From: Podarcis liolepis
Lineage: Eukaryota
Length of the DNA stretch: 64,000 nt
NCBI GenBank assembly: GCA_965112155.1
Contig: OZ218100.1
Direction: 5' to 3' (one strand)
Below are positions 1 through 64,000 of this stretch, piece by piece. Numbering within the stretch: position 1 is the first letter of the stretch; each line of letters starts with the position of its first letter. The position numbers and the translations under genes were made by a program. Below the pieces are notes generated by a model. It saw nothing but the letters and a program-made list of their open reading frames with translations. It had not been told where the DNA came from and made no database searches.

Positions 1-110
1 GAATCCCAATGGGACATAATCTGAGATATTACTATACATTTAAATAGAGCCAAATTTAATAGGCTGGAACATAAACACCAAAAACAGTGTAACTCAAATG
101 GGAGCTTCCC

Positions 111-121
111 CAAGATGGCGC
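111..121 (+). promoter_or_regulatory. YY1-like motif (CAAGATGGCGC) at the 5' end of the LINE, probable internal Pol II promoter element
   Basis: AAGATGGCG lies ~10 nt inside the 5' boundary, as is typical of vertebrate LINE internal promoters. Confidence 0.55.
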
Positions 122-675
122 CGAGGTAAGACGCTCTTATCGGAGCTCAAAGAATTTTTTTAACTAAATGCCTTTGTTGCCGGCTCTCCTCCTTCTTTTG
201 GATTTTATTTCCTTTCGCTACTTCGCTGGGCTTTTGAACATCTTATCTTATCCTCCTCGGTGCCGGGACTTAGTGAAGTTAATGAAGTTTTAACGAAGGC
301 TCTCAGACATTCCCTCCCGGGCATTAAGGCACTCCCTCCCAGTTTCTCATTGACTCCTCGTGACAAACTTATCCCAAGGATCTTTAAGGACCTCTAATGG
401 GCTTTTAACCCTAAAAACTATAAATTTATAAAACCACAAATTTCTCCCACCACCTCTAACTTCGTGGACCCCCAAACATCTCGGTTGTTTTAACAAACTG
501 AGAAGAAGGGGGGGGGATACTTCAAAGGAGTGCTCTAATTGGACCCAGTTTTAAACTCCTCGCAGCAGCCCAGCCAGGACTGAATGAGAACTGAATGAGA
601 TTGCGACCTGAGAACTTTAACACTCTATCACTCCGTTTAGAAGTCTGATCTCATTGATTTAAGAAGAATCTAGCA

Positions 676-2316
676 ATGAGAAGAGCCAAAAGACTCAGAT
701 GTTCTGATACAGAAACTGACGCAGAGCCCTCCGGTTTCAAACAGAGTAATCTAGATAATTACCTGCTACCTCAAAAACAGCACATATCTCCTCCCAAAAC
801 CTTCCTCAACTCTTTACATGGAAAGACAGTTGAAGAGATATCCCTAGGAATAAATGAGGACAAGGCTACTACTCCCATAATCGAGGCACAAGTGCTAATT
901 GATAGAAAGGTGGAGCTGCTGGAGGAATGCTGCCTAATGACTGCTCAAACAGTTCAAAAAATCTTTGAGCAATTACAAAACATCTCCAAGAAGCTGGATA
1001 ACCCAGATGAAAGGAGGCAACTCACTCCCTTTTTGCCATCCTTAATAAGCCCTGGAGACAAACAGAACAAATACAAATTTATACCTCTAAACCAACCAAA
1101 AACCAGAGGAAGCCCCCCTCACTCAGTCAACCTGATACTGAGGCCATGTGAGATTGTTCTCCACATTTTTCCATACAGAGGGCCCCTACCTTACTGGGAG
1201 TCATCCTTCTGGGCCAGACACCATCTAAATCTGCTCCTAGGCCTTGAGGGTGGAAGCATCGACCTAAAAGCAGTCAAGAGGCTCACTAACGATGGACATT
1301 CCAAAAAAGTACTACTAAAATTTGGTAGTCATAGAATTCCAACCAAAATCCTAAGGGTAAAGGCTTATTTAGCCCAGAAAGGAATTATTCCGCGTCGACA
1401 CTTTGAAGATATATCACTCAGACCATTGATTGCATCTAAAAGACAGAACAAGATGAATAAGGCCATTCTACCAGAAGCCGACATCTGCCCTACTCCCGTG
1501 GAAGAACCCAGTAGATGGGAGAAACCGCAGCCAGCTACCCGGGAAATCACACAAGAAAAATCCAAGCTCTCAAACCAAGCGACTGTAGCATCAAACAACA
1601 GCCTCGCCCTTGATACAATAGACTGGACAGTCCCAGAAGAAGTAGATCTGCTGAGTAACTTTACCAAGCTACCAGACAAAGAACAAATAAACATACTCAG
1701 TAAATTGACGAAACTACAGGCCAGATTGACCGAAATTCACCAACAAGGGCAACAAAATGCAGTAGAAACAATACACAATCAAACTTTACACTTACCAGCC
1801 CTCTCCCCTAAATGCATAGTCAAAAAGAAAGCCACCAATGGAACTTTCAAATGTATAGATGCAGACCTTCAAATCCAGCCTCCTTTAGAATATGAAATGG
1901 CAAGGAAAAACTCCAGCAATGAGACCACAAATTCCTGGCTGAGATATCAGATACTAGCTCTAAACGAAATAGGTACCCCTTATTTAAGTACTACAAAGGA
2001 CTCTAACATTGCCGAACAAAAGATGACCTCCAACAGACCTGATTCACTGAGCCCAACATCAAATGAGGCCAAAGAAATGGAACTAGAGACTGAAAACAGT
2101 CCTACTGTCCACAACAGTCTACCAACCACAGAAATTTCTCAGGAACAAGGAATAGTTAAGGAAGAAAACCAAGAAAGGGAGGAAATTTTAATTTCCCGCA
2201 CTTTAAAAAAGAATCTAAAAGACCCACCATTATGTTCCCCGCCGAAAGCAGCGACAAATGGCTGTATCTGCACAAGACAAAATCCCTCGCTGGACTCAAT
2301 AACAGAACTAGAATGA
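676..2316 (+). CDS. LINE ORF1 protein (546 aa): coiled-coil-like segments, a putative RRM-like region and a long low-complexity C-terminal half
   Basis: ATG-initiated open frame upstream of ORF2 inside the TSD-bounded element. IDLKAVKRL...KKVLLKFGS...KILRVKAYLAQKGI resembles the pattern of L1-type ORF1 RRM/CTD. Confidence 0.85.
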   Translation: MRRAKRLRCSDTETDAEPSGFKQSNLDNYLLPQKQHISPPKTFLNSLHGKTVEEISLGINEDKATTPIIEAQVLIDRKVELLEECCLMTAQTVQKIFEQLQNISKKLDNPDERRQLTPFLPSLISPGDKQNKYKFIPLNQPKTRGSPPHSVNLILRPCEIVLHIFPYRGPLPYWESSFWARHHLNLLLGLEGGSIDLKAVKRLTNDGHSKKVLLKFGSHRIPTKILRVKAYLAQKGIIPRRHFEDISLRPLIASKRQNKMNKAILPEADICPTPVEEPSRWEKPQPATREITQEKSKLSNQATVASNNSLALDTIDWTVPEEVDLLSNFTKLPDKEQINILSKLTKLQARLTEIHQQGQQNAVETIHNQTLHLPALSPKCIVKKKATNGTFKCIDADLQIQPPLEYEMARKNSSNETTNSWLRYQILALNEIGTPYLSTTKDSNIAEQKMTSNRPDSLSPTSNEAKEMELETENSPTVHNSLPTTEISQEQGIVKEENQEREEILISRTLKKNLKDPPLCSPPKAATNGCICTRQNPSLDSITELE

Positions 2317-5300
2317 CTAAATGCTGTCAACCAGCCATCAACTCAAAAACGGATCCTACGCTTGCTGTCCTGGAATATTGCAGGGTGGGGAAACAAAGAC
2401 GGAGACCCAGACCTAATGAACTTCCTTAAAGATTTTGAATTAATACTTCTACAAGAAACATGGTCAACTAGAGATATTAAAATCAATGGATTCACCTCCT
2501 ATACGAAACCCGCAGTGAAAACAAACACGAAGGGCCGGCCGAAAGCAGGGTTCTGTTGCATGATCAAAGACAACTTAGGGTTTGAAATCAAGCAGCTAGA
2601 AAAATGCTTACCACTTGCACAAGCTCTACTTTTAACCCAAAAAGACGATACTTTGCTACTTGTAAATGTCTATATCCCCCCAACCAAAAACAACAGCAGC
2701 AGTGAAAATTGGTCACAACTAACCTTTTATATAGAAAATTTGACCGATAAATACCCAAATGCCTCACTGATAATAGCAGGTGATTTTAATGCCAGAGTGG
2801 GAACCAACAATGAACAACTATGTAGCAAACTAAATTGGAATACTGATAATGATATCGCACATGCCCTGAAAATAGGACGATTCTCCAGAGATAGGGTTGT
2901 AAACAACGAAGGCTTACGCCTACTTGAATTATGTAACAACTTTAATTTGCAGATTGTGAACGGTTCAACAAAAGGCGATAGAAGCGGGGAGTTTACATAC
3001 TTCTCCCCCCGAGGATGCAGTGTCATCGACTATATTCTTGTCCCTTATAATATTATAAATTCAATCATGGACCTCAAAATTGGAACGCGTACTGAAAGCG
3101 ACCATCAGCCATTATTGTTGTCTATTAACTTAAAGGACGAAACCAAAATAACCAAGTACAATATCATAGAACCTTCTCAATACAAACAAATGACCCAATT
3201 AAAATGGTCCCAGGAAATGAGTGCAGCAGTGGGGCAAAAACTTACAGCCAACCTGAGAAAACAAGTATTATCCAACTTAAAGACCACTAATCCCCACAGT
3301 GATATTCCGAAAATTTATAATGAAATCTTCCAAATGTTCGTAGAGCTTAGTACTCCACCTAAAGTTTGGGTACTTAAACATAGCGCTAGCCCTTGGTTTG
3401 ATGATGAATGTTTCCAACTAAAAAGAAAGCTGCGCCAAACATTTAAAAATAATCGCGCTAAACTAGAGCCCTCTTATCTTGATGAAAAAAGACAATACCA
3501 TTACATTCTGGCCGAAAAGAAACAGAAATATGCAACCCAAAAATGGCTACAATTACTCGACTCAATTCAGAGTAAAAACAACAAAGCGTTCTGGAACCTG
3601 GTGTACGGAGGATTGAAAGCCGAAAACCAACTAACTCTACCACCAATTGCAGAATCCAAATGGTCCCAATACTTCACATCTGTATTTAACAATCTACACA
3701 GTGAACTCAAAGGAAATGAGACCACTAAAAATAAAATCAATAAACTCCAGGAGTGGCCAAGGGTAGAAGAAGAGGAAATTAGAGAGATAGTTAAAAATTT
3801 CAAATCGGGGAAATCTCCTGGGCCAGACGGTCTACCAATAGAATTATTCAAGACCTATATAGATTGGTGGGCAGAACCCTTAGCTCAATTGTTTACTCTC
3901 ATAGATAAATATGGGATCATACCTGAGATATGGTTAAGATCAATAATTATCCCAATCTTTAAAAATGGCGACCCAAAAGAACCAAGGAATTACAGACCAA
4001 TAAGCCTATTATCAGTGATAGGGAAAATCTACGCTAAGCACCTTTTATCTAAACTTCTTACCTGGATGAAAAATCTAAATTTACCAGGGAAAGAACAAAT
4101 AGGTTTCTCCAAAGGTTGCTCTACATTAGACCACTGCCTTATACTTATGCATTTGGTTGAAAAATATAGATCCCAAAGGCAATCTAAGATATATGCTGCT
4201 TTTGTAGACTTTCGTGGTGCATTCGACTCAATTGACCTCCCAAAGCTGTGGAGGAAACTCGCAGAATTAAAAATTGATCAGCGCTTATTGATTCTAATAC
4301 AAAATCTATACTCTTCCAATACCTGTCAAGTCAAACTTAACACCAAAGGTCACCTTTCATCAGACATCCCAAATTCGAAAGGGGTAAAACAAGGGTGTAT
4401 TCTCGCTCCCTTTCTATTTAATTTATTTTTATCAGACTTGCCAGATCACCTCCAAAAAATAGAATCACATGCCCCTAAACTTAATCAGAAACCAGTTCCT
4501 CTCTTATTATACGCAGATGATGCTGTCCTACTATCATTAACGAGCTTGGGTCTGAAACGTCTTATATCTTCTCTGATCCTTTACTGCGAATGTAACAAAC
4601 TCTCTATAAATTATGAGAAGACAAAAATTTTGGTCTTCTCGAATGGTTGGAAATTAGAGAAATGGAAAATAAGAGGGCAAGAAATCCAACAAGTGAAAAT
4701 CTATAGGTATCTGGGAATTTTATTCCAGAGCAATTTAGGGTGGGCAAATCATCGCACAAATGCCATAAAACAGGCAAAGTGTACCTCATCAGCAGTTGCC
4801 CGTTTTTATTATCAGAAAGGTAATCAATTTATTCCTGCGGCCAATCAGATATTTCAAACAAAAGTGCAATCCCAGATATTCTATGGAATCCCGCTATGGG
4901 TCCAAGCATATAACAGTGATTTAAAAAAGATTCACTCCAGCTTTCTGAGACGTATTCTTGGACTCCCAGCTGTGATTAAATATGAAACAATGTGTGCAGA
5001 AATAGGCATACACACAATGGAATATTGGGCATGGTCCACCTCAATAAAGTACTGGTTACGCTGCCATTTTCGCTGCCCTCCATCAAGTCTGCTCGCTGAT
5101 TTGCTCAAAGACTCCTATAAATCAAGATGGTATCAGTACCTCGAAAAAAAGATTGAATCTTTAGGCATCGAGCTGGAGCCCCTGTACAATTCTAATGAGC
5201 AATACATTTTCCATAATTTCCAAACTAGACTAAAGGATGTCGAGAGACAAAATATTATGGCAGCTGTAAACAAAATTTGCTCCCCCATATTCTATGATTT

Positions 5301-5661
5301 AAATATCTTAGATAGCAGAGCCAATTACGTCACTAAATTAATAATCCCAGCCCAACGTAGGGCTTTTATGCTGGCCCGTTTGAATGTTTTTCCCTCAGCA
5401 TTTGTCAGGGGAAGATATCAAAACATTCCTAGAAACAAGAGATTCTGCAGATGTTCTATGAATGTCCCGGACACTGTAGAGCATATTCTCTTTCATTGCC
5501 CATTGTACAGTATCCCACGTCAACGCGTGCTGTCCCCTCTTTTGGGTGGTCTGGAACCCCAGCAAGGTGAATGTGTGGGATTCTGCCTATCCGACGTCGA
5601 CCAAAGGGTAACGGCGGGGGTAGCCGAGTTTTTGGTAGCAGTCCTCCAAGGAGCAGGTTAA
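2317..5661 (+). CDS. LINE ORF2: apurinic-like endonuclease + reverse transcriptase + C-terminal CCHC knuckle (frame open from 2317; no ATG before the first EN motif)
   Basis: APE motifs SWNIAG, LQETW, NVYIPP, GDFNAR, IDYI, SDH. RT motifs YRPISLL, FVDFRGAFD, GVKQGCILAPFLFN, YADD, YLGI. C-terminal CRC...TVEHILFHC. No stops or frameshifts. The ORF-track start at 2362 is TTG; the first in-frame ATG is at 2416. Confidence 0.96.
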   Translation, partial: LNAVNQPSTQKRILRLLSWNIAGWGNKDGDPDLMNFLKDFELILLQETWSTRDIKINGFTSYTKPAVKTNTKGRPKAGFCCMIKDNLGFEIKQLEKCLPLAQALLLTQKDDTLLLVNVYIPPTKNNSSSENWSQLTFYIENLTDKYPNASLIIAGDFNARVGTNNEQLCSKLNWNTDNDIAHALKIGRFSRDRVVNNEGLRLLELCNNFNLQIVNGSTKGDRSGEFTYFSPRGCSVIDYILVPYNIINSIMDLKIGTRTESDHQPLLLSINLKDETKITKYNIIEPSQYKQMTQLKWSQEMSAAVGQKLTANLRKQVLSNLKTTNPHSDIPKIYNEIFQMFVELSTPPKVWVLKHSASPWFDDECFQLKRKLRQTFKNNRAKLEPSYLDEKRQYHYILAEKKQKYATQKWLQLLDSIQSKNNKAFWNLVYGGLKAENQLTLPPIAESKWSQYFTSVFNNLHSELKGNETTKNKINKLQEWPRVEEEEIREIVKNFKSGKSPGPDGLPIELFKTYIDWWAEPLAQLFTLIDKYGIIPEIWLRSIIIPIFKNGDPKEPRNYRPISLLSVIGKIYAKHLLSKLLTWMKNLNLPGKEQIGFSKGCSTLDHCLILMHLVEKYRSQRQSKIYAAFVDFRGAFDSIDLPKLWRKLAELKIDQRLLILIQNLYSSNTCQVKLNTKGHLSSDIPNSKGVKQGCILAPFLFNLFLSDLPDHLQKIESHAPKLNQKPVPLLLYADDAVLLSLTSLGLKRLISSLILYCECNKLSINYEKTKILVFSNGWKLEKWKIRGQEIQQVKIYRYLGILFQSNLGWANHRTNAIKQAKCTSSAVARFYYQKGNQFIPAANQIFQTKVQSQIFYGIPLWVQAYNSDLKKIHSSFLRRILGLPAVIKYETMCAEIGIHTMEYWAWSTSIKYWLRCHFRCPPSSLLADLLKDSYKSRWYQYLEKKIESLGIELEPLYNSNEQYIFHNFQTRLKDVERQNIMAAVNKICSPIFYDLNILDSRANYVTKLIIPAQRRAFMLARLNVFPSAFVRGRYQNIPRNKRFCRCSMNVPDTVEHILFHCPLYSIPRQRVLSPLLGGLEPQQGECVGFCLSDVDQRVTAGVAEFLVAVLQGAG

Positions 5662-6138
5662 CAACGAAAACCACTGATTTTATATGTATATATATATATA
5701 TGTATGTAGCCAACTGCTGCCTTTTATATATATCTCAAAGCTTTTATATGTTATTTCCTCTTTTATGGTTTTATTTGCACAATGCCTAATAAAGGTTTGA
5801 TAAGTAAGTAGTAAGTAACTCAAATGGAAAGCTTGTTTCAAAGTGCAATTCCCTGCTGGAAAAAAATATCCTATATAAAGACGATCAAGCAATATTCTGC
5901 CATCAATATTTAGAATATATTCAAAGGGAGAAGGGACACCCAGAATTATCGTGCAGTATATTTGTTTCTAGAGAAACCTATTCTGCTTATTGAATAATTT
6001 AAATTTTAATATAATACCAAACCTCCCAATTTATTTTGTTTCTTTGTTTCAATCTGCCTCACACACACAAAAACCCACAACAATCCCACTGGACTTCCTC
6101 AGATATCTAGGTGATAATTAGTTTTCATAAACAAGTTG

Positions 6139-6139
<1 letters not shown>

Positions 6140-6180
<41 letters not shown>
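6140..6180. repeat. (TA)n microsatellite, left flank of the Penelope palindrome
   Basis: Direct read. Confidence 0.95.
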
Positions 6181-6182
<2 letters not shown>

Positions 6183-6258
6183 TTTCGTAGATTTTCACGG
6201 GTACAGGAATGCAGGTTTTGGTGTCTTCGGGTGTCTTCCCGTGTAAGAGTTGGGGTGT

Positions 6259-6303
6259 CTAGGCGACGTTTCGACGAGGTCTCACTCGTCATCTTCAGGC
6301 TGG
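6259..6303 (-). ncRNA. Minimal type I hammerhead ribozyme motif (Penelope-associated)
   Basis: Reverse complement reads CUGAAGA-U-GACGAG-ugagac-CUCGUC-GAAAC-GUC. Confidence 0.75.
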
Positions 6304-6384
6304 TGCTTTCGGCTTCTTGTTACTGGAACAGAGCAGGAACTGTTACTGGAACTGCTCTGTTCCAGTAACAAGAAGCCGAAAGCA

Positions 6385-6429
6385 CCAGCCTGAAGATGAC
6401 GAGTGAGACCTCGTCGAAACGTCGCCTAG
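6385..6429 (+). ncRNA. Minimal type I hammerhead ribozyme motif (Penelope-associated)
   Basis: CTGAAGA at 6390-6396; stem II GACGAG/CTCGTC at 6398-6415; GAAAC at 6416-6420; GTC at 6421-6423. Stem III is essentially absent and stem I is weak. Confidence 0.75.
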
Positions 6430-6472
6430 ACACCCCAACTCTTACACGGGAAGACACCCGAAGACACCAAAA

Positions 6473-6474
<2 letters not shown>

Positions 6475-6519
<45 letters not shown>
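6475..6519. repeat. (TA)n microsatellite, right flank of the Penelope palindrome
   Basis: Direct read. Confidence 0.95.
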
Positions 6520-6521
<2 letters not shown>

Positions 6522-8585
6522 TTTTTGTCTTGCATCCTCAATTATTTTTGAAACCCATAAAGTAATTCTTCAAACATTTTTTATGATTATAATGATGATT
6601 CTTTAGTTTTACATTGCTGTTGAAGGCAACAAAAACTCCACATCATTCATACTGAATAAATAAGGAGTAATTTATGCAACCATATTTTGTTGTTGTAGTT
6701 GCAATTATTGCATGATAGTTTGGCCGTCTGCAGTACTTCTCACCTGTGGCTCATCATGAACAGAACCTTGCATTAGAACATTAGTAAGTGTCATAAAAGA
6801 CCAGAAGATGTTAGAGATGCACTTTCCTTACGACAAGTTAGTGCACGATTGCAGCTTTGCGTAAGGTGAAATAAATAAAATGAGAGAGAGTTTCTTCCAC
6901 TCCCTATTTATTTCCCTCACCCACCCACCGACGCACGCAAAGTTGCATTCATGTAAATTATATATAAGTGCTAGATGTGAGTTACCTGTACTGCAAATCA
7001 TTGGGAACATAAGAAACCCACATTTTCTCTCTCTAAAAACCCCCCTCTTAAGATCAAGAATATCTTTTTTATGTCTGATATGTCCCGATTACTAATAGAA
7101 GCATATTAGACTCCATTTTCCTTTCAAACGTGCAACCATTTGTCCTTTTAAGATGTCTACAATTTAGGGAAACATTTCTTCCAAGTTATTCCCCACCCTA
7201 ATCTTCTCTATCTTTGGGGGTAAAAGAGGTTACTGGTCCAAAGCATACTCGTGTATTTGCAATTACAAGTCCAAGATATACACCCAGACCTTCCATGATT
7301 TGTCTGAAACAGAGCACTCTTGTTGGAAAAAGAAAAACAGCATGAGCAGTCACCTTTAATGTTAAATTGAGAATCACTCTGTGTTCTAAATTACATGAAA
7401 AGAATACAAAAAATATTTCCCCTATGTATTGTTCTACGAAGGGGAAGCACTTACAATAATTAAAAAGATGCCTACAAGAAAATTCATTAGGCAATCTTTT
7501 ATCACAACAGCAAGAGCAGAAAGTCAGTGGTGCACAATGTTTAATTAATCTGTTAAAATAAGGATATTAATACAATGATGATCGTAAAAATCGTATTAAC
7601 ATTCAGACTCCTGCAGAGATTCCATTAACCTTGCCTTCAAGCAACAGAAGCATATGTCAAGTTGTTCCAGCCTCTATGGTACAAATGGGCAGAATATTTC
7701 TTAATCCACGAACCAGTAACATCAGAATCTTTAAATTAAAACAAGCCACTGCTACCCGAGATGGCTCTGTGAGGTCATTGCCATGAACTGTAAGAGGTAA
7801 TCATTCATAATACATGGGCAACGTGGATTACATTAAATGAGAGCAGCACATGTACAGTATATGCACATCTGGAGCAGATGAGCTAAAATATATTTTAGAA
7901 AACAAATTGCAAAGTTCCTTACTGTATGGGGAAACACTTTTCTGCTGAAATCCTATTTGCATGCAATTGGACTCATTTCTGAATAGGATAGCACTATTAA
8001 ACATATTAAAAATGTGTTTTCTAAAAATACATTTCCTAACCAATTGTTCCACCCTGTCCTATTCATTTGCCTGCCCAAATTAATGGACTCAGGCTTCTGT
8101 GACTGTACCTGGAAACCTTCTTCATGTCCCTGTCACCCGTTTATCTGCTATTATAAGAAATATTGTAAATAACGTTCATAAAGTTATACTCTTTTTAAGC
8201 TTTCAGAAAGGCTCTGTGTGTTCTTAATAAATAAAGGCTATTTATCTTATATACTTGATGAAATATTGAGATAAAAAACCCATTGCAAACAAATGTAAAT
8301 GCATATGAAATATACATAATACTTTAATAGAATCTGATTACAATTAGAAACGAACAGTATGTATCTATTTATATACAAAGCAGAATGATGTAAAGACAGT
8401 GTTTATACTGCATTAGCAAAATACCAACCAACAAACTGAACAAATGCCTCTCATAAGATATTGTAGAGCACAAAAATGTCAGCAACCTAAACAAATATGT
8501 TTATAAATATCACAAACTATAACAAACCAAAAAATATAGCAAACTGTGACAAACCCCAAATGCAGATGGACCCTGATCTTTCTCA

Positions 8586-8616
8586 GTGGTCCCTTCCAAC
8601 TCTACAATTCTATGAT
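8586..8616 (+). mobile_element. CR1 LINE extreme 3' fragment
   Basis: GGTCCCTTCCAACTCTACAATTCTATGAT, the typical CR1 3' terminus. Similar stubs near 13035-13064, 19560-19615 and, reversed, 54230-54295. Confidence 0.6.
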
Positions 8617-9194
8617 ATATAACATATAAAGTTGTCATAACCATGCATTTCATGATGATTAAAAATTCATCCTTCAAATGATACTTGCAAAAACTATTTG
8701 CAAATACCTTAAGATAATTCAGCCAGCACACCTTCAAACCATGTTGCCATGAACCCCTATCTGGCCCCTAGCAGGTAGAAAAGAGCAGTGTTTGTAATCA
8801 GTGGTTCAAAACCCTTGCTGGCAGAGTTAGCTTAAAGGGATATCCCCAATATTTCTTCAAAAGGGTATAATTATTTCTGATGAAAATACACAACACATTT
8901 AAATAAAAGCATTATGGCCAGCAATCTGTCATGCACCTGCTGAAATTCCCTCTTATTCCCAACTATAAAAAGTGTGGGAGCTCTGTCCTCTTTTTCATTG
9001 GCAAAGTCCTGATAGGTTTTTTTTTAAAAAAAAAATCCCTCCTTTAAACAAATCCAAATCTTTATCTGGATGCCTTAAATTCTGCTATTTAAACTGTTAG
9101 ACCTTCATGCCACAGAATAATCTACTTCTGAAAGTTCCCTTGTTTTCATGTGGCTTGTAATGCAACATTATAGGCTTTATGCAAAGCAGAACTT

Positions 9195-9512
9195 TGAATT
9201 GGAAGAGCCGCAAAAAGATTCCACTGAGGACATGGATTGATAATATGTACAGATTAGCTACATACGAACAAATTGCATGTCGACGCAAATTAAGAATGGA
9301 TAAATATGAAGAAATCTGGAATGAATATTTAAGCGATAAGGCGGATAGTGGTGGGAAGTGGGGGAAGAAGAGAGGTGGGAAAATATTATTAAAAGGGTGC
9401 AGTCATAGGTATATCAGTGTATTTAAATCTGTGTTATTATTGTTATTATGTTTTTTGTTTTAGTGTCTTTTGCAGTTGTTTGTATCGGGGAAAAAGATTA
9501 AATAAATAAATA
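9195..9512 (+). mobile_element. 5'-truncated L1/Tx1-type LINE 3' end
   Basis: Encodes LNWKSRKKIPLRTWIDNMYRLATYEQIACRRKLRMDKYEEIWNEYL, resembling the ORF2 C-terminus. (TAAA)n tail; 12-bp TSD AAAGCAGAACTT at 9183-9194 and 9513-9524. Confidence 0.75.
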
Positions 9513-11014
9513 AAAGCAGAACTTCCTTGTATGCTAATCTAGTTGGGCAGTCCTTTGTGTTCTGCCCTCTCATTTTCTAGCGGGTCATATTGGATATCGT
9601 CCTGGATACTCAGACTGTTTACCTTAGCATTATAGCCCAACTCAGATGCTTGCTTCCATGCATCTACCTGGAAACTATGCAGAGTGCTCAATCACAAGCA
9701 CACTTATATGTGCCTAGACACTCCCACCCCCTTTCCAGACATCATGCTGAATTGTGTAGGTGCTTAGTGTGCAGTATCAGGATCAGGGCCACCTCTCCTG
9801 CCACACACATTTCGTATATGCATGGAGACAAGCTTCTGAACAGATCTCATATTTCCACACATTATGAACTAAAAAAAGGATTAGCGAGGAGGTGGTCCTG
9901 CAGTTGGGAAGAAGCTTTATCCAATTCCATGCTTGTATAATTCGTGCACAAAATAACAGGGATGCAACAAATTTCCCCTTCTTAAAATGGGTTTTCATTC
10001 AGTGAGTCATCTGCCACATCCTTCTAGCCACCATCGACATCCATCCTAATGAGAGAGTGCTCTGAGAGCATGCTCCGCTGAAAATAACACAATGATACAT
10101 CTGAATGCCGATGAGTTGTCATTGTGTATGACCTACAGCTAATTATTTCTTCTATGCTTCACTTAGGACACTAATTTACACTATCAGGTTGATAATTGTC
10201 AAAGCTTACAAATGGATTGGTATGCTTTATTATCCATGCAATGTATTTTTAAAATCTTAAAATGTTCATGTGTACATAGCAGATTGTGGGTTGTTTGTGC
10301 AGAGAGAATTTGCACTGTGCAGCTGTTAATCTCCTGTAGTGGTAGTACACAGTGCTCCTAAAAATAGGGTGATATGATACTAGTTTTAACAATCCTTGCT
10401 GAGTCACCATTATTGGAGACCTCTCTCCTCAAATCATGTTTTCATAAAATTCATGAAAAATGCAATGGTATAACATTCTGCTCCTAATTACTTAGTTCAA
10501 TCCAGCATCCTGTTTCTTGGTTGTGTTCGGCTATAAAGAACTGGAGTAGCCAGTCCACAGGTGGCATTACAACTCCTGTCATTCCTGTCCAGTAGCCAAG
10601 CCGATTAGGACTGATAGGAGTTGTAGCCTGACACCTGAGGAGCACAATCTTGACTACCACAGATACAATAATTTTGCATTGCAATCATATACAAGTCTTC
10701 CCCTGAAATGAATCTCATTGTGTTCAATGGGGCTTACTCCCCCACCTACCCAAGTGTAAATAGGAGCCATGGCTAACCCTGCATTTGTGGAAATTTCCCA
10801 AGCTCCAAAGGCCCCCACTGACTTTGGTGGCAGTGTCAAAATATTTTTTTTAAATATATAGAATGTGTGAATGGGCAGTGTCCCGATGGGGATAAATGTT
10901 TCCCCTACTCAGTCATCAGATTGATGAGCAGGGTGGGGTGATAACTCTCCCCTCACAGTTGATCTGCATTGATCAGATAAGGAGGGGGCTGGGTGCCTGG
11001 GAGTGTGTTTACCT

Positions 11015-11042
11015 GGGTGGGTGGGTGGGTGGGTGGGTGGGT
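11015..11042. repeat. (GGGT)n microsatellite, G-quadruplex-capable
   Basis: Direct read. Confidence 0.85.
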
Positions 11043-11304
11043 GTGCATGAGAGAAGGTGAAGTAGATTGCTGGGCTTGGTTGCACCCAGAGGTTGGCCAA
11101 AGGTGAATGCATCCCACAGGTCAAAAGAAAGGGCAGCCCTCCCTGTTGTATAGGACCATAGCATATTTATTTTATGTATGTGTTGTTCAAATAGCATAAG
11201 TATAAAACAAATACAAAACTTTATCAAGTAAGGAGAATACACCACACAAAGGTAATTAAAAAGTGGAAGACAAATACTATTACTAAATATAATAAGCTAT
11301 AGAA

Positions 11305-11692
11305 CAGGGGTGTCCAACAGGTTGATCATGATCTACTGGTAGATCGCCAGGAGGTTTTGGTAGATCATGGTCAATCGCTGGGTCCCTTTCCTTAGAATCC
11401 GGCCCAGACCCCTCGCCCTGCCCTCCATTGTTGCACAATCTGCAGAACAGAATACGGAGTTTACTCAGTGAGGCTGTTCATTTCCTCAGTGATCTGTTAG
11501 TGAGTGGCTGTTCCCCTTTCTCCCTCAAAATTGGCCACAGCTTAGCCTTGAACTCCCAAAAATTGGTGCTTTCCTTTCTCCAACCTAAAAAAGTTCAACA
11601 ACTTTGACCTGAACCCCCCAAAAGGGGGTAGATCACTGCCAGTTTTTAATTCTGCGAGTAGATTGCAGTCTCTTGGGAGCTGGCCACCCCTG
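11305..11692. mobile_element. Non-autonomous hAT element (MITE)
   Basis: CAGGGGTG...CACCCCTG termini; perfect 8-bp TSD CTATAGAA at 11297-11304 and 11693-11700. Confidence 0.85.
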
Positions 11693-12604
11693 CTATAGAA
11701 CATAATAGCAAAAAGTGAGAAAAAGGAAAGAAAAGCATTTAGAAAAAATGCTATCAAAGACTGAAACACGTGGATAAATTAAATGTGCCATGATATGAAT
11801 ATATATCAGTACAATGACAACACAACAAATGGCAAAGTAAAGGGTAACTCCGAAGTCTGCTGTGGGGGGTAGGGGAGGCAGGGAAAAGGCCTCACACAAA
11901 ATATGTGGATTTTAATAGTGGGGTATTGTTACGGCTAATAAGGGAAGTTGTCACGTTTTCAGATCTAGCACCATTTACTGGTCCAGAGAAAACTTTGTAT
12001 GATCACTGACTGCAAAATCTCCAGTAACAAGTGTATAAATATTATATTAACATGCATCTGAATAATCCTACCTCAGTACCTCATGTATTTTAGTAATTTT
12101 CCCCTAAATGTTTAAGAACATTTCAGAGATAAAAAGTAAGGAAAAATATGCCACCACCTTAATCATTATCCTTCCTATACTGTCTCTTTCTCCCTCACCT
12201 AGGACAAAGTACTCAAAACATACAAAAACATCATTACCTCAAAAGCATTCTTTCGGTCTCTAATGTGGGAAATGCACTAAGAGGATTTTTTTTTTTTAGT
12301 TTATTCAGAAATAATGATTGATGCCAACATATGGCAGTCCTGTTAAAGGTTACTGAAAGAGTATCAGTGAACACAAAGCCTGATTCATGACAAAGTTCAG
12401 TTTACCACACCTGAAAATGAATAAATCATGCTTAATGAACCACTGTCTTCCTGGAATGCTGCTCCTTATTTTGTGCAGAATACACCAGCCTAGTTGGAGA
12501 AACTAGCCCCTGGTGCCAGTTTTTAAAACATTCAGACTGTGCTAATGATTAACCAATTATTCAAGGGAAAATTATAAAGCATTCAAATGAGAAGTTTCCA
12601 TGTA

Positions 12605-12845
12605 CAGTGGTACCTTGGGTTACATACGCTTCAGGTTACATACGCTTGAGGTTACAGACTCCGCTAACCCAGAAATATTACCTCAGGTTAAGAACTTTGC
12701 TTCAGGATGACAACAGAAATCGTGCTCCGGCAGTGTGGCACAGCAGGAGCCCCCATTAGCTAAAGTGGTGCTTCAGGTTAAGAACAGTTTCAGGTTAAGT
12801 ACGGACCTCCGGAACAAATTAAGTACTTAACCCGAGGTACCACTG
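12605..12845. mobile_element. Tc1/mariner (Tigger/pogo-like) MITE
   Basis: TIRs CAGTGGTACCT(T/C)GGGTTA / TAACCCGAGGTACCACTG; TA TSD. Confidence 0.85.
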
Positions 12846-14339
12846 TACTAAGTTTTATACATATGACATTCCTTCCTGTTTAATAGTATATGATGAACTT
12901 TGGTTTGGGTCCTAAGAAAAGGTAACTTAAGGCGGTTCATGGTAGGAACGTTTCCTGTCTTCTTACATAGCCTCCAGCATTTCGTTGATGAAAATCAGGA
13001 TGCGTGTCTTTGGGGGTTAGATTAGATTACCTGTGGGGTCCCTTCCAATTCTACAGTTCTATGATCTAAGGACCCTGTGAGGCAAGTTGGGGCTGTGTGC
13101 AGCTTGCCCAAGGTGGTCTCCTCAACCAATGGAGGTCTCATCTTCTTCCCTCTCTTTCTTTTCTCCCTCTGCTTCTGTCCTTCCTCATGTGGTCTTTTCC
13201 ACCCCGATAGCTTTCCCATCTGCCACACTGTCTGCTCCCTGACTGAGAAGAACGCTCAAGGTGGGGGTGTTGATGGGTGCTGTGTGAAGCTCCCCCTGGC
13301 TGCCTTCTTGGATATTGTGAGGAGGAAATTCCACATGGGCAGTTCCCTAAAAGTCTGTCAACGACCTTGATTGGATCCCAGTGGACATCGTGGAAGGGGA
13401 ACACCCTGTCAGCCTTCATCGCCAGGCATGCAAACCATGCTGCCCACTTGGCCCTGCCTCTGTCGCTTGCTTTCCCTCCACCAACTGGAAAGAATAGCTG
13501 CATTTTGAACTTTTCAGACAGAGTTATTATGACTTCAGACAGGAGGCGTGAGGGATCTGACAGGGTCCTAGAGTCCACCCTCCTTCTTCCCAAAGCCTAG
13601 TATTTTGGATGGAGCAAGGCAGAAAGTGTGGCAGCTCCCACTGTGTCCGTGTGTCCGTCCCACTGAAATAGTGGCACTTGGAGGGTATTTTCTTAATTTC
13701 AGAAGCCACACCCTCATTGTTCAGGATGGCCCCAATGCAGTGTATATTTTCAGGAGTAGAGGGCAACAAGTTAGAATAATGTGCACGAGCTTCCTTCAGT
13801 TATGATATTTTAGGATTCAAGTTTATGTTTTCAATTGCTGTCGTATAGCAGAATATTTGTAAGGCTAGGTTCTGATAATTGCAATGATCACATGAAAAGC
13901 ATTCTTCCATGATTCAAACCAGACGGTAGCAATAGTTCATGTGACTACTGCTATCAGATAGCTTGAATAGGTTTTGGAAAGCAACTGCATTTTCCAATGA
14001 GGAGCCTGCTCTACTCATGTAAGCTCCCCATGCATCTTGCAAACACTGAAAAATTCTGCAAGGAGTCTGCATGTATACAGCATGCTCCCCACTACAAGGG
14101 GTCACCTTCCCCCTTGTGCAGAATGACTGGGAATGGGATGGTCAGGCCTGGGTAAGTCCACCCATCCATTTCCTCTTCTATGCAAGTGCCTGCTTGGGGT
14201 TCTTGTGTGCTTGATATCGGGAGGAAAGCAACAGGGTATTTCCAGCAGTGCTTCTAATTGCTTATGTTGAAGCTAAGAATAACTCAAACATTACTTACGA
14301 GCCTATCCAGGGAAGAGCACCTATTCTGTAGAATCGAAA

Positions 14340-14620
14340 TATGACAATGTGTTGTTCCAATAAGAAAGAGAGGGAAGGGTGAGAGTACAATTAAAGAAAG
14401 TATAATGCAACACTTGGATAAGAAGCACCTGCTAAGGTCAAACCATCCATTTTTGTAAGGCAAAATTATTTGCCTGACCTATCTGAACTTCTTGAAAACA
14501 TTAATCAAACGGAAACTATAAGAAATCAAGCATACCTAATTCATTTGAAATTTCCCAGTGTTTCCTTTCAAAGGGATATTAAGGAAAATGTGAAATAAGA
14601 GATTAAGTCATATCACGACA
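14340..14620 (+). pseudogene. Degraded CR1-type RT fragment
   Basis: ESIMQHLDKKHLLRSNHPF..GK.ICLT resembles the CR1 'HL...L...QHGF.KGKSCLTNL' region; multiple disruptions. Confidence 0.45.
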
Positions 14621-15728
14621 TATTAGTATTTCAACCACACTAAGTGATTGTGATGGCTTCTTACGCTGGAGCTCATTTCTGCATTGTCCAGCCTTGTCCC
14701 TGCATTCCTGATTAGATATTAGATATACCTCTTTGATTTTCTGAGTTTCCCTGAAGAAGCAGAAGTCAAATCCCTACGTCCATCCTCTGTCAGCCACCTA
14801 TGACAGGTGGGTGGGATCACCTACCTGTCAATTGCTTGGTGTCAAAGTTCAAAGGCAATTGCTGCAACCACCCATTAGCTGTTGAGTGCTTTCAGTGAGC
14901 TCCTTTGAGGATGCACTCCCAGTGCCAATCAGTTGATTGACAGTGGGAGCATGCCTTCAGAGCCACTTGTCCCATTAGAGTGAAGCACTTGGTCTTGAAA
15001 CTGCATGCTAAAATTTAGCTATTTTCCATTGTGAGGGTGGGGTTTTTTCCTGTTTTAGCAAGCCATTTCAGTGCAAACCACTTCACGCTAATGAAACATG
15101 CCTCTTTGAAGGCTTGCTCCCCATGGCTCTCCCTGTCAGCACAAATCAGCTGATCTTCTTTAGGAGCTGTCTGTGGTGGTTAGACGTACATGAGGGGATC
15201 GGGGGCTTTTTTTACGATCTGATTAATGTCTTGGGCTTTGCTTTTAATTATTTTGTTTTTCATATATTGCATTTTACTATTATTGGTAAGTCGCCTTGAG
15301 ACATTTGTGTAAATCAGCTAATAACAAAAGCAGCAGCAACAACATACTCCTGCCATGTTACACCCGTTCCGCTACTGCTCTTTTCCTGAAAATCTACCTT
15401 TTTTTAACACCATGGAGCAGCTGCACAATTTCCCACATCTGTTCCATAAATTTTCTGACCTAGTCTGGTTGTATGGATTGTTCTAGCCATTTCCTTCTCT
15501 GTGGTCCTTCACTCCTTTCTATGAATCAACACTTCATCCTTTCCCTTTTAAAACAGCATGGGTTTTATGTCTATTTCTCTTTCCCCTTAAATTACAGCAA
15601 GAGGGAGGTGGTTGCATGACCATGAATGCAATGAGGGGGAAGGGAATATTTAACCCTTTCCCATCACTCTATGGTTCCAGTGAGCCCTTCCCCCACTCAT
15701 AACAATTGGGTGTGGGTATATGAGAACT

Positions 15729-15986
15729 TGAGTGCTCACTGGAAGAACAGACCCTGAATACTTTGGCCACCTCATGAGAAGAGAAGACTCCCTGGAAAAG
15801 ACCCTGATGTTGGAAAAGGCTGAGGGCACAAGGAGAAGGGGACGACAGAGGACGAGATGGTTGGACAGTGTTCTCAAAGCTACCAGCATGAGTTTGACCA
15901 AACTGCAGGAGGCAGTGGAAGACAGGAGTGCCTGGTGTGCTCTGGTCCATGGGGTCACAAAGAGTCAGATACGACTAAACAACAAC
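15729..15986 (+). mobile_element. Bov-B (RTE) LINE 3' fragment
   Basis: YFGHLMRREDSLEKTLML...RRRGRQRTRWLDSV; (CAA)n tail; TSD ATATGAGAACT at 15718-15728 and 15987-15997. Confidence 0.92.
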
Positions 15987-16635
15987 ATATGAGAACTATC
16001 CCCTTGGCTACAAAATGTTATTTGATTTTTAAAATTACAGAATTACTGTTCTACTTCAGTTTAAAGTAGAGCAGTAAGGATTGGGTGCTGCTAAATTGTC
16101 CACGTCTGTAACAACCCTAAAAGAAAGGTGTGCAGATTTCTCCCCCAGCCACCCACCCAATGACAATCCTGAAGAACTGTAGACTAGGCAATGCCCTGGT
16201 CCTGCTTAGTAAACCATGTGCTCTTGATAGGCATTCTTTTCTTTAAGATTGATGGATATTTCTCTCTAATGCTAACCATCTCTAGGAGGCTGATGACATA
16301 GGAATTTGATAGCCAGCAGGTTGGAGTGGGGAACCATCTGTCTGTTTTATTTATAATGTAGTTTTGAAGATGGCTGCCAGGTGAGTTTCCTAGGAAGCAG
16401 ATTTAAAAACAACAACAACAATAATAAATAAAATTATCTCTCTAGAGGTGAGAAATAAAGTCATTACTGATGAATCACAGATTTAATGAAAGAAGTTTGA
16501 AAGTCAATTCAGAAAACCTCCTCAAGTAAATTGTATTCCAATAAACTTCAGTCTGTCCAATTTCTATAAACTGAGTTAATAGTAAATTTGTAAAATGAAA
16601 TGTTTCATGTTGAAAGTGACCAGAATTATGTGTAA

Positions 16636-16853
16636 GTCAAAGTGCAAGTAAATAAATAGGTACCGCTCCGGTGGGAAGGTAAACAGTGTTTCCGTGAGCT
16701 GCTCTGGTTTCACCAGAATGCTGGCCACATGACCTGGAAAAACTGTCTGTGGACAAATGTCAGCTCCCTTGGCCAGTAAAGCGAGATGAGCGCCGCAACC
16801 CCAGAGTTGTTCATGGCTGGACTTAACTGTCAGGGGTCCTTTACCTATACCTT
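16636..16853 (+). mobile_element. Sauria SINE, 5'-truncated
   Basis: Matches the 3' two-thirds of the other copies in the window (GTGCAAGTAxATAAATAGGTACC...CCTTTACC). Confidence 0.85.
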
Positions 16854-18934
16854 TTTTTAGCGATTACCTTAGATGAACCAGTCCCCTTTACCTTAGTTCA
16901 CAGATCACACCTTGAAGCAAAAATAGAAGTATCAAAGGTCTTCTAGTCCTGCAAACTTGTGATTCATCTTGGCACATCTAAGGCTTTATCTCTTTGACCC
17001 ATGGCTCACCTTGCATACTGAAGCCTAGTGATGAACTAACAATGCAACATAAGCCGTTGCATAGCTTGTGCTTTTAGCACCTCATGTACTACCGCACATG
17101 AACAAATGTTTTCTCACACACTGTTTATTGATATCCTTAATTAATAACTCATGGCTATGATATTGACCTGAAACTGCTGTAATGTGTGGAGAAATATTTA
17201 ATTAAACTGAATGGGGAGGAGGCAACTCTGTGATGATTATGTTGATGGTGATAATTCTCTCCTCTCATTAGCTTGCAGTTTTAGTGGCCAGTGTCTCAAA
17301 GGAAGGTGGCAAGTGGGGAGGGAAGACAGCCTAACAAATTGATGCTAGAATTGCAAAAGCACTCTAACATACACAGGCCTGGCCAATTAAGACAGAATCA
17401 ATCCCATTAATGGAATCTTCTTCGCAATGCAAGGTAGTTTCAGTGTTATTGAAAGTACAGAGGAATTGACAGCTATAATTACATCTAACCATATGATTCA
17501 AATGAATAAAGCCCCATGACTGCAGTACAAGGTGTCTCATAAAGAGTGCAGTTGTTAAAAACGAATTGGCCTGCCAGCAAGAGTAATTGAATTTAGGACT
17601 TTTTCTTACTAATTCAGAATAGCTAATGAGAAAAGGCATGCTCTGGATCCAAGACGATGAGCTCCACCCTTTTTGAAAGCTGCAGTGGATTTGTCATTCA
17701 TGTATATATTTACAGCAAATAGAGTTTGCTCTTTTCTCTCTGACTTTTCTAATGGCAATATAAACTATACAAACATTTAGATGGTGCAAAAGGGACAAAA
17801 AAATGAATGTTTTGCTTTTCCATAGTGTCTGGTATTTGTCATAATACACAAGGCATGCTTTCTTAATTATGTGAAGAGGGGATGTAAAGGTTAGATAGCA
17901 GCACCTTGTTTTCAAATGTTCTCCATCCATTAATGAGGTAAGAAAGTGCATTCAAAAATTACCACGGAGGCAGGGGCATGTTGTGATGTTCCCCTGAATG
18001 ATGTGGAGAACAGGAAATTGTTGTACTTAGCCTACTTATGAGGTGCCTGGATGATGTTAGTGTCCTTTATTTCACGGTACATCTCTGGTGGTCTGCACTT
18101 TGCAGTCTTTCTGGGTGCACACTCTTCTTTTCTGAATCCCAATGACATTGTTGGCTGAGCTTTCCTGTAAGTGGGGGAAGCAGGCAGCGTTGCCTACAAT
18201 GCATCTGATATTTTTTAATGACCTCTTTTTACTTCTAAAATAATCAGCATGGATTTGAATGAATGAATGAGGACTTCCCTTAAAAACAAAACCATCAAGA
18301 ACACCAATCTTGGGGACCAATCCTCCCATGGTGGTGGTTGTTTTCTTCAGATCAGGATGTGTGGTGGCTGAGGTGGCTGCAGAGCACTAGAGAAATGTGT
18401 GATGGTTAGAGAAACACATATACTATGCTTTGGTGCTTCAAAACAATGCAGTAAGTTCAACTGCAGTATGGAAGAGGAAATTTGTTTCATTTCGTACTTC
18501 AAGGCAACCTACCTAATTCACACTTTCTGAAACAAGAGGTGCACTGAAGCACAACCATTCTTTGAAATTCACACGCACCTGAATTTTGCAATAAAGTTCT
18601 CAGGCCAAATAATGCGTGCAAAAATGCTCCTACTAGTGTAAAGTGGTCAGAACAAAGCATATATTAGTGAAAATAATATGAACTATGAACTATAAATGGT
18701 GGACAACGTGCTTTGCAAAAATGTGCATGTTAGGCAAAGTTGCATGAGGGACGGATCTAGTGTGAAATTAATGAAGCTTAAGCTTCAGGGCCTCTAATCC
18801 CGGAGGGGTTCCAGAAGTTGCTTTAGTCCACATAGTTTTAAAATGTTGCTTTAAAAAATGCATCATGCATGTATATATCATTCCCCTAATTATGCCTAAA
18901 TTTCACCCCTCCCATAACTCTGTTATGTCCCTGT

Positions 18935-19191
18935 AACTTATGTCCCTGTAAGACAGAATTGTTCCGCCTGGCCTTTGGCTTGTAGCCAATTAGATTCCCT
19001 CCCCCTCTTTCTTTTTCCTTTTTCCTTTCTCCTCCTGTGATGAGGCTGCATTTTAATATTTTAATGTTTCAATATTTTAATGTTGTATTTTAATCTTGTT
19101 TTTAAGTTGTATTCATTAAACTTGTTTTTATTATTGCTTGTTAGCTGCCCTGAGCCCGGCCTTGGCTGGGGAGGGCAGGGTATAAATAAAA

Positions 19192-19231
<40 letters not shown>
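18935..19231 (+). mobile_element. L2-type LINE 3' end with (ATT)n tail
   Basis: T-rich 3'UTR, GCCCTGAGCC...GGGAGGGCAGGGTATAAATAAA, then (ATT)n at 19192-19231. Confidence 0.6.
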
Positions 19232-19232
<1 letters not shown>

Positions 19233-21055
19233 TCGAAAAATTAAAAGAATTTTTTTTGTTCACACCAGTGACTTTGACATGTGGGATAATCCAGTACAGC
19301 AATTTTAATCAAAATCTGAAATGTAGTAGCTATTTTTTTTTTAAAAAAAAATGTGATCTGTCATGGAACAATTGCACTAAAAAAGATAACAGACAGTGGT
19401 TACCCAGACCTTTTTGCTGGTTGCCTCCCTAACAGTTCAAGCCTCAGGGTCCCAAAAGTGCAGCCCCTCCAAGTGTCCCTATTTTCCAGGGACAGTCCCA
19501 GGTTTGCAGAAGCCATCTCGGTTTCTGATTGGATCCCAGAATGTCCCTGCATTGAAGGGGATTGGGCTAAAAGACCATTGGGGTTCCCTCCCAACTCTAC
19601 AAGTCTATGATTCTGTGTCCCGCTTTTCCTTAGGACATCCCTATTTTCATCAGAGAAATGACGGAGGGTATGAACATTTAGGTCTGTCACTGAAATTGCA
19701 TATGAAGTGTGTATGTTAGGAGAAATTCGCGCTGAAATACAAATTTTCATACATAGTATTTTCTTGAAGAAACACACAAGCAAATGTGAAAATGTCAGGA
19801 ACCTAAGTTTGGAAAAATGAGAAACTGAAGGACAGATTTGCCCTCACTTGCACTTAAAAAAGGAGGGGAAAGCACATCCCTAAAGTGCCCTGCAAGAGAG
19901 GCAGAAAAACAGGGGAACAAAACTTTGAAGAACATACCACAACACAGCAGCTTTCACCCTACTAAGTAGCATCTTCCTTGTTTGATACACAGGTGCTACA
20001 ATAGCTTCCTCCTCAGCGAGGGAGAACAGCAATAGATTAGCAGTGCTTATACTGGATGTCATGTTAATAAAGTCCATTTATTTTAACAATGTATAGATTG
20101 AAATGAAAGGTAGGCTGTTGTGCTGGTTGCAATGTAAAATGGTCAAATTCATGTGTATAGAATAACTTAAGAGAAGAAATTGGGAACTCCATTTCCCAAG
20201 GCATTTTAGCTGGAACTGAAGTGGCTTTGCCCTCTGTTATAATAGAGGTGGCAGTGTTATATTCTGAGGTCTATCATTCATTTTGTCAGCTGAGCAATCC
20301 CAGTGCATTGTTCCTTTGTAATTCAGCTGCTCTACTAAAGCAGGGTTGCTTTTTTAATATTTTTCCCCAAAGGAGTACAGTATTTCTACTGCTGAACTCC
20401 CCCCCCCTCTTCTTTTTTGGTCAAGATAGGAGTTTGGAACTGATTGGAAGTACGTTTTGCTCTTTTGACAAGCGCCATCATTTTGTAAAGGTTATGGATT
20501 ATCTTACAAAGTCCGCCCTTTACAAAAGCCTTTTCATCTTTTATTATAATCTGCAATGAAGCATTTATAATGTACATCCTAGGTGTTTCTTTTGTTATAA
20601 TTTCCAAATGTAGCTTCTAGCAGAAGAGTTCCTATTAAATTTATACTTATTAAAACTCCTTCAGCTTTCCAGATCTGGAAATGTAAGTCCAGAATGCATA
20701 ATTCATTATTTCTGATACACTGAGGCTGCAGCCCTAAACATAGGTGATAGTCAACTAAGTCTTACTCAGAGTAGTCCCATTCAAACTACTGAACAAGACT
20801 AAATTAGGTCCATTAATTTGAATGGTTGACTAAGACCCACTAAGGTGGAAGCCCCATTGAGCTTAATTTTGGGTAGATTTGCATAGGGTTGCACAGTTTA
20901 AGAGGTGGGGTTTTTTTCCCATCTTTACTGCTATTGTACTCTGGCTGTGCCATATTAAAAGTCAGAGTGCCCCTAGAAATGAATGGGATTTTGAGTCACA
21001 TCGGATAATTTTGAAACAGCTGGGTGTTCCTTTTATAACTGGTGACTATCTAAGC

Positions 21056-21263
21056 CAGGCATGTCCAAAGTCTATTTTGGGGGCCTAATACGGCCCACCA
21101 GTCGGTTTAATCCAGTCCCTGTGGCAGTATATTTCCTGGGGTAAAATCCACAAAAAAGCTCAACAACTACAGTCCTAGAAAAAGGTCAACAACTTTGTTC
21201 GGCCCTCATGCATGTTCACTTCATCAAATCCGGCCCTCTTTGAAAAAAGTTTGGGCACCCCTG
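21056..21263. mobile_element. hAT MITE
   Basis: CAGGCATGTCCAAA...TTTGGGCACCCCTG; TCTAAGC on both flanks (imperfect TSD). Confidence 0.7.
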
Positions 21264-21806
21264 AAGTCTAAGCAATGAGATTTAGGTAGGATTTATTGCA
21301 TATCAGTACCAATCATTGGTAATTACAGCAAACTTGGGGGGGGGTGCTTATGTGGCGTTAACTGTTTCCAATGGAAAGCAGAATTTATTAACCTCACTCC
21401 AAAATAAAGACACACTAAGGAAAGGAAAACCTAAGGAAGGAAAACCTAGGAGGAAAAGACCCATGGGAAGAATAAACTTGAATTCAGAGATTAGGAACAT
21501 GAACTGATTCTACGGGTCTTACAGTAAATGGGTCACAGTCTCTCAGCAGATGAGAGAGAAGTCAAGGTGGAGGGCTACTGTTTTCATGCCCTATTTGTGG
21601 GCTCCCTGGGCATATTTATCAATTATTTATTTTGAAGATTTATACTCTGCTGTTCATTTGAGTGATTTTGCCAAGCTGCCAGCAGCACAGAACAGGGGGT
21701 GGTGCCTGGGAGCACTTAATGCACGTAGGCTGATGTGGGTTTATGAGGACTACTCTTACAGCTCAAAGAGTTTGGTGTGAAACCAGGAACAGGTTATTGC
21801 CTAACC

Positions 21807-22127
21807 CAGGGGTCAGGAAACTTTTTCAGCAGGGGGTTGGTCCACTGTCCCTCAGACCTTGTGGGGAGCCAGACTATATTTTTGGGGGGGAAATGAACAA
21901 ATTCCTACGCCCCACAAATAACCCAGATATTTATTTTAAATAAAAGCACACATTCTACTCATGTAAAAACACCAGGCAGGCTCCACAAATAACCCAGAGA
22001 TTTATTTTAAATAAAAACACACATTCTACTCATGTAAAAACACGCTGATTCCCGGACCACCCGCAGGCCAGATTTAGAAGGCGATTGGGCCAGATCCAGC
22101 CCCCGGGCCTTAGTTTGTCTACCCATG
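21807..22127. mobile_element. hAT MITE with an internal ~71-bp tandem duplication
   Basis: TSD GCCTAACC/GCCTAGCC; the block CCACAAATAACCCAGA...CATGTAAAAACAC occurs twice (~21912 and ~21983). Confidence 0.8.
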
Positions 22128-24934
22128 GCCTAGCCCATCTGCTAGCCAGTACCATTGTCCCAGTCAATATGCATTGGATACTTTTGATGAGGAGGCAAAG
22201 ATCATGGGCTCATCGTGGTGCAGAATGATGTCATGGGCCCATCGTGCAACCTGGCGAGTGGGAAAGCCTTTAAGCTGTGCCATAAACTGGCACTCCAAGG
22301 AACCCCCACTTACTACTCAGCTATGGATCTGGCCTCATTCCTCCCGCACCTGAAATGAAAACCCTATGTGACCAAAGTTTATAGAGCCAAGCAATTAGAT
22401 AACCAACTAGCAATATTGTGGTGTGGAAGTTTAAAAACCTGCAGCCGCTCCTTCTGTGACCAGTGGTTGGGGTCAGGTTGGTTTCCCTCTTGTCATTATG
22501 TTCTTCCTGGGAGGTAGATGGCATGGCCTGTGGTCACTTAGCACATAACTTTATTGAGAATCTGCCTAGAAGCGTCCAGCATGAACTTAGACCAGATTTT
22601 TTTACAAATGCTTTGAAATGTGTTTCTAATTACTTTAATTTCCTTGTGGTATAAAAGCTATAGCCAAGTTGTGTTTTTATCTCATTGCTCATTATTTATT
22701 TGGGGGAGAGAAACCATAAGCCCAGATTTATAGACAGCAATACATGGCTTAGCTCAGCATAAAGATTGAGGGAGAAGCCAGCGGACCACAGTTTTTGCTC
22801 TGTGTACACTCATGCTTCCTCATTCACATTTAGTCGTGGTTTGACTTAGTGTTACATCTGAACTCAGCTCTTGCCCTGTCCTTCAGAACAGTGTACATAC
22901 TGCCCTGAAAATGGCAGACATTAGCAACATGAATCGGAGGACCTGGGAATTCATTTGAGTTGTATCAAAAATGGTGATACGGTATTCAGGTTGGCTGAAA
23001 GCCATTAGGAGAGAGAATGAAATACAACCCACAAAGTTGTGTATCCTACCCAAATAAATTAATTATAACGGGTTAGCATTTAAAATATGGATCTTGGAAA
23101 ATCTCTGTTTTGGGTTGCTAAGTAATTGAGTCTGAAATTTAGAAACAAAATAATTTTATTTGTTGAGATCCTAGCTCATAAGAATGTAATACAGCACTAA
23201 AATCACAAAAGAAAGCAGTCAAGTAAAGCAGGTGGACCCAAGTTTCATAAGAGCTAGTCTGAAATTAGAAAAGGTGAACCTTGACCAAAATGTGATATAA
23301 AATTTTACAATATTTATAAATCCAAATTATTTATTTCTGAACCATTAGGTCAGAATAAACCATCCCAACTACAGAATCTAGTTCTGAATATTAATTTCAT
23401 ATACATAGACTATGTTAAATAAATCAGCTTGTTAGAGAAGGCCATAGATTTGACTGCATATTAAAACTCAGGTAGAAGTGGGGGGGGGAAATATATGTCC
23501 ATTAAACCACAAACAGCAGTCAATTATGAACTAGCAATTATAAGATATCCTTCCTCCAATAATATTAATTTTTAAAATTTGGACAGTTCATCATAATAAG
23601 CAATGTTTGTTGGAATACTATGGAAAATTTTGGGTAAGTACCGGTACATAAAATTCGGTTTATCACGTTAGGCTTCTTGGGAAATTATTTATTTTATTTA
23701 TCTTATGTCTCTTGTATGGGTCATCTATTCACCTTGTGGTGCTTTGAAACTATGATAGCCAAAAGCTTTACTATGCTGACCCCATAAATAATGTAACACA
23801 TGCCCTAGGAAGGCCTTTCAGGCCCAGCATTTTGGGACTGTTGGAATGATTTGCACACACAAACAGCACACAGGCTTTTGAGATGAGTTAAATATTTACT
23901 GTTTTGCTGCTGGTTTTTTGCTGCCCTGTTTTAATAATGCTTATAATATTGTTTCAGTGTTTTAAATTTATTTTTCTGAGCTGGTTCAAGGAACCTTTTG
24001 GTATAAAATGTGGGATTTAAGTTTCAAAAATAAGATTATCAATACCCTTCTTGAATCGGTTAAGATAATACTAAGCTTTTGTGAATCATACTATGATTTA
24101 TTTTCAAAGAACTGTTAACAGATTGCAATAAATGCAGGATAGAAGTCATTTTGCCCAATATGGTTTTGACAATACACAGTTCATGTTTCTCCCTCTTCTT
24201 TCTCTCTCTTTTAAATCTATTAACAGTGTAATGGATATTACTGCTTTTAGGGAAACCCTACTGAATTGTAAGCAATCTTCTGTTTTGCAGATTGAATGCC
24301 AGTTCCACCATTATTCTGTCCTTTTACAGCACTGAATGCTGCTATTTTATGTCTGTAGGAGTGAGAAATGAAAACGGCAGATTTATGACAACATGATGCA
24401 TTGACTCTACCCACATGAATATCATTAGTGTCACACTCTATCTTCTCGTCTTGTGGCAAGTTATATTTTTTAGCAAAATAAAAAAGAAAAGAAAACCTAA
24501 TTCGGACTTTTTTTTTCTTTTGCTTCTATGCTGCATGATGTTTAGATCTTTAAATCCCAACAAAACATATTCAAAAAGAATGAAAAATACTTGTGTTTGC
24601 CTGAATGCAGATATCACAACCATTAATATGAAAGGGATCTTAAATCTACACTTGTGTTATCAGTATTATTATAGGTTAGTTCTATTATTTCCTTGTGTAA
24701 TAATTCTAAAAATTAAGTCTCTTGCCTGAGAGCCAAAATTTCCTACTCTGTCTGATTATGAACTGGCCCACAAAGTGAAATCTATAAAAGCTGCAAACAT
24801 TCCTTCCCTCAGGATCCAAAAGGCTCTGCCTCCTTTCTATTGGACCAGAAGGAAGTAGCTTCCTTGCAGTTGTGGTTACTGCCACCATCCTAATAAGCTG
24901 CTCTTGCAGGAAGAGGTTGGGGCAGCTTCTGAAG

Positions 24935-25070
24935 CAGGCATAGGCAAACTCAGCCCTCCAGATGTTTTGGGACTACAACTCCCATGATCCCTAGCTAACA
25001 GGACCAGTGGTCAGGGATGATGGGAATTGTAGTCCCAAAACATCTGGAGGGCCGATTTTGCCTACGCCTG
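24935..25070. mobile_element. Palindromic hAT MITE
   Basis: ~55-bp inverted arms CAGGCATAGGCAAA...TTTGCCTACGCCTG; TSD TTCTGAAG/TTCTAAAG. Confidence 0.85.
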
Positions 25071-26422
25071 TTCTAAAGCCTATCAATTCCATTTCCCATT
25101 TTCTTAATGTAAAAATAAGTATATAAATAATATTTCTGTTTGTTCCACTTTGCTTTCAGTGGTGCCAAATCAAGGGAATTATGGTTGAGGAGGTCCCCAA
25201 CCGGCCTGAGATTGTAACGCTGAAAAATAAAGCACTTTGAGGATAATGATTAACAAAAATGGGTTATCGAACCTATTTATTAATATATTTATCAACTGCT
25301 TCTCTAGCTTAAGTTGTGGCTAATTACATCTTTAGTCATCAGAATAAAAATATCTGTTGCTTGCTTGAATTTCCTGCATGTTTCTAAGGTGGTGTGTATA
25401 ATGCTTACACCTAAATATATGCAGTCAAGGAAGGTGCCATTTTGAATGCGCTTTACATCTCCTTGTAATTTAAACAGTATGGACTTCTTTCACTGTGGGA
25501 GTGGAAATGAAAAGACTGACTCTGGTGGCTTTTTTTTAATATCTTGAAAGAAAGCAGGACAATATAAGGACGGCATTTTGCTCATTATATTTCTATAATG
25601 CATTATTATCATTTGGCATTTAGTTTGTAAATAAAAGTGTTGCAGTTTACATGCTCATTTGTGCATTCTCTGACCAGGCAGTTGCAGGAGTGTAACAGAT
25701 AGTCTTGCTTCCTTTGACAGTATTATTGCTAGGCAGTGTGTGTTTGTTGGGGGAGAGGGTGGGGGGTTTAGTAACACCATTTGGGCAAACGCCCTGTTAC
25801 AACTACTTGATAATCTGCATTTCAGGGACCATAATAGCCTCTTAGACTTACAACCAGAGTGTTTGTAGGTGGCTACGTGTCTGGCCAACATTTGCCAGGT
25901 GTGCCAGCTATCTGAGGATTGGAAACGTTCTTCCCCTTCTCAATAGCAGTGAATGGAAGAAGTGTGTCATAGTTTCAGTTGTTGCATTTCTCTGGGGATA
26001 AAGGTATTGCAAGCTCCTTTCTAACCATTAGCTGCATAAACTACGTGTTATGGGGGTGTTGCTTGACTCACTTCTTATGTGACACCATGCATAGTCACAT
26101 CCTGTACATGAATTGATCACGAAAACACATTTCAATATTAATAACATTGAGGTCACACATCTTGTTGACTAAGGCTGTGTACATATTCTATGCAGCTAGT
26201 CTCAGTATGGAATCATTCATGCTTGTCACCAGCATGCTGCTCTCAATCTAAATATTCTACACTCTGCCACCCACAATGGTGGGTAGGGGCTGCTTGACAT
26301 CTATGTGAAAACTCTGCCCTTGATTGGGCTTCCCCTGCCTTTTTCTCTCTGCACATGCAGCAGGTGAATGATGGAGGAAGTGGTTATTTCAGTCTTGGTA
26401 TACACCAACCTACAATATCATT

Positions 26423-26854
26423 TTCCCAGTAGTGATGTATGGAAGTGAGAGCTGGACCATAAAGAAGGCTGATCTCCTTCTTGATGCTTTTGAATTATGG
26501 TGCTGGAGGACTCTCTTGAGAGTCCCATGGACTGCAAGAAGATCAAACATATCCATTCTGAAGGAAATCAGCCCTGAGTGCTCACTGGAAGGACAGATCC
26601 TGAAGCTGAGGCTCCAATACTTTGGCCACCTCATGAGAAGAGAAGACTCCCTGGAAAAGACCCTGATGCTGGGAAAGATGGAGGGCACAAGGAGAAGGGG
26701 ACGACAGAGGACAAGATGGTTGGACAGTGTTCTCGAAGCTACTAGCATGAGTTTGACCAAACTGTGGGAGGCAGTGAAAGACAGGAGTGTCTGGTGTGCT
26801 CTGGTCCATGGGGTCATGAAGAGTCAGACACGACTAAACGACTAAGCAACAACA
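26423..26854 (+). mobile_element. Bov-B (RTE) LINE 3' fragment
   Basis: MYGSESWTIKKAD..DAFELWCWR.LLRVPWTARRSN.SILKEISPECSLEG; (CAA)n tail; TSD ACAATATCATT at 26412-26422 and 26855-26865. Confidence 0.93.
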
Positions 26855-28037
26855 ACAATATCATTGTCAGGTACATCACCCCATTGTCAGGACTGCCTGC
26901 ATTTTCAAATGGACACATTGTGAGGTAATGTAGAGTCATTCTGCAACGAGCTCCCTACACACCATGAATGGAACCAGTTTCTCAAGAAGCACTTTTGTGA
27001 GTGGATTACACACACACATATATAGTGCACAGTGACTCCACAATAAAACATGTGTGTGCATCTTAAAAGTTATCATGGAGAAGCACAAGTAGATATGGGT
27101 CAGTAGCAGTTGCACGCCTTCCACAACACAACAGTCCATCCCTAAACCATACCTGGATGAGATCTTTTCCGTCATCCAAATCATTTAAGACTTTTGCAGT
27201 GGACAGCTTTGTAAGCTTGAAGGGTGATTTTTAGAGTATTTGACAGAGGACACAAGTACTGATTTGCTTGCCTGATAGCAAAAGACTGAGTTCCAGTATA
27301 GTTCAGTAAGACTACCAAAGAAGCATCATCTTCTTTATGAATAGAGTCTTTGAGAGAGCAGTATAACATTTAGATGTTAGAAATATGAATGAATGAATGA
27401 TCCCTATCTCTTTGGCCTGAGATAGTCTTGATTAGTTTTCTGACAAGTGGAGCAATGTCATGAGGTTAGGGTACATCTCAAAGCCATTTCACAAAAGAAG
27501 CTTGCAAAATCGTTTTTGTTTTGTTTGTTTTAAAAAATGTTTCCTCTGTCTAACTCCAAGACAAAACACATTTTGTAATATGAACTTTAGACTATGCATG
27601 TTTTGTTCTCATAAAAGCAGTATAACAAACCCCTAAGAATGTTCTTATACCATCCAGGCTTCAGGAGTGTTAGCATTAATCAAACACTGCCTTGGGGAGC
27701 ACCAATGGTAAGACACTCAGAGTCCTATTTTTAGTAAAATACAATAGGGCTAAGAATAGATGTTCATAACAGAAAGTACAATTTTAAAATTCATTGTGGA
27801 AGGCTTTCTTCAGCAGTACTCAATTTTCTATAGGAACAATAAGATTTTTAGTGTCTGTTTCAGTACATTTGAGGAGAGGGAGTAAACATTCCTGTACATG
27901 TTTAAAAAAATTCTCAGGGGACTGCATTTAAAGATTTACTGGGGGGGGGGATACTGTGTTTCTAAATTTCTCATAAATGAGATGCCTGTTGGGCAAAAAA
28001 TTCTCATATAATCAGACTGATAGCATGGCTGTAGTGT

Positions 28038-28445
28038 TCCTCCTCCTCCTCCTCCTCCTCCTCCTCCTCCTCCTCCTCCTCCTCCTTCTTCTTCTTCTTC
28101 TTTGGCAATCACTTGTAGCCGAGTAAGATTGTCTTCCATAAACATAGTCCATAAGTGACTATGGAAGCCAATTCTGGATCCACACATCCTTCCACAGTGG
28201 GGACATAGGTTTCCAGGTGGGAGTTTATCATGATGAGGGTTTGTCAAGTGTGCCTTCCTCTTAGTGTGTTTCTCCCTTTCGTCCTGAGTTTGAGTGTCTT
28301 TGAAACCCATGACACCTTTGGTAAAGGCTGTTCTCCAGTTGAAACGCTCACAGGTCACTGTTTCCCAGTTGTTGGTTTTTATACTACATTTTTTAAAATT
28401 TGCCTTGGGACAGTCTTTGAACCTCTTTGTTGACCACCAGCATTA
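28038..28445 (-). mobile_element. RTE-clade LINE 3' fragment with a C2H2-like finger and a (GAA)n(GGA)n tail
   Basis: CPHCGRMCGSRIGFHSH on the minus strand; trinucleotide tail at 28038-28101. Confidence 0.8.
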
Positions 28446-31400
28446 CGCTTACAATTTTTAAGTTCGGAATAGAGTAGTTGCTTTGGAAGACGATTTGCAG
28501 CTATATGATATATATATTACATGGCCTAGTAAATCTGTATAAGGGGCAAAGCTCAGAAGTGCAGAAATTAAACACACAATTATGCACTGTGGTTGTTCGG
28601 GCAGCATGAGCAAGATAGGGGGAAACCGAGGCATATTTTCCCTTTGGAGAATCTGTATAAATCCTATTCTATTATTGTTTAACAATCTTAAATAATGCTT
28701 TATTCCAATTTATCTGAAACCCAGATTCTGTTAACAATAAACATAGATGTTTCCTTTGTGGGGTCTGTGCAGAGGTGGAAAATATTCTTACCACCTGACT
28801 GTTCAATAAACTGTGTGTGTGTGCATACAAGCACACACATACACAAACATACACACACACACCAGGTATAACTATAGCTGTCTGCCTATAGTGATAATCA
28901 CCTACGCACCATTCACTCAGTAATGTCAAAGTAACTTTTAAAATGTAACTTTGGTTACATTCCAGTTCTTAATTACTCCGGCATATTGCTCTGAAGCTGT
29001 TGTCTTTATTTTAATTGATGCATAATTCTAGCAGACTCGAAATTACTCAGAACTATATAATTTGTTCTGGAGTGTCATCTCAGTGTAAAACAGATTTTAA
29101 AAATGTGTGTGTTCGTGTCTATGATTTTATTATTCTCAAAAAGCACATCCATCTTTAAGAATGTGGTCCAAACCCAGGATTTGGTGGGGGTGGAGGGTAT
29201 TAAGTTGAGCACAGGTGCACAGCACTGCCAGCATCTGCTGGCCTCCACTTGTTCAATGAGTCCAGTGTCACTCTGCCAACATGGAGCTCTCTGTTCTTCC
29301 TACTGAAGAGGATCACTGCAGCAGCTGTTGGTGGGGCAGGACAGGCAAGGTGCCATTGTGCGCTTGGTTTCCTGGTGCTGAGTTTCACTGCCACTTACTG
29401 AGAGGGCGAGGTGCAATATCTAGGGTTAGCATATAAGGGGCTTGCAAATGGTATACAAAAGGACTCACCCCAATATGTAGGTCAGACCAATGACAGTGCT
29501 TCCCTGATCTTAGGCGAGAGCAGCTTGAGAATCGCACAGTTCCTTTTCTCCAAATTCTTAGGTGTTTCATTGAGCTGCACCATTTGGGACTGCACAGTTA
29601 CTTGGAGCCTTTAAAACACACACACACACAACAACAACAATAGTTCTTAGAGACTTCTGCAGAATTCTGTCTGAATTGTTATTACTATTCAGAACTCCTA
29701 GAAAAAGCAGGAAAATTTGAAATTAGTCATTATGCAGTTGGCTTGGCTGTTAACAAAGCAGTCACCCTTATTTAATGTGCAAACTTTGACATAAGAATGT
29801 GTGTGTGTGTGTGTTAGCTCTACTTTTAGGCATTGAGCTTGTGAACAGTGCTATTTAATTTTGGTCATTTCATAAATAAAATTATGATGATGAGCTCATG
29901 GTGAGGTTCTTATCTGGTGTTTTTCACTTTTTTAAAAAATGCATGTTTAAGGATGAAGTAACTAATTATATGTATTAAGTTGTTTTTTTTTCTTGTCCAG
30001 GAACACATTTTAAGGAATTTTGAAGGAATTAAAAATAATTTCGGTAAGAAAAGTGAAATTTCTCAGCAGAATTCTTCTTATCCTTATTTCTGAGAAGGAA
30101 TAAAGATCCCCCCTCATTCCTAAATTAATTTGGCAGAATTTTGTGAACATAGTGCAAGTTTTTATTTCAGTAGGCAGAAGGTATAATAGTTCAACTGCCT
30201 TATTTCATACTTTCTAAATTCGTTTTCTATCGTTTTCTATCAAAGATCACATTTCTAAATATATTTTCTCTCAAAATACACATTTAAAAACCTATTTTGA
30301 CATTTTTTGTGAGCTGAGATCTGCATTGGAACATTTGGGAAGTGCAGACCTGGTGAACAACTTAGTTCCAGTCTAGGCATTATTTCCAGTATTTGTACTA
30401 TCATTTTCAAATACTGAATTCCTCAGGCATCGTGGAGCTAGTCCTTTTAAAGCACAGATTACTGTGTCCATGATTGCTACCCAGAGGAGCAGAGTTTTAC
30501 CTAAACTGTATGTTTTGAGCAGGCACAGGATCCACTAATATAGAATCCAATAAATTTGAGACATTATACACTGTTGACAATTTAGACAGTATATCTTTAC
30601 AAAAATATTACTTATTGCACAATGAGAGTTAAACTGTCAAAAATTGCTTCCCAGTAGGAGTCAGCAAAGCTCTTTCTTTAATTCCAGACACAGAGTGATT
30701 CTGCCTGTTTGAATTTGACTACGGATGCCATGTTGAACTTGATACTAGCCTCAGTCTAATGCTAAGATAATGCCTTGCAGATGACAAATTGTGAGATACA
30801 GATTATGCAACACTCTCTATTTACGATCACTAAAATGTTTAAGAATATCCTGAGTTATAAATAGCTTTGGATCAATAGCTATAAATGAGAAATCTTTCTG
30901 AAAAACCTTATTGATTGTGTCATAACCCATAAAACATCTGTAAAAGACAGCACTCTCTCTAAATGTCAGATGCATATCAATATTATACCCCGACTTGCAG
31001 TTAGCATTGCCACCAAGAAACATAAACAAACAAAATTGTAACTACAGAATGCGGAATGCATTCTAAAGCTATTGGAAATGCATTGTGTATATACAATCTG
31101 CATTTCTTCACAGGGTATTCATCTCTTGTATTTCTCTGCTGTAATAGTTACATATACTCTGTGGTTTGCCCTCCAGACTCCAAGGTCATACAAAGATCAG
31201 GCAGTGGTTTCCTTCCTTGTGACACGTCTTAAGATTAGACCTCAGCAGAATATACTGTCCCCATTCCCAAACTAACTCTGAAGAGCTCATAGTTCAGCAG
31301 GTCAGCTGCAGAAACATTTCAATGTGGCACTTCAAAGTAGGTGGTGATTTAATATAGGGTTGTTGTTTTTTAATGTTGGAGTTGGTGTACAGAATATTTA

Positions 31401-33291
31401 TTTGTATTGATATTCTGATTTTTCTCATTCAATCCAGTTTCTTAAAGAGGAATATTCAACTGAGTTATCAGTCACTTTTAATTTTTTTTTTAAGTGCCTA
31501 TTCTAGACTACCCTTTGAACCCAGCAAGCTTTTCTTCATGGGGACGGCTAGACAAATAATAAATATGAATGGGCAAGGCTTGTTTTTGAACCTGGACATA
31601 TGGCTATCATATGTATTGAGAAAGACAGGAAGCATTCTTAGGGGGGAAACAACAGCCTTTTGACACAGCTGCAGGACACACTGGCAATCAAAGTACAGTG
31701 TTTGATTTACAAGGCACACAGACTTTTCAACTCTTGGGATAGTCTTTGTTGTCCATGGTGTGGGCTGGTGGAAACTATAATGGGTTGAAAACTGTCGGTT
31801 AAGTACTTTTGGATGGATTAGTTGAAACAGCATATCCAATATTTGAAATGCCTTCACTTCATTCATATTCATTTACAGTTACTCACTGCCATCTACAGCT
31901 ACTGCCATGCAAACAATCTTCCCATTTAACTTCAGCAGAAGGGACAGCTCCACATAAAGGAGTATACATTGGTCTGCACACAAGCAACCACTAACATGGA
32001 CGACAGTGATTGCAAGACTATATTTGATTTTACATTTCATTTTACACTGTCAATATCTGTTTGTTTCAGCAAACTTCTCAGTGAGCCTAATGTTCTGTAG
32101 CTACAACTGCTACATAGGCAATTGCCCATTAATATAGAAGGTAGCCTATTGTAATCTTATGTCTTGTCAGCTATCACTGGTTTGCCCTAATAGTGTAAGT
32201 ATTAATTGGTTTGGCCCATGTAGTTATAATAAGAGCATTCAGGTTTAAAATTACATTGTTCAGTCAATTTATTATTTTTGCTATGTGGCTATGCCTTGCT
32301 AGATAATCAAAATTAATATCTCTTGAATTCACTGCCACTTTGTTACCAGATACAGCAGGTTTAAAGGACTCAAACAATGGCCATAAACTCACATGGGGAT
32401 GTGTCAAGATGTTCAATTTATACTGCATTATTGAAATTATTCCGTTACCTAGGAATACAACACCCACTGCAAAGAGCAAGCAAAAAGACCCTGAATAAAA
32501 TAAAATGAAAAGCATTCAAGCCATATGTTCACAAGGCAAAGATACACAGCTCAATGTGGGTTGCAGTTGCACAACCCTTTGGTCCATTGAACATACCCTA
32601 CTGAATGCCTCCTTGATGGTGGTCCCTCAGCTCCTCCTCAAGAGCAAGCAAGGGCAGGACTCAGGTAACAATGAACTCTTGGCCCATGCCAGGTGTTTTT
32701 GCCCTTACTCAGCCAATTGGCAATTTATGCTAGCTGACTTGAATTCCATTGCTTACCATTCTAAGTTGCTGTTTATCTGCCTGTTGTAATTAATAAAACT
32801 ATGACTCTTTAACCCATTTGGTTGTCATGTGCCTTCAGGATAGTCAAATAGGTTATACTGCCATCTAGTTTCCACATATTGTACACCTTGCATTTTCTTC
32901 CCATGTGTGCTAATGGCAATATAACCAACCTGATGGAATATCCTCTGAAAGAAATTACCTCCAGGTAACGCCAAAGGCCCCCTTTCCTCCCTTCTTCCTA
33001 AATGGATCTTTATCCAAAGTTCAGCATGCAACAGGCACTAGGGAATGTGGGGGATTATGAATTAGTTTATTCAGTCATTTGACCTCTCTTGTTCCTTTCT
33101 TGATAGGGCATCTGAAACAACATTTCTTTTCCCCCTCAAATATGTTCATTCCACATATTAAACTCATTCAACTTCTATGGCCATTTGTGCGGTTTTATGT
33201 TGGTATTCCTCATAGTCTGAAGCCCTGTCAAAGACCAGTTAAAAGAACAAGTTCCTGTTCCCATATATATAGTATATGATCTTATCTTAGC

Positions 33292-33292
<1 letters not shown>

Positions 33293-33343
<51 letters not shown>
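33293..33343. repeat. (TTTC)n microsatellite
   Basis: Direct read. Confidence 0.9.
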
Positions 33344-33344
<1 letters not shown>

Positions 33345-33589
33345 ATTCATCTTGTTAGTTGCCTAAAACAGGGCAGTGTATTGATGACTTACAAAATGCT
33401 TCCAATATTTCTAATTTCAACAAATGCCCAAGTGAATATGACAGTCTTCACTTGGTACAAAGGGCAGCATTTTACAGGTGTGTGGAGAAGTCATAGCCTA
33501 GGCATCTCAAGGGGACAAATGGAGAAGGACCTCAGGCGACAGCTGTTAGGTCTCTGTATATTCTTGCTGTATAAGTCTCACATTGTGGT

Positions 33590-34440
33590 CTTGAGATGAA
33601 TAAGGCTTTATAGATTAATACCAGCACCTCGAATTGGGCCTGGCCATGTGTAGGTGCTGATGCAGTTATGCTAATACTGATGTTATAAGGCCAGAGCCAC
33701 TTGGTCCTAATAGCAGCCTGGCTGCTGAATTTTGTGCCAGCTGCCGTTTCTGAGCTGCCTTCAAGGCATACATCAAATTGCAGTGAGAGCCAGTGTGGTG
33801 TAGTGGTTAAGAGCGGTAGTCTCGTAATCTGGGGAACCGGGTTCGCATCTCCGCTCCTCCACATGCAGCTGCTGGGTGACCTTGGGCCAGTCACACTTCT
33901 CTGAAGTCTCTCAGCCCCACTCACCTCACAGAGTGTTTGTTGTGGGGGAAGAAGGGAAAGGAGAATGTTAGCTGCTTTGGGACTCCTTAAAGGTAGTGAA
34001 AGGTGGGATATCAAATCCAAACTCTTCAGTGAACCAGTCTAGAGGTTACCAGAGCATAGATCACTGCAACTAGCATATCATAGAGGGAAATATGTGGCTG
34101 CCTGCTGAAGCTGGTGGAAGGTACTTCACGCTGCCAAGACCACATGTGTCTCATCTTCCAGGAGGATCTGGAAGCTATGAGCCTGCCCCTTCAAGAGGAA
34201 TTCATCCCTATCTAGAAAAGCTTGAATGCCACTCACCTGGTCAGAGGAGGCATGCACTAACAGCAGTCTTGTCTGCATTGGGTTTAGTTGATTGGCTTTC
34301 ATCTAGTCCACTATTGCTACTAAGCATCAATATAGTACACCTGCCACCTCATCTGCAAGAGATGAAAAGGAGAAATAGAGTTGTGAGTCATCTTCATATT
34401 AATAACACCAAACGCCACTCGGCAGTGCCATATTTTTCTA
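33590..34440 (-). mobile_element. Old L2 LINE relic interrupted by a SINE
   Basis: Minus-strand QAQFEVLVLIYKAL, typical of the L2 ORF2 C-terminus. Boundaries are approximate. Confidence 0.5.
33786..34026 (+). mobile_element. tRNA-derived CORE-type SINE (Squam3-like)
   Basis: A box TGGTGTAGTGG, B-box-like GGTTCGCATCT, CORE-like GTGACCTTGGGCCAGTCAC; CAGTGA repeated at both ends. Confidence 0.75.
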
Positions 34441-34459
34441 CCACACTGGCATAGTCAGT

Positions 34460-35400
34460 ACAGTATCATTTAATTTCTCAAAAGCTTCCTGACATCTGTA
34501 TGGCCAACATCACCTTGTATGCCTTTGCCTTCTTTGTAAATTCATGTAAAGGTATCACTATATCCTCTAGTTGCTGAATAAATCTGCAATAAAGACCTGC
34601 TAGCTATGCCTAAGAAAGAACTAGCCTGTTTCTTGGTACTAGGTGGAACTCAACAATTAATTGCTTCCATTCTGTTCCACACTGGGATAATTTCTCCATT
34701 CCTTACTTTATACTGAAATATGCCACCCTGGGAAACTAAACTTGCATTTGGATGGTTTGATGGCCATTCCCACTATTTGAATGACATCTAAGACTGTTTC
34801 TAAACTAACATGGTGATCTTCCATGCTGTCTCTAAAAACAGCTATGTCATGTCATCTATAAAGCAACTACTTTAATAGGTTGTTGTCAGTTGGCCACTGG
34901 AATGAAGCAGTTGGGTTCCCTAATCCAAATTGTAACACACTGAATTCATATTAACCATTGTGATAACAATGATTTTGGGCTCAGGTCCAAAACCTCTTAT
35001 ATAAAACAATAGCGGGTAAAGCTTTAGTAGATATCAGTACATGAGGGTTGTGGGGAATCCATTCTGGGCATAGGAAATGCATCAGGTTTTAATTCTACGT
35101 TAAGTTTTTGATCATCCAATATGAAACCTAATTGAGACATCTGTCTTTAGTATTAACCCCACAGGTGAATTCCATGGGCACAATAAAGGCTGTATTATAT
35201 TTTCTATTTCTCCTCTGGTATCTTTCAGTACCTTCTAATTGACCTTCCAGTAAGAAGGGGCTCTAATAGAGACAAGATGAGGGACAGTGAATAATAGGAA
35301 GATTACAAGGACTTTAAGCAAGAGGTCAGGAATCTTCTCCAAGGTTGAGCATTTGACAGAATTAGTCTTGAATCAAGAGGTTCCACTCACAAATCAGTAT
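34460..35400 (-). pseudogene. Degraded Ty3/Gypsy pol (RT and RT-RNase H linker) relic
   Basis: Minus strand reads, across frameshifts and stops: CPWNSPVGLILKTDVSIRF...QKLN; PDAFPMPRMD; FIDD/IAVFRDSMEDH..LETVL...IKPSKCKF; PSTKKQASSFLG; YCRFI. The blocks are in colinear Gypsy order. Confidence 0.8.
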
Positions 35401-38400
35401 AGGAAAAAAGTGGATGTGCTGTGATCTGGAAAGATTCAAAACAATCTTTATTTTTGCTGACATGTGAATAGGATTAGCACCTGCCATTGACAACTGATTG
35501 ACATATAGAAAGCTTCCTTTTACTTCTCAAGCTTGTGTTTTCTTAAATTGCTATATTAGTGAACACGGTTAAATAATTAAACTTTTTTTTAAAAAAAAAG
35601 AAGCCTGAAAGATTCAAATCAGTATTCATTTAATTATCATTTATAGAAAAGTAACGTTATCTTTATTGACTGCTATCAGTAACTGGAATATGTCAGTCTT
35701 CAAGGCTGACTAATAACAAGGACATTTCCTTTCCAGATGCCATATTTATATTCTGGCTGAAATTCCTGACAAGTGGTTTGTGTTATTTTTTTTTAAAAAA
35801 AACTATTAGTCAATTGCATCCTTTTAAAATTTTCAACCATAAGCTATTTCCATTTACTGCATGTCGATATGTGATGTTAAAGTCTGCAACCAGGTTTTGA
35901 CAAAAAGAATTATTCATAGAGACTTAATAATTCAATACTAAAGGATAGATGTTTAGTGTTTTATCTTTTTGTTGGGTTTTTAAAAAAGAAAAATGCATTT
36001 TTTAAAAGTCCTTGAAAGTGTGATCTTCCACTCATTGAAACACTTTTGGTTTCTAAGCTGCATATAAAAGCAAATAGATTTCTGCCATGGGCATTTATAT
36101 AAAATGATAAGAGAATTCATATGCTTAACAAAAGCAAATGTTTTATATAGCCAAGAGTTCTGCTCAGTTCTCCAAATACTGTTAGGAGTAGATTCATATT
36201 TGCTTCCCTTGAAATAATGAAAGAAACCCAGTCATATATTTTAAAATTGAAACAAAGGCATATAACTCTAGGAAACACGGACAGCTGGCACGAATACGTG
36301 TAACTTTTTAATCCTACATTTGTTTGTTTGATAACCTGATATATTTGGCTGAATTTATATGTATCAGTAAACTACAGTTTATTGCGATAGGACTGGGCCT
36401 AGCCATCCCATGGAATTGCAGTTTCCCTTCTGGTATGGTTACAAGGAAACTATTGGAAGCTTTTACTTCTTTTCTAGATTATCTGCCATTTGGTGTGTCA
36501 TTCAAACCCTAAACTGTGCTTAGTCTTAACTATGGTCCATTGAAACAAGCCAGCTTCATAAGCCATGCAAGAACTCCTTCTTGCAGCCATGTCCCAGCAG
36601 AACACAGGTGTATGGGGGAGAGGCTAGGCTTCTTTTCATAACAGCAAATCATGTACACAACTACAATGTTGTCTCTGCCTTCATTTAAAAGTGTAAAAGG
36701 ATGTGACATATGTCACATATATCTGTGATTTTGTCCAGGTTCTCTTTCTGAACTTCTTTGCTAGAGTGCAGGTGAAATGGTACTGTCTAGAAGCTAAGAG
36801 AATCAGGAAGGTACCTATTAGAATGTGTTTATAGAACCTGAAGGCTTGCACCTGAAATAATGTTTATTCTCTGAGGAGCTGCATAGTGAAACAAACAAAA
36901 TTACTTTTCCTTCCTTCAGGGAGACAAAGTGTCTTTGTGACCTAGCACCTATTTCTGATCAATTTGCATGCCTTAGCAACCAGTGCATGTCACCGTGGCA
37001 CCTATTAACAGGCCTGAAAGCAAACAGTTAAGAACCACAGTGAGCAAAGTGAGTTTTGTCTGGGAACAAAACTGAGAACTTCAGAAATCAGGGGCAGAGA
37101 TGCAGACCCCAGGAAACATAAAAGAAGTAGACAGTGGAGTGGTTGTTTTTTACCTACTTGAGCTTTCCTCTTCCCTGATTCTCTTATACCTGTCCTTGCA
37201 TGCTAATATAAAGCTGCAGTTATCTAAAGGGCACCTGAAATGAAACACAAAATGGTGCCCCTGCACCCTGCCAGAATAAATATTGATATTGGGAACAAGG
37301 TTGGTAGAAGACTAGTAGTATGTCCTTTTCACCAAGAGGTTGTTGTAGAGGTGGGATGGGGGGACAGATCCAGCCAAGGAGTGTGTTGCATCTGTCACTG
37401 TCACTGTGGCAGCCGTAGTGAGCGATGTATTCCTTGGATGCTGGATCTGCTGCCCCTGTTCATCCTGCCACCTGAGGCAGTCACCTCACCATGCCTCATT
37501 GGTGGGCCAGCCCCTCGGCATTAGGCTTGAGGTGGTTGGATCAATGTGAATGTGTCTTTAAGAATATTACTTCCTGAATCTTTCTGGGTTTGTCTCTTCT
37601 TGCTTGACTCTTACATTGCAGCCCTATATAAGTCTAGTTAGATTTAAGTCCAAATAAGTGTGTACAGTATTGCAGCCTTAGTCGGCCATGTTCTGGGATT
37701 GGTGGTGGTGGACTAGCATGAAGGTGGCTGGTCTTTTGCAACTGATGCATCTGTGCTTGTAAACTTACCGGAGGCATCTGCTTGGCCACAGCTAGAAAGA
37801 AAATGAATCTCTTTCTGATACAGCATGACAATTATTAGTTTCAGAAGAGGAGGGTGAAATCATGCTCTAAGTATGCGTTCAACAGGTTTTCTTGACCCAT
37901 ATATATATTTCCGTATTCCTTGCTCTTGACATGGTTGATTACTCTTGCACTCTACTGATTAAAAGAGCTTTAATGAACAGCTTTATGTAAACAATGTTTT
38001 GTTTCTTACTAGAGCATATACACTCCTAAAATTTATTTTGATATGGCTGATCTCTCCTTAATGTCATCTTGCTTTTGCCCTTGCATTGGGCAAGAAAAGG
38101 AGGGGTGGATATGTGTTGTTATAAAACCAATTTAAAAATAGATCCTGGTCATTAGCAATGTGTTAATTGAATAAGCCACAGTGTTCCATTTTAAACTTAA
38201 CTTGAAGCGTGCTAATGATGCTGTTTCATTATTGTGATAACCACTGTATTTAAAGTCACCTCATGAAAAGAAAGAAAGCTGGAGAAGAAAATTAACCAGC
38301 AAGCTCCATTTTAACAGCACTCAGCCCATTTGTATCCTGTTCTGTATATGTCACTGCTTCTGTGTCATGTAATACCATTGCAGTTGTATATATTTTCTGC

Positions 38401-39456
38401 AGCACAGGACCCAGCACTACTATAACATTAATGCTAAGTGATTGCTAGGGCTAGTGGAATTTTATTCCACATAGTTGGGGGTGTGCTGTGTTTGACATTT
38501 GAAAGGCACCATTAAGCACAGCACAAATACTTTTGTACACTCTAGTCCCAACTGTATAGATATGCAAGAATCACCTTATCTCTGTGCCCTGATCTCTCCA
38601 TTCCCTGGGTGTGTGTTCTCAGTTCAAAACCAAGAGCAATAACCTCAAAAGGTGCTAAAGACAATTGTTGAAAACAATGTTTGTTAAATTGTTTTGTTTT
38701 GTTTTTTAGCTGCCTCTGACGAAGGAAATTATATATTCAAAACTGTTAGGCATGATAAGAAGTTGGAGCATTCATGGAACTAAATTAAACAATGTTCCAC
38801 AGACTTTTAACACATTGAGATTATTCACATTATTCCATTTACTGTTGTTGTTTGTTAAATAGTGCCCATGGGATCTCAGTATAAACACATCTATAGAATA
38901 AAAGTCTGCTAAAAAGACAGAAAGAAACTCTTCTAGAACACCAATATTCTATTCTATGAAGGCTCACTGTTGCAATACTATGATAGAAGTAGACTTGGCA
39001 CACTCATGTTTTGTTTCTATAGAATTAACTTTATGTTTCTCTTGCTGTCAGAGACATTATATAAAAATCACTTATGAATATTCTTAAAAAGACGACTGGG
39101 AAAAGCCATTCCATTACCTGGGGAAATAAATATTTAAAACAAACATGCAAAAGCCACACTCAGATTTTCAATTCAGGAACAATGAATGTCCTGGGTGGAG
39201 TGGGGGAGTGAAATCATGCTAGCAGGCTCCACCTGACCCACCCTGTCCATTTTTTGGGATTTTTTTGAATGCCTGAAGACAACCCATGTTTATATACACA
39301 TGCAGGCCTTCTTCAGACATGCAAATTAATGCGTGTAATTTTGTGGGTGCATCCTGCCACCGCAATCCCCACCCCTTCATACATTTGTTGTACCTGAATT
39401 CAAGGTACAACAGCATTTTTTCTTACTGAGAAAGACTTGCTCTCTCTTGGGCCCCT

Positions 39457-39457
<1 letters not shown>

Positions 39458-39488
<31 letters not shown>
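39458..39488. repeat. (CT)n microsatellite
   Basis: Direct read. Confidence 0.9.
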
Positions 39489-39495
<7 letters not shown>

Positions 39496-39593
39496 CTAAA
39501 AAATTTATATTGTTCTGCTCAGTTAACCAATCTGAAGACAGGGGAGGTAGAATCTTATACTGTGAAGTAGTGGCAGCAGTTGATTTAGAATTG

Positions 39594-39910
39594 CTGTGGG
39601 TGGTGCTGTGTGTTAAACCACAGAGCCTAGGGCTTGCCAATCAGAAGGTCGTGGTTCGAATCCCCGTGACAGGGTGAGCTCCCATTGCTCAGTCCCTGCT
39701 CCTGCCAACCTAGCAGTTCGAAAGCACATCGAAGTGCAAGTAGATAAATAGGTACCACTCCAGCGGGAAGGTTCACCAGAAGCGGCTTAGTCATGCTGGC
39801 CACATGACCCGGAAGCTGTATGCCGGCTCCCTCAGCTAGTAAAGAGTTGTCCCAGAGTCGTCCGCAACTGGACCTAATGGTCAGGGGTCCCTTTACCTTT
39901 ACCTTTACCT
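39594..39910 (+). mobile_element. Sauria SINE with internal deletions
   Basis: tRNA-like head with B box GGTTCGAATCC; (ACCTTT)n tail. Confidence 0.88.
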
Positions 39911-40140
39911 CTAGTTACAAACTTAATTCGTTCTGGAGGGCCATTCTTAACCTGAAACTGTTCTTAACTAGAGGCATGCTTTCGCTAATGGGGCCTCTTG
40001 CTGCCCCTGCACCGCTAGCCCATGATTTCTGTTTTCATCCTGGGGCAAAGTTCTCAACTCGAGGTAACTCTTCCAGGTTAGCAGAGCTTGTAACCTGAAG
40101 TGTTTGTAACTTGAGGTGATTGTAACTCGAGGTACCACTG
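39907..40140. mobile_element. Tc1/mariner MITE lacking the outer part of its left TIR
   Basis: Right TIR TAACTCGAGGTACCACTG followed by TA; the body resembles the reverse complement of 12605-12845. Confidence 0.75.
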
Positions 40141-41389
40141 TAAATTGGGATTGTAGCCTTTATCTGCTTCTTACTGTAATTTTAAAGGATGCATTGTTTA
40201 CTATTGTTCTTTTCACACGGATAATTGATTTCAGGCAATGGGTTTTCTTTGTGTATGACTTATCCATCAGATTCCATACAACCCTTTACAATCTTAATTG
40301 CCTCTCTCAAAGGTTCCACACAGGAATTCTACAGAATCCTACAGATGTAAGGTCAGAGGGAGTTCATAGCAGAAAACATCATGCTATCTTCCAAAGATAC
40401 AGTGAAACATAGGTGCTACATTTATCTTCATTATAGTGTATTGCTAGGTGGTGATGGGTTTGTTATGAAACAAGATGACTACAAACACTGTTCTGGTACT
40501 AAGGTTTGAGAGCTTGATTGCACTGCAGTCAATCACTACAACTGTTCACACTACTGCTAGCGTGCAAGGATTTTACCGCCTGACTTTCTGACCATTCTGT
40601 TTGCTTCCAAATAGTATGCATTGCTAGACTCCACATGGTGACAGAATAGCCCTGCTTCTGTCTCCTGGCTTTAGCATGTTCTTTTCTTTCCAAGTCCTGA
40701 CTGCAGTTTTTTTGTTTTTGTTTTTGTTTTTGTTTTTGTTTTTTTTTTTTTGCTTATGATTCATATTCATAGATTCAGTGTTGGCTTTTTATTGTTGTTG
40801 TAAATATCAAGGAGAATTATTGTGCAATTAGGAAAAGCTTATAGATGAATTACACAAATATTCAGTTGCACAAAAGAACCCAAGCAAATCAGTGGAACAT
40901 ATGGAATATAGTTTTGCTGGACACCTGCTCATCTTTTATGCCAGGAAAATAATGCATTTTACTAAGGACAGCGCCAGTCCTAGGTAAAATACGGCCCTTA
41001 AATTTGTTAAGGAATGAGTTAATTCTCCATTAATTGGCACAAAATATTCCTCCCCTCCCAATACATCTGCAGAGTACTCATGACTGTCTTATCTCTCTTT
41101 GCTGTCAGGAGTGCCAACTTGAATAAATTGGGGGGGGCAGGTAACCACACCCCACATAACAGATCACAAGATGTGTCTCACACACACACTATTTGAATGG
41201 CAATCCCAATCAACTTGGGGGGTGGGGGCTGCCTGCCTGAAATATTTTATTGAGGTGGCCAAAGGGACCTCAGCCCCTAGGAATTTGATCCGGTGGTTGC
41301 TGTGCAGAGACATAGTGCAGCCTATATCAGAAGCTCCAATTGCAGCTTTCTGTTGTGGGGAATGGTGGAGAAGGAATGTTGGAGACATA

Positions 41390-41731
41390 CAGTGGTGCCT
41401 CGCAAGACGAAAAGAATCCGTTCTGTGATTCTCTTCGTCTAGCGGTTTTTTCGTCTTGCGAAGCAAGCCCATTAACGGATTAGCGGATTAGCACTATTAG
41501 CGCTAATAGCGGCTTTTAGCGGCTTATCGGCTTATTGGATCAGCTGATAAGCGGCTTAGCGGCTTAGAAAGGGGGGGAGGGGGGGAAAACCCGCAGGAAC
41601 TCGCAAGACATTTTCGTCTTGCAAAGCAAGCCCATAGGAGATTCGTTTTGCGAAGCACCTCCAAAACGGAAAACTCTTTCATCTAGCGAGTTTTCCGTCT
41701 TGCGAGGCATTCGTCTTGCGGGGCACCACTG
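41390..41731. mobile_element. Tc1/mariner MITE
   Basis: TIRs CAGTGGTGCCTCGCAAGACGAA / TTCGTCTTGCGGGGCACCACTG; TA TSD; internal GCGG(A/C)TTA repeats. Confidence 0.88.
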
Positions 41732-42433
41732 TATCAGGAAAGACTTGTGTAGATGAAACAGAAGACTGAAGTTGCAAGACTTGGGACTTGCTGAGAACTT
41801 TAAGCATAATATCTGAAAGCTGAAAACCAAAAATAAAGAAAAAGGTCCGATACATTGCTATAAGTTGTGTTGGTGATTCAGGGGTAATCATGCTGGATTT
41901 GAGCTTGTTGGTGTCACTGGTGTCTTCTCTCTCCTGCGTCATGGATGTTGGTTTGTATTAAGGGTGCATGTTCTATGTTATTTTGTTGATAGTGTTGCTG
42001 TGGGTTTGTCGTGACCTTTGGCTAGAACAATAAATTTTTGAACTTGAAAGCTGAAAATCCACTCTAGGATCAGAGAGAGAAGCTTTCTTGAAGTAACTGT
42101 GTATAAGTGTGCATATAGTGTGCGCTTTGAGTTTAGCAAGTAAAACAACTTGTGCTACATTTTGTCTGTTGTGAGAGGTTTAATCGCTTTGTTGAACTTC
42201 TGACTGCACACAGTCACCCATCAGGTTACTGGCCAAAAACGTTCAATAATTCTGTCCCTATTTTTGCCTTTGATGCATTTTTAAAAAATGTTTCTTTATT
42301 CATCTGTTGATGTACACAAAAATGCACCAGAGTTCCTCAAGTTTCTGAGCCCTTTCCCTAGATCCTTTCAAATTAACTGAATTGAACAGTCTACTAAATT
42401 TTCTTAAATTTAGCACCCACCAACACCCTGAAC

Positions 42434-42789
42434 GCGGGTGGCGCTGTGGGTAAAACCTCAGCGCCTAGGACTTGCTGATCGCATGGTCAGCGGTTCGAAT
42501 CCCCGCGGCGGGGTGCACTCATGTCGTTCGGTCCCAGCGCCTGCCAACCTAGCAGTTCGAAAGCACCCCCGGGTGCAAGTAGATAAATAGGGACCGCTTA
42601 CCAGCGGGAAGGTAAACGGCGTTTCCGTGTGCTGCGCTGGCTCGCCAGATGCAGCTTGTCATGCTGGCCACGTGACCCAGAAGTGTCTGCGGACAGCGCT
42701 GGCTCCCGGCCTCTAGAGTGAGATGAGCGCACAACCCTAGAGTCTGGCAAGACTGGCCCGTATGGGCAGGGGTACCTTTACCTTTACCT
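42434..42789 (+). mobile_element. Sauria SINE (second subfamily), full length
   Basis: A/B boxes, (ACCTTT)n tail, TSD AACACCCTGAAC at 42422-42433 and 42790-42801. Confidence 0.92.
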
Positions 42790-42801
42790 AACACCCTGAA
42801 C

Positions 42802-43180
42802 AACCTCTCCTGATTCAGATGGAACAGAGAGATATTGATGACACTTCACTGCACTCCAGTCTCCAGATGACAGCTCCCAGAGGCTTCATATAGTTGTTAA
42901 ATAGCATGGGGGACAAAATGGAACCCTGTGGGACACCCCAGGGCAATTCCCATGATGCTAGGAACATAGCTTCCAATGGCTAGTTTCTGGAAACAGACCT
43001 GGAGGTAGGAGCAAAACCACTGAAGTGCAGTGCCCACCATCGGAGATGCTTCAGAAGGATATTTTGATCAACAGTATTAAAAGCCACCAATATACAAATG
43101 AGAATGAGCGGGGTAACATTTATCTCACTGAATCCAATAGCAATTGCATCCAAGTGAAAGCAGTGTTGCATGCCACTCCA
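42802..43180 (-). pseudogene. L2-type RT relic
   Basis: Minus-strand AFNTVDQNILL and GVPQGSILSPMLFNNYMKPLG. Confidence 0.75.
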
Positions 43181-44616
43181 ATCTCTGAATGGTGCGAGAT
43201 TCCAGGAGTTCCAAGCACTTTCAGTTTCCTCGGAATGTGGGACAATGGAGACTGTGGTGTTTTTAGGATATATGGCTTATTTACGCATGTATACAACCTG
43301 AGCTACAATGCATGGGCTCACAGCATTAACTCCCCAAGAGGGTCTTGAGTTCCCCATAGCCACAGCCTTGGATTCAAGCAGAAATTAGGTATGTCTCTCC
43401 CTCTTAGCTGCCCAGCCTTTAGCCTCCTGTTCCTAGCTTCTAGCTCTCACACAACTCAACTCTGGCCTTTGTCTTTCTGACTAATGGAGAGTTGAAGGAA
43501 GGAGGTGCACCCATTGTCCTCTGGCACAGAACCACTTCCTTTGTTACCTTAACAACCCATACTTAGCAGAGCCATTACCAAGAAACTTGTCTAGCTATTC
43601 CAGCAATGGAATCTCTGTTGGATACAGGAATTGGAATAGACTGAGTCATATAGTCTACCGTGTCCCCCTATCCCCACTGCTCAACTCACAATATTTACGG
43701 ATCATGCTGTAGATTCCATTTTGCCATACCATACGTAAAATACTTTTAAAATACTTTACCGCATTTTATCATACTTGTTTTGTTTTATTGACCTTACAAT
43801 GTGTTAAGCATGATGATTATTTCATTACATTCAGTTTCACTGCTCAGCTCACAAGGCTTTTAGTTCTTGATTGTCACAAACTCGCAATGTGCGGATGATT
43901 CAAGAGATACTGAACTCCAGGAAACCTCAGTGCACCTTGATATTGCCTCAGAGCACCATTGCAAGTTTCATTGATGCAATTCACTGTGACAGTCAGCTCC
44001 TGTGTGTCATGTCAATGCCTGGTATGATGATATTATAAAGGAGCCTTGATGCTGGATATAATGTCACTATCAACATTGCCACCACCCAGTCCTTACCACA
44101 GCCCAATCTTTAGTTTGTGAGCCCTCCTTGTGTATTGGGGGGGGGGAGCTTTTATTTTCCTGTGAATTTAAGATGAGAGCTTTTTTGCTCCTTAAACCAC
44201 AATCTTTACAAACAAGGGAAGATGAAATGTCTACTTTCTTAGTACATTTAACAACCAAGACTAGAAACTTGTGCAGTTTTCTATGGGGCAAAAGAAAAGC
44301 TTTTGGAAATAAGACTTTTCTGTCCATTCCTTCAGCCAACACTATCCCTGCATAGGTGGAGGACCATTATGAACAGCATTAAATGGAACTCAAGTCGGTT
44401 TCAAAAGGAGAGAGGAAATTGGGCAAAGGGCCAAAGGAGCAGAATGGGATGGGAAAGACCCCTTCCACAAGTTTCCTTTTACTCATGGTTCTGAAGATCC
44501 AGGCCCATGAGGCTGAAAGCACTTTATTACATAGAGGAAACATGGGTGCTCTTATACAAACTGCTGATGTCTGGAGTACATGAGACTACATGTGCATAAT
44601 AGAATTTTCTCAAGGG

Positions 44617-44641
44617 TCTCTCCCTCCCTCCCTCCCTCCCT

Positions 44642-44697
<56 letters not shown>
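44617..44697. repeat. Compound (CCCT)n(CT)n(CA)n microsatellite
   Basis: Direct read. Confidence 0.9.
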
Positions 44698-44698
<1 letters not shown>

Positions 44699-46792
44699 TG
44701 AACACAGAAAACCAGCATGTGAAGGGATATACTCAGTTCCCAACATCTGTATGCAATAATTCCCATCCTCATATGAATAAATATTCTGGTCCAGTTATTA
44801 GAGCATGTTTGGATGTTCATACGACTACCCTTCGACATCACGGAGGAATTCCTATCCTGGTACCCTTTGAGCAATATTTGCCTGAGTTATTTTGAGGTGA
44901 CTATCCACATAGCAGCTGATGTTTGTATATGTGAAGGTTTTCAGATCAGTGCTGCAGCTCCCATGTAAATAGTGTAATATGTATGTGTGATCCAAATATA
45001 TACACACATCCATTAAGTTCAGCTTTGCACCAGTACCATAACATTAACCAAAATTGTACTTGCACAAGAAGCTTTTATGACATTTGCATTTATGTTGTAT
45101 AAAAAAATGAAACCAAACAGGCTGTTTGAATTGCCAATTATGTGTTTGTTGCTGCAAATGCTTATATATAATGCTAATGATATTTAAATTGCAAAATATA
45201 TTCAAAGAAAATTCTCCCCTTGGGATATTTGAATGGAAAATTAAGCTTCATTTCTTTGGCTCAAATTTCAAAATAAACTTTGTGATTTGTGAAATCCCCT
45301 CCCCCATTGAGACCTATCATTATGATGGTGATGTAAATGTTAATCTTTTATTAAAAATATTTTATTAATACAGTGGTGTGTACTCTGGGGTATTGCATGC
45401 CTAACTGCTTATTTTTCCTGAAGGTTGTGCATATATCAGTTCCCTTCAGCATCTTTCTGTGTTTGGTGTGAGACATTTGAAATGCTTCTGTGCTACAGTG
45501 TCATCAATATTGCTGAGAGAGAAATTGATTAAAACAAAACATGACTTGATAAAATTAGTTTTATAAAAGAGAGGGCATATGATGCACAGCTAGCAAGCAG
45601 CCCTGGAAATATTTTAATCTTAATAAAGATACAAGTTTCAGAATAAACTTATTACTAGCAACTGATGAATGCAAATAAGTATAACAACAAGCAGGCCTGT
45701 AGTCTATGGACTGATTTATGGAACCTGCTGTACCTCAGACCTGTGTATAATCCTAAGCATTCACTGACTTAAGGATGAAGCTTGCAGGGCATGTTTATCT
45801 ACAGGTCAGACATCCAAGAATAAAATGCACATCAGTTGTGATAGTTGCATGAATGAAAGAGGCAGGACCATAAAATGGTATCATCATGCCCCATCAGCCA
45901 CCCCCATCAATGGAAAATGCCACCTGTATGAGCCAATACCATGCTCACTCACAGAGAGAAGTTGTTAGTGCCTCTCCTCTATTCAGAACTGATGGGAGGC
46001 TAGGTGCATAATCTTGGTATTCAGTGAAATGTAGGTATATTTAAGGAAGCATTTTCAGTGTAGCAGGAACTGTGTAGGAAAAGCAAACAGTTTTTCCTGC
46101 ATTGTGGGTTTTTGAGGGGATATTTACCACAACCTTTCACAAGCATTATAGTGAGTACTGGTAGACACTAAATTTGCAGTCTGTGCTTTAAAGTTCTTCA
46201 GAGGACTTTGCCACCACTCTGGGAAGTCGTTTGCCACAAAAGTCACAGAAACTTAAAATTTCCCACATTGGCTGCATCTTTTTTTCCAATGAAGTTCTAC
46301 TTCACTGAACGGCAATCTTTAGTGCAAAAACTCAAAGCTCACAAATATGAAGTTCAGCCCTAATTTCAGATAATCTGGCAGGTTCCCTGGATTGTCTCCT
46401 GCAGGAACAAATAGGGAGCTCTGCCTATCTAATTATAGTAATGTTTTTCTATAATGACCTGGACCTGAGTAATCCAAAGCCTAAATATTCGTAGCTCATT
46501 AAAAGCAAATATTGTCTTTTGAGATAATAATAAAAAAAAAATAGCACAGAAAATGTCTGCTATTAGGATTTAACAGAGGCAATTTTCACTTGAATTCATC
46601 TGGGTTAATGTGCAATATTTCAAACAACCTCCATCAAATAAATGGATGGAATCATCTTGACAGGTACAACAGTGACCCTGTTATAACAATATCGGAGTAC
46701 TCCTGTAATTTGTCCTCTGTGACTTGAGTATGTGGTACTTCCGTGATAATAGCTGACACTGACAGACTTGGAAGGCTCAAAAGCTTCATGTC

Positions 46793-46793
<1 letters not shown>

Positions 46794-46847
<54 letters not shown>

Positions 46848-46863
46848 TTTTCCTTTTCCTTTT
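46794..46863. repeat. (TTTC)n microsatellite / pyrimidine tract
   Basis: Direct read. Confidence 0.9.
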
Positions 46864-47407
46864 CAAATTCCAACTTACTTAGATTGAGTGAACTAAGCGG
46901 TGTCTCTTTTTAATGTTTTCTGGCAGAGTTCTTAGCATGAGATAACAGAAACAAGGGGAAGTTAACTTGTGTGAAGATAGAATTCATGCATCCACTCCAT
47001 AGGAAGATGCATGCGCTCCTAGTGCTATGCAAGCTCACACATCAATAATTCAAAAAAAGCAATATGTGGTTGTTTCCGTTGCATGCGCCTAGACCGAAAG
47101 CGGGCTGCGTTACAGTAGGGAATAGCAATTAGGAGGTTGTGTGCACGGAAAAGGTGAGATTTGAGAAGCGATTTGAAGGAGAAGAGACAGAGGGAGAGAT
47201 GCCATCATGCCGGTTATATAGGATACCTACGAAGTGCCCTGGAAACCTTGGAACACTTTTGCTAGCGAATCTAATGGAACAGGAAGGTGCCATGCCACTT
47301 ATAGAGTGCGGCACAGGAGTAGCTAATGACAGGACAAGTGAAAAAGGATATTTACCTTCCATGTTTCCTCTCCTCTTTCACCAGCACTAACGGTGTGAAT
47401 GGTGTGG

Positions 47408-47576
47408 CAGTGGCGTAGCGTGGGGGGTGCAGGGGGGGCCGGCCGCACCGGGCGCAACATCTGGGGGGTAGGGTTAGGGGGCGCAAATCCACGGGTTAAG
47501 GGGCACAAATCCACGGGTTAGGGGGCGCAAATTACTTGCCTTGCCCCGGGTGCTGACAACCCACGCTACGCCACTG
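47408..47576. mobile_element. GC-rich MITE, probably hAT
   Basis: TIRs CAGTGGCGTAGCGTGGG / CCCACGCTACGCCACTG; 8-bp flanks TGGTGTGG/TGGTGTAG; internal GGGTTAGGGGGCGCAAATCCAC repeats. Confidence 0.8.
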
Positions 47577-48418
47577 TGGTGTAGGAGGATATCAGAGCTG
47601 CACTTCTTCCAAAGATATTTAGGGATTGGGATGATTCCCCCTCCCCAGGGGGTGGGAAAGGTAGCAAAGATGGAAAATGCAGGTGTTGGGAGAATGTGGA
47701 GGTTTCCCCCCACCTCCCATGTCTTTCCTCTTCTGGTTCACTCAGAGGAAAAACACAGGCAAGCAGGAAATGGCAAGCCAGGACAGCAGCAGCTGTGGAG
47801 TGTTACAGAGATAATCACAACAGCTGTATAAAAGGCAGGATGCTAGCAGGTCAGAAGGAGGCCCCAGAGAATTTACAAGAGATACTACACAGGTGCAGAA
47901 AGGTGCAAAAGGAAAGATAGAGGCTACAAGGGAAACCAGAGAGGGAAGAAAGAGTGAGAAATCCGGAGTTTGCCATTCTTCTCGCAGTGAGTCAGGTTTT
48001 GTTCTTTGTGGGTGAAGACTTTTGTGTTCTTAAATTTGTCAGCTCTTCTGAAGCAAAGCATAGTAGGGTGAATTTCATTCTAAGACTTGCCTCTATTTAA
48101 AATAGTAATAAATAATTTACTACCAGATTTATTTTTAAACCAGAAAATGTTTTAAATTTATAATTCCACATTTATAATGTTGACCACAGCATTGTGATGA
48201 TTCCTCGTCTGTACTTAGTATTTTCCACCATTTGTGGAGAAACATTAAAACAAAGTTAAATGGTGAAAAAATAAAAATAAAAGTCCCCCAGTGACTAAAT
48301 TGCTGCTGTTCTGTTTCTGCAAGCAAATAAACACACCATGAGCAGTGATGGGTGAATTTCATCTGTAGCTTTTCAAGCTGATAGACACACAATGTCTCAC
48401 TTGTTTCAGTAGTGAAAT

Positions 48419-49113
48419 GGGATCCTCCTTACTGAGGGTCCTGGTTGCGTGAGGGCCCCTAGGACACCCCCGCAGGGTTAATTTGGTTAGGGGTGTAGCC
48501 TAAGCCTTTGCTTCGGTCCCGGGATCAAGCCAGGCTGTTTGGGCAATCGCATGAGGTGGCGTGATTCCCAGGGGTCTATAAATGCGGCAGCGCGACGTAA
48601 TTTGAAGCACTTGCTTCGCACTGCCGAACACCCTCCCTCCCTAATGTTAGGCAGTGCTGCTTTGGCCTTGCTTTGGATTGGGTCACCTGTTTTGGAACAG
48701 GGGCTGGGTAGGATTTTTTTCTATTCGGCAGATTGGCTATAGCCACTTGGTTTTCGCCTACCCCCTCAGCAATCGTCACACCTTGTAAGGTTTGGTGGTT
48801 AGGCATTGGCTTATTGAAATGCCCCTCCAGAAATAGGGTATTCCGGTAAAGGAATCTGGGGGTCCTGGATCTTGTCCGAAGCCCGCTTGAGGGACTAGGG
48901 CCATGCCAGGATCACAGGAACCCCAGCGTGAGCTTTGATTGATTCAGAGTACCAGCCAGAGAGGTAGGGAGGTGATTATAGTCTGTTGCCAATGCCTAAG
49001 CCAATAATGCTCACTTTGCTGTAATCAATAAAGTTGTGGCCTAAAATTTGCCCAATAACTTAAACTAAAATATGTGGCCTTGTGAAGTTATTTATGGGGG
49101 CCTCAGAGCACAA
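48419..49113 (+). mobile_element. DIRS/Ngaro-like non-autonomous derivative (copy A)
   Basis: Shares its 5' block, the TGCCCCTCCAGAAATAGGGTATTCCG block and the 3' AATAAAGTTGTGGCC block with 59823-60675. Confidence 0.6.
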
Positions 49114-50406
49114 AAGGATCCAATAGTTACCGAGATGTTGAAAGATTTTACCTCTTGAAACTAATCTCCATCAATGTTTACATTGGGTCTATGGTCATGT
49201 GTGTCAGATTCTCGGATATTAGCTGCTTACATTAGGGAACTGGAAACATACCTAAGATGTGCAACAAAGATGACCTAATAAATAACAAAGGAATATTTGG
49301 CATTGTGACATGGCAATTTGTCCTTCAATTTTAGTGGTGTTAGAATCAATATGAAAAGAATGAGGGGGAAATTGATGAAAAACATTTGCTGAGGAGAGAA
49401 ATGTTTTGTATATTAAAACTCAATAGTTTGTCTTCATTAAGTCTAAATGAAGACCTTGAATAGCTGTCACTAATGTAAGTTCCTAAGTGACAATTTGTAT
49501 ATGGTGAAATTAGACATTGCACATTTCCAGCACAAGTTTGAAGTTTCAATTATGTGTTTATTTTTTGTTTATCATTTTAAATATATGCTCATATACACTT
49601 TCCAATTGCGTTCTAAAAGAAGACTCCCACCCCTTGTTGAATAATTGTTTTTAAAATCTCTATACAAATAGTGAGTCAAGATTGAGCCTAGCTCTACATA
49701 AGGGTAAGTCCAGGCTTACACAGGAGTTGCTCATGACCGCTCAGTATACCAAGATGAGAGGCAGCTTTCCCCAACATAAAATTGTCTCTCTGTTTTCTAC
49801 ATCTGCAGCCCTTTAGTACTTCATAAGACAGTTTTTCAGCTCTCCCTCCTCAATTTTGATTCAATAAGGCATAAAGGTCTACACTGGCATTTGAAACAAA
49901 GACTGAACAAAACGGAATTCCAATTGTATGTGTTTTGTTCGTATATTAGCAACTGAATTTATTTCCCATATATAGAGGTCAGAAATTTAGCAAGTATGGT
50001 AATTATTTATTTATCAAACTTCTATCCTGCCCTTGATCACAAAAGGAGCCTGGGTTGGGCTAAATGACCTTGTATGTAAGTTCCATTTCCAACTGTGTAG
50101 ATGCTGATTCTAATGGAGAGTGTTAATGAATAAAGGCTGCATTTAAGATTTCACCTAGATGTATTTGTGAAATTAGGTAAATTAGTAGCCTGATGAGCAG
50201 CAGATGTATGGTGAACAAAAGTCTTCTCTCTCCCTACTATCTGCTGATTCAGTGTCAGTTGGAGCCCGTAAGGAGACACTGCATACTGAAGCAGATGGGA
50301 AACAAGAACAGCAAACTTTGAAGGATTTGGAGTGACAGATGGGGTTTGGTTTTTTTAAGTTGTAACTTCTGCCTGTGCTTGACCTATATGTTTGTATATA
50401 AACATA

Positions 50407-50655
50407 CAGTCATACCTCATGTTACGTTTGCTTCAGGTTGCGCATTTTCAGGTTGCGTCCCGCGGTGACCCCGAAGTACCAGAAAGGGTTACTTCCGGGT
50501 TTCGCCACTCGCTCATGCGCAGACGTGCAAAATGACATCACGCGCATGCAAAGTGACAAATTGTGACCCGTGCTTGCACAGACGCAGGTTGCGTTCTCTT
50601 CAGGTTGCAAACAGGCCTCCGGAACGGATCCCGTTCGCAATCAGAGGTACCACTG
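50407..50655. mobile_element. Tc1/mariner MITE
   Basis: TA-CAGTCATACCTC...GAGGTACCACTG-TA. Confidence 0.8.
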
Positions 50656-53344
50656 TACTACAAAAAGCAACCTCATTCAAAGGAAACTGAACCCAAGTTA
50701 GACTCTGTACCCCTGAAATATCTAACTGCTCTGAAAACTAGGGTACATTTGGTCTTTCTATAAAAATATTTTTTTTAATTTAATTTTGTATAATTTTCTT
50801 TATAATGAAGAAATAGTCACAAGCAGTTGCATGGTTGTCTTTAGGCTGAGCCTTAAGAAGGAAATTGTGTTTCCCCAATGTTGCTGAGCTTCAAGAAACT
50901 CAAGCACTTTCGATAATCCATTTATGTTCAGTTGCTGCATACAGTGCCTTTCTCTTTGCTTCTCATTTGTCCTGTTGGTAACACATGCTATTTTCATTAA
51001 AAAATTCCAGCTATCTGCCTCCTCCGCAAGGGTACTAAAAACTATCGGATTTGTGCCCTTTCAGTCGGGCAGCCATTAAGTCATGTGTTTCAATATTATT
51101 TAGAAGGACCTTACACTAAATGCAGAGATTGTGGAAAATGCTTAAGAAGCTTATTTAGAAATCTGCAATATGACCAGAACTTAAAATGTGCATAAGGACT
51201 AAATGTTCTAATTCAAACTTGCTGAACCGAAGAGATTGCTCTATTAATTCTAATGGGCTAAAAAGTACTTTCCGCAGCACATTTGCAGAGTCGGTTCATT
51301 GTAGGCTGCAGACGATGGGCATCTCATATGTCTGAATAGCATTCAAGGCCATGCGTTATGAAAACAAATGGCACAGAAAGCATTCCCATTTTCATTTTCT
51401 TCTGTCATAAGGACTAAATGTGTTTACTGACAGGCCTCACTCCTTGTTGCTAGCAATTTTAAACATGCACATTCTCCAGTTAAGTAATCCAAACACTATC
51501 TAGGTTAAAGTAATAGAAAATAGCTATTTTGATGAAACTCTTGAGGCTGTTTCCTTTATTTGGGAGCTAGCTTATCTCCCACAGTGTATTTCATTTATTC
51601 TTTGTTATGCTCAATAACAATGTGAGTTTAATGCAAAATATTTTCTTCTTTGGTGTAGGTCATATGGATCTCCTGATTTTATTAATGTATGTGGTCATAG
51701 CACCATTATTACCGTTATATTATTCCTGTGATAATTGTGCTTCCTCTTAATTTCCTTAAATGATTTGCTACAACGTCTTCATGTACGTTATTGGTTACCA
51801 AGGACACAATATAGTTTCTTGCAAAGAAAAGTAAAGTGCAGTGGATATCTTCAAATGTCAGTAAACAGCAGTAGCATATCCACTTGAGGCTATCAAGTTT
51901 CAGTTATGAGAGAACAACGCATGTTGGCAGAAGACTCTTTTGCACAGCACTCAGGGGCAAACCTGGGTTTGTCACTGAATATATACCCAATGATGGCTGC
52001 TTGATTACTGTACTTGCACGATGCATTCGTAAGCATGTGTTTATAGTAAGTCATTGGGTTACCTCATTTGCAGTTTGTGATAGTTAAGCCTTAATTTCTG
52101 TCTGAAGTTAGGCTTACCTTAAATGTTTCCTTCCCCATGTGTTTACCTGCGATGCTGATGGAATTGCTGTTGGTTTTTCAGAATTCTCATTTATTGTTTC
52201 ATTTTTTATGCATGCTACTACGGTCTGGTAGCTCGGCTGGGCTTGCAGCACAGATGAAGTATATGCACTTTGAATCCTCTATTTATATTATGACTGTTTT
52301 CACCCTAAAGTAAGTTCCTTGACCTTTTCAAGGGCAAAATATTGCTGCCTATGGAGCTGCAAATTCTACAGAGCTGCATAGTATCTATGCACATTCAGGA
52401 AACAATTCTTTTCTAAGGATGAGTTCAACAGGAAAAGCAAAGGCGTCTAGTCCCTTAGCAGAGCCAATAGGATGGCATTGTTTCCATTCCCTCCCTCTGC
52501 TACAGCCTGATGAAATGGCTAGTGCTAGGATACAGTTGAAGTTAAGTTCATGTTGCTTTTATTTAACAACAACAACAACCTAATTATGTATCCAAGTACC
52601 CCCTCCATTACAGCCCTAGTCTTTTTTATCTGGAGATAAGCACCATTGAACTCAACGGGACTTACTTTTGAGTAGGTGTTTGTAGGATTGTGGTGTAAAA
52701 ACCAGGCATAAAAATTCTGGCACTAGCAAATAACAGCTGTTTCACTACTAGAACAATTTTATTTTTCATTACTTAATTGCCCATGTTTAACGTAGGGACT
52801 ACTTGTACTTAATAATAGCATTTCATTTGTAGTAACGTGCAATACTTGGCCTGTGATTGCACATTCGGGGTGTGGCGCTGCTGAGGTCATCAAGTGAGAA
52901 ATGTGCACGCCTAAATGACTGGAATTGCTGAAAAACGTGATACAAGTTTACTGCTGAAATGGCCTAGTATTATGTACTGTGCTGATGTTTCGGCTGAGCC
53001 AAAATATTGTGCCAATTCAAGGAGTGTAGTGGTGCCATAATTTCCCTTCTCTGCCTTTGGGTCATTTCTGGGTATTCCACTTTGGTTGGGTTCAAACTCA
53101 GGTGCTTCACAATGGGCTAAAATTTAGGCCATTGGCATTGTCTTCTGTCCTGTGATTGTTAGCAGTAGTCTGTAACTATATTTCTAGTGCATGACCTAGT
53201 TTGTTCCTTATACCCTACTATTGTGTTTGTTATGTTCAGGCATTAAAAGCTCCATCACTCTGCATCTACATGGAGTAACAGAATTCCCCCTGCCACCTTG
53301 ACTGTTCTCTGTGCAACAAAGCCATTTCCGACCTAGGAGGAGAG

Positions 53345-53657
53345 GGGGTTGCGGGCAGAAATCCCTCCCACATCCCACGCGGGGGCTGGCCATTGCCCCC
53401 GCGAGATTAGGGAATCCCCGGGCGTGTCGGCGACCCGGCCCGCCAATTGGCGGACCGGAGAGGTGTGGCCTAGCCTATTTAAGACTAGGCACGCCCGGGG
53501 ACAGCCCTCTTTGCCGGGTAGTCAATAGGAGCCAATGCCTAAGGCCAATACTTTCCAATTCTGTAATCAATAAAGTTATGGCCTTTTATGCCCATTAACC
53601 TTAAATACTGTGTCCAGTGTCTTCATTTCACATGGGGGAGGGGACTTGCCACGCAAT
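53345..53657 (+). mobile_element. Short DIRS/Ngaro-like derivative (copy B)
   Basis: GCCAATGCCTAAGGCCAATA...TGTAATCAATAAAGTTATGGCC shared with copy A; imperfect inverted ends TTGCGGGCAG..TCCCTCCCA / TGGGGGAGGGGACTTGCCACGCAA; CpG-rich. Confidence 0.55.
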
Positions 53658-54379
53658 AGCTCTCCATAGTCCCCCCCCCCATCATTTTTGTCTCACCGAA
53701 AAGGATATGCCCACTACTGTTTTTCTCGGAAAAGAGGTGCCAGAACTCACTACAAACACATCCTTCAATCTCTTAGAATGGCAATGGCGCCCACCTGAGA
53801 AGTGCCAGAATTGAGTTCCAGTGAGTTCCAACTGAAAAGAAAAGAAAAGAAAAGCCATTTTACCAAATGATATTCAATATATCTGAATATCACTTTCTGT
53901 CTAGAGGATAGCCCCTGAATGGTTCTTTCTTATAACTGTAGAAACCACTGTCTCGTGAACCAAATCTAAATCATAAATGCAGCACTTTCGCACACTTTTG
54001 GGATTGGCATCATCGCCTGGCTGCAAATCTGTCACTTCAGAAGTGGTTTAGAATACCCCCCTAGGGGCAAGAAAGGATATCTGTGGATGGTGATGATTAA
54101 AACATTTTATATCCTGCCTTTCTTTTCAAGAATAAATACTAAGGCAGTTCGCAACCAAATAAAAGCCAACATTCGGCTTTTGCAGGGCATGGTTCAATGA
54201 CGTGGCTATTTTAATTCTGTGTTTTATTAATCATAGCATTGTGGAATTGTAGAGCTTGAAGGGACCCCCAAGGGTCATGTATTCCAATCCCTGGAAATGA
54301 TTTTAATATTCAATGAAATCTAAACTGCTAGTTTGCGTCTTATTTCTAGGCATTCTTACCAATTTTGAGCCTTTGAGGT

Positions 54380-55160
54380 GCCAGGGGACTGCCATCGTAA
54401 CAGGGGAGGGAGGCAGGGATGCCGCTGGGATACAGGGAGCCGCAGAAACTTCTGAGGAGCAGTTCCCCATCCAGCGGTGGGGAAAGCTGTCCCCGCACTT
54501 CCAGTGGAGAAGAGAGGGAAGGGGCCAGCCAAGCGAGGAGAGGGCTCAAAGATGCTAGCCCGGCTGGCCAGGAGGCACACACTCCACTTCTGTCGCCCAG
54601 CTTGCACTGAGGGGTAAAACGCAAGGAGAGGAGGTGGAGATTTGGGGTGTCTAAGTTCTTAAAGGTCGTGACTGACTCTGGGATTGCGGCGCTCATCTCG
54701 CTTTACTGGCCAAGGGAGCCGGTGTACAGCTTTCGGGTCATGTGGCTAGCATGACTAAGTCGCTTCTGGCGAACCAGAGCAGCTCACGGAAACGCCGTTT
54801 ACCTTCCTACCGGAGCGGTACCTATTTATCTACTTGCACTTTGACGTGCTTTTGAACTGCTAGGTTGGCAGGAGCTGGGACTGAACAACTCACCCCATTG
54901 CAGGGATTCGAACCGCCGACCTTCTGATCCACAAGTCCTAGGCTCTGTGGTTTAGCCCACAGCGCCACCCGCATCCCTATGTCTAAGTTCTTATGTTAGG
55001 GGGAAAGCCAGAAGGGGCCACTCCCGGATTCTGCAAGTGACTAAGACAGACATGAACTTTGTGTATCTGCACTGTAAATAGTTTGCACAATAAAACCTGT
55101 AAAAGACAGGTCAGAGTCCTGCCTGGTTACTCACGAGCAACCACCACACAGCATCTGACA
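54380..55160 (+). mobile_element. Possible solo LTR interrupted by a Sauria SINE
   Basis: TG...CA ends and AATAAA near 55089; no convincing TSD. Confidence 0.35.
54662..54979 (-). mobile_element. Sauria SINE
   Basis: Reverse complement of the consensus seen in the other copies; 14-bp TSD TGTCTAAGTTCTTA at 54648-54661 and 54980-54993. Confidence 0.92.
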
Positions 55161-57129
55161 ATAGGATACGCATTTCTGCAAACAAACAAACAAATTGTAT
55201 CAGACACAGTGGGGAAGCAGTGATCATTGGCCGAATTCTGTAAAGCAAGTCTAAGGCTACACTCCAAACCCGGAAAGCAGTGGGGCTTATTGGAGTGGTG
55301 GGACCATTGCTACATATTCAGTCCTACCACTTGCACCAGCTGGGACAGACCACAGGCAGCACATTGTTCAGACCTGTACGTTCTCGGCTCCTGTTCCACT
55401 CCACACTCCAAAATCTCCTGTTTCTTGGCTTCCTGTGTGGTGCTTCTGGTACGAATTCATTCGGTGGGCAGAATGGACGATCCTGCACCAGTGCCGTGAT
55501 ACTGGTGTCAATCCTCAGGGGGAGGCTACATGAGGCTGGCAGGGCTGGGTGGAGAGACAGCCACGTCTATTCCACAAACACACCAGCACAACATGGAAGG
55601 GGTTTGGATTGCAGCATAAACCCCATTGACGTCAACTGAACTTAAGAGTCTACTGGTGCATATCAGTGCCATTGGTTTTCAAGGAAATCCAGTTGTCAGA
55701 AATGCTTCTGAAAGGAGAAGAGTTGCTGGACCATTCCTGGAGAACCCTGGACCAACCCACCATGGATGTACTGCTGCTGGTCTTGACTCTGGGTTCCAAG
55801 TGAGGGGAGGTGGCGAGGTTAAAAAGGAGAGGGGAAATGCCAGGTTGGTGTGAAGGGTTTTTGGATTATGGAGAAGGGGGCCAGTGTTGAGTTTTGATTT
55901 TTATCTGCTAGTAGGGTGGGAGTATAGTTTTGCTTATTGTTTGCATATTGCTAATGTTTTTTTAAATAACTATTATGGGGCAGATGTTTTCTTTTTCCAA
56001 AATGCTGTATGGAATATTAATGTATTCTATGATTCCATGCTTGGAGTATAATAAGTAAGTAAATAAAAATATTGCTGAAGGCCATGCATTAGCAATGCAT
56101 GTTTTGCTGCCCTTTTCTGTGGCACCCTCATCTTTATTTCTCAAATCATTCTGCATCCTGGCTGCCCGATAATACTGACATCTATTTATCTAAGCAGAAA
56201 TAGCCTTTCGTATAAGTTTGCAATGTAAAAGGGTGCCGTGATTACTGCGGTAAGTCCTGCCAAAATGTATAATGCATGACTGTGGATTGGCAGTGCCTCT
56301 GACACTGGAATATGTTCTTCTAGCAAAAGAACAAGCCACAAGGTGTTGATGGTATTGCTCTGACCTTGTTGTTGATTCATGTGGCATTCGACTTCTTTAG
56401 GTGTTCCAGGAATAGAATGTTGTTGGTTGCTTTGCACTTAGCTATTCACTGGATATAGAAAACGTGCATTATTTTTTTTACAAGCTATATAACCAGTTCC
56501 TCCTTACACTTACACTTGCACCCTGCAGCACCTCTTCATACAGTTCCAGAGGGATTCCCAATCCTGTGGTGCACATTTTCAGGGGGTGCAGAGACCTGCA
56601 AGGAGGAGGAGGAATTGGCAATAATTGCTCCCACTTACTCCTGCAGCAGAATGTCAGGAGATCTAAGCCTATGTGTTTAAATACATAGATTCAAGTACTT
56701 AAGCTTGTTGTTCCTTGCCTGTGGGTCAGTATGTTTTCATTCTTCAAAGTTTCATAACAGGTCTGGGCACATTAGCATTGTGTTTAATCTCTTGGGTCCG
56801 AAAACTTAGGTTTCTAACTTTCCACAGCAGTCCCTTCAAGTCCCTTATTGTGTTCCTCTAATTACAGCAGTATGGACTTGTTTGCTACAAGAATGATCTT
56901 AATCCACTGGAGCATTCAGGGATTATTTGAATACACGCTTTCCCTCTAATATTTGATTCTGACACCCTCATACACCAGTGCATTGTTGAAACATAAAACA
57001 CCTTAATGGAAGAAGCATGGGACATGGGGGGGGGGGGCATAGTCACACAAATTCTCCTGTAGATTAGAAGCCTGTGAAATTGTCTGGTATATGCAGAACA
57101 AAAAGAAAAAAGAAAGGGGTGTTTTTTGG

Positions 57130-57635
57130 GTTTTTTAAAAAAATGTTTTTATTAGCAATTTCAACATATCAAAACATATTGTATTATTTCCCCCCTTTCC
57201 CCCCTTCCCCTCCTCCCAAGACTTCCCTCAGCTCCTCTCTGATTTCTCAACCCATATTATTCTCTGCATGTTATAAAATTATAGAGGTCCTCACATTATC
57301 TGTCCACCTTATTATCAATAAATTTGTGTATGTTTATTCAAAACCTGCCAAGGAGTCCAATTCATTTTGTTGTCTTTTTAAGTAATTTGTGAAAAGTTCC
57401 CATTCTTCTTTAAAGTCACAGTTGTCCTTATCTCGCAATTTGTACGTCAGTTTAGCCAGTTCTGCATAGTTCATCAATTTCTCTTGCCACTGTTCTTTTG
57501 TCAGGGTTTCCTCATTCTTCCATCCTTGTGCTATCAAGACTCTTGCCGCTGCTGTTGAATACGTAAATAAATTCTTTGTTTTCCTTGGCAGGTCTTGTCC
57601 TACAATCCCTAACAAAAATGCTTCTGGTTTTTTTA
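57130..57635 (-). mobile_element. L1/Tx1-type LINE 3' fragment
   Basis: LGIVGQDLP...YSTAAARVLIAQGWKNEE...W.EKL..YAELAKLT resembles the ORF2 C-terminus; G-rich 3'UTR and AATAAA on the minus strand. Confidence 0.75.
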
Positions 57636-59822
57636 ATGTCCTTTGAAAAAGGTGTTTTTAATAAGAAGTTTAAAGAATGTCTGAATGGAGTGTCAGCTAT
57701 GTGTATTTAAATCCAAAAAATCATGCATCTTTAATAAGTCAAGCAATTAACCTCGGGGAGACTGAGATGTCGTTGCTTTATTGACAAAACAAACATGAAT
57801 GAGGTGCGTTTAAAAATATTTGTATTCAGACAAGAGCTAATTGTTCTCTGGAGAAAGCTCTTTTAGGCTCAGCAAAAGTGACGAGTCATTAATGAGTTCA
57901 AATTGTTCAAAACATTGGAATTTTATAAATTTTTGCTTTGATGGTTAATTTGTTCCCTCTTTCTCAGCACTTCTGTTCCAAATATATTGCTTGTGTACAT
58001 AAATGCATATATGCGCAAAACTAGACCTGTCAGCATTTTGAAGCATTAGGGAGCCGTCCTCTATACCAGCTGTGGGGCTGTAGGATATGGTGGAAACTTC
58101 CATATGCTGGTCATTTATGAGGCGCAACACTGGTATGATGCTACACAAGCATTTCTGCTGTGCAGGCACAATTCTGCTGGCAAAGCAGCTGTAAATTTAT
58201 CTCTGGATGCAGGAGCTTCTCCCATTCATTTGTAATGTGGGGTCAAAGCTAAACCTCCATGTCTATGATACCTGATATTTTCTACCAGGTTAGGGTTTCT
58301 AGTGCAGTCCACTTGCTTATATGACTTGTTCTTAAAGCAGTGGCAGGGGAGAGAAATGTCCCATGATGTATCTGCTTATGACTGAGTGGGCAAGGAACAC
58401 CTCTGTGGTGTCAACAGGTCCAACATAACTCTTGCTGGCCAGGCACATAAAAGTGTGTGTGAGGTAACATCCCCCTTGACAAGGGTTTGAATTTGCACCT
58501 CAGGTTTCCCAACCCTATGTCATGTGCCGCAGGAGTCTGCTGCTGTCAGTGTGTGGTTGTGTCTTCCCTGGTTGCTTATATTTCCCTTTCCTTCCTTGGC
58601 AAACAATTCTTTATCCTCCCTCATTGGAAACTGGACCCTTGTCTCAAGAAGGATTGTATGTGTTCTCCCAAGGCAGCTGTTTGGGTACTGCATTTTGCCT
58701 CTCTTCCTTGCCTTTGTGTTATCATCGAAAACAGAAGATGCTATGGTATCTGGACCACAAGTTTAGTATGAGTGAACAGAAGGAAATATTTCCAGCTAAG
58801 GACGTGCAGGGTTTCAGCCTTAATGTCCTAAGTGCTATCAAATCAAATGTTCAGATACCTGTAGGCAATGTAGAAAAGAAATGCAAAGCCCTTGCAACAT
58901 GATATTATTGAGTTTGTTGCAGCAAAATGTGGTGTGGCTTCATTAATTAGTGTCCCTAATAACCCCACATTTCTCTCTCTTGATTCCCTTCTCCCTCCTT
59001 GAATTTTGCACCTCTACCTTCCCCCCTCCCTCCTTTCTGGTGTCAGTTGTAATCTCAAGAGGCAACCCTTAAGGGAAATGTTTGTAAAAAAGAAGAAGCA
59101 AAAAGACTGTCCCTGAAGCCAGAGATAGTTCTAGAAGCCTGAGGGCCTGTTATATGTGCACTTAGAATAGGTAATTACAGAGACAAGGCCTGTGATAAGA
59201 GTTGCAGAGTGAGTGGTTCAGTATCTTCTTGTCATCCCTGGATGATAAATAAAACTTCGGTTTTAATAAAATGGATCACTGTCATCTCTGAGGAATAATC
59301 TGCCTGGCTGAGCTGCTGCAGAGCTATGTAATATTTGTGAAAACGTGAAACTTTTGAAAACTTTACTCACTATGGTTAAAATCACTGGTTAATATATGTA
59401 ATCTCTTTCAGTAAGGTATTCAAGGAATAGGGTGCTGCAGATGTCTTACTAGGGCTTCAATCGTGTACACATTCACTAATGGGAGAGTTCAACTGAATAT
59501 ATCAGGATTTTGCAAACAAAAAATAAAAAAATTAAAATGTAGGATTGCACTGTGGATTCCTTTGAAGAACTTCCTTCATGTAACACAGAATGCTGCATTA
59601 GACTATGCCAGTCAGTCTAGCTTAGTATTGTCAACAATGACTGGCAGAAAATCTCAAAGGTTTGAAGTAGGATTAAACCTGGGACCTTTCATGTGCAAAG
59701 CATGTGTACTCGTAAGACTGCTCTGGTTGAGTTTTTTTTTTTGGGGGGGGGAGTAATCCAGAATGATACAATGGTATCAAAAACTGCCAAGAGCTCAAGA
59801 AGAACAAGATGGGTTGGTTTAT

Positions 59823-60675
59823 GGGATCCTCCTAAATTGAGGGTCCTGGTTGCGCTCAGGCCCCTTAAGCCACCCCCATGGGGTGAGATGTTACTAGGCG
59901 TGGCCCAAGCCTTGTCAGTTGGGCCCTGGGATCGTGCCTGACTGGTTGGTCCAAGTGAGGCAGGTGGCATGATCCCAGAGTCCTATAAATGCGGCAGTGC
60001 GATGTGGGTGGGGCACATTAATTTTGGGGTCATGTTTCCTCATGAGGCACTTTTGGCGCAATAGCATTAACCCAGTTGCAACAAATAATGCCCAGAAGTG
60101 GGTAGACTGCAAGGTAGTGCGGAAGGTGTTATCCATGGGTAGCAGGGTGACCCCCCACCCAGGCATTGCATTCTCTAATGCAGCCCTGTTTAGGACAGAT
60201 GGAGTGCATTTATCTGACGAAGGTAATGATGTGTGGTTGGCTGAAGTCCGTGATGGCTTAAAGGACTGGTTGCAAGGTGAGGGTAATGGCAGCGAGCGCT
60301 AGGGTCATGTGGCAGTTAGGCATTGGTTTATAGAATTGTGGGGGAGGGGAGGTGTGACCATCACCTGCCCCTCCAGAAATAGGGTATTCCGCTTGAGGGG
60401 CTAGGGCCATGCCAGGACCCCAGGAACCCCAGGGTAAGCTTCAATTGATCTTCACCGATGTTGCTCCCATGCTTGGTGTTTACCCTTTCAGACTGCCAGC
60501 CAGAGAGGCGGGAGTCAGTTATAGTCTCTGACCAATGTCTAGGCCGATACCACTCAATTTGTTTTCTAATCAAGAAAGTTGTGGCCAAAATTCTGCCCAA
60601 AAACTTGAACTAAAATTATGTGTCCATTTGAATTTATTTACTAGGGAAGGGCTTGGGGGCCTCGGGGCGCAACCA
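59823..60675 (+). mobile_element. DIRS/Ngaro-like derivative (copy C) retaining an SGNH-hydrolase C-terminal fragment
   Basis: ORF 59997-60302 contains HPGI....LFRTDGVHLSDEGNDVWL (SGNH block V, DxxH). Inverted repeats TGGTTGCGC..AGGCCCC (59847-59864) / GGGGCCT..GCGCAACCA (60656-60675). Confidence 0.65.
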
Positions 60676-61697
60676 CCCATCTTTCTTCTGACAAATGCTA
60701 TCAACTAGGGTGACCAATGTGGTTTCAATGTGCCATGATGTAGCTACTTGAAGCTACATTAAAATGGATCCAAGTAATCTGTCTTTTCCAAGTGTGTCAA
60801 GCAGGCATGTAAAAGTTTGATGAATTGAGCAGGTGCTTCTGGTCCATAACTGAGCCCCATGTACTGCACTGTTAAGCATTTCTTACCAGAACATATATAG
60901 TAAAGAAGATTCAGCATTTGTTTAATCATAAAGACTACACTATTGGAAGTACAGTTAATGGAGAGCTTTTGACATTTTTGAAGGGCAAGATTTGCATTCT
61001 GCCCTTCAAAAAATGTCCTGCCTCCCAAGGGATAAAAACAATCATTTAAAAAATAAATAAAATAAAAACAGCACATCAAAGAAGCATTGATAATGGTCTG
61101 GGGGAAATGGAAAAAAACAAGTCGGCATTAAGAGTCCATTAAAAGGGGTCAAAATCTTGAGATATTAATCTGGATGCTAGGTTAATGAAGAACCAGAATG
61201 TATTTTAATTATCTATATAGCCAAAGATCTGTCCAGTCATGACCACCATGACTCTTTATACTCTTTTGGTATAAAGTATGGCTGAAAAGGTAATGGAGTA
61301 GGTGCCAGGGGAAAATCAGTAGCAGCTAGAATAGCTAGATTTAGTCCTTCTAATTCAGGGGGAAGTTTCTACTTATTGCAATGGAACAGCATATCATAGC
61401 TTATGTGTTCGGCTTAGCTAGACACCTACAGACATATCCAGAAGAATAATGAAATATCTAGAAACACCATCCTGTAGGTTGCATAGCGATCCTGCAAGAG
61501 AAGCACACAAAAATTATAATATTGTGCATGCTGAAATCATGAGGCCACTGTTACAAAATCCATTAGGACCAGGTGAAATCTGTAGCTGACTGCTGAGTCC
61601 CCATTTCCAAATTCTCTAGTGGGATCTGCTTGGCATTTTCCCTTGCATAGAATCCGCCAGCACATTTCAATAGTAGCCCTAATTTTATATACATATT

Positions 61698-62086
61698 GGG
61701 ATGTGGGTGGCGCTGTGGGTTAAACCACAGAGCCTAGGATGTGGGTGGCGCTGTGGGTTAAACCACAGAGCCTAGGACTTGCTGATCAGAAGGTTGGTGG
61801 TTCGAATCCCCACGACAGGGTGAGCTCCCATTGCTTGGTTCCAGCTCCTGCCCACCTAGCAGTTCGAAATCACGTCAAAGTGCAAGTAGATAAATAGGTA
61901 CCGCTCCGGCAGGAAGGTAAACGGCGTTTCCGTGCGCTGCTCTGGTTTGCCAGAAGTAGCTTAGTCATGCTGGCCACATGACTTGGAAGCTGTACGCCGG
62001 CTCCCTTGGCCAATTAAGTGAGATGAGCGCCGCAACCCCAGAGTCGGCCACAACTGGACCTAATGGTCAGGGGTCCCTTTACCTTT
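61698..62086 (+). mobile_element. Sauria SINE with a 38-bp tandem duplication of its 5' end
   Basis: Full SINE body; the unit GGATGTGGGTGGCGCTGTGGGTTAAACCACAGAGCCTA occurs at 61699-61736 and 61737-61774. Confidence 0.92.

Positions 62087-62088
<2 letters not shown>

Positions 62089-62158
<70 letters not shown>
62089..62158. repeat. (CA)n(TA)n microsatellite; Penelope insertion site
   Basis: Direct read. Confidence 0.95.
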
Positions 62159-62161
<3 letters not shown>

Positions 62162-62206
62162 GGTTTTGGTGTCTTCGGGTGTCTTCCCGTGTAAGAGTTG
62201 GGGTGT

Positions 62207-62251
62207 CTAGGCGACGTTTCGACGAGGTCTCACTCGTCATCTTCAGGCTGG
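62207..62251 (-). ncRNA. Minimal hammerhead ribozyme motif in the Penelope 3' region
   Basis: Same CUGAAGA-stem II-GAAACGUC motif as at 6385-6429. Confidence 0.75.
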
Positions 62252-62482
62252 TGCTTTCGGCTTCTTGTTACTGGAACAGAGCAGGATCTCAGTGTTTGAG
62301 TTCCTATAAATACTGTTGAGGGGTGTGGTGTATAGCCTCCGACGTTCTGGGCAGAGAGGAAGTTCCCAGGTTAGTGTGCCTTTTCTTCTTTTGTTCCTTA
62401 ATTACTTGAGGGATATCTTGAGTGATTTCTTGAGTGATATTCTGAGTACCACTTAGGAGGGTCATTAAGTGTGGATTAGTTG

Positions 62483-63710
62483 CTAAAGCTTTCGTGTCTT
62501 GACCTCTTGAGCTTGTGAAGAGTTTTTCTGAGAAGATGGCTGTACTGCACTTAGTTGTGCTCTGGCTTGGCTTCGTGTATAGGGGCGAGCTGTGGTTTTG
62601 TGCCCTGTGCCAGCCAGATCTGTGTAGGGATTGCAGGGGGGTGCAGCATCCGGAGGTGCCACTATGGTTTGGCTACTGGATGGTGTCTGTAATTTATCTG
62701 TGGAGAGGGTCTGGGTTTGGGTCTGGTGTGGTTGATTGGTGATGGCGTTCTGTGTGCCTCTGGTTCTGGTGTCGGTTTTTGTGGGGAGGGCTAATTTCCA
62801 GATGTCTGGCAGGCGGGACGTGTCGTCACGCTTGTTCATGTTGTGAGGGTGTTTCTCTATCTCGATGGCTTCCATGATTATTCTCTTGTGGTGATGTTCC
62901 ATGTTAAAGAGCAATTTGGAATCTGCAAAATTAATTTCGTGTCCTGTTTCTTTCATGTGTTGGAAAAGAGAGGAAGTTTTTTCTTCTTTTTTGACGGCAT
63001 TCTTGTGTTCTGCGATACGTGCATTTATTCGTCTGTTTGTTTGTCCAATGTACGTGGCTGGGCAGACTTTGCAGGGTATTTCATAGACCCCTTGGTTTTC
63101 CAACTGGATTTTATCTTTGGGGTTTCTGAGGATATTGGCTATTTTTTGGTTGGTGCAAAAGGCTGTTTTGATATTGTGTTTATGGAGGATTTTGCTAATT
63201 TTATCTGTAGTGCCCTTGATATAAGGAAGGAGGGCCATGCCATTGTTTTCTTCTGTGTCTTGGTTTTTGGGGGGTGTTTCTTTTTGGATTAGCTTCGTAA
63301 CCCTGTTTTGCTGGTATCCATTGGCGATTAACACATTTGAGAGATTCTGTAACTCAGTTGTCAAGTGGTCTTTGTCAGCCAGGCGTTTGGTTCTGGAGAT
63401 GAGAGTCTTGGCTACGGAGTTTATTTGTGCAGGGTGGTGGTGTGATTGTGCATGTAAGTAGCGGTTGGTGTGTGTTTTTTTCCGGTAGATAGTGTGTCCT
63501 AGGGAGCCATCAGGTTTTTTGTAGATTAGGACGTCAAGGAAGGGAAGTTGGTTGTTGGCTTCTATTTCCATAGTGAATTGTATTTTGGGGTGTAGGCTGT
63601 TGAGATGTGTGAGGAAGCTATCTAGTTTTTCTTTCCCGTGTGGCCAAATTACAAAGGTGTCGTCAACATATCTGAGCCAAAGTTTGAGTTTGTGTTCTGA
63701 CTTGTCTAAA
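62483..63710 (-). CDS. Penelope RT (from just before YVDD) + GIY-YIG endonuclease, N-terminally truncated
   Basis: WLRYVDDTFVIW, IQFTMEIE...LPFLDVLI, YRKKTHTNRYL...SHHH, LPYIKG, GVYEIPCKVCPATYIGQTNR.I..RI.EHK, EAIEI. Frame uninterrupted. Confidence 0.93.
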
Positions 63711-64000
63711 GAAAACATTGGACAAACAAACAGACGAATAAATGCACGTATCGCAGAACACAAGAATGCCGTCAAAAAAGAAGAAAAAACTTCCTCTCTT
63801 TTCCAACACATGAAAGAAACAGGACACGAAATTAATTTTGCAGATTCCAAATTGCTCTTTAACATGGAACATCACCACAAGAGAATAATCATGGAAGCCA
63901 TCGAGATAGAGAAACACCCTCACAACATGAACAAGCGTGACGACACGTCCCGCCTGCCAGACATCTGGAAATTAGCCCTCCCCACAAAAACCGACACCAG

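Follow-up and report, generated by a model that had tools for sequence, protein, structure and literature searches.

Candidate programmed UGA readthrough joining ORF1 and ORF2 in a young LINE family of Podarcis liolepis

The endonuclease and reverse transcriptase (EN-RT) of a LINE from Podarcis liolepis are probably made by programmed UGA readthrough, which would yield a 1661-aa ORF1p-X-EN-RT fusion as the minor product. The element occupies positions ~102-5814 of the 64,000-nt stretch of contig OZ218100.1 that we analysed (hereafter “the window”), with all features on the plus strand. Its two ORFs share one frame across a single TGA-CTA, as a first-pass annotation of the same DNA had noted when proposing this fusion, and both the shared frame and the fixed TGA are beyond chance.

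A young LINE family with an AUG-less ORF2

A 13-bp target-site duplication flanks the element (89..101 and 5815..5827, the identical 13-mer occurring at 89 and 5815 only), LTRs are lacking, and many other copies begin inside ORF1, i.e. are 5'-truncated, as is typical of LINEs. The 5' UTR (102..675) opens with a CAAGATGGCG box, presumably YY1-like, and contains six upstream ATGs, while the 3' UTR (5662..5814) includes an AATAAA at 5788-5793 and a short (TAAG)n tail. Identity to the window copy was 99.2-100% across 30 loci of the same genome, and many copies retain the full 1114-codon ORF2 frame. The family is thus young and multi-copy, and has multiplied while carrying the TGA junction.

ORF1 (676..2316; 546 aa) runs from ATG 676 to the TGA at 2314-2316 and had no match in Pfam. 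Its structural model includes an N-terminal helix (aa 68-119) that is likely a coiled coil, an RRM-like fold (aa 153-245), two helices (aa 320-367), and a likely disordered tail modeled with low confidence. Foldseek hits were mostly RRMs, along with the human L1 ORF1p trimer (2ykp), all of them weak (E 1e-3 to 1e-2). A conserved 19-aa motif (NG[CS]...; 2257..2313) abuts the stop, and the same motif terminates 27 of the best 150 ORF1 homologues. None of these 150 is a full ORF1-ORF2 fusion, the longest being 751 aa, and a search for longer, single-ORF relatives, which is weaker evidence, was also empty. One apparent natural fusion (P0219) was set aside, as its combination of ORF1 with an internal endonuclease piece suggests a deletion or a spliced gene model.

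Past the TGA, the ORF1 frame resumes with CTA AAT GCT and stays open for 1,114 codons (2317-5661). This single ORF2 encodes an APE-type endonuclease (2365..3114; PF03372 at aa 17-243, PF14529 at aa 114-266) and a reverse transcriptase (3973..4719; PF00078 at aa 553-801, E 2e-33), which makes the element an APE-type LINE, and a C-terminal motif in the translation (5446..5499) that we take to be a CCHC-type zinc knuckle. The best PDB match of ORF2, i.e. its closest solved protein, is human L1 ORF2p. ORF2 starts without an AUG: its first stretch (2317..2415) comprises a linker and the SWNIAGW endonuclease motif, and the first in-frame ATG (2416, codon 34) falls between SWN, whose W is codon 19, and LQETW at codon 45. 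An ATG at 2313 does overlap the stop, but it is out of frame with ORF2 and its frame ends at 2429, hence there is no stop-start coupling of the SART1 type; a second out-of-frame ATG at 2321 opens a frame that closes at 2416. All of these junction features agree with the first-pass annotation where it had described them.

The in-frame stop lies within the hexamer UGACUA (2314..2319), a type II readthrough site as this type is defined in the accessible text of PMC13517186. When own-genome copies were matched with a junction pattern that left the stop codon free, and that spliced copies would escape, all 54 carried TGA. With no sense codon at this position, a copy-specific nonsense mutation, raised in the first-pass annotation as a possible refutation, can be discarded. 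Logan contigs under two other organism labels (E and F) also span the junction with the stop unchanged; record X14 matches 2283-2601 without a single differing letter, and record X15 differs from 2285-2558 at one position, 2436.

Several alphaviruses have a stimulatory stem-loop downstream of their type II site. For the window family, single-sequence folding yielded no 3' stimulatory structure (fold z +1.0 for +4..+103 and +1.4 for +4..+153), and no long-range complement of at least 10 nt was found.

Conservation of the junction across divergent families

We fetched 100 long loci from the same genome, 82 of which displayed the endonuclease motif in our scan, and grouped them into 29 clusters. 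Four clusters with broken or foreign upstream sequence (L154, L181, L183, and L186) were dropped, L155 and L175 were merged into family N, and L169 and L184 into family R. In the 17 family representatives whose frame stays open for ≥150 codons before the stop, the in-frame ORF1 stop was TGA in 17/17 and was followed by a C (+4) in 13/17; with four degraded lineages added, these counts become 21/21 and 17/21, all of them non-independent since the families are related. One 980-codon upstream frame (L073, family C) was inflated by an unrelated L1-like fragment, the other family-C copies having upstream frames of 163-451 codons. The terminal ORF2 stops of nine intact families served as a control and included five TAA, four TGA, and no TGA-C.

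The post-stop codon differs among families (CTA, CAA, CAG, CAT, CTG, or CCA, encoding L, Q, H, or P), which indicates that the +4 nucleotide is conserved and not a start codon or a residue. The TGACTA conservation anticipated in the first-pass annotation therefore held in part: UGA-C is kept across families, but the full hexamer varies and is not TGACTA alone. UGA-CUA was found in 6/21 representatives and UGA-CAR-YYA in 3/21. Both are described readthrough signals (PMC13517186, accessible text; PMC4132726), the latter source giving 1.5% readthrough for UGA-CUA alone and ~15% for UGA-CARYYA in the OPRL1 context. An A at -2 was also enriched (15/21) in TGA representatives, but we discounted it as a readthrough signal, given the preference of the ORF1 end motif for D/E/N codons. 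The fold scan 3' of the stop placed 2/21 TGA representatives below z -2.5 (100-nt window), with no shared fold.

These families are divergent, with endonucleases 38-42% identical and synonymous sites near saturation (pS 0.52-0.92). An ATG overlapping the stop is absent in most of them, and the first in-frame ORF2 Met can be as late as codon 241 (family B), 238 (K), 205 (J), 150 (O), or 98 (E). Upstream of this first Met, dN/dS was ≤0.14 in 9/9 family pairs, and the AUG-less ORF2 start of the sister families is, as judged from these substitution rates, under purifying selection. The downstream frame is hence conserved, constrained, and without a start of its own, the pattern by which programmed readthrough is recognized. 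Exceptions include a Met near the endonuclease motif in families H and C and in L192, and an A or T at +4 in 4/17 families, two of which (M and R) have a long linker containing an in-frame ATG.

A constant frame relation among intact relatives, which the first-pass annotation had used as a criterion, was mostly observed, the departures being families F and G and one degraded lineage, in which ORF2 overlaps ORF1 in the -1 frame. In F and G this overlap occurs at U_UUU_UUA, a heptamer of the X_XXY_YYZ type in the ORF1 frame located 77 nt upstream of the WN motif in both, and no Met precedes the endonuclease in either. U7A is kept in 28/29 F copies, and both families are nested among TGA families in our trees. 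The -1 overlap in F and G would be an alternative route to an ORF1p-ORF2p fusion. Pseudoknot candidates after the two slippery sites were weak; in G, a possible H-type pseudoknot begins 9 nt past the slippery site, yet fold z was ~0, as it was in F. The degraded slippery-type lineage (L151, with L170 and L179) is not part of the TGA counts.

Single-stop junctions in distant relatives

Of the 42 rows of more distant, invertebrate-type relatives scanned, 13 without an upstream ORF were left out. Among the remaining 29 contigs with a visible ORF1, 24 displayed a single in-frame TAG, with a G at +4 in 19 of those 24 and a type III hexamer in 8/24, although one assembly supplies 17/24 TAG elements. 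Single-sequence folding of the 24 TAG relatives revealed no 3' stimulatory structure. UGA is used by L191 and L244 (both TGA-CTA) and L192 (TGA-CGG). An AUG near the ORF2 start was present in 3/27 single-stop elements vs 4/5 with another layout (Fisher p 0.004, uncorrected for relatedness). Most of 34 further rows were other LINE clades without the single-stop arrangement; the in-frame TGA-CAA of L224, from these rows, was rejected, being far upstream and accompanied by Met codons. Scans of viral contigs returned nothing informative. In RT trees, the window family forms a clade (support 100/99) apart from rows that we labelled RTE-like, L2/CR1-like, and L1-like, presumptively from motifs, with deep nodes unresolved.

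Alternative explanations

The strongest rival, which we nonetheless consider unlikely, is that ribosomes stop at the UGA and reinitiate at a non-AUG codon, yielding a free ORF2p and leaving the shared frame incidental. Reinitiation has precedent in L1 and SART1, and AUG-independent initiation has been reported for ORF2 of human L1 (PMC5009743, PMC5972666, accessible text), so that a missing AUG alone is no proof of a fusion. The window offers in-frame ATC (2353), TTG (2362), and CTG (2365) codons ahead of SWN, and families M and R, with a linker ATG and without the +4 C, may use this route. Reinitiation, however, needs neither a shared frame, nor UGA, nor a +4 C, and yet these are kept in 17/17 (in-frame UGA) and 13/17 (+4 C) families. 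In families E and K, the linker from the stop to the endonuclease motif is free of both ATG and near-cognate codons, which argues against the independent ORF2 initiation that the first-pass annotation had listed as a refutation, and near-cognate positions differ elsewhere. Starting at the TTG or CTG of the window would also be expected to clip the first endonuclease strand, and the move of sister families to a slippery -1 overlap is not one that reinitiation calls for.

Much less probable is a change to the UGA at the RNA level, through A-to-I editing to Trp, splicing across the stop, or a short ORF2-only transcript. RNA depth in two raw RNA runs was ~0-3 reads around the junction and ~2 or fewer at the junction itself, most reads belonging to a 3' fragment that begins near 4557, and is too low to count against such a change; likewise, the absence of listed joints or molecule starts near the stop has low power. 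The stop of the window family is nevertheless outside any stable duplex (fold of -63..+60), and edited or spliced RNA would be copied back without TGA, in contrast to the 54/54 pattern-matching copies that carry it. Editing explains neither the +4 C nor the slippery sister families.

The last two readings appear highly improbable. Selenocysteine insertion would fit the exclusive use of UGA for in-frame stops among families of this genome, and certain non-LTR elements carry 2A peptides (PMC5972666, accessible text), but an Rfam scan of eight family loci (one a family-A copy) detected no SECIS and no other relevant match, distant relatives use UAG, and the NPGP of the D(V/I)ExNPGP motif that marks a 2A-type StopGo junction is absent from 82/82 junction translations. 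Finally, nothing was found in favour of a non-autonomous family in which a stop broke one long ORF and copies were mobilised by another element, given an ORF2 that is intact in many copies and constrained, the same junction in 17 families, and the lack of single-ORF relatives in the homologue searches above (weak evidence for the longer proteins).

Proposed mechanism and significance

Under programmed readthrough, most ribosomes would terminate at the UGA, freeing ORF1p, and a few percent would insert an amino acid there and continue. Readthrough would be driven chiefly by the primary context, an attribution made because no 3' structure was found. Since no protease domain was found in the window LINE, the ORF1p-ORF2p fusion would remain uncleaved. 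Through the N-terminal helix, the ORF1p portion of this intact fusion would form multimers with free ORF1p, and the disordered ORF1 tail would tether EN-RT to its own RNP, an arrangement that would set the ORF1p:ORF2p ratio as well as cis preference.

We further suggest, as somewhat the better bet, that a broad LINE lineage, with hosts ranging from lizards to invertebrates, produces RT only as an uncleaved fusion, with recoding signals freely swapped (UGA-CUA/CGG, UGA-CAR-YYA, UAG-G, and -1 U_UUU_UUA). If so, Gag-Pol-style recoding would be a main mode of LINE ORF2 expression and no exception. How LINE ORF2 is translated is a long-standing question, and the studied L1 and SART1 elements reinitiate and release free ORF2p. 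An ORF2p covalently tied to ORF1p would explain stoichiometry and cis preference, change the annotation of ORF2 starts, for which Met-based calls would miss up to 240 endonuclease residues, and supply recoding research with many natural readthrough contexts. The dozens of near-identical intact copies, along with leaky-stop and slippery sisters, represent a directly testable vertebrate set.

Comparison with known systems

The window LINE is a candidate member of the RTEX (RTE-X) clade. RTEX elements feature a long ORF1, a C-terminal CCHC knuckle, and a short tandem-repeat tail, all of which are present in the window LINE. Two ORFs, an APE and RT followed by the knuckle, and the target duplication are likewise shared, although its ORF1 is RRM-like, without an esterase. 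RTEX is listed for the anole lizard (PMC7561263), and the substantial ORF1 distinguishes the window LINE from RTE (PMC3905857, accessible text). Like L1 and SART1, it has a bicistronic RNA, an RRM-type ORF1p, and an EN-RT ORF2p. Those elements both reinitiate to give a separate ORF2p, L1 across a 63-nt spacer with its own ORF2 AUG and SART1 through a stop-start overlap (PMC5972666, accessible text), whereas the window junction has neither spacer nor in-frame AUG.

The -1 overlap of families F and G resembles that of Dictyostelium TRE5-A and TRE3-A, also APE-type non-LTR elements, in which a -1 frameshift is said to be necessary for ORF2; these belong to a different clade and target tRNA genes, and the accessible text mentions no readthrough sister families (PMC5911963). 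The first-pass annotation had left novelty open. Readthrough of a LINE ORF1 stop has already been proposed, from consensus sequences, for the Group 3 germline non-LTR elements of Paramecium (PMC5405496, accessible text), and for vertebrate LINEs we found no report in the literature searched. Group 3 elements are likewise APE-type LINEs with both ORFs in one frame, but they are described as a ciliate-specific clade and their sister groups use a +1 frameshift or reinitiation, as opposed to a vertebrate host with the standard code, 17 families, and -1 sister families here. Passages of the same source describe neither context conservation nor a test of readthrough in Group 3, whereas the lizard hexamers match known viral signals.

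Among those signals are the UAG-GGA (type III) of MoMLV Gag-Pol and the UGA-CUA/CGG (type II) of alphavirus nsP3/nsP4; the window UGA-CUA is the hexamer of SINV and ONNV (PMC13517186, accessible text), and L192 carries UGA-CGG. Unlike viral readthrough systems, the window LINE is a non-LTR element in which neither a stimulatory pseudoknot or stem-loop nor a protease was found. As in gammaretroviral Gag-Pol and alphavirus nsP3/nsP4, however, we propose that a single leaky stop would leave most of the product as the upstream protein and let a minority continue into the polymerase as a fusion.

Results

The LINE lies at ~102-5814 of the window, flanked on either side by a 13-bp target duplication; AATAAA and a TAAG tail form its 3' end. 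ORF1 (676-2316, 546 aa) closes with GAA TGA and, as the first-pass annotation had it, the same frame continues directly as CTA AAT GCT; it runs for 1114 codons to 5661. This ORF2 frame encodes APE endonuclease and RT domains, with human L1 ORF2p as the nearest solved protein, and its first in-frame ATG (2416) was confirmed to lie 3' of the endonuclease motif SWNIAGW; from L1 endonuclease work, we take the Asn of SWN to be an active-site residue. The ATG overlapping the stop (2313) is out of frame, as had been noted, as is a second one at 2321, and both open short frames. In the predicted ORF1p model, a long N-terminal helix is followed by an RRM-like domain, a pair of helices, and a tail modelled with low confidence; its Foldseek matches were weak and chiefly to RRMs, with the L1 ORF1p trimer among them. 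Judging from its features, the element probably belongs to the RTEX clade.

ORF1 homologues formed 182 clusters, the longest among the best 150 reaching 751 aa, with named proteins from Zootoca, Phrynocephalus, Podarcis, and Rhineura. Beyond a long tail of variable sequence, ORF1 closes directly at the stop with the short motif NG[CS]...D/E (window 2257-2313; homologues P0084-P0204), which forms the ORF1 end in 27 of the best 150 homologues and might serve in binding or influence termination.

Other features were observed in the same window. RNA run X24 covered 4557-5670 at 225-400 depth on a single strand, the 5' edge at 4557 being loose, and scarcely covered the remainder of the LINE; a truncated copy carried within some other transcript would give this pattern. 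A long inverted repeat with flanking (TA)n (6181-6476) and, close to the end of the window (62483-63998), a frame on the minus strand that carries RT-end and GIY-YIG-like motifs suggest what we take to be Penelope-like elements, while 26372-26845 and 27936-28442 are presumably fragments like the 3' ends of RTE/BovB-type LINEs.

The TGA stop belongs to the whole family. A DNA search returned 40 matches at 96-100%; identity to the window was 99.2-100% at 30 loci, and contigs under two further organism labels span the junction without change. In a pattern search that allowed any codon at the stop, all 54 places matched carried TGA.

Protein and pattern searches of the genome recovered 100 long loci, including 82 with the endonuclease motif that formed 29 clusters. 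For the in-frame stop, 21 representatives were taken (one cluster divided in two, one degraded locus added); the stop was TGA in every case and +4 was C in 17, with UGA-CUA in six and UGA-CAR-YYA in three. The expectation that frame and TGACTA are kept among relatives held for frame and TGA (17/17 families in which some copy has ≥150 open codons ahead of the stop) and largely for +4 C (13/17), but not for the following codon, which across representatives is CTA, CAA, CAG, CAT, CTG, CCA, or CTT. Four families (N, M, O2, and R) have A or T at +4. As a control, the terminal ORF2 stops of nine intact families were TAA in five and TGA in four, never TGA-C. These TGA families share ~38-42% endonuclease identity, with synonymous sites near saturation, and their ORF1s are homologous to one another. 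The first in-frame Met lies as deep as ORF2 codon 241, 238, 205, 150, or 98, depending on the family, and dN/dS of the ORF2 stretch ahead of it is ≤0.14 in 9/9 family pairs; in families H and C, a Met lies at most 5 codons from the WN motif. One locus (L174:1975-4023) looks recombinant from its sequence, its ORF2 grouping with family O and its ORF1 resembling families M/R. Its stop, TGA-AAG, sits 46 codons further upstream with no Met ahead of the endonuclease, and the end of its ORF1 is matched by P0087, a named protein of Podarcis lilfordi. An open frame in its flank (L174:2-929) resembles, we presume, a retroviral envelope transmembrane fragment.

The frame relation, whose variation had been held to count against readthrough, is constant in the 17 TGA families but differs in two sister families, F and G, which branch nested among them. 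There, ORF1 overlaps an ORF2 shifted to -1, no Met precedes the WN motif, and U_UUU_UUA, presumably the HIV-1 shift site, stands in the ORF1 frame 77 nt 5' of that motif, within the conserved ORF1 end motif (L065-L071, L101, L102, L116, L128). The seven T are kept in 28/29 F copies; one copy (L067) has eight, which brings ORF2 into the frame of the ORF1 tail. In family G, a pseudoknot may form 9 nt 3' of the slippery site. This -1 overlap would provide a second route to the same fusion product. A degraded third lineage (L151, L170, L179) has a similar appearance.

As for distant relatives, three close matches among 80 metagenome loci have a long in-frame ORF1 and one stop: L191 and L244 (both TGA-CTA), and L192 (TGA-CGG), which has a Met just ahead of the endonuclease motif. 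In the RT tree, L191 and L192 grouped with a springtail protein. Genome and viral collections provided a second set of 91 loci, including 42 with the endonuclease start, of which 29 showed an upstream ORF. A single in-frame TAG follows ORF1 in 24 of these 29, 17 of them from one assembly, and 19/24 combine +4 G with a G-rich box spanning +10 to +15; the remaining five have a spacer and ATG (four) or a -1 overlap (one). An AUG is present in 3/27 single-stop elements versus 4/5 with another layout, counts uncorrected for relatedness. The majority of second-set contigs were binned with bacterial symbionts of molluscs, and we infer that these are host DNA.

Discussion

The junction is real and conserved, and the readthrough proposed in the first-pass annotation is well supported by the family comparison. 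We consider it likely that the ORF2 protein of this LINE is made by stop-codon readthrough. Shared frame, UGA/UAG, the +4 base, the missing start codon, and the retention of a slippery alternative are all as a recoding fusion predicts, whereas reinitiation needs none of them. The A or T at +4 in families N, M, O2, and R and the Met close to the WN motif in H and C count against readthrough; M and R, whose long linker contains an in-frame ATG, may make ORF2 by reinitiation.

For readthrough, sequence context by itself is probably the signal, since we found no 3' structure at junctions of the window family and relatives, no long-range partner for the junction, no SECIS at family loci, and no 2A motif in junction translations. 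UGA-CUA alone is credited with 1.5% readthrough in human cells (PMC4132726). As no protease domain was found in the element, the ORF1p-ORF2p fusion would stay whole, and might be kept in the ORF1p particle via its own ORF1p moiety.

Among the matches listed from mainly open-access literature, none described a vertebrate or RTEX-like LINE with readthrough from ORF1 into ORF2, although subscription papers, Repbase, or supplements may mention it; comparison literature comprised PMC5009743, PMC5972666, PMC11203168, PMC3905857, and PMC5753468, and further PMC13517186, PMC7561263, PMC12477816, and PMC4176336. The conserved G-rich box of the invertebrate-type TAG relatives (24 contigs, L271-L325; mostly TAG-G), which show no significant fold, recalls type III readthrough. 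Readthrough appears as an earlier proposal for Paramecium group 3 LINEs (PMC5405496), and Dictyostelium TRE5-A/TRE3-A are said to use a -1 frameshift (PMC5911963), as families F and G would.

Follow-up and report, generated by a model that had tools for sequence, protein, structure and literature searches.

The window analysed here, 64,000 nucleotides of Podarcis liolepis DNA, contains at positions 6140–6519 an insert of 295 bases that consists, as a mirror image, of two short Penelope end pieces joined head to head. The question raised by this locus is whether it represents a distinct non-autonomous family of retrozyme-like elements, as proposed in an initial annotation made from the sequence alone, or a trace of ordinary Penelope insertion. 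We conclude that the insert is real, young and ordinary: a known pattern of insertion in its shortest form, and very probably not a new family. Its architecture has already been published, and the palindrome itself is probably a dead by-product. The features on which the analysis is based are listed in Table 1.

Table 1. Coordinates of the palindromic unit and of the related long Penelope copy in the window (element positions are counted from the A of the ATG).
Feature	Position	Strand	Remarks
Left (TA)n tract, (TA)20.5	6140–6180		Inferred target/primer of the left arm
Penelope tail, 32 nt, +81 to +112 from the ATG	6181–6212	−	Left arm only; open frame continues
Left arm, element positions −46 to +80	6213–6338	−	Identical to long copy 62157–62286
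Left-arm candidate minimal type I hammerhead core	6265–6298	−	ATG at 6292
Junction insert, 13 nt	6339–6351		6341–6352 is a templated repeat of 6319–6330
Right arm, element positions −44 to +79/80	6352–6475	+	Without tail
Right-arm candidate minimal type I hammerhead core	6390–6423	+	ATG at 6396
Right (TA)n tract, (TA)22.5	6475–6519
5'-truncated long copy, same element	62157–63714	−	RT thumb and GIY-YIG ORF 62483–63714, 3' UTR
Long copy, arm reference		−	TATA-like box 62312, hammerhead 62246; terminates within (AT)n, at +82/84
Inverted partner of the long copy	63715–64000	+	286/286 identical to 62766–63051; runs off the window

The core of the unit is formed by two arms of 124 nt (6213–6336 and 6352–6475) that are 100% complementary and lie between (TA)n tracts, as the initial annotation had described. 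The unit folds at −270.6 kcal/mol, a value matched by 0 of 200 shuffled sequences. Some details of the earlier description need correction. The arms were thought to be truncated at the same 5' position, but the left arm starts at −46 (6338) and the right arm at −44 (6352), ends that are near and not identical. The proposed 15-bp spacer is the distance between the 124-nt arms, but only 13 nt of it are non-element sequence, and these are not random: 6341–6352 copies 12 nt of the adjoining arm (also the inverse of 6359–6370), with a rough chance expectation of 3e-5. Together with the arm, the spacer makes a small snap-back with a 12-bp stem and a 6-nt loop (6341–6370), and the final microhomology at the junction is 1 nt only. 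At its outer end the left arm is 32 nt longer than the right, extending to +112 where the right arm stops at +79/80, and the unit is therefore asymmetric. This tail was absent from the initial description, and we rate it as the most informative feature of the unit. A target duplication is unreadable in TA, which is found on both sides.

The only other match to the arms in the window is the end of the long Penelope copy (62157–62289). Neither arm has a mismatch to this parent wherever the parent, which ends at +82/84, covers it, and the description of the unit as hammerhead-bearing Penelope ends joined head to head is borne out by this identity to the end of an ORF-bearing copy. The protein of the long copy is 97% identical to P0001, which has an RVT_1 domain (E = 4e-16) and a weak GIY-YIG match; the GIY-YIG domain of the long copy itself (E = 5e-4) is below Pfam's cut-off. 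P0001 in turn shares 47% identity, over 563 aa, with P0017, an Anolis protein whose N-terminus agrees, when compared by eye, with the RNA letters of the Anolis carolinensis Poseidon element PAc (Fig. S1 of PMC11167929). From its protein sequence we place the parent with Penelope/Poseidon, because no Neptune-type CX2-5CxxC linker is found before the GIY-YIG domain. The parent also has a TATA-like box, which would lie 26 and 28 nt upstream of where the two arms have their 5' ends but is missing from the unit. We consider this box putative because the Drosophila Penelope promoter, located in the pseudo-LTR, has been called TATA-less (PMC2377424). The long copy also has a head-to-head junction of its own (63714/63715), which is asymmetric, with ends about 660 nt apart.

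The unit had been reported to lack coding sequence, which is not the case, as the arms carry 37 and about 27 of the first codons of the element ORF. The ATG sits at stem II of the hammerhead in each arm, and its frame is the only one of three that is open through the tail. The last codons of the tail resemble the motif that precedes the conserved N-terminal helix in homologues. Homology of the 37-aa peptide was not significant in a first profile test (176/1000 shuffles), and an anchored post-hoc test gave 187/5000 shuffles. The assignment of the ORF start is based mainly on the open frame and on the parallel with PAc.

Each arm includes a candidate hammerhead core, and the two point outward (6390 on the plus strand, 6298 on the minus strand), in agreement with the initial annotation. 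In the right arm, the core at 6390–6396 is followed by an unpaired U (6397), a 6-bp stem II and GAAA at 6416–6419; helix III is palindromic and has no loop, and the cut is predicted after 6423. The conserved core, the unpaired base after position 9, G10.1–C11.1, the long stem II and the palindromic 15.2–16.2 are all present, matching the feature list given for minimal hammerheads in PMC4209133. Helix I is weak, with two adjacent pairs and a third past a bulge, where the minimal Penelope type has 4–5 bp, and it is absent from the minimum-energy fold of monomer and dimer. The ribozyme call rests on motif inspection because Rfam gave no hammerhead match: no family reached the gathering score over the window, and none of 57 weak matches at 5900–6800 was to a hammerhead model. 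Reading the Rfam matches at E-value level as miRNAs was rejected, since they are generic hairpin matches far below the cut-off. An exact search of metagenome contigs for the hammerhead core returned 0 matches. Minimal hammerheads are described as needing a same-strand partner or a protein (PMC4209133, PMC11167929), and the PAc ribozyme cleaved only with protein present (PMC11167929). A read-through transcript of the unit in either direction would make the antisense arm first, so that the motif would be buried in duplex.

We compared positions 5750–6950 with four of 24 listed public sequencing runs, namely the contigs of X1 and X3 and the RNA of a relative in X23 (bulk) and X21 (single-cell). 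Arm depth exceeds flank depth by about 9,000–23,000-fold in X1 and 15,000–42,000-fold in X3, ratios that do not represent a copy number. Copies pass into (TA)n at +84 in at least 21 X1 contigs, at least four X3 contigs and at least 12 X23 reads. Inside the arm, X1 has at least five other head-to-head junctions, each in a single contig: four joints, at a depth of 22–62 compared with a flank depth of 37–52, and a loose end. All five among the matches listed differ from the junction of the palindrome, and in three of them the two ends lie no more than 7 nt apart (p about 0.02, uniform null), as expected for two cDNAs off one RNA. Left out of this count are a 70-nt skip (6243>6314) without splice ends, which we treated as a deletion, an X3 match that goes back, and an end at 6352 of uncertain true position. 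X1 and X3 each contain the two unique flanks as far as the TA tracts; among the matches listed in these runs, no contig spans the site or the spacer, and no contig or joint bridges an empty site.

The 5' ends of other copies fall at −46 to −32 in 8 of 15 cases among the matches listed (scan p 0.013). When one end per event is counted (n = 10), p is 0.03–0.6, and we regard clustering of 5' ends just below the TATA box as a weak hint. No pile of RNA starts at −46 is among the matches listed for X23 or X21, where at least 41 and at least 29 reads, respectively, continue upstream, probably as read-through from many copies. Likewise, in the 12% and 6% of reads covered, neither run has begin or end piles, or joints, of monomeric linear or circular RNA. 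All three element ends in the window (6140–6180, 6475–6519 and 62121–62158) abut (TA)n, as do most listed element ends in X1, X3 and X23, although the protein is without the cysteine linker proposed for microsatellite targeting by Neptune. The (AT)n in which the long copy lies (62087–64000) immediately adjoins (AC)n that marks the end of a SINE.

The mechanism that best explains these observations, with a probability of roughly 0.55, is dual priming, in which reverse transcription starts on both strands of the target and the ends are joined afterwards. From the identity to the long copy, the end positions and the junction, all of which are read directly, we infer the order of events, the enzymes and the inactivity of the product as follows. 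In one recent integration of a very abundant Penelope/Poseidon-type retroelement, the element protein would have opened a (TA)n tract by nicking its two strands, and each of the resulting ends would have primed reverse transcription, once at a far internal start site (+112, yielding the tail) and once at a near site (+80). The two cDNAs would have ended some 45 nt before the ATG, probably where the RNA that served as template for both has its 5' end, and repair copying 12 nt from nearby may have joined their inner ends. The outcome would be the standard head-to-head insertion in a minimal form, dead and without an ORF.

We favour dual priming because the outer ends at +112 and +80 match the two published internal RT start sites of PAc. 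On AT-rich DNA, PAc nicks the two strands and extends each of them, and its RT starts at two internal sites, one of them at +111 to +118, with the tail between them (PMC11167929). In the unit, +112 falls at the codon homologous to the RT start of Anolis Poseidon. The biochemistry is an analogy from a 47%-identical protein. Several observations count against dual priming: fold-back or central collapse would be just as likely to give near-symmetric junctions, the junction microhomology is 1 nt, RNA starts do not pile up at −46, neither an empty site nor a contig across the spacer is among the matches listed, and the junction of the long copy is asymmetric by about 660 nt.

The main rival is a single priming followed by fold-back, which we consider unlikely, though it deserves more weight than the other alternatives. 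The cDNA of the tailed arm would stop at −46, slip while re-copying 12 nt, fold on itself and then serve as its own template; cutting or capture of its second end at +80 would allow it to be ligated to the TA on the opposite side, giving a dead product of the same parent. The local snap-back made by the spacer is suited to such a step, near-symmetric junctions recur, palindromes at inverted junctions have been read as self-priming (PMC3846280), and the tail has been ascribed to endonuclease resolution (PMC8557442). However, copying would have to break off 32 nt early and do so precisely at the second RT start site, which is also the usual end of ordinary copies, whereas dual priming gives the +80 end without an extra step. 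The initial annotation had offered both extension of the two ends by reverse transcription and fold-back of one cDNA, and these remain the two best explanations, with the former preferred.

A longer head-to-head insertion that later collapsed by central deletion, through cruciform cutting and end joining with a templated junction, is improbable. Long head-to-head copies do exist, as at the 63715 junction; templated inserts are typical of repair, and long palindromes are unstable. Nevertheless, the arms are unchanged relative to a young long copy, which leaves little time for collapse, and starts at −36 and −38 also occur in simple copies that have no inversion (loose ends 6360 and 6358).

Slightly less probable still is a self-standing retrozyme-like or MITE-like family copied as a unit, as proposed in the initial annotation. 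Non-autonomous Penelope derivatives exist (bioRxiv 10.64898/2026.07.22.740005), and animal non-LTR retrozymes (PMC7229834; bioRxiv 10.64898/2026.07.22.740005) share with the unit a short length of about 300 nt, an in effect non-coding sequence, a type I hammerhead and Penelope ancestry. Unlike the unit, retrozymes are same-strand tandems of at least two units that release monomers and circles; this defining arrangement is missing here, where the pair is inverted with one ribozyme per strand, which would be buried in duplex, and the TATA box is lost. The arms show no family-specific divergence from the ORF-bearing copy, and the other junctions listed differ in five of five cases. Moreover, the arms end at +112 and +80, yet the template RNA of PAc must reach +172 (PMC11167929). 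The unique flanks of the palindrome have zero depth in the two RNA runs of the relative, a weak argument as the relative may lack the insertion. The idea of a distinct family is therefore not supported. Least likely of all is an assembly or library fold-back artefact, in favour of which is that none of the contigs listed spans the site or shows the spacer. An artefact would mirror flank and ends, whereas here each side has its own unique flank, found as far as the TA tracts in X1 and X3, the unit terminates at two distinct natural ends, and contigs of the runs contain similar junctions.

Dual priming also has a more specific version, which we put forward tentatively and hold to be possible at best: the arms could be 'strong-stop' cDNAs that were primed on both strands and ran off at a transcription start 26–28 nt below the TATA-like box. 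A dimeric Penelope protein would bind near the 5' end of an RNA promoted from the pseudo-LTR and prime at both internal sites, using the two ends of one cut. If this is true, mini-palindromes are a stereotyped relic of the step, so far unexplained, through which tandem and inverted Penelope structures arise. They would also be an inherent cause of the heavy ADAR editing of lizard Penelope RNA, which reaches A14 and A15.1. What speaks for this version is the weak clustering of 5' ends at −46 to −32, and the RNA reads have no start there. We found no paper with a strong-stop or dual-priming account of the inversion in a search that did not extend to subscription journals.

The unit has the marks of endonuclease-bearing Penelope insertions, namely a parent with RT and GIY-YIG, an adjacent inverted 5'-truncated copy and a 32-nt tail at one end. 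Head-to-head Penelope-like insertions described previously (PMC8557442, Fig. 2; PMC3846280) are alike in having inverted pseudo-LTRs that include the first codons, a tail of 30–40 nt at one end, a microsatellite target that hides the duplication and a small junction palindrome. In contrast to those, both copies here are too short for RT or endonuclease sequence, and the hairpin is nearly perfect. PAc is similar in the position of the ATG at stem II, the cut site about 26–28 nt further on, an outer end at +111 to +118 with a second end 30–40 nt upstream, the AT-rich target and the lack of a Neptune-type linker (PMC11167929). It differs in its protein (47% identity) and its target, as PAc is reported to cut an ATT motif (PMC11167929) and the family in the window appears tied to (TA)n. 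Dual minimal hammerheads on opposite strands, 100–700 bp apart, were noted in Schistosoma mansoni in 2014, and the authors relate such scattered hammerheads to truncated elements (PMC4209133); here the core starts are about 90 nt apart. The Schistosoma case concerns another clade and host, and the available text of PMC4209133 does not dissect ends or junctions.

The initial annotation predicted that a transcript from either strand would form a long dsRNA hairpin. If transcribed by read-through, the unit would zip into a 124-bp duplex, which would silence the ribozyme and make an ADAR substrate. In X23, at least 10 arm sites have A>G letters almost exclusively in one read orientation (114/328 compared with 4/533 site-reads), and at least 10 have T>C letters mostly in the other (72/519 compared with 7/278), the latter sites being individually weak; site-reads share reads across sites and are therefore not independent. 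The edited sites include the catalytic A14 and A15.1 (10 and 9 of 60). The same letters occur at about 1% or less in the X1 and X3 DNA contigs, which are not from the same animal as the RNA, and no A-to-I signature is found in the single-cell run X21. The X23 pattern is an A-to-I editing signature on both strands. It supports dsRNA for the family and not for the palindrome locus, from which there is no RNA in the two runs, so the prediction holds at the family level only. Heavy editing of Penelope RNA has been published for lizard and frog (PMC5625713, PMC10636886), and the A-to-I signature on element RNA is shared with those hyper-edited repeats. The available text of these two papers does not tie editing to head-to-head geometry, a link that we infer here. 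No paper stating a Penelope hairpin siRNA was found, subscription journals being outside the search.

As one dead insertion in a family of thousands of copies, the locus itself matters little. Its value is as a clean natural record, in another family, that the start sites used by PAc in vitro serve opposite ends of one insertion. It makes the origin of Penelope head-to-head structures testable by a genome-wide count of ends, and offers a structural reason for Penelope being the most edited long repeat in lizards.

Several other repeats occur in the window. An apparently intact non-LTR retrotransposon on the plus strand (658–5820) has a first frame of 552 aa and an AP-endonuclease/RT frame of 1114 aa; the short TAAG-type repeat in which it ends is some 320 nt to the left of the palindrome. 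At 5750–5810, 174 X23 RNA reads continue from the LINE 3' end into a single different flank, which indicates one expressed LINE copy elsewhere in the relative. A 155-nt self-complementary element (24925–25079, 83%) is presumably like a small hairpin DNA transposon. Five copies of a SINE-like repeat of 300–350 nt, 66–87% alike, are found at 16636–16854, 39595–39906, 42434–42794, 54665–54976 and 61737–62096, and we assume that they resemble the Sauria SINE. Two decayed LINE-end pieces (15729–15983 and 26372–26845) are ones that we take to be RTE/BovB-like.
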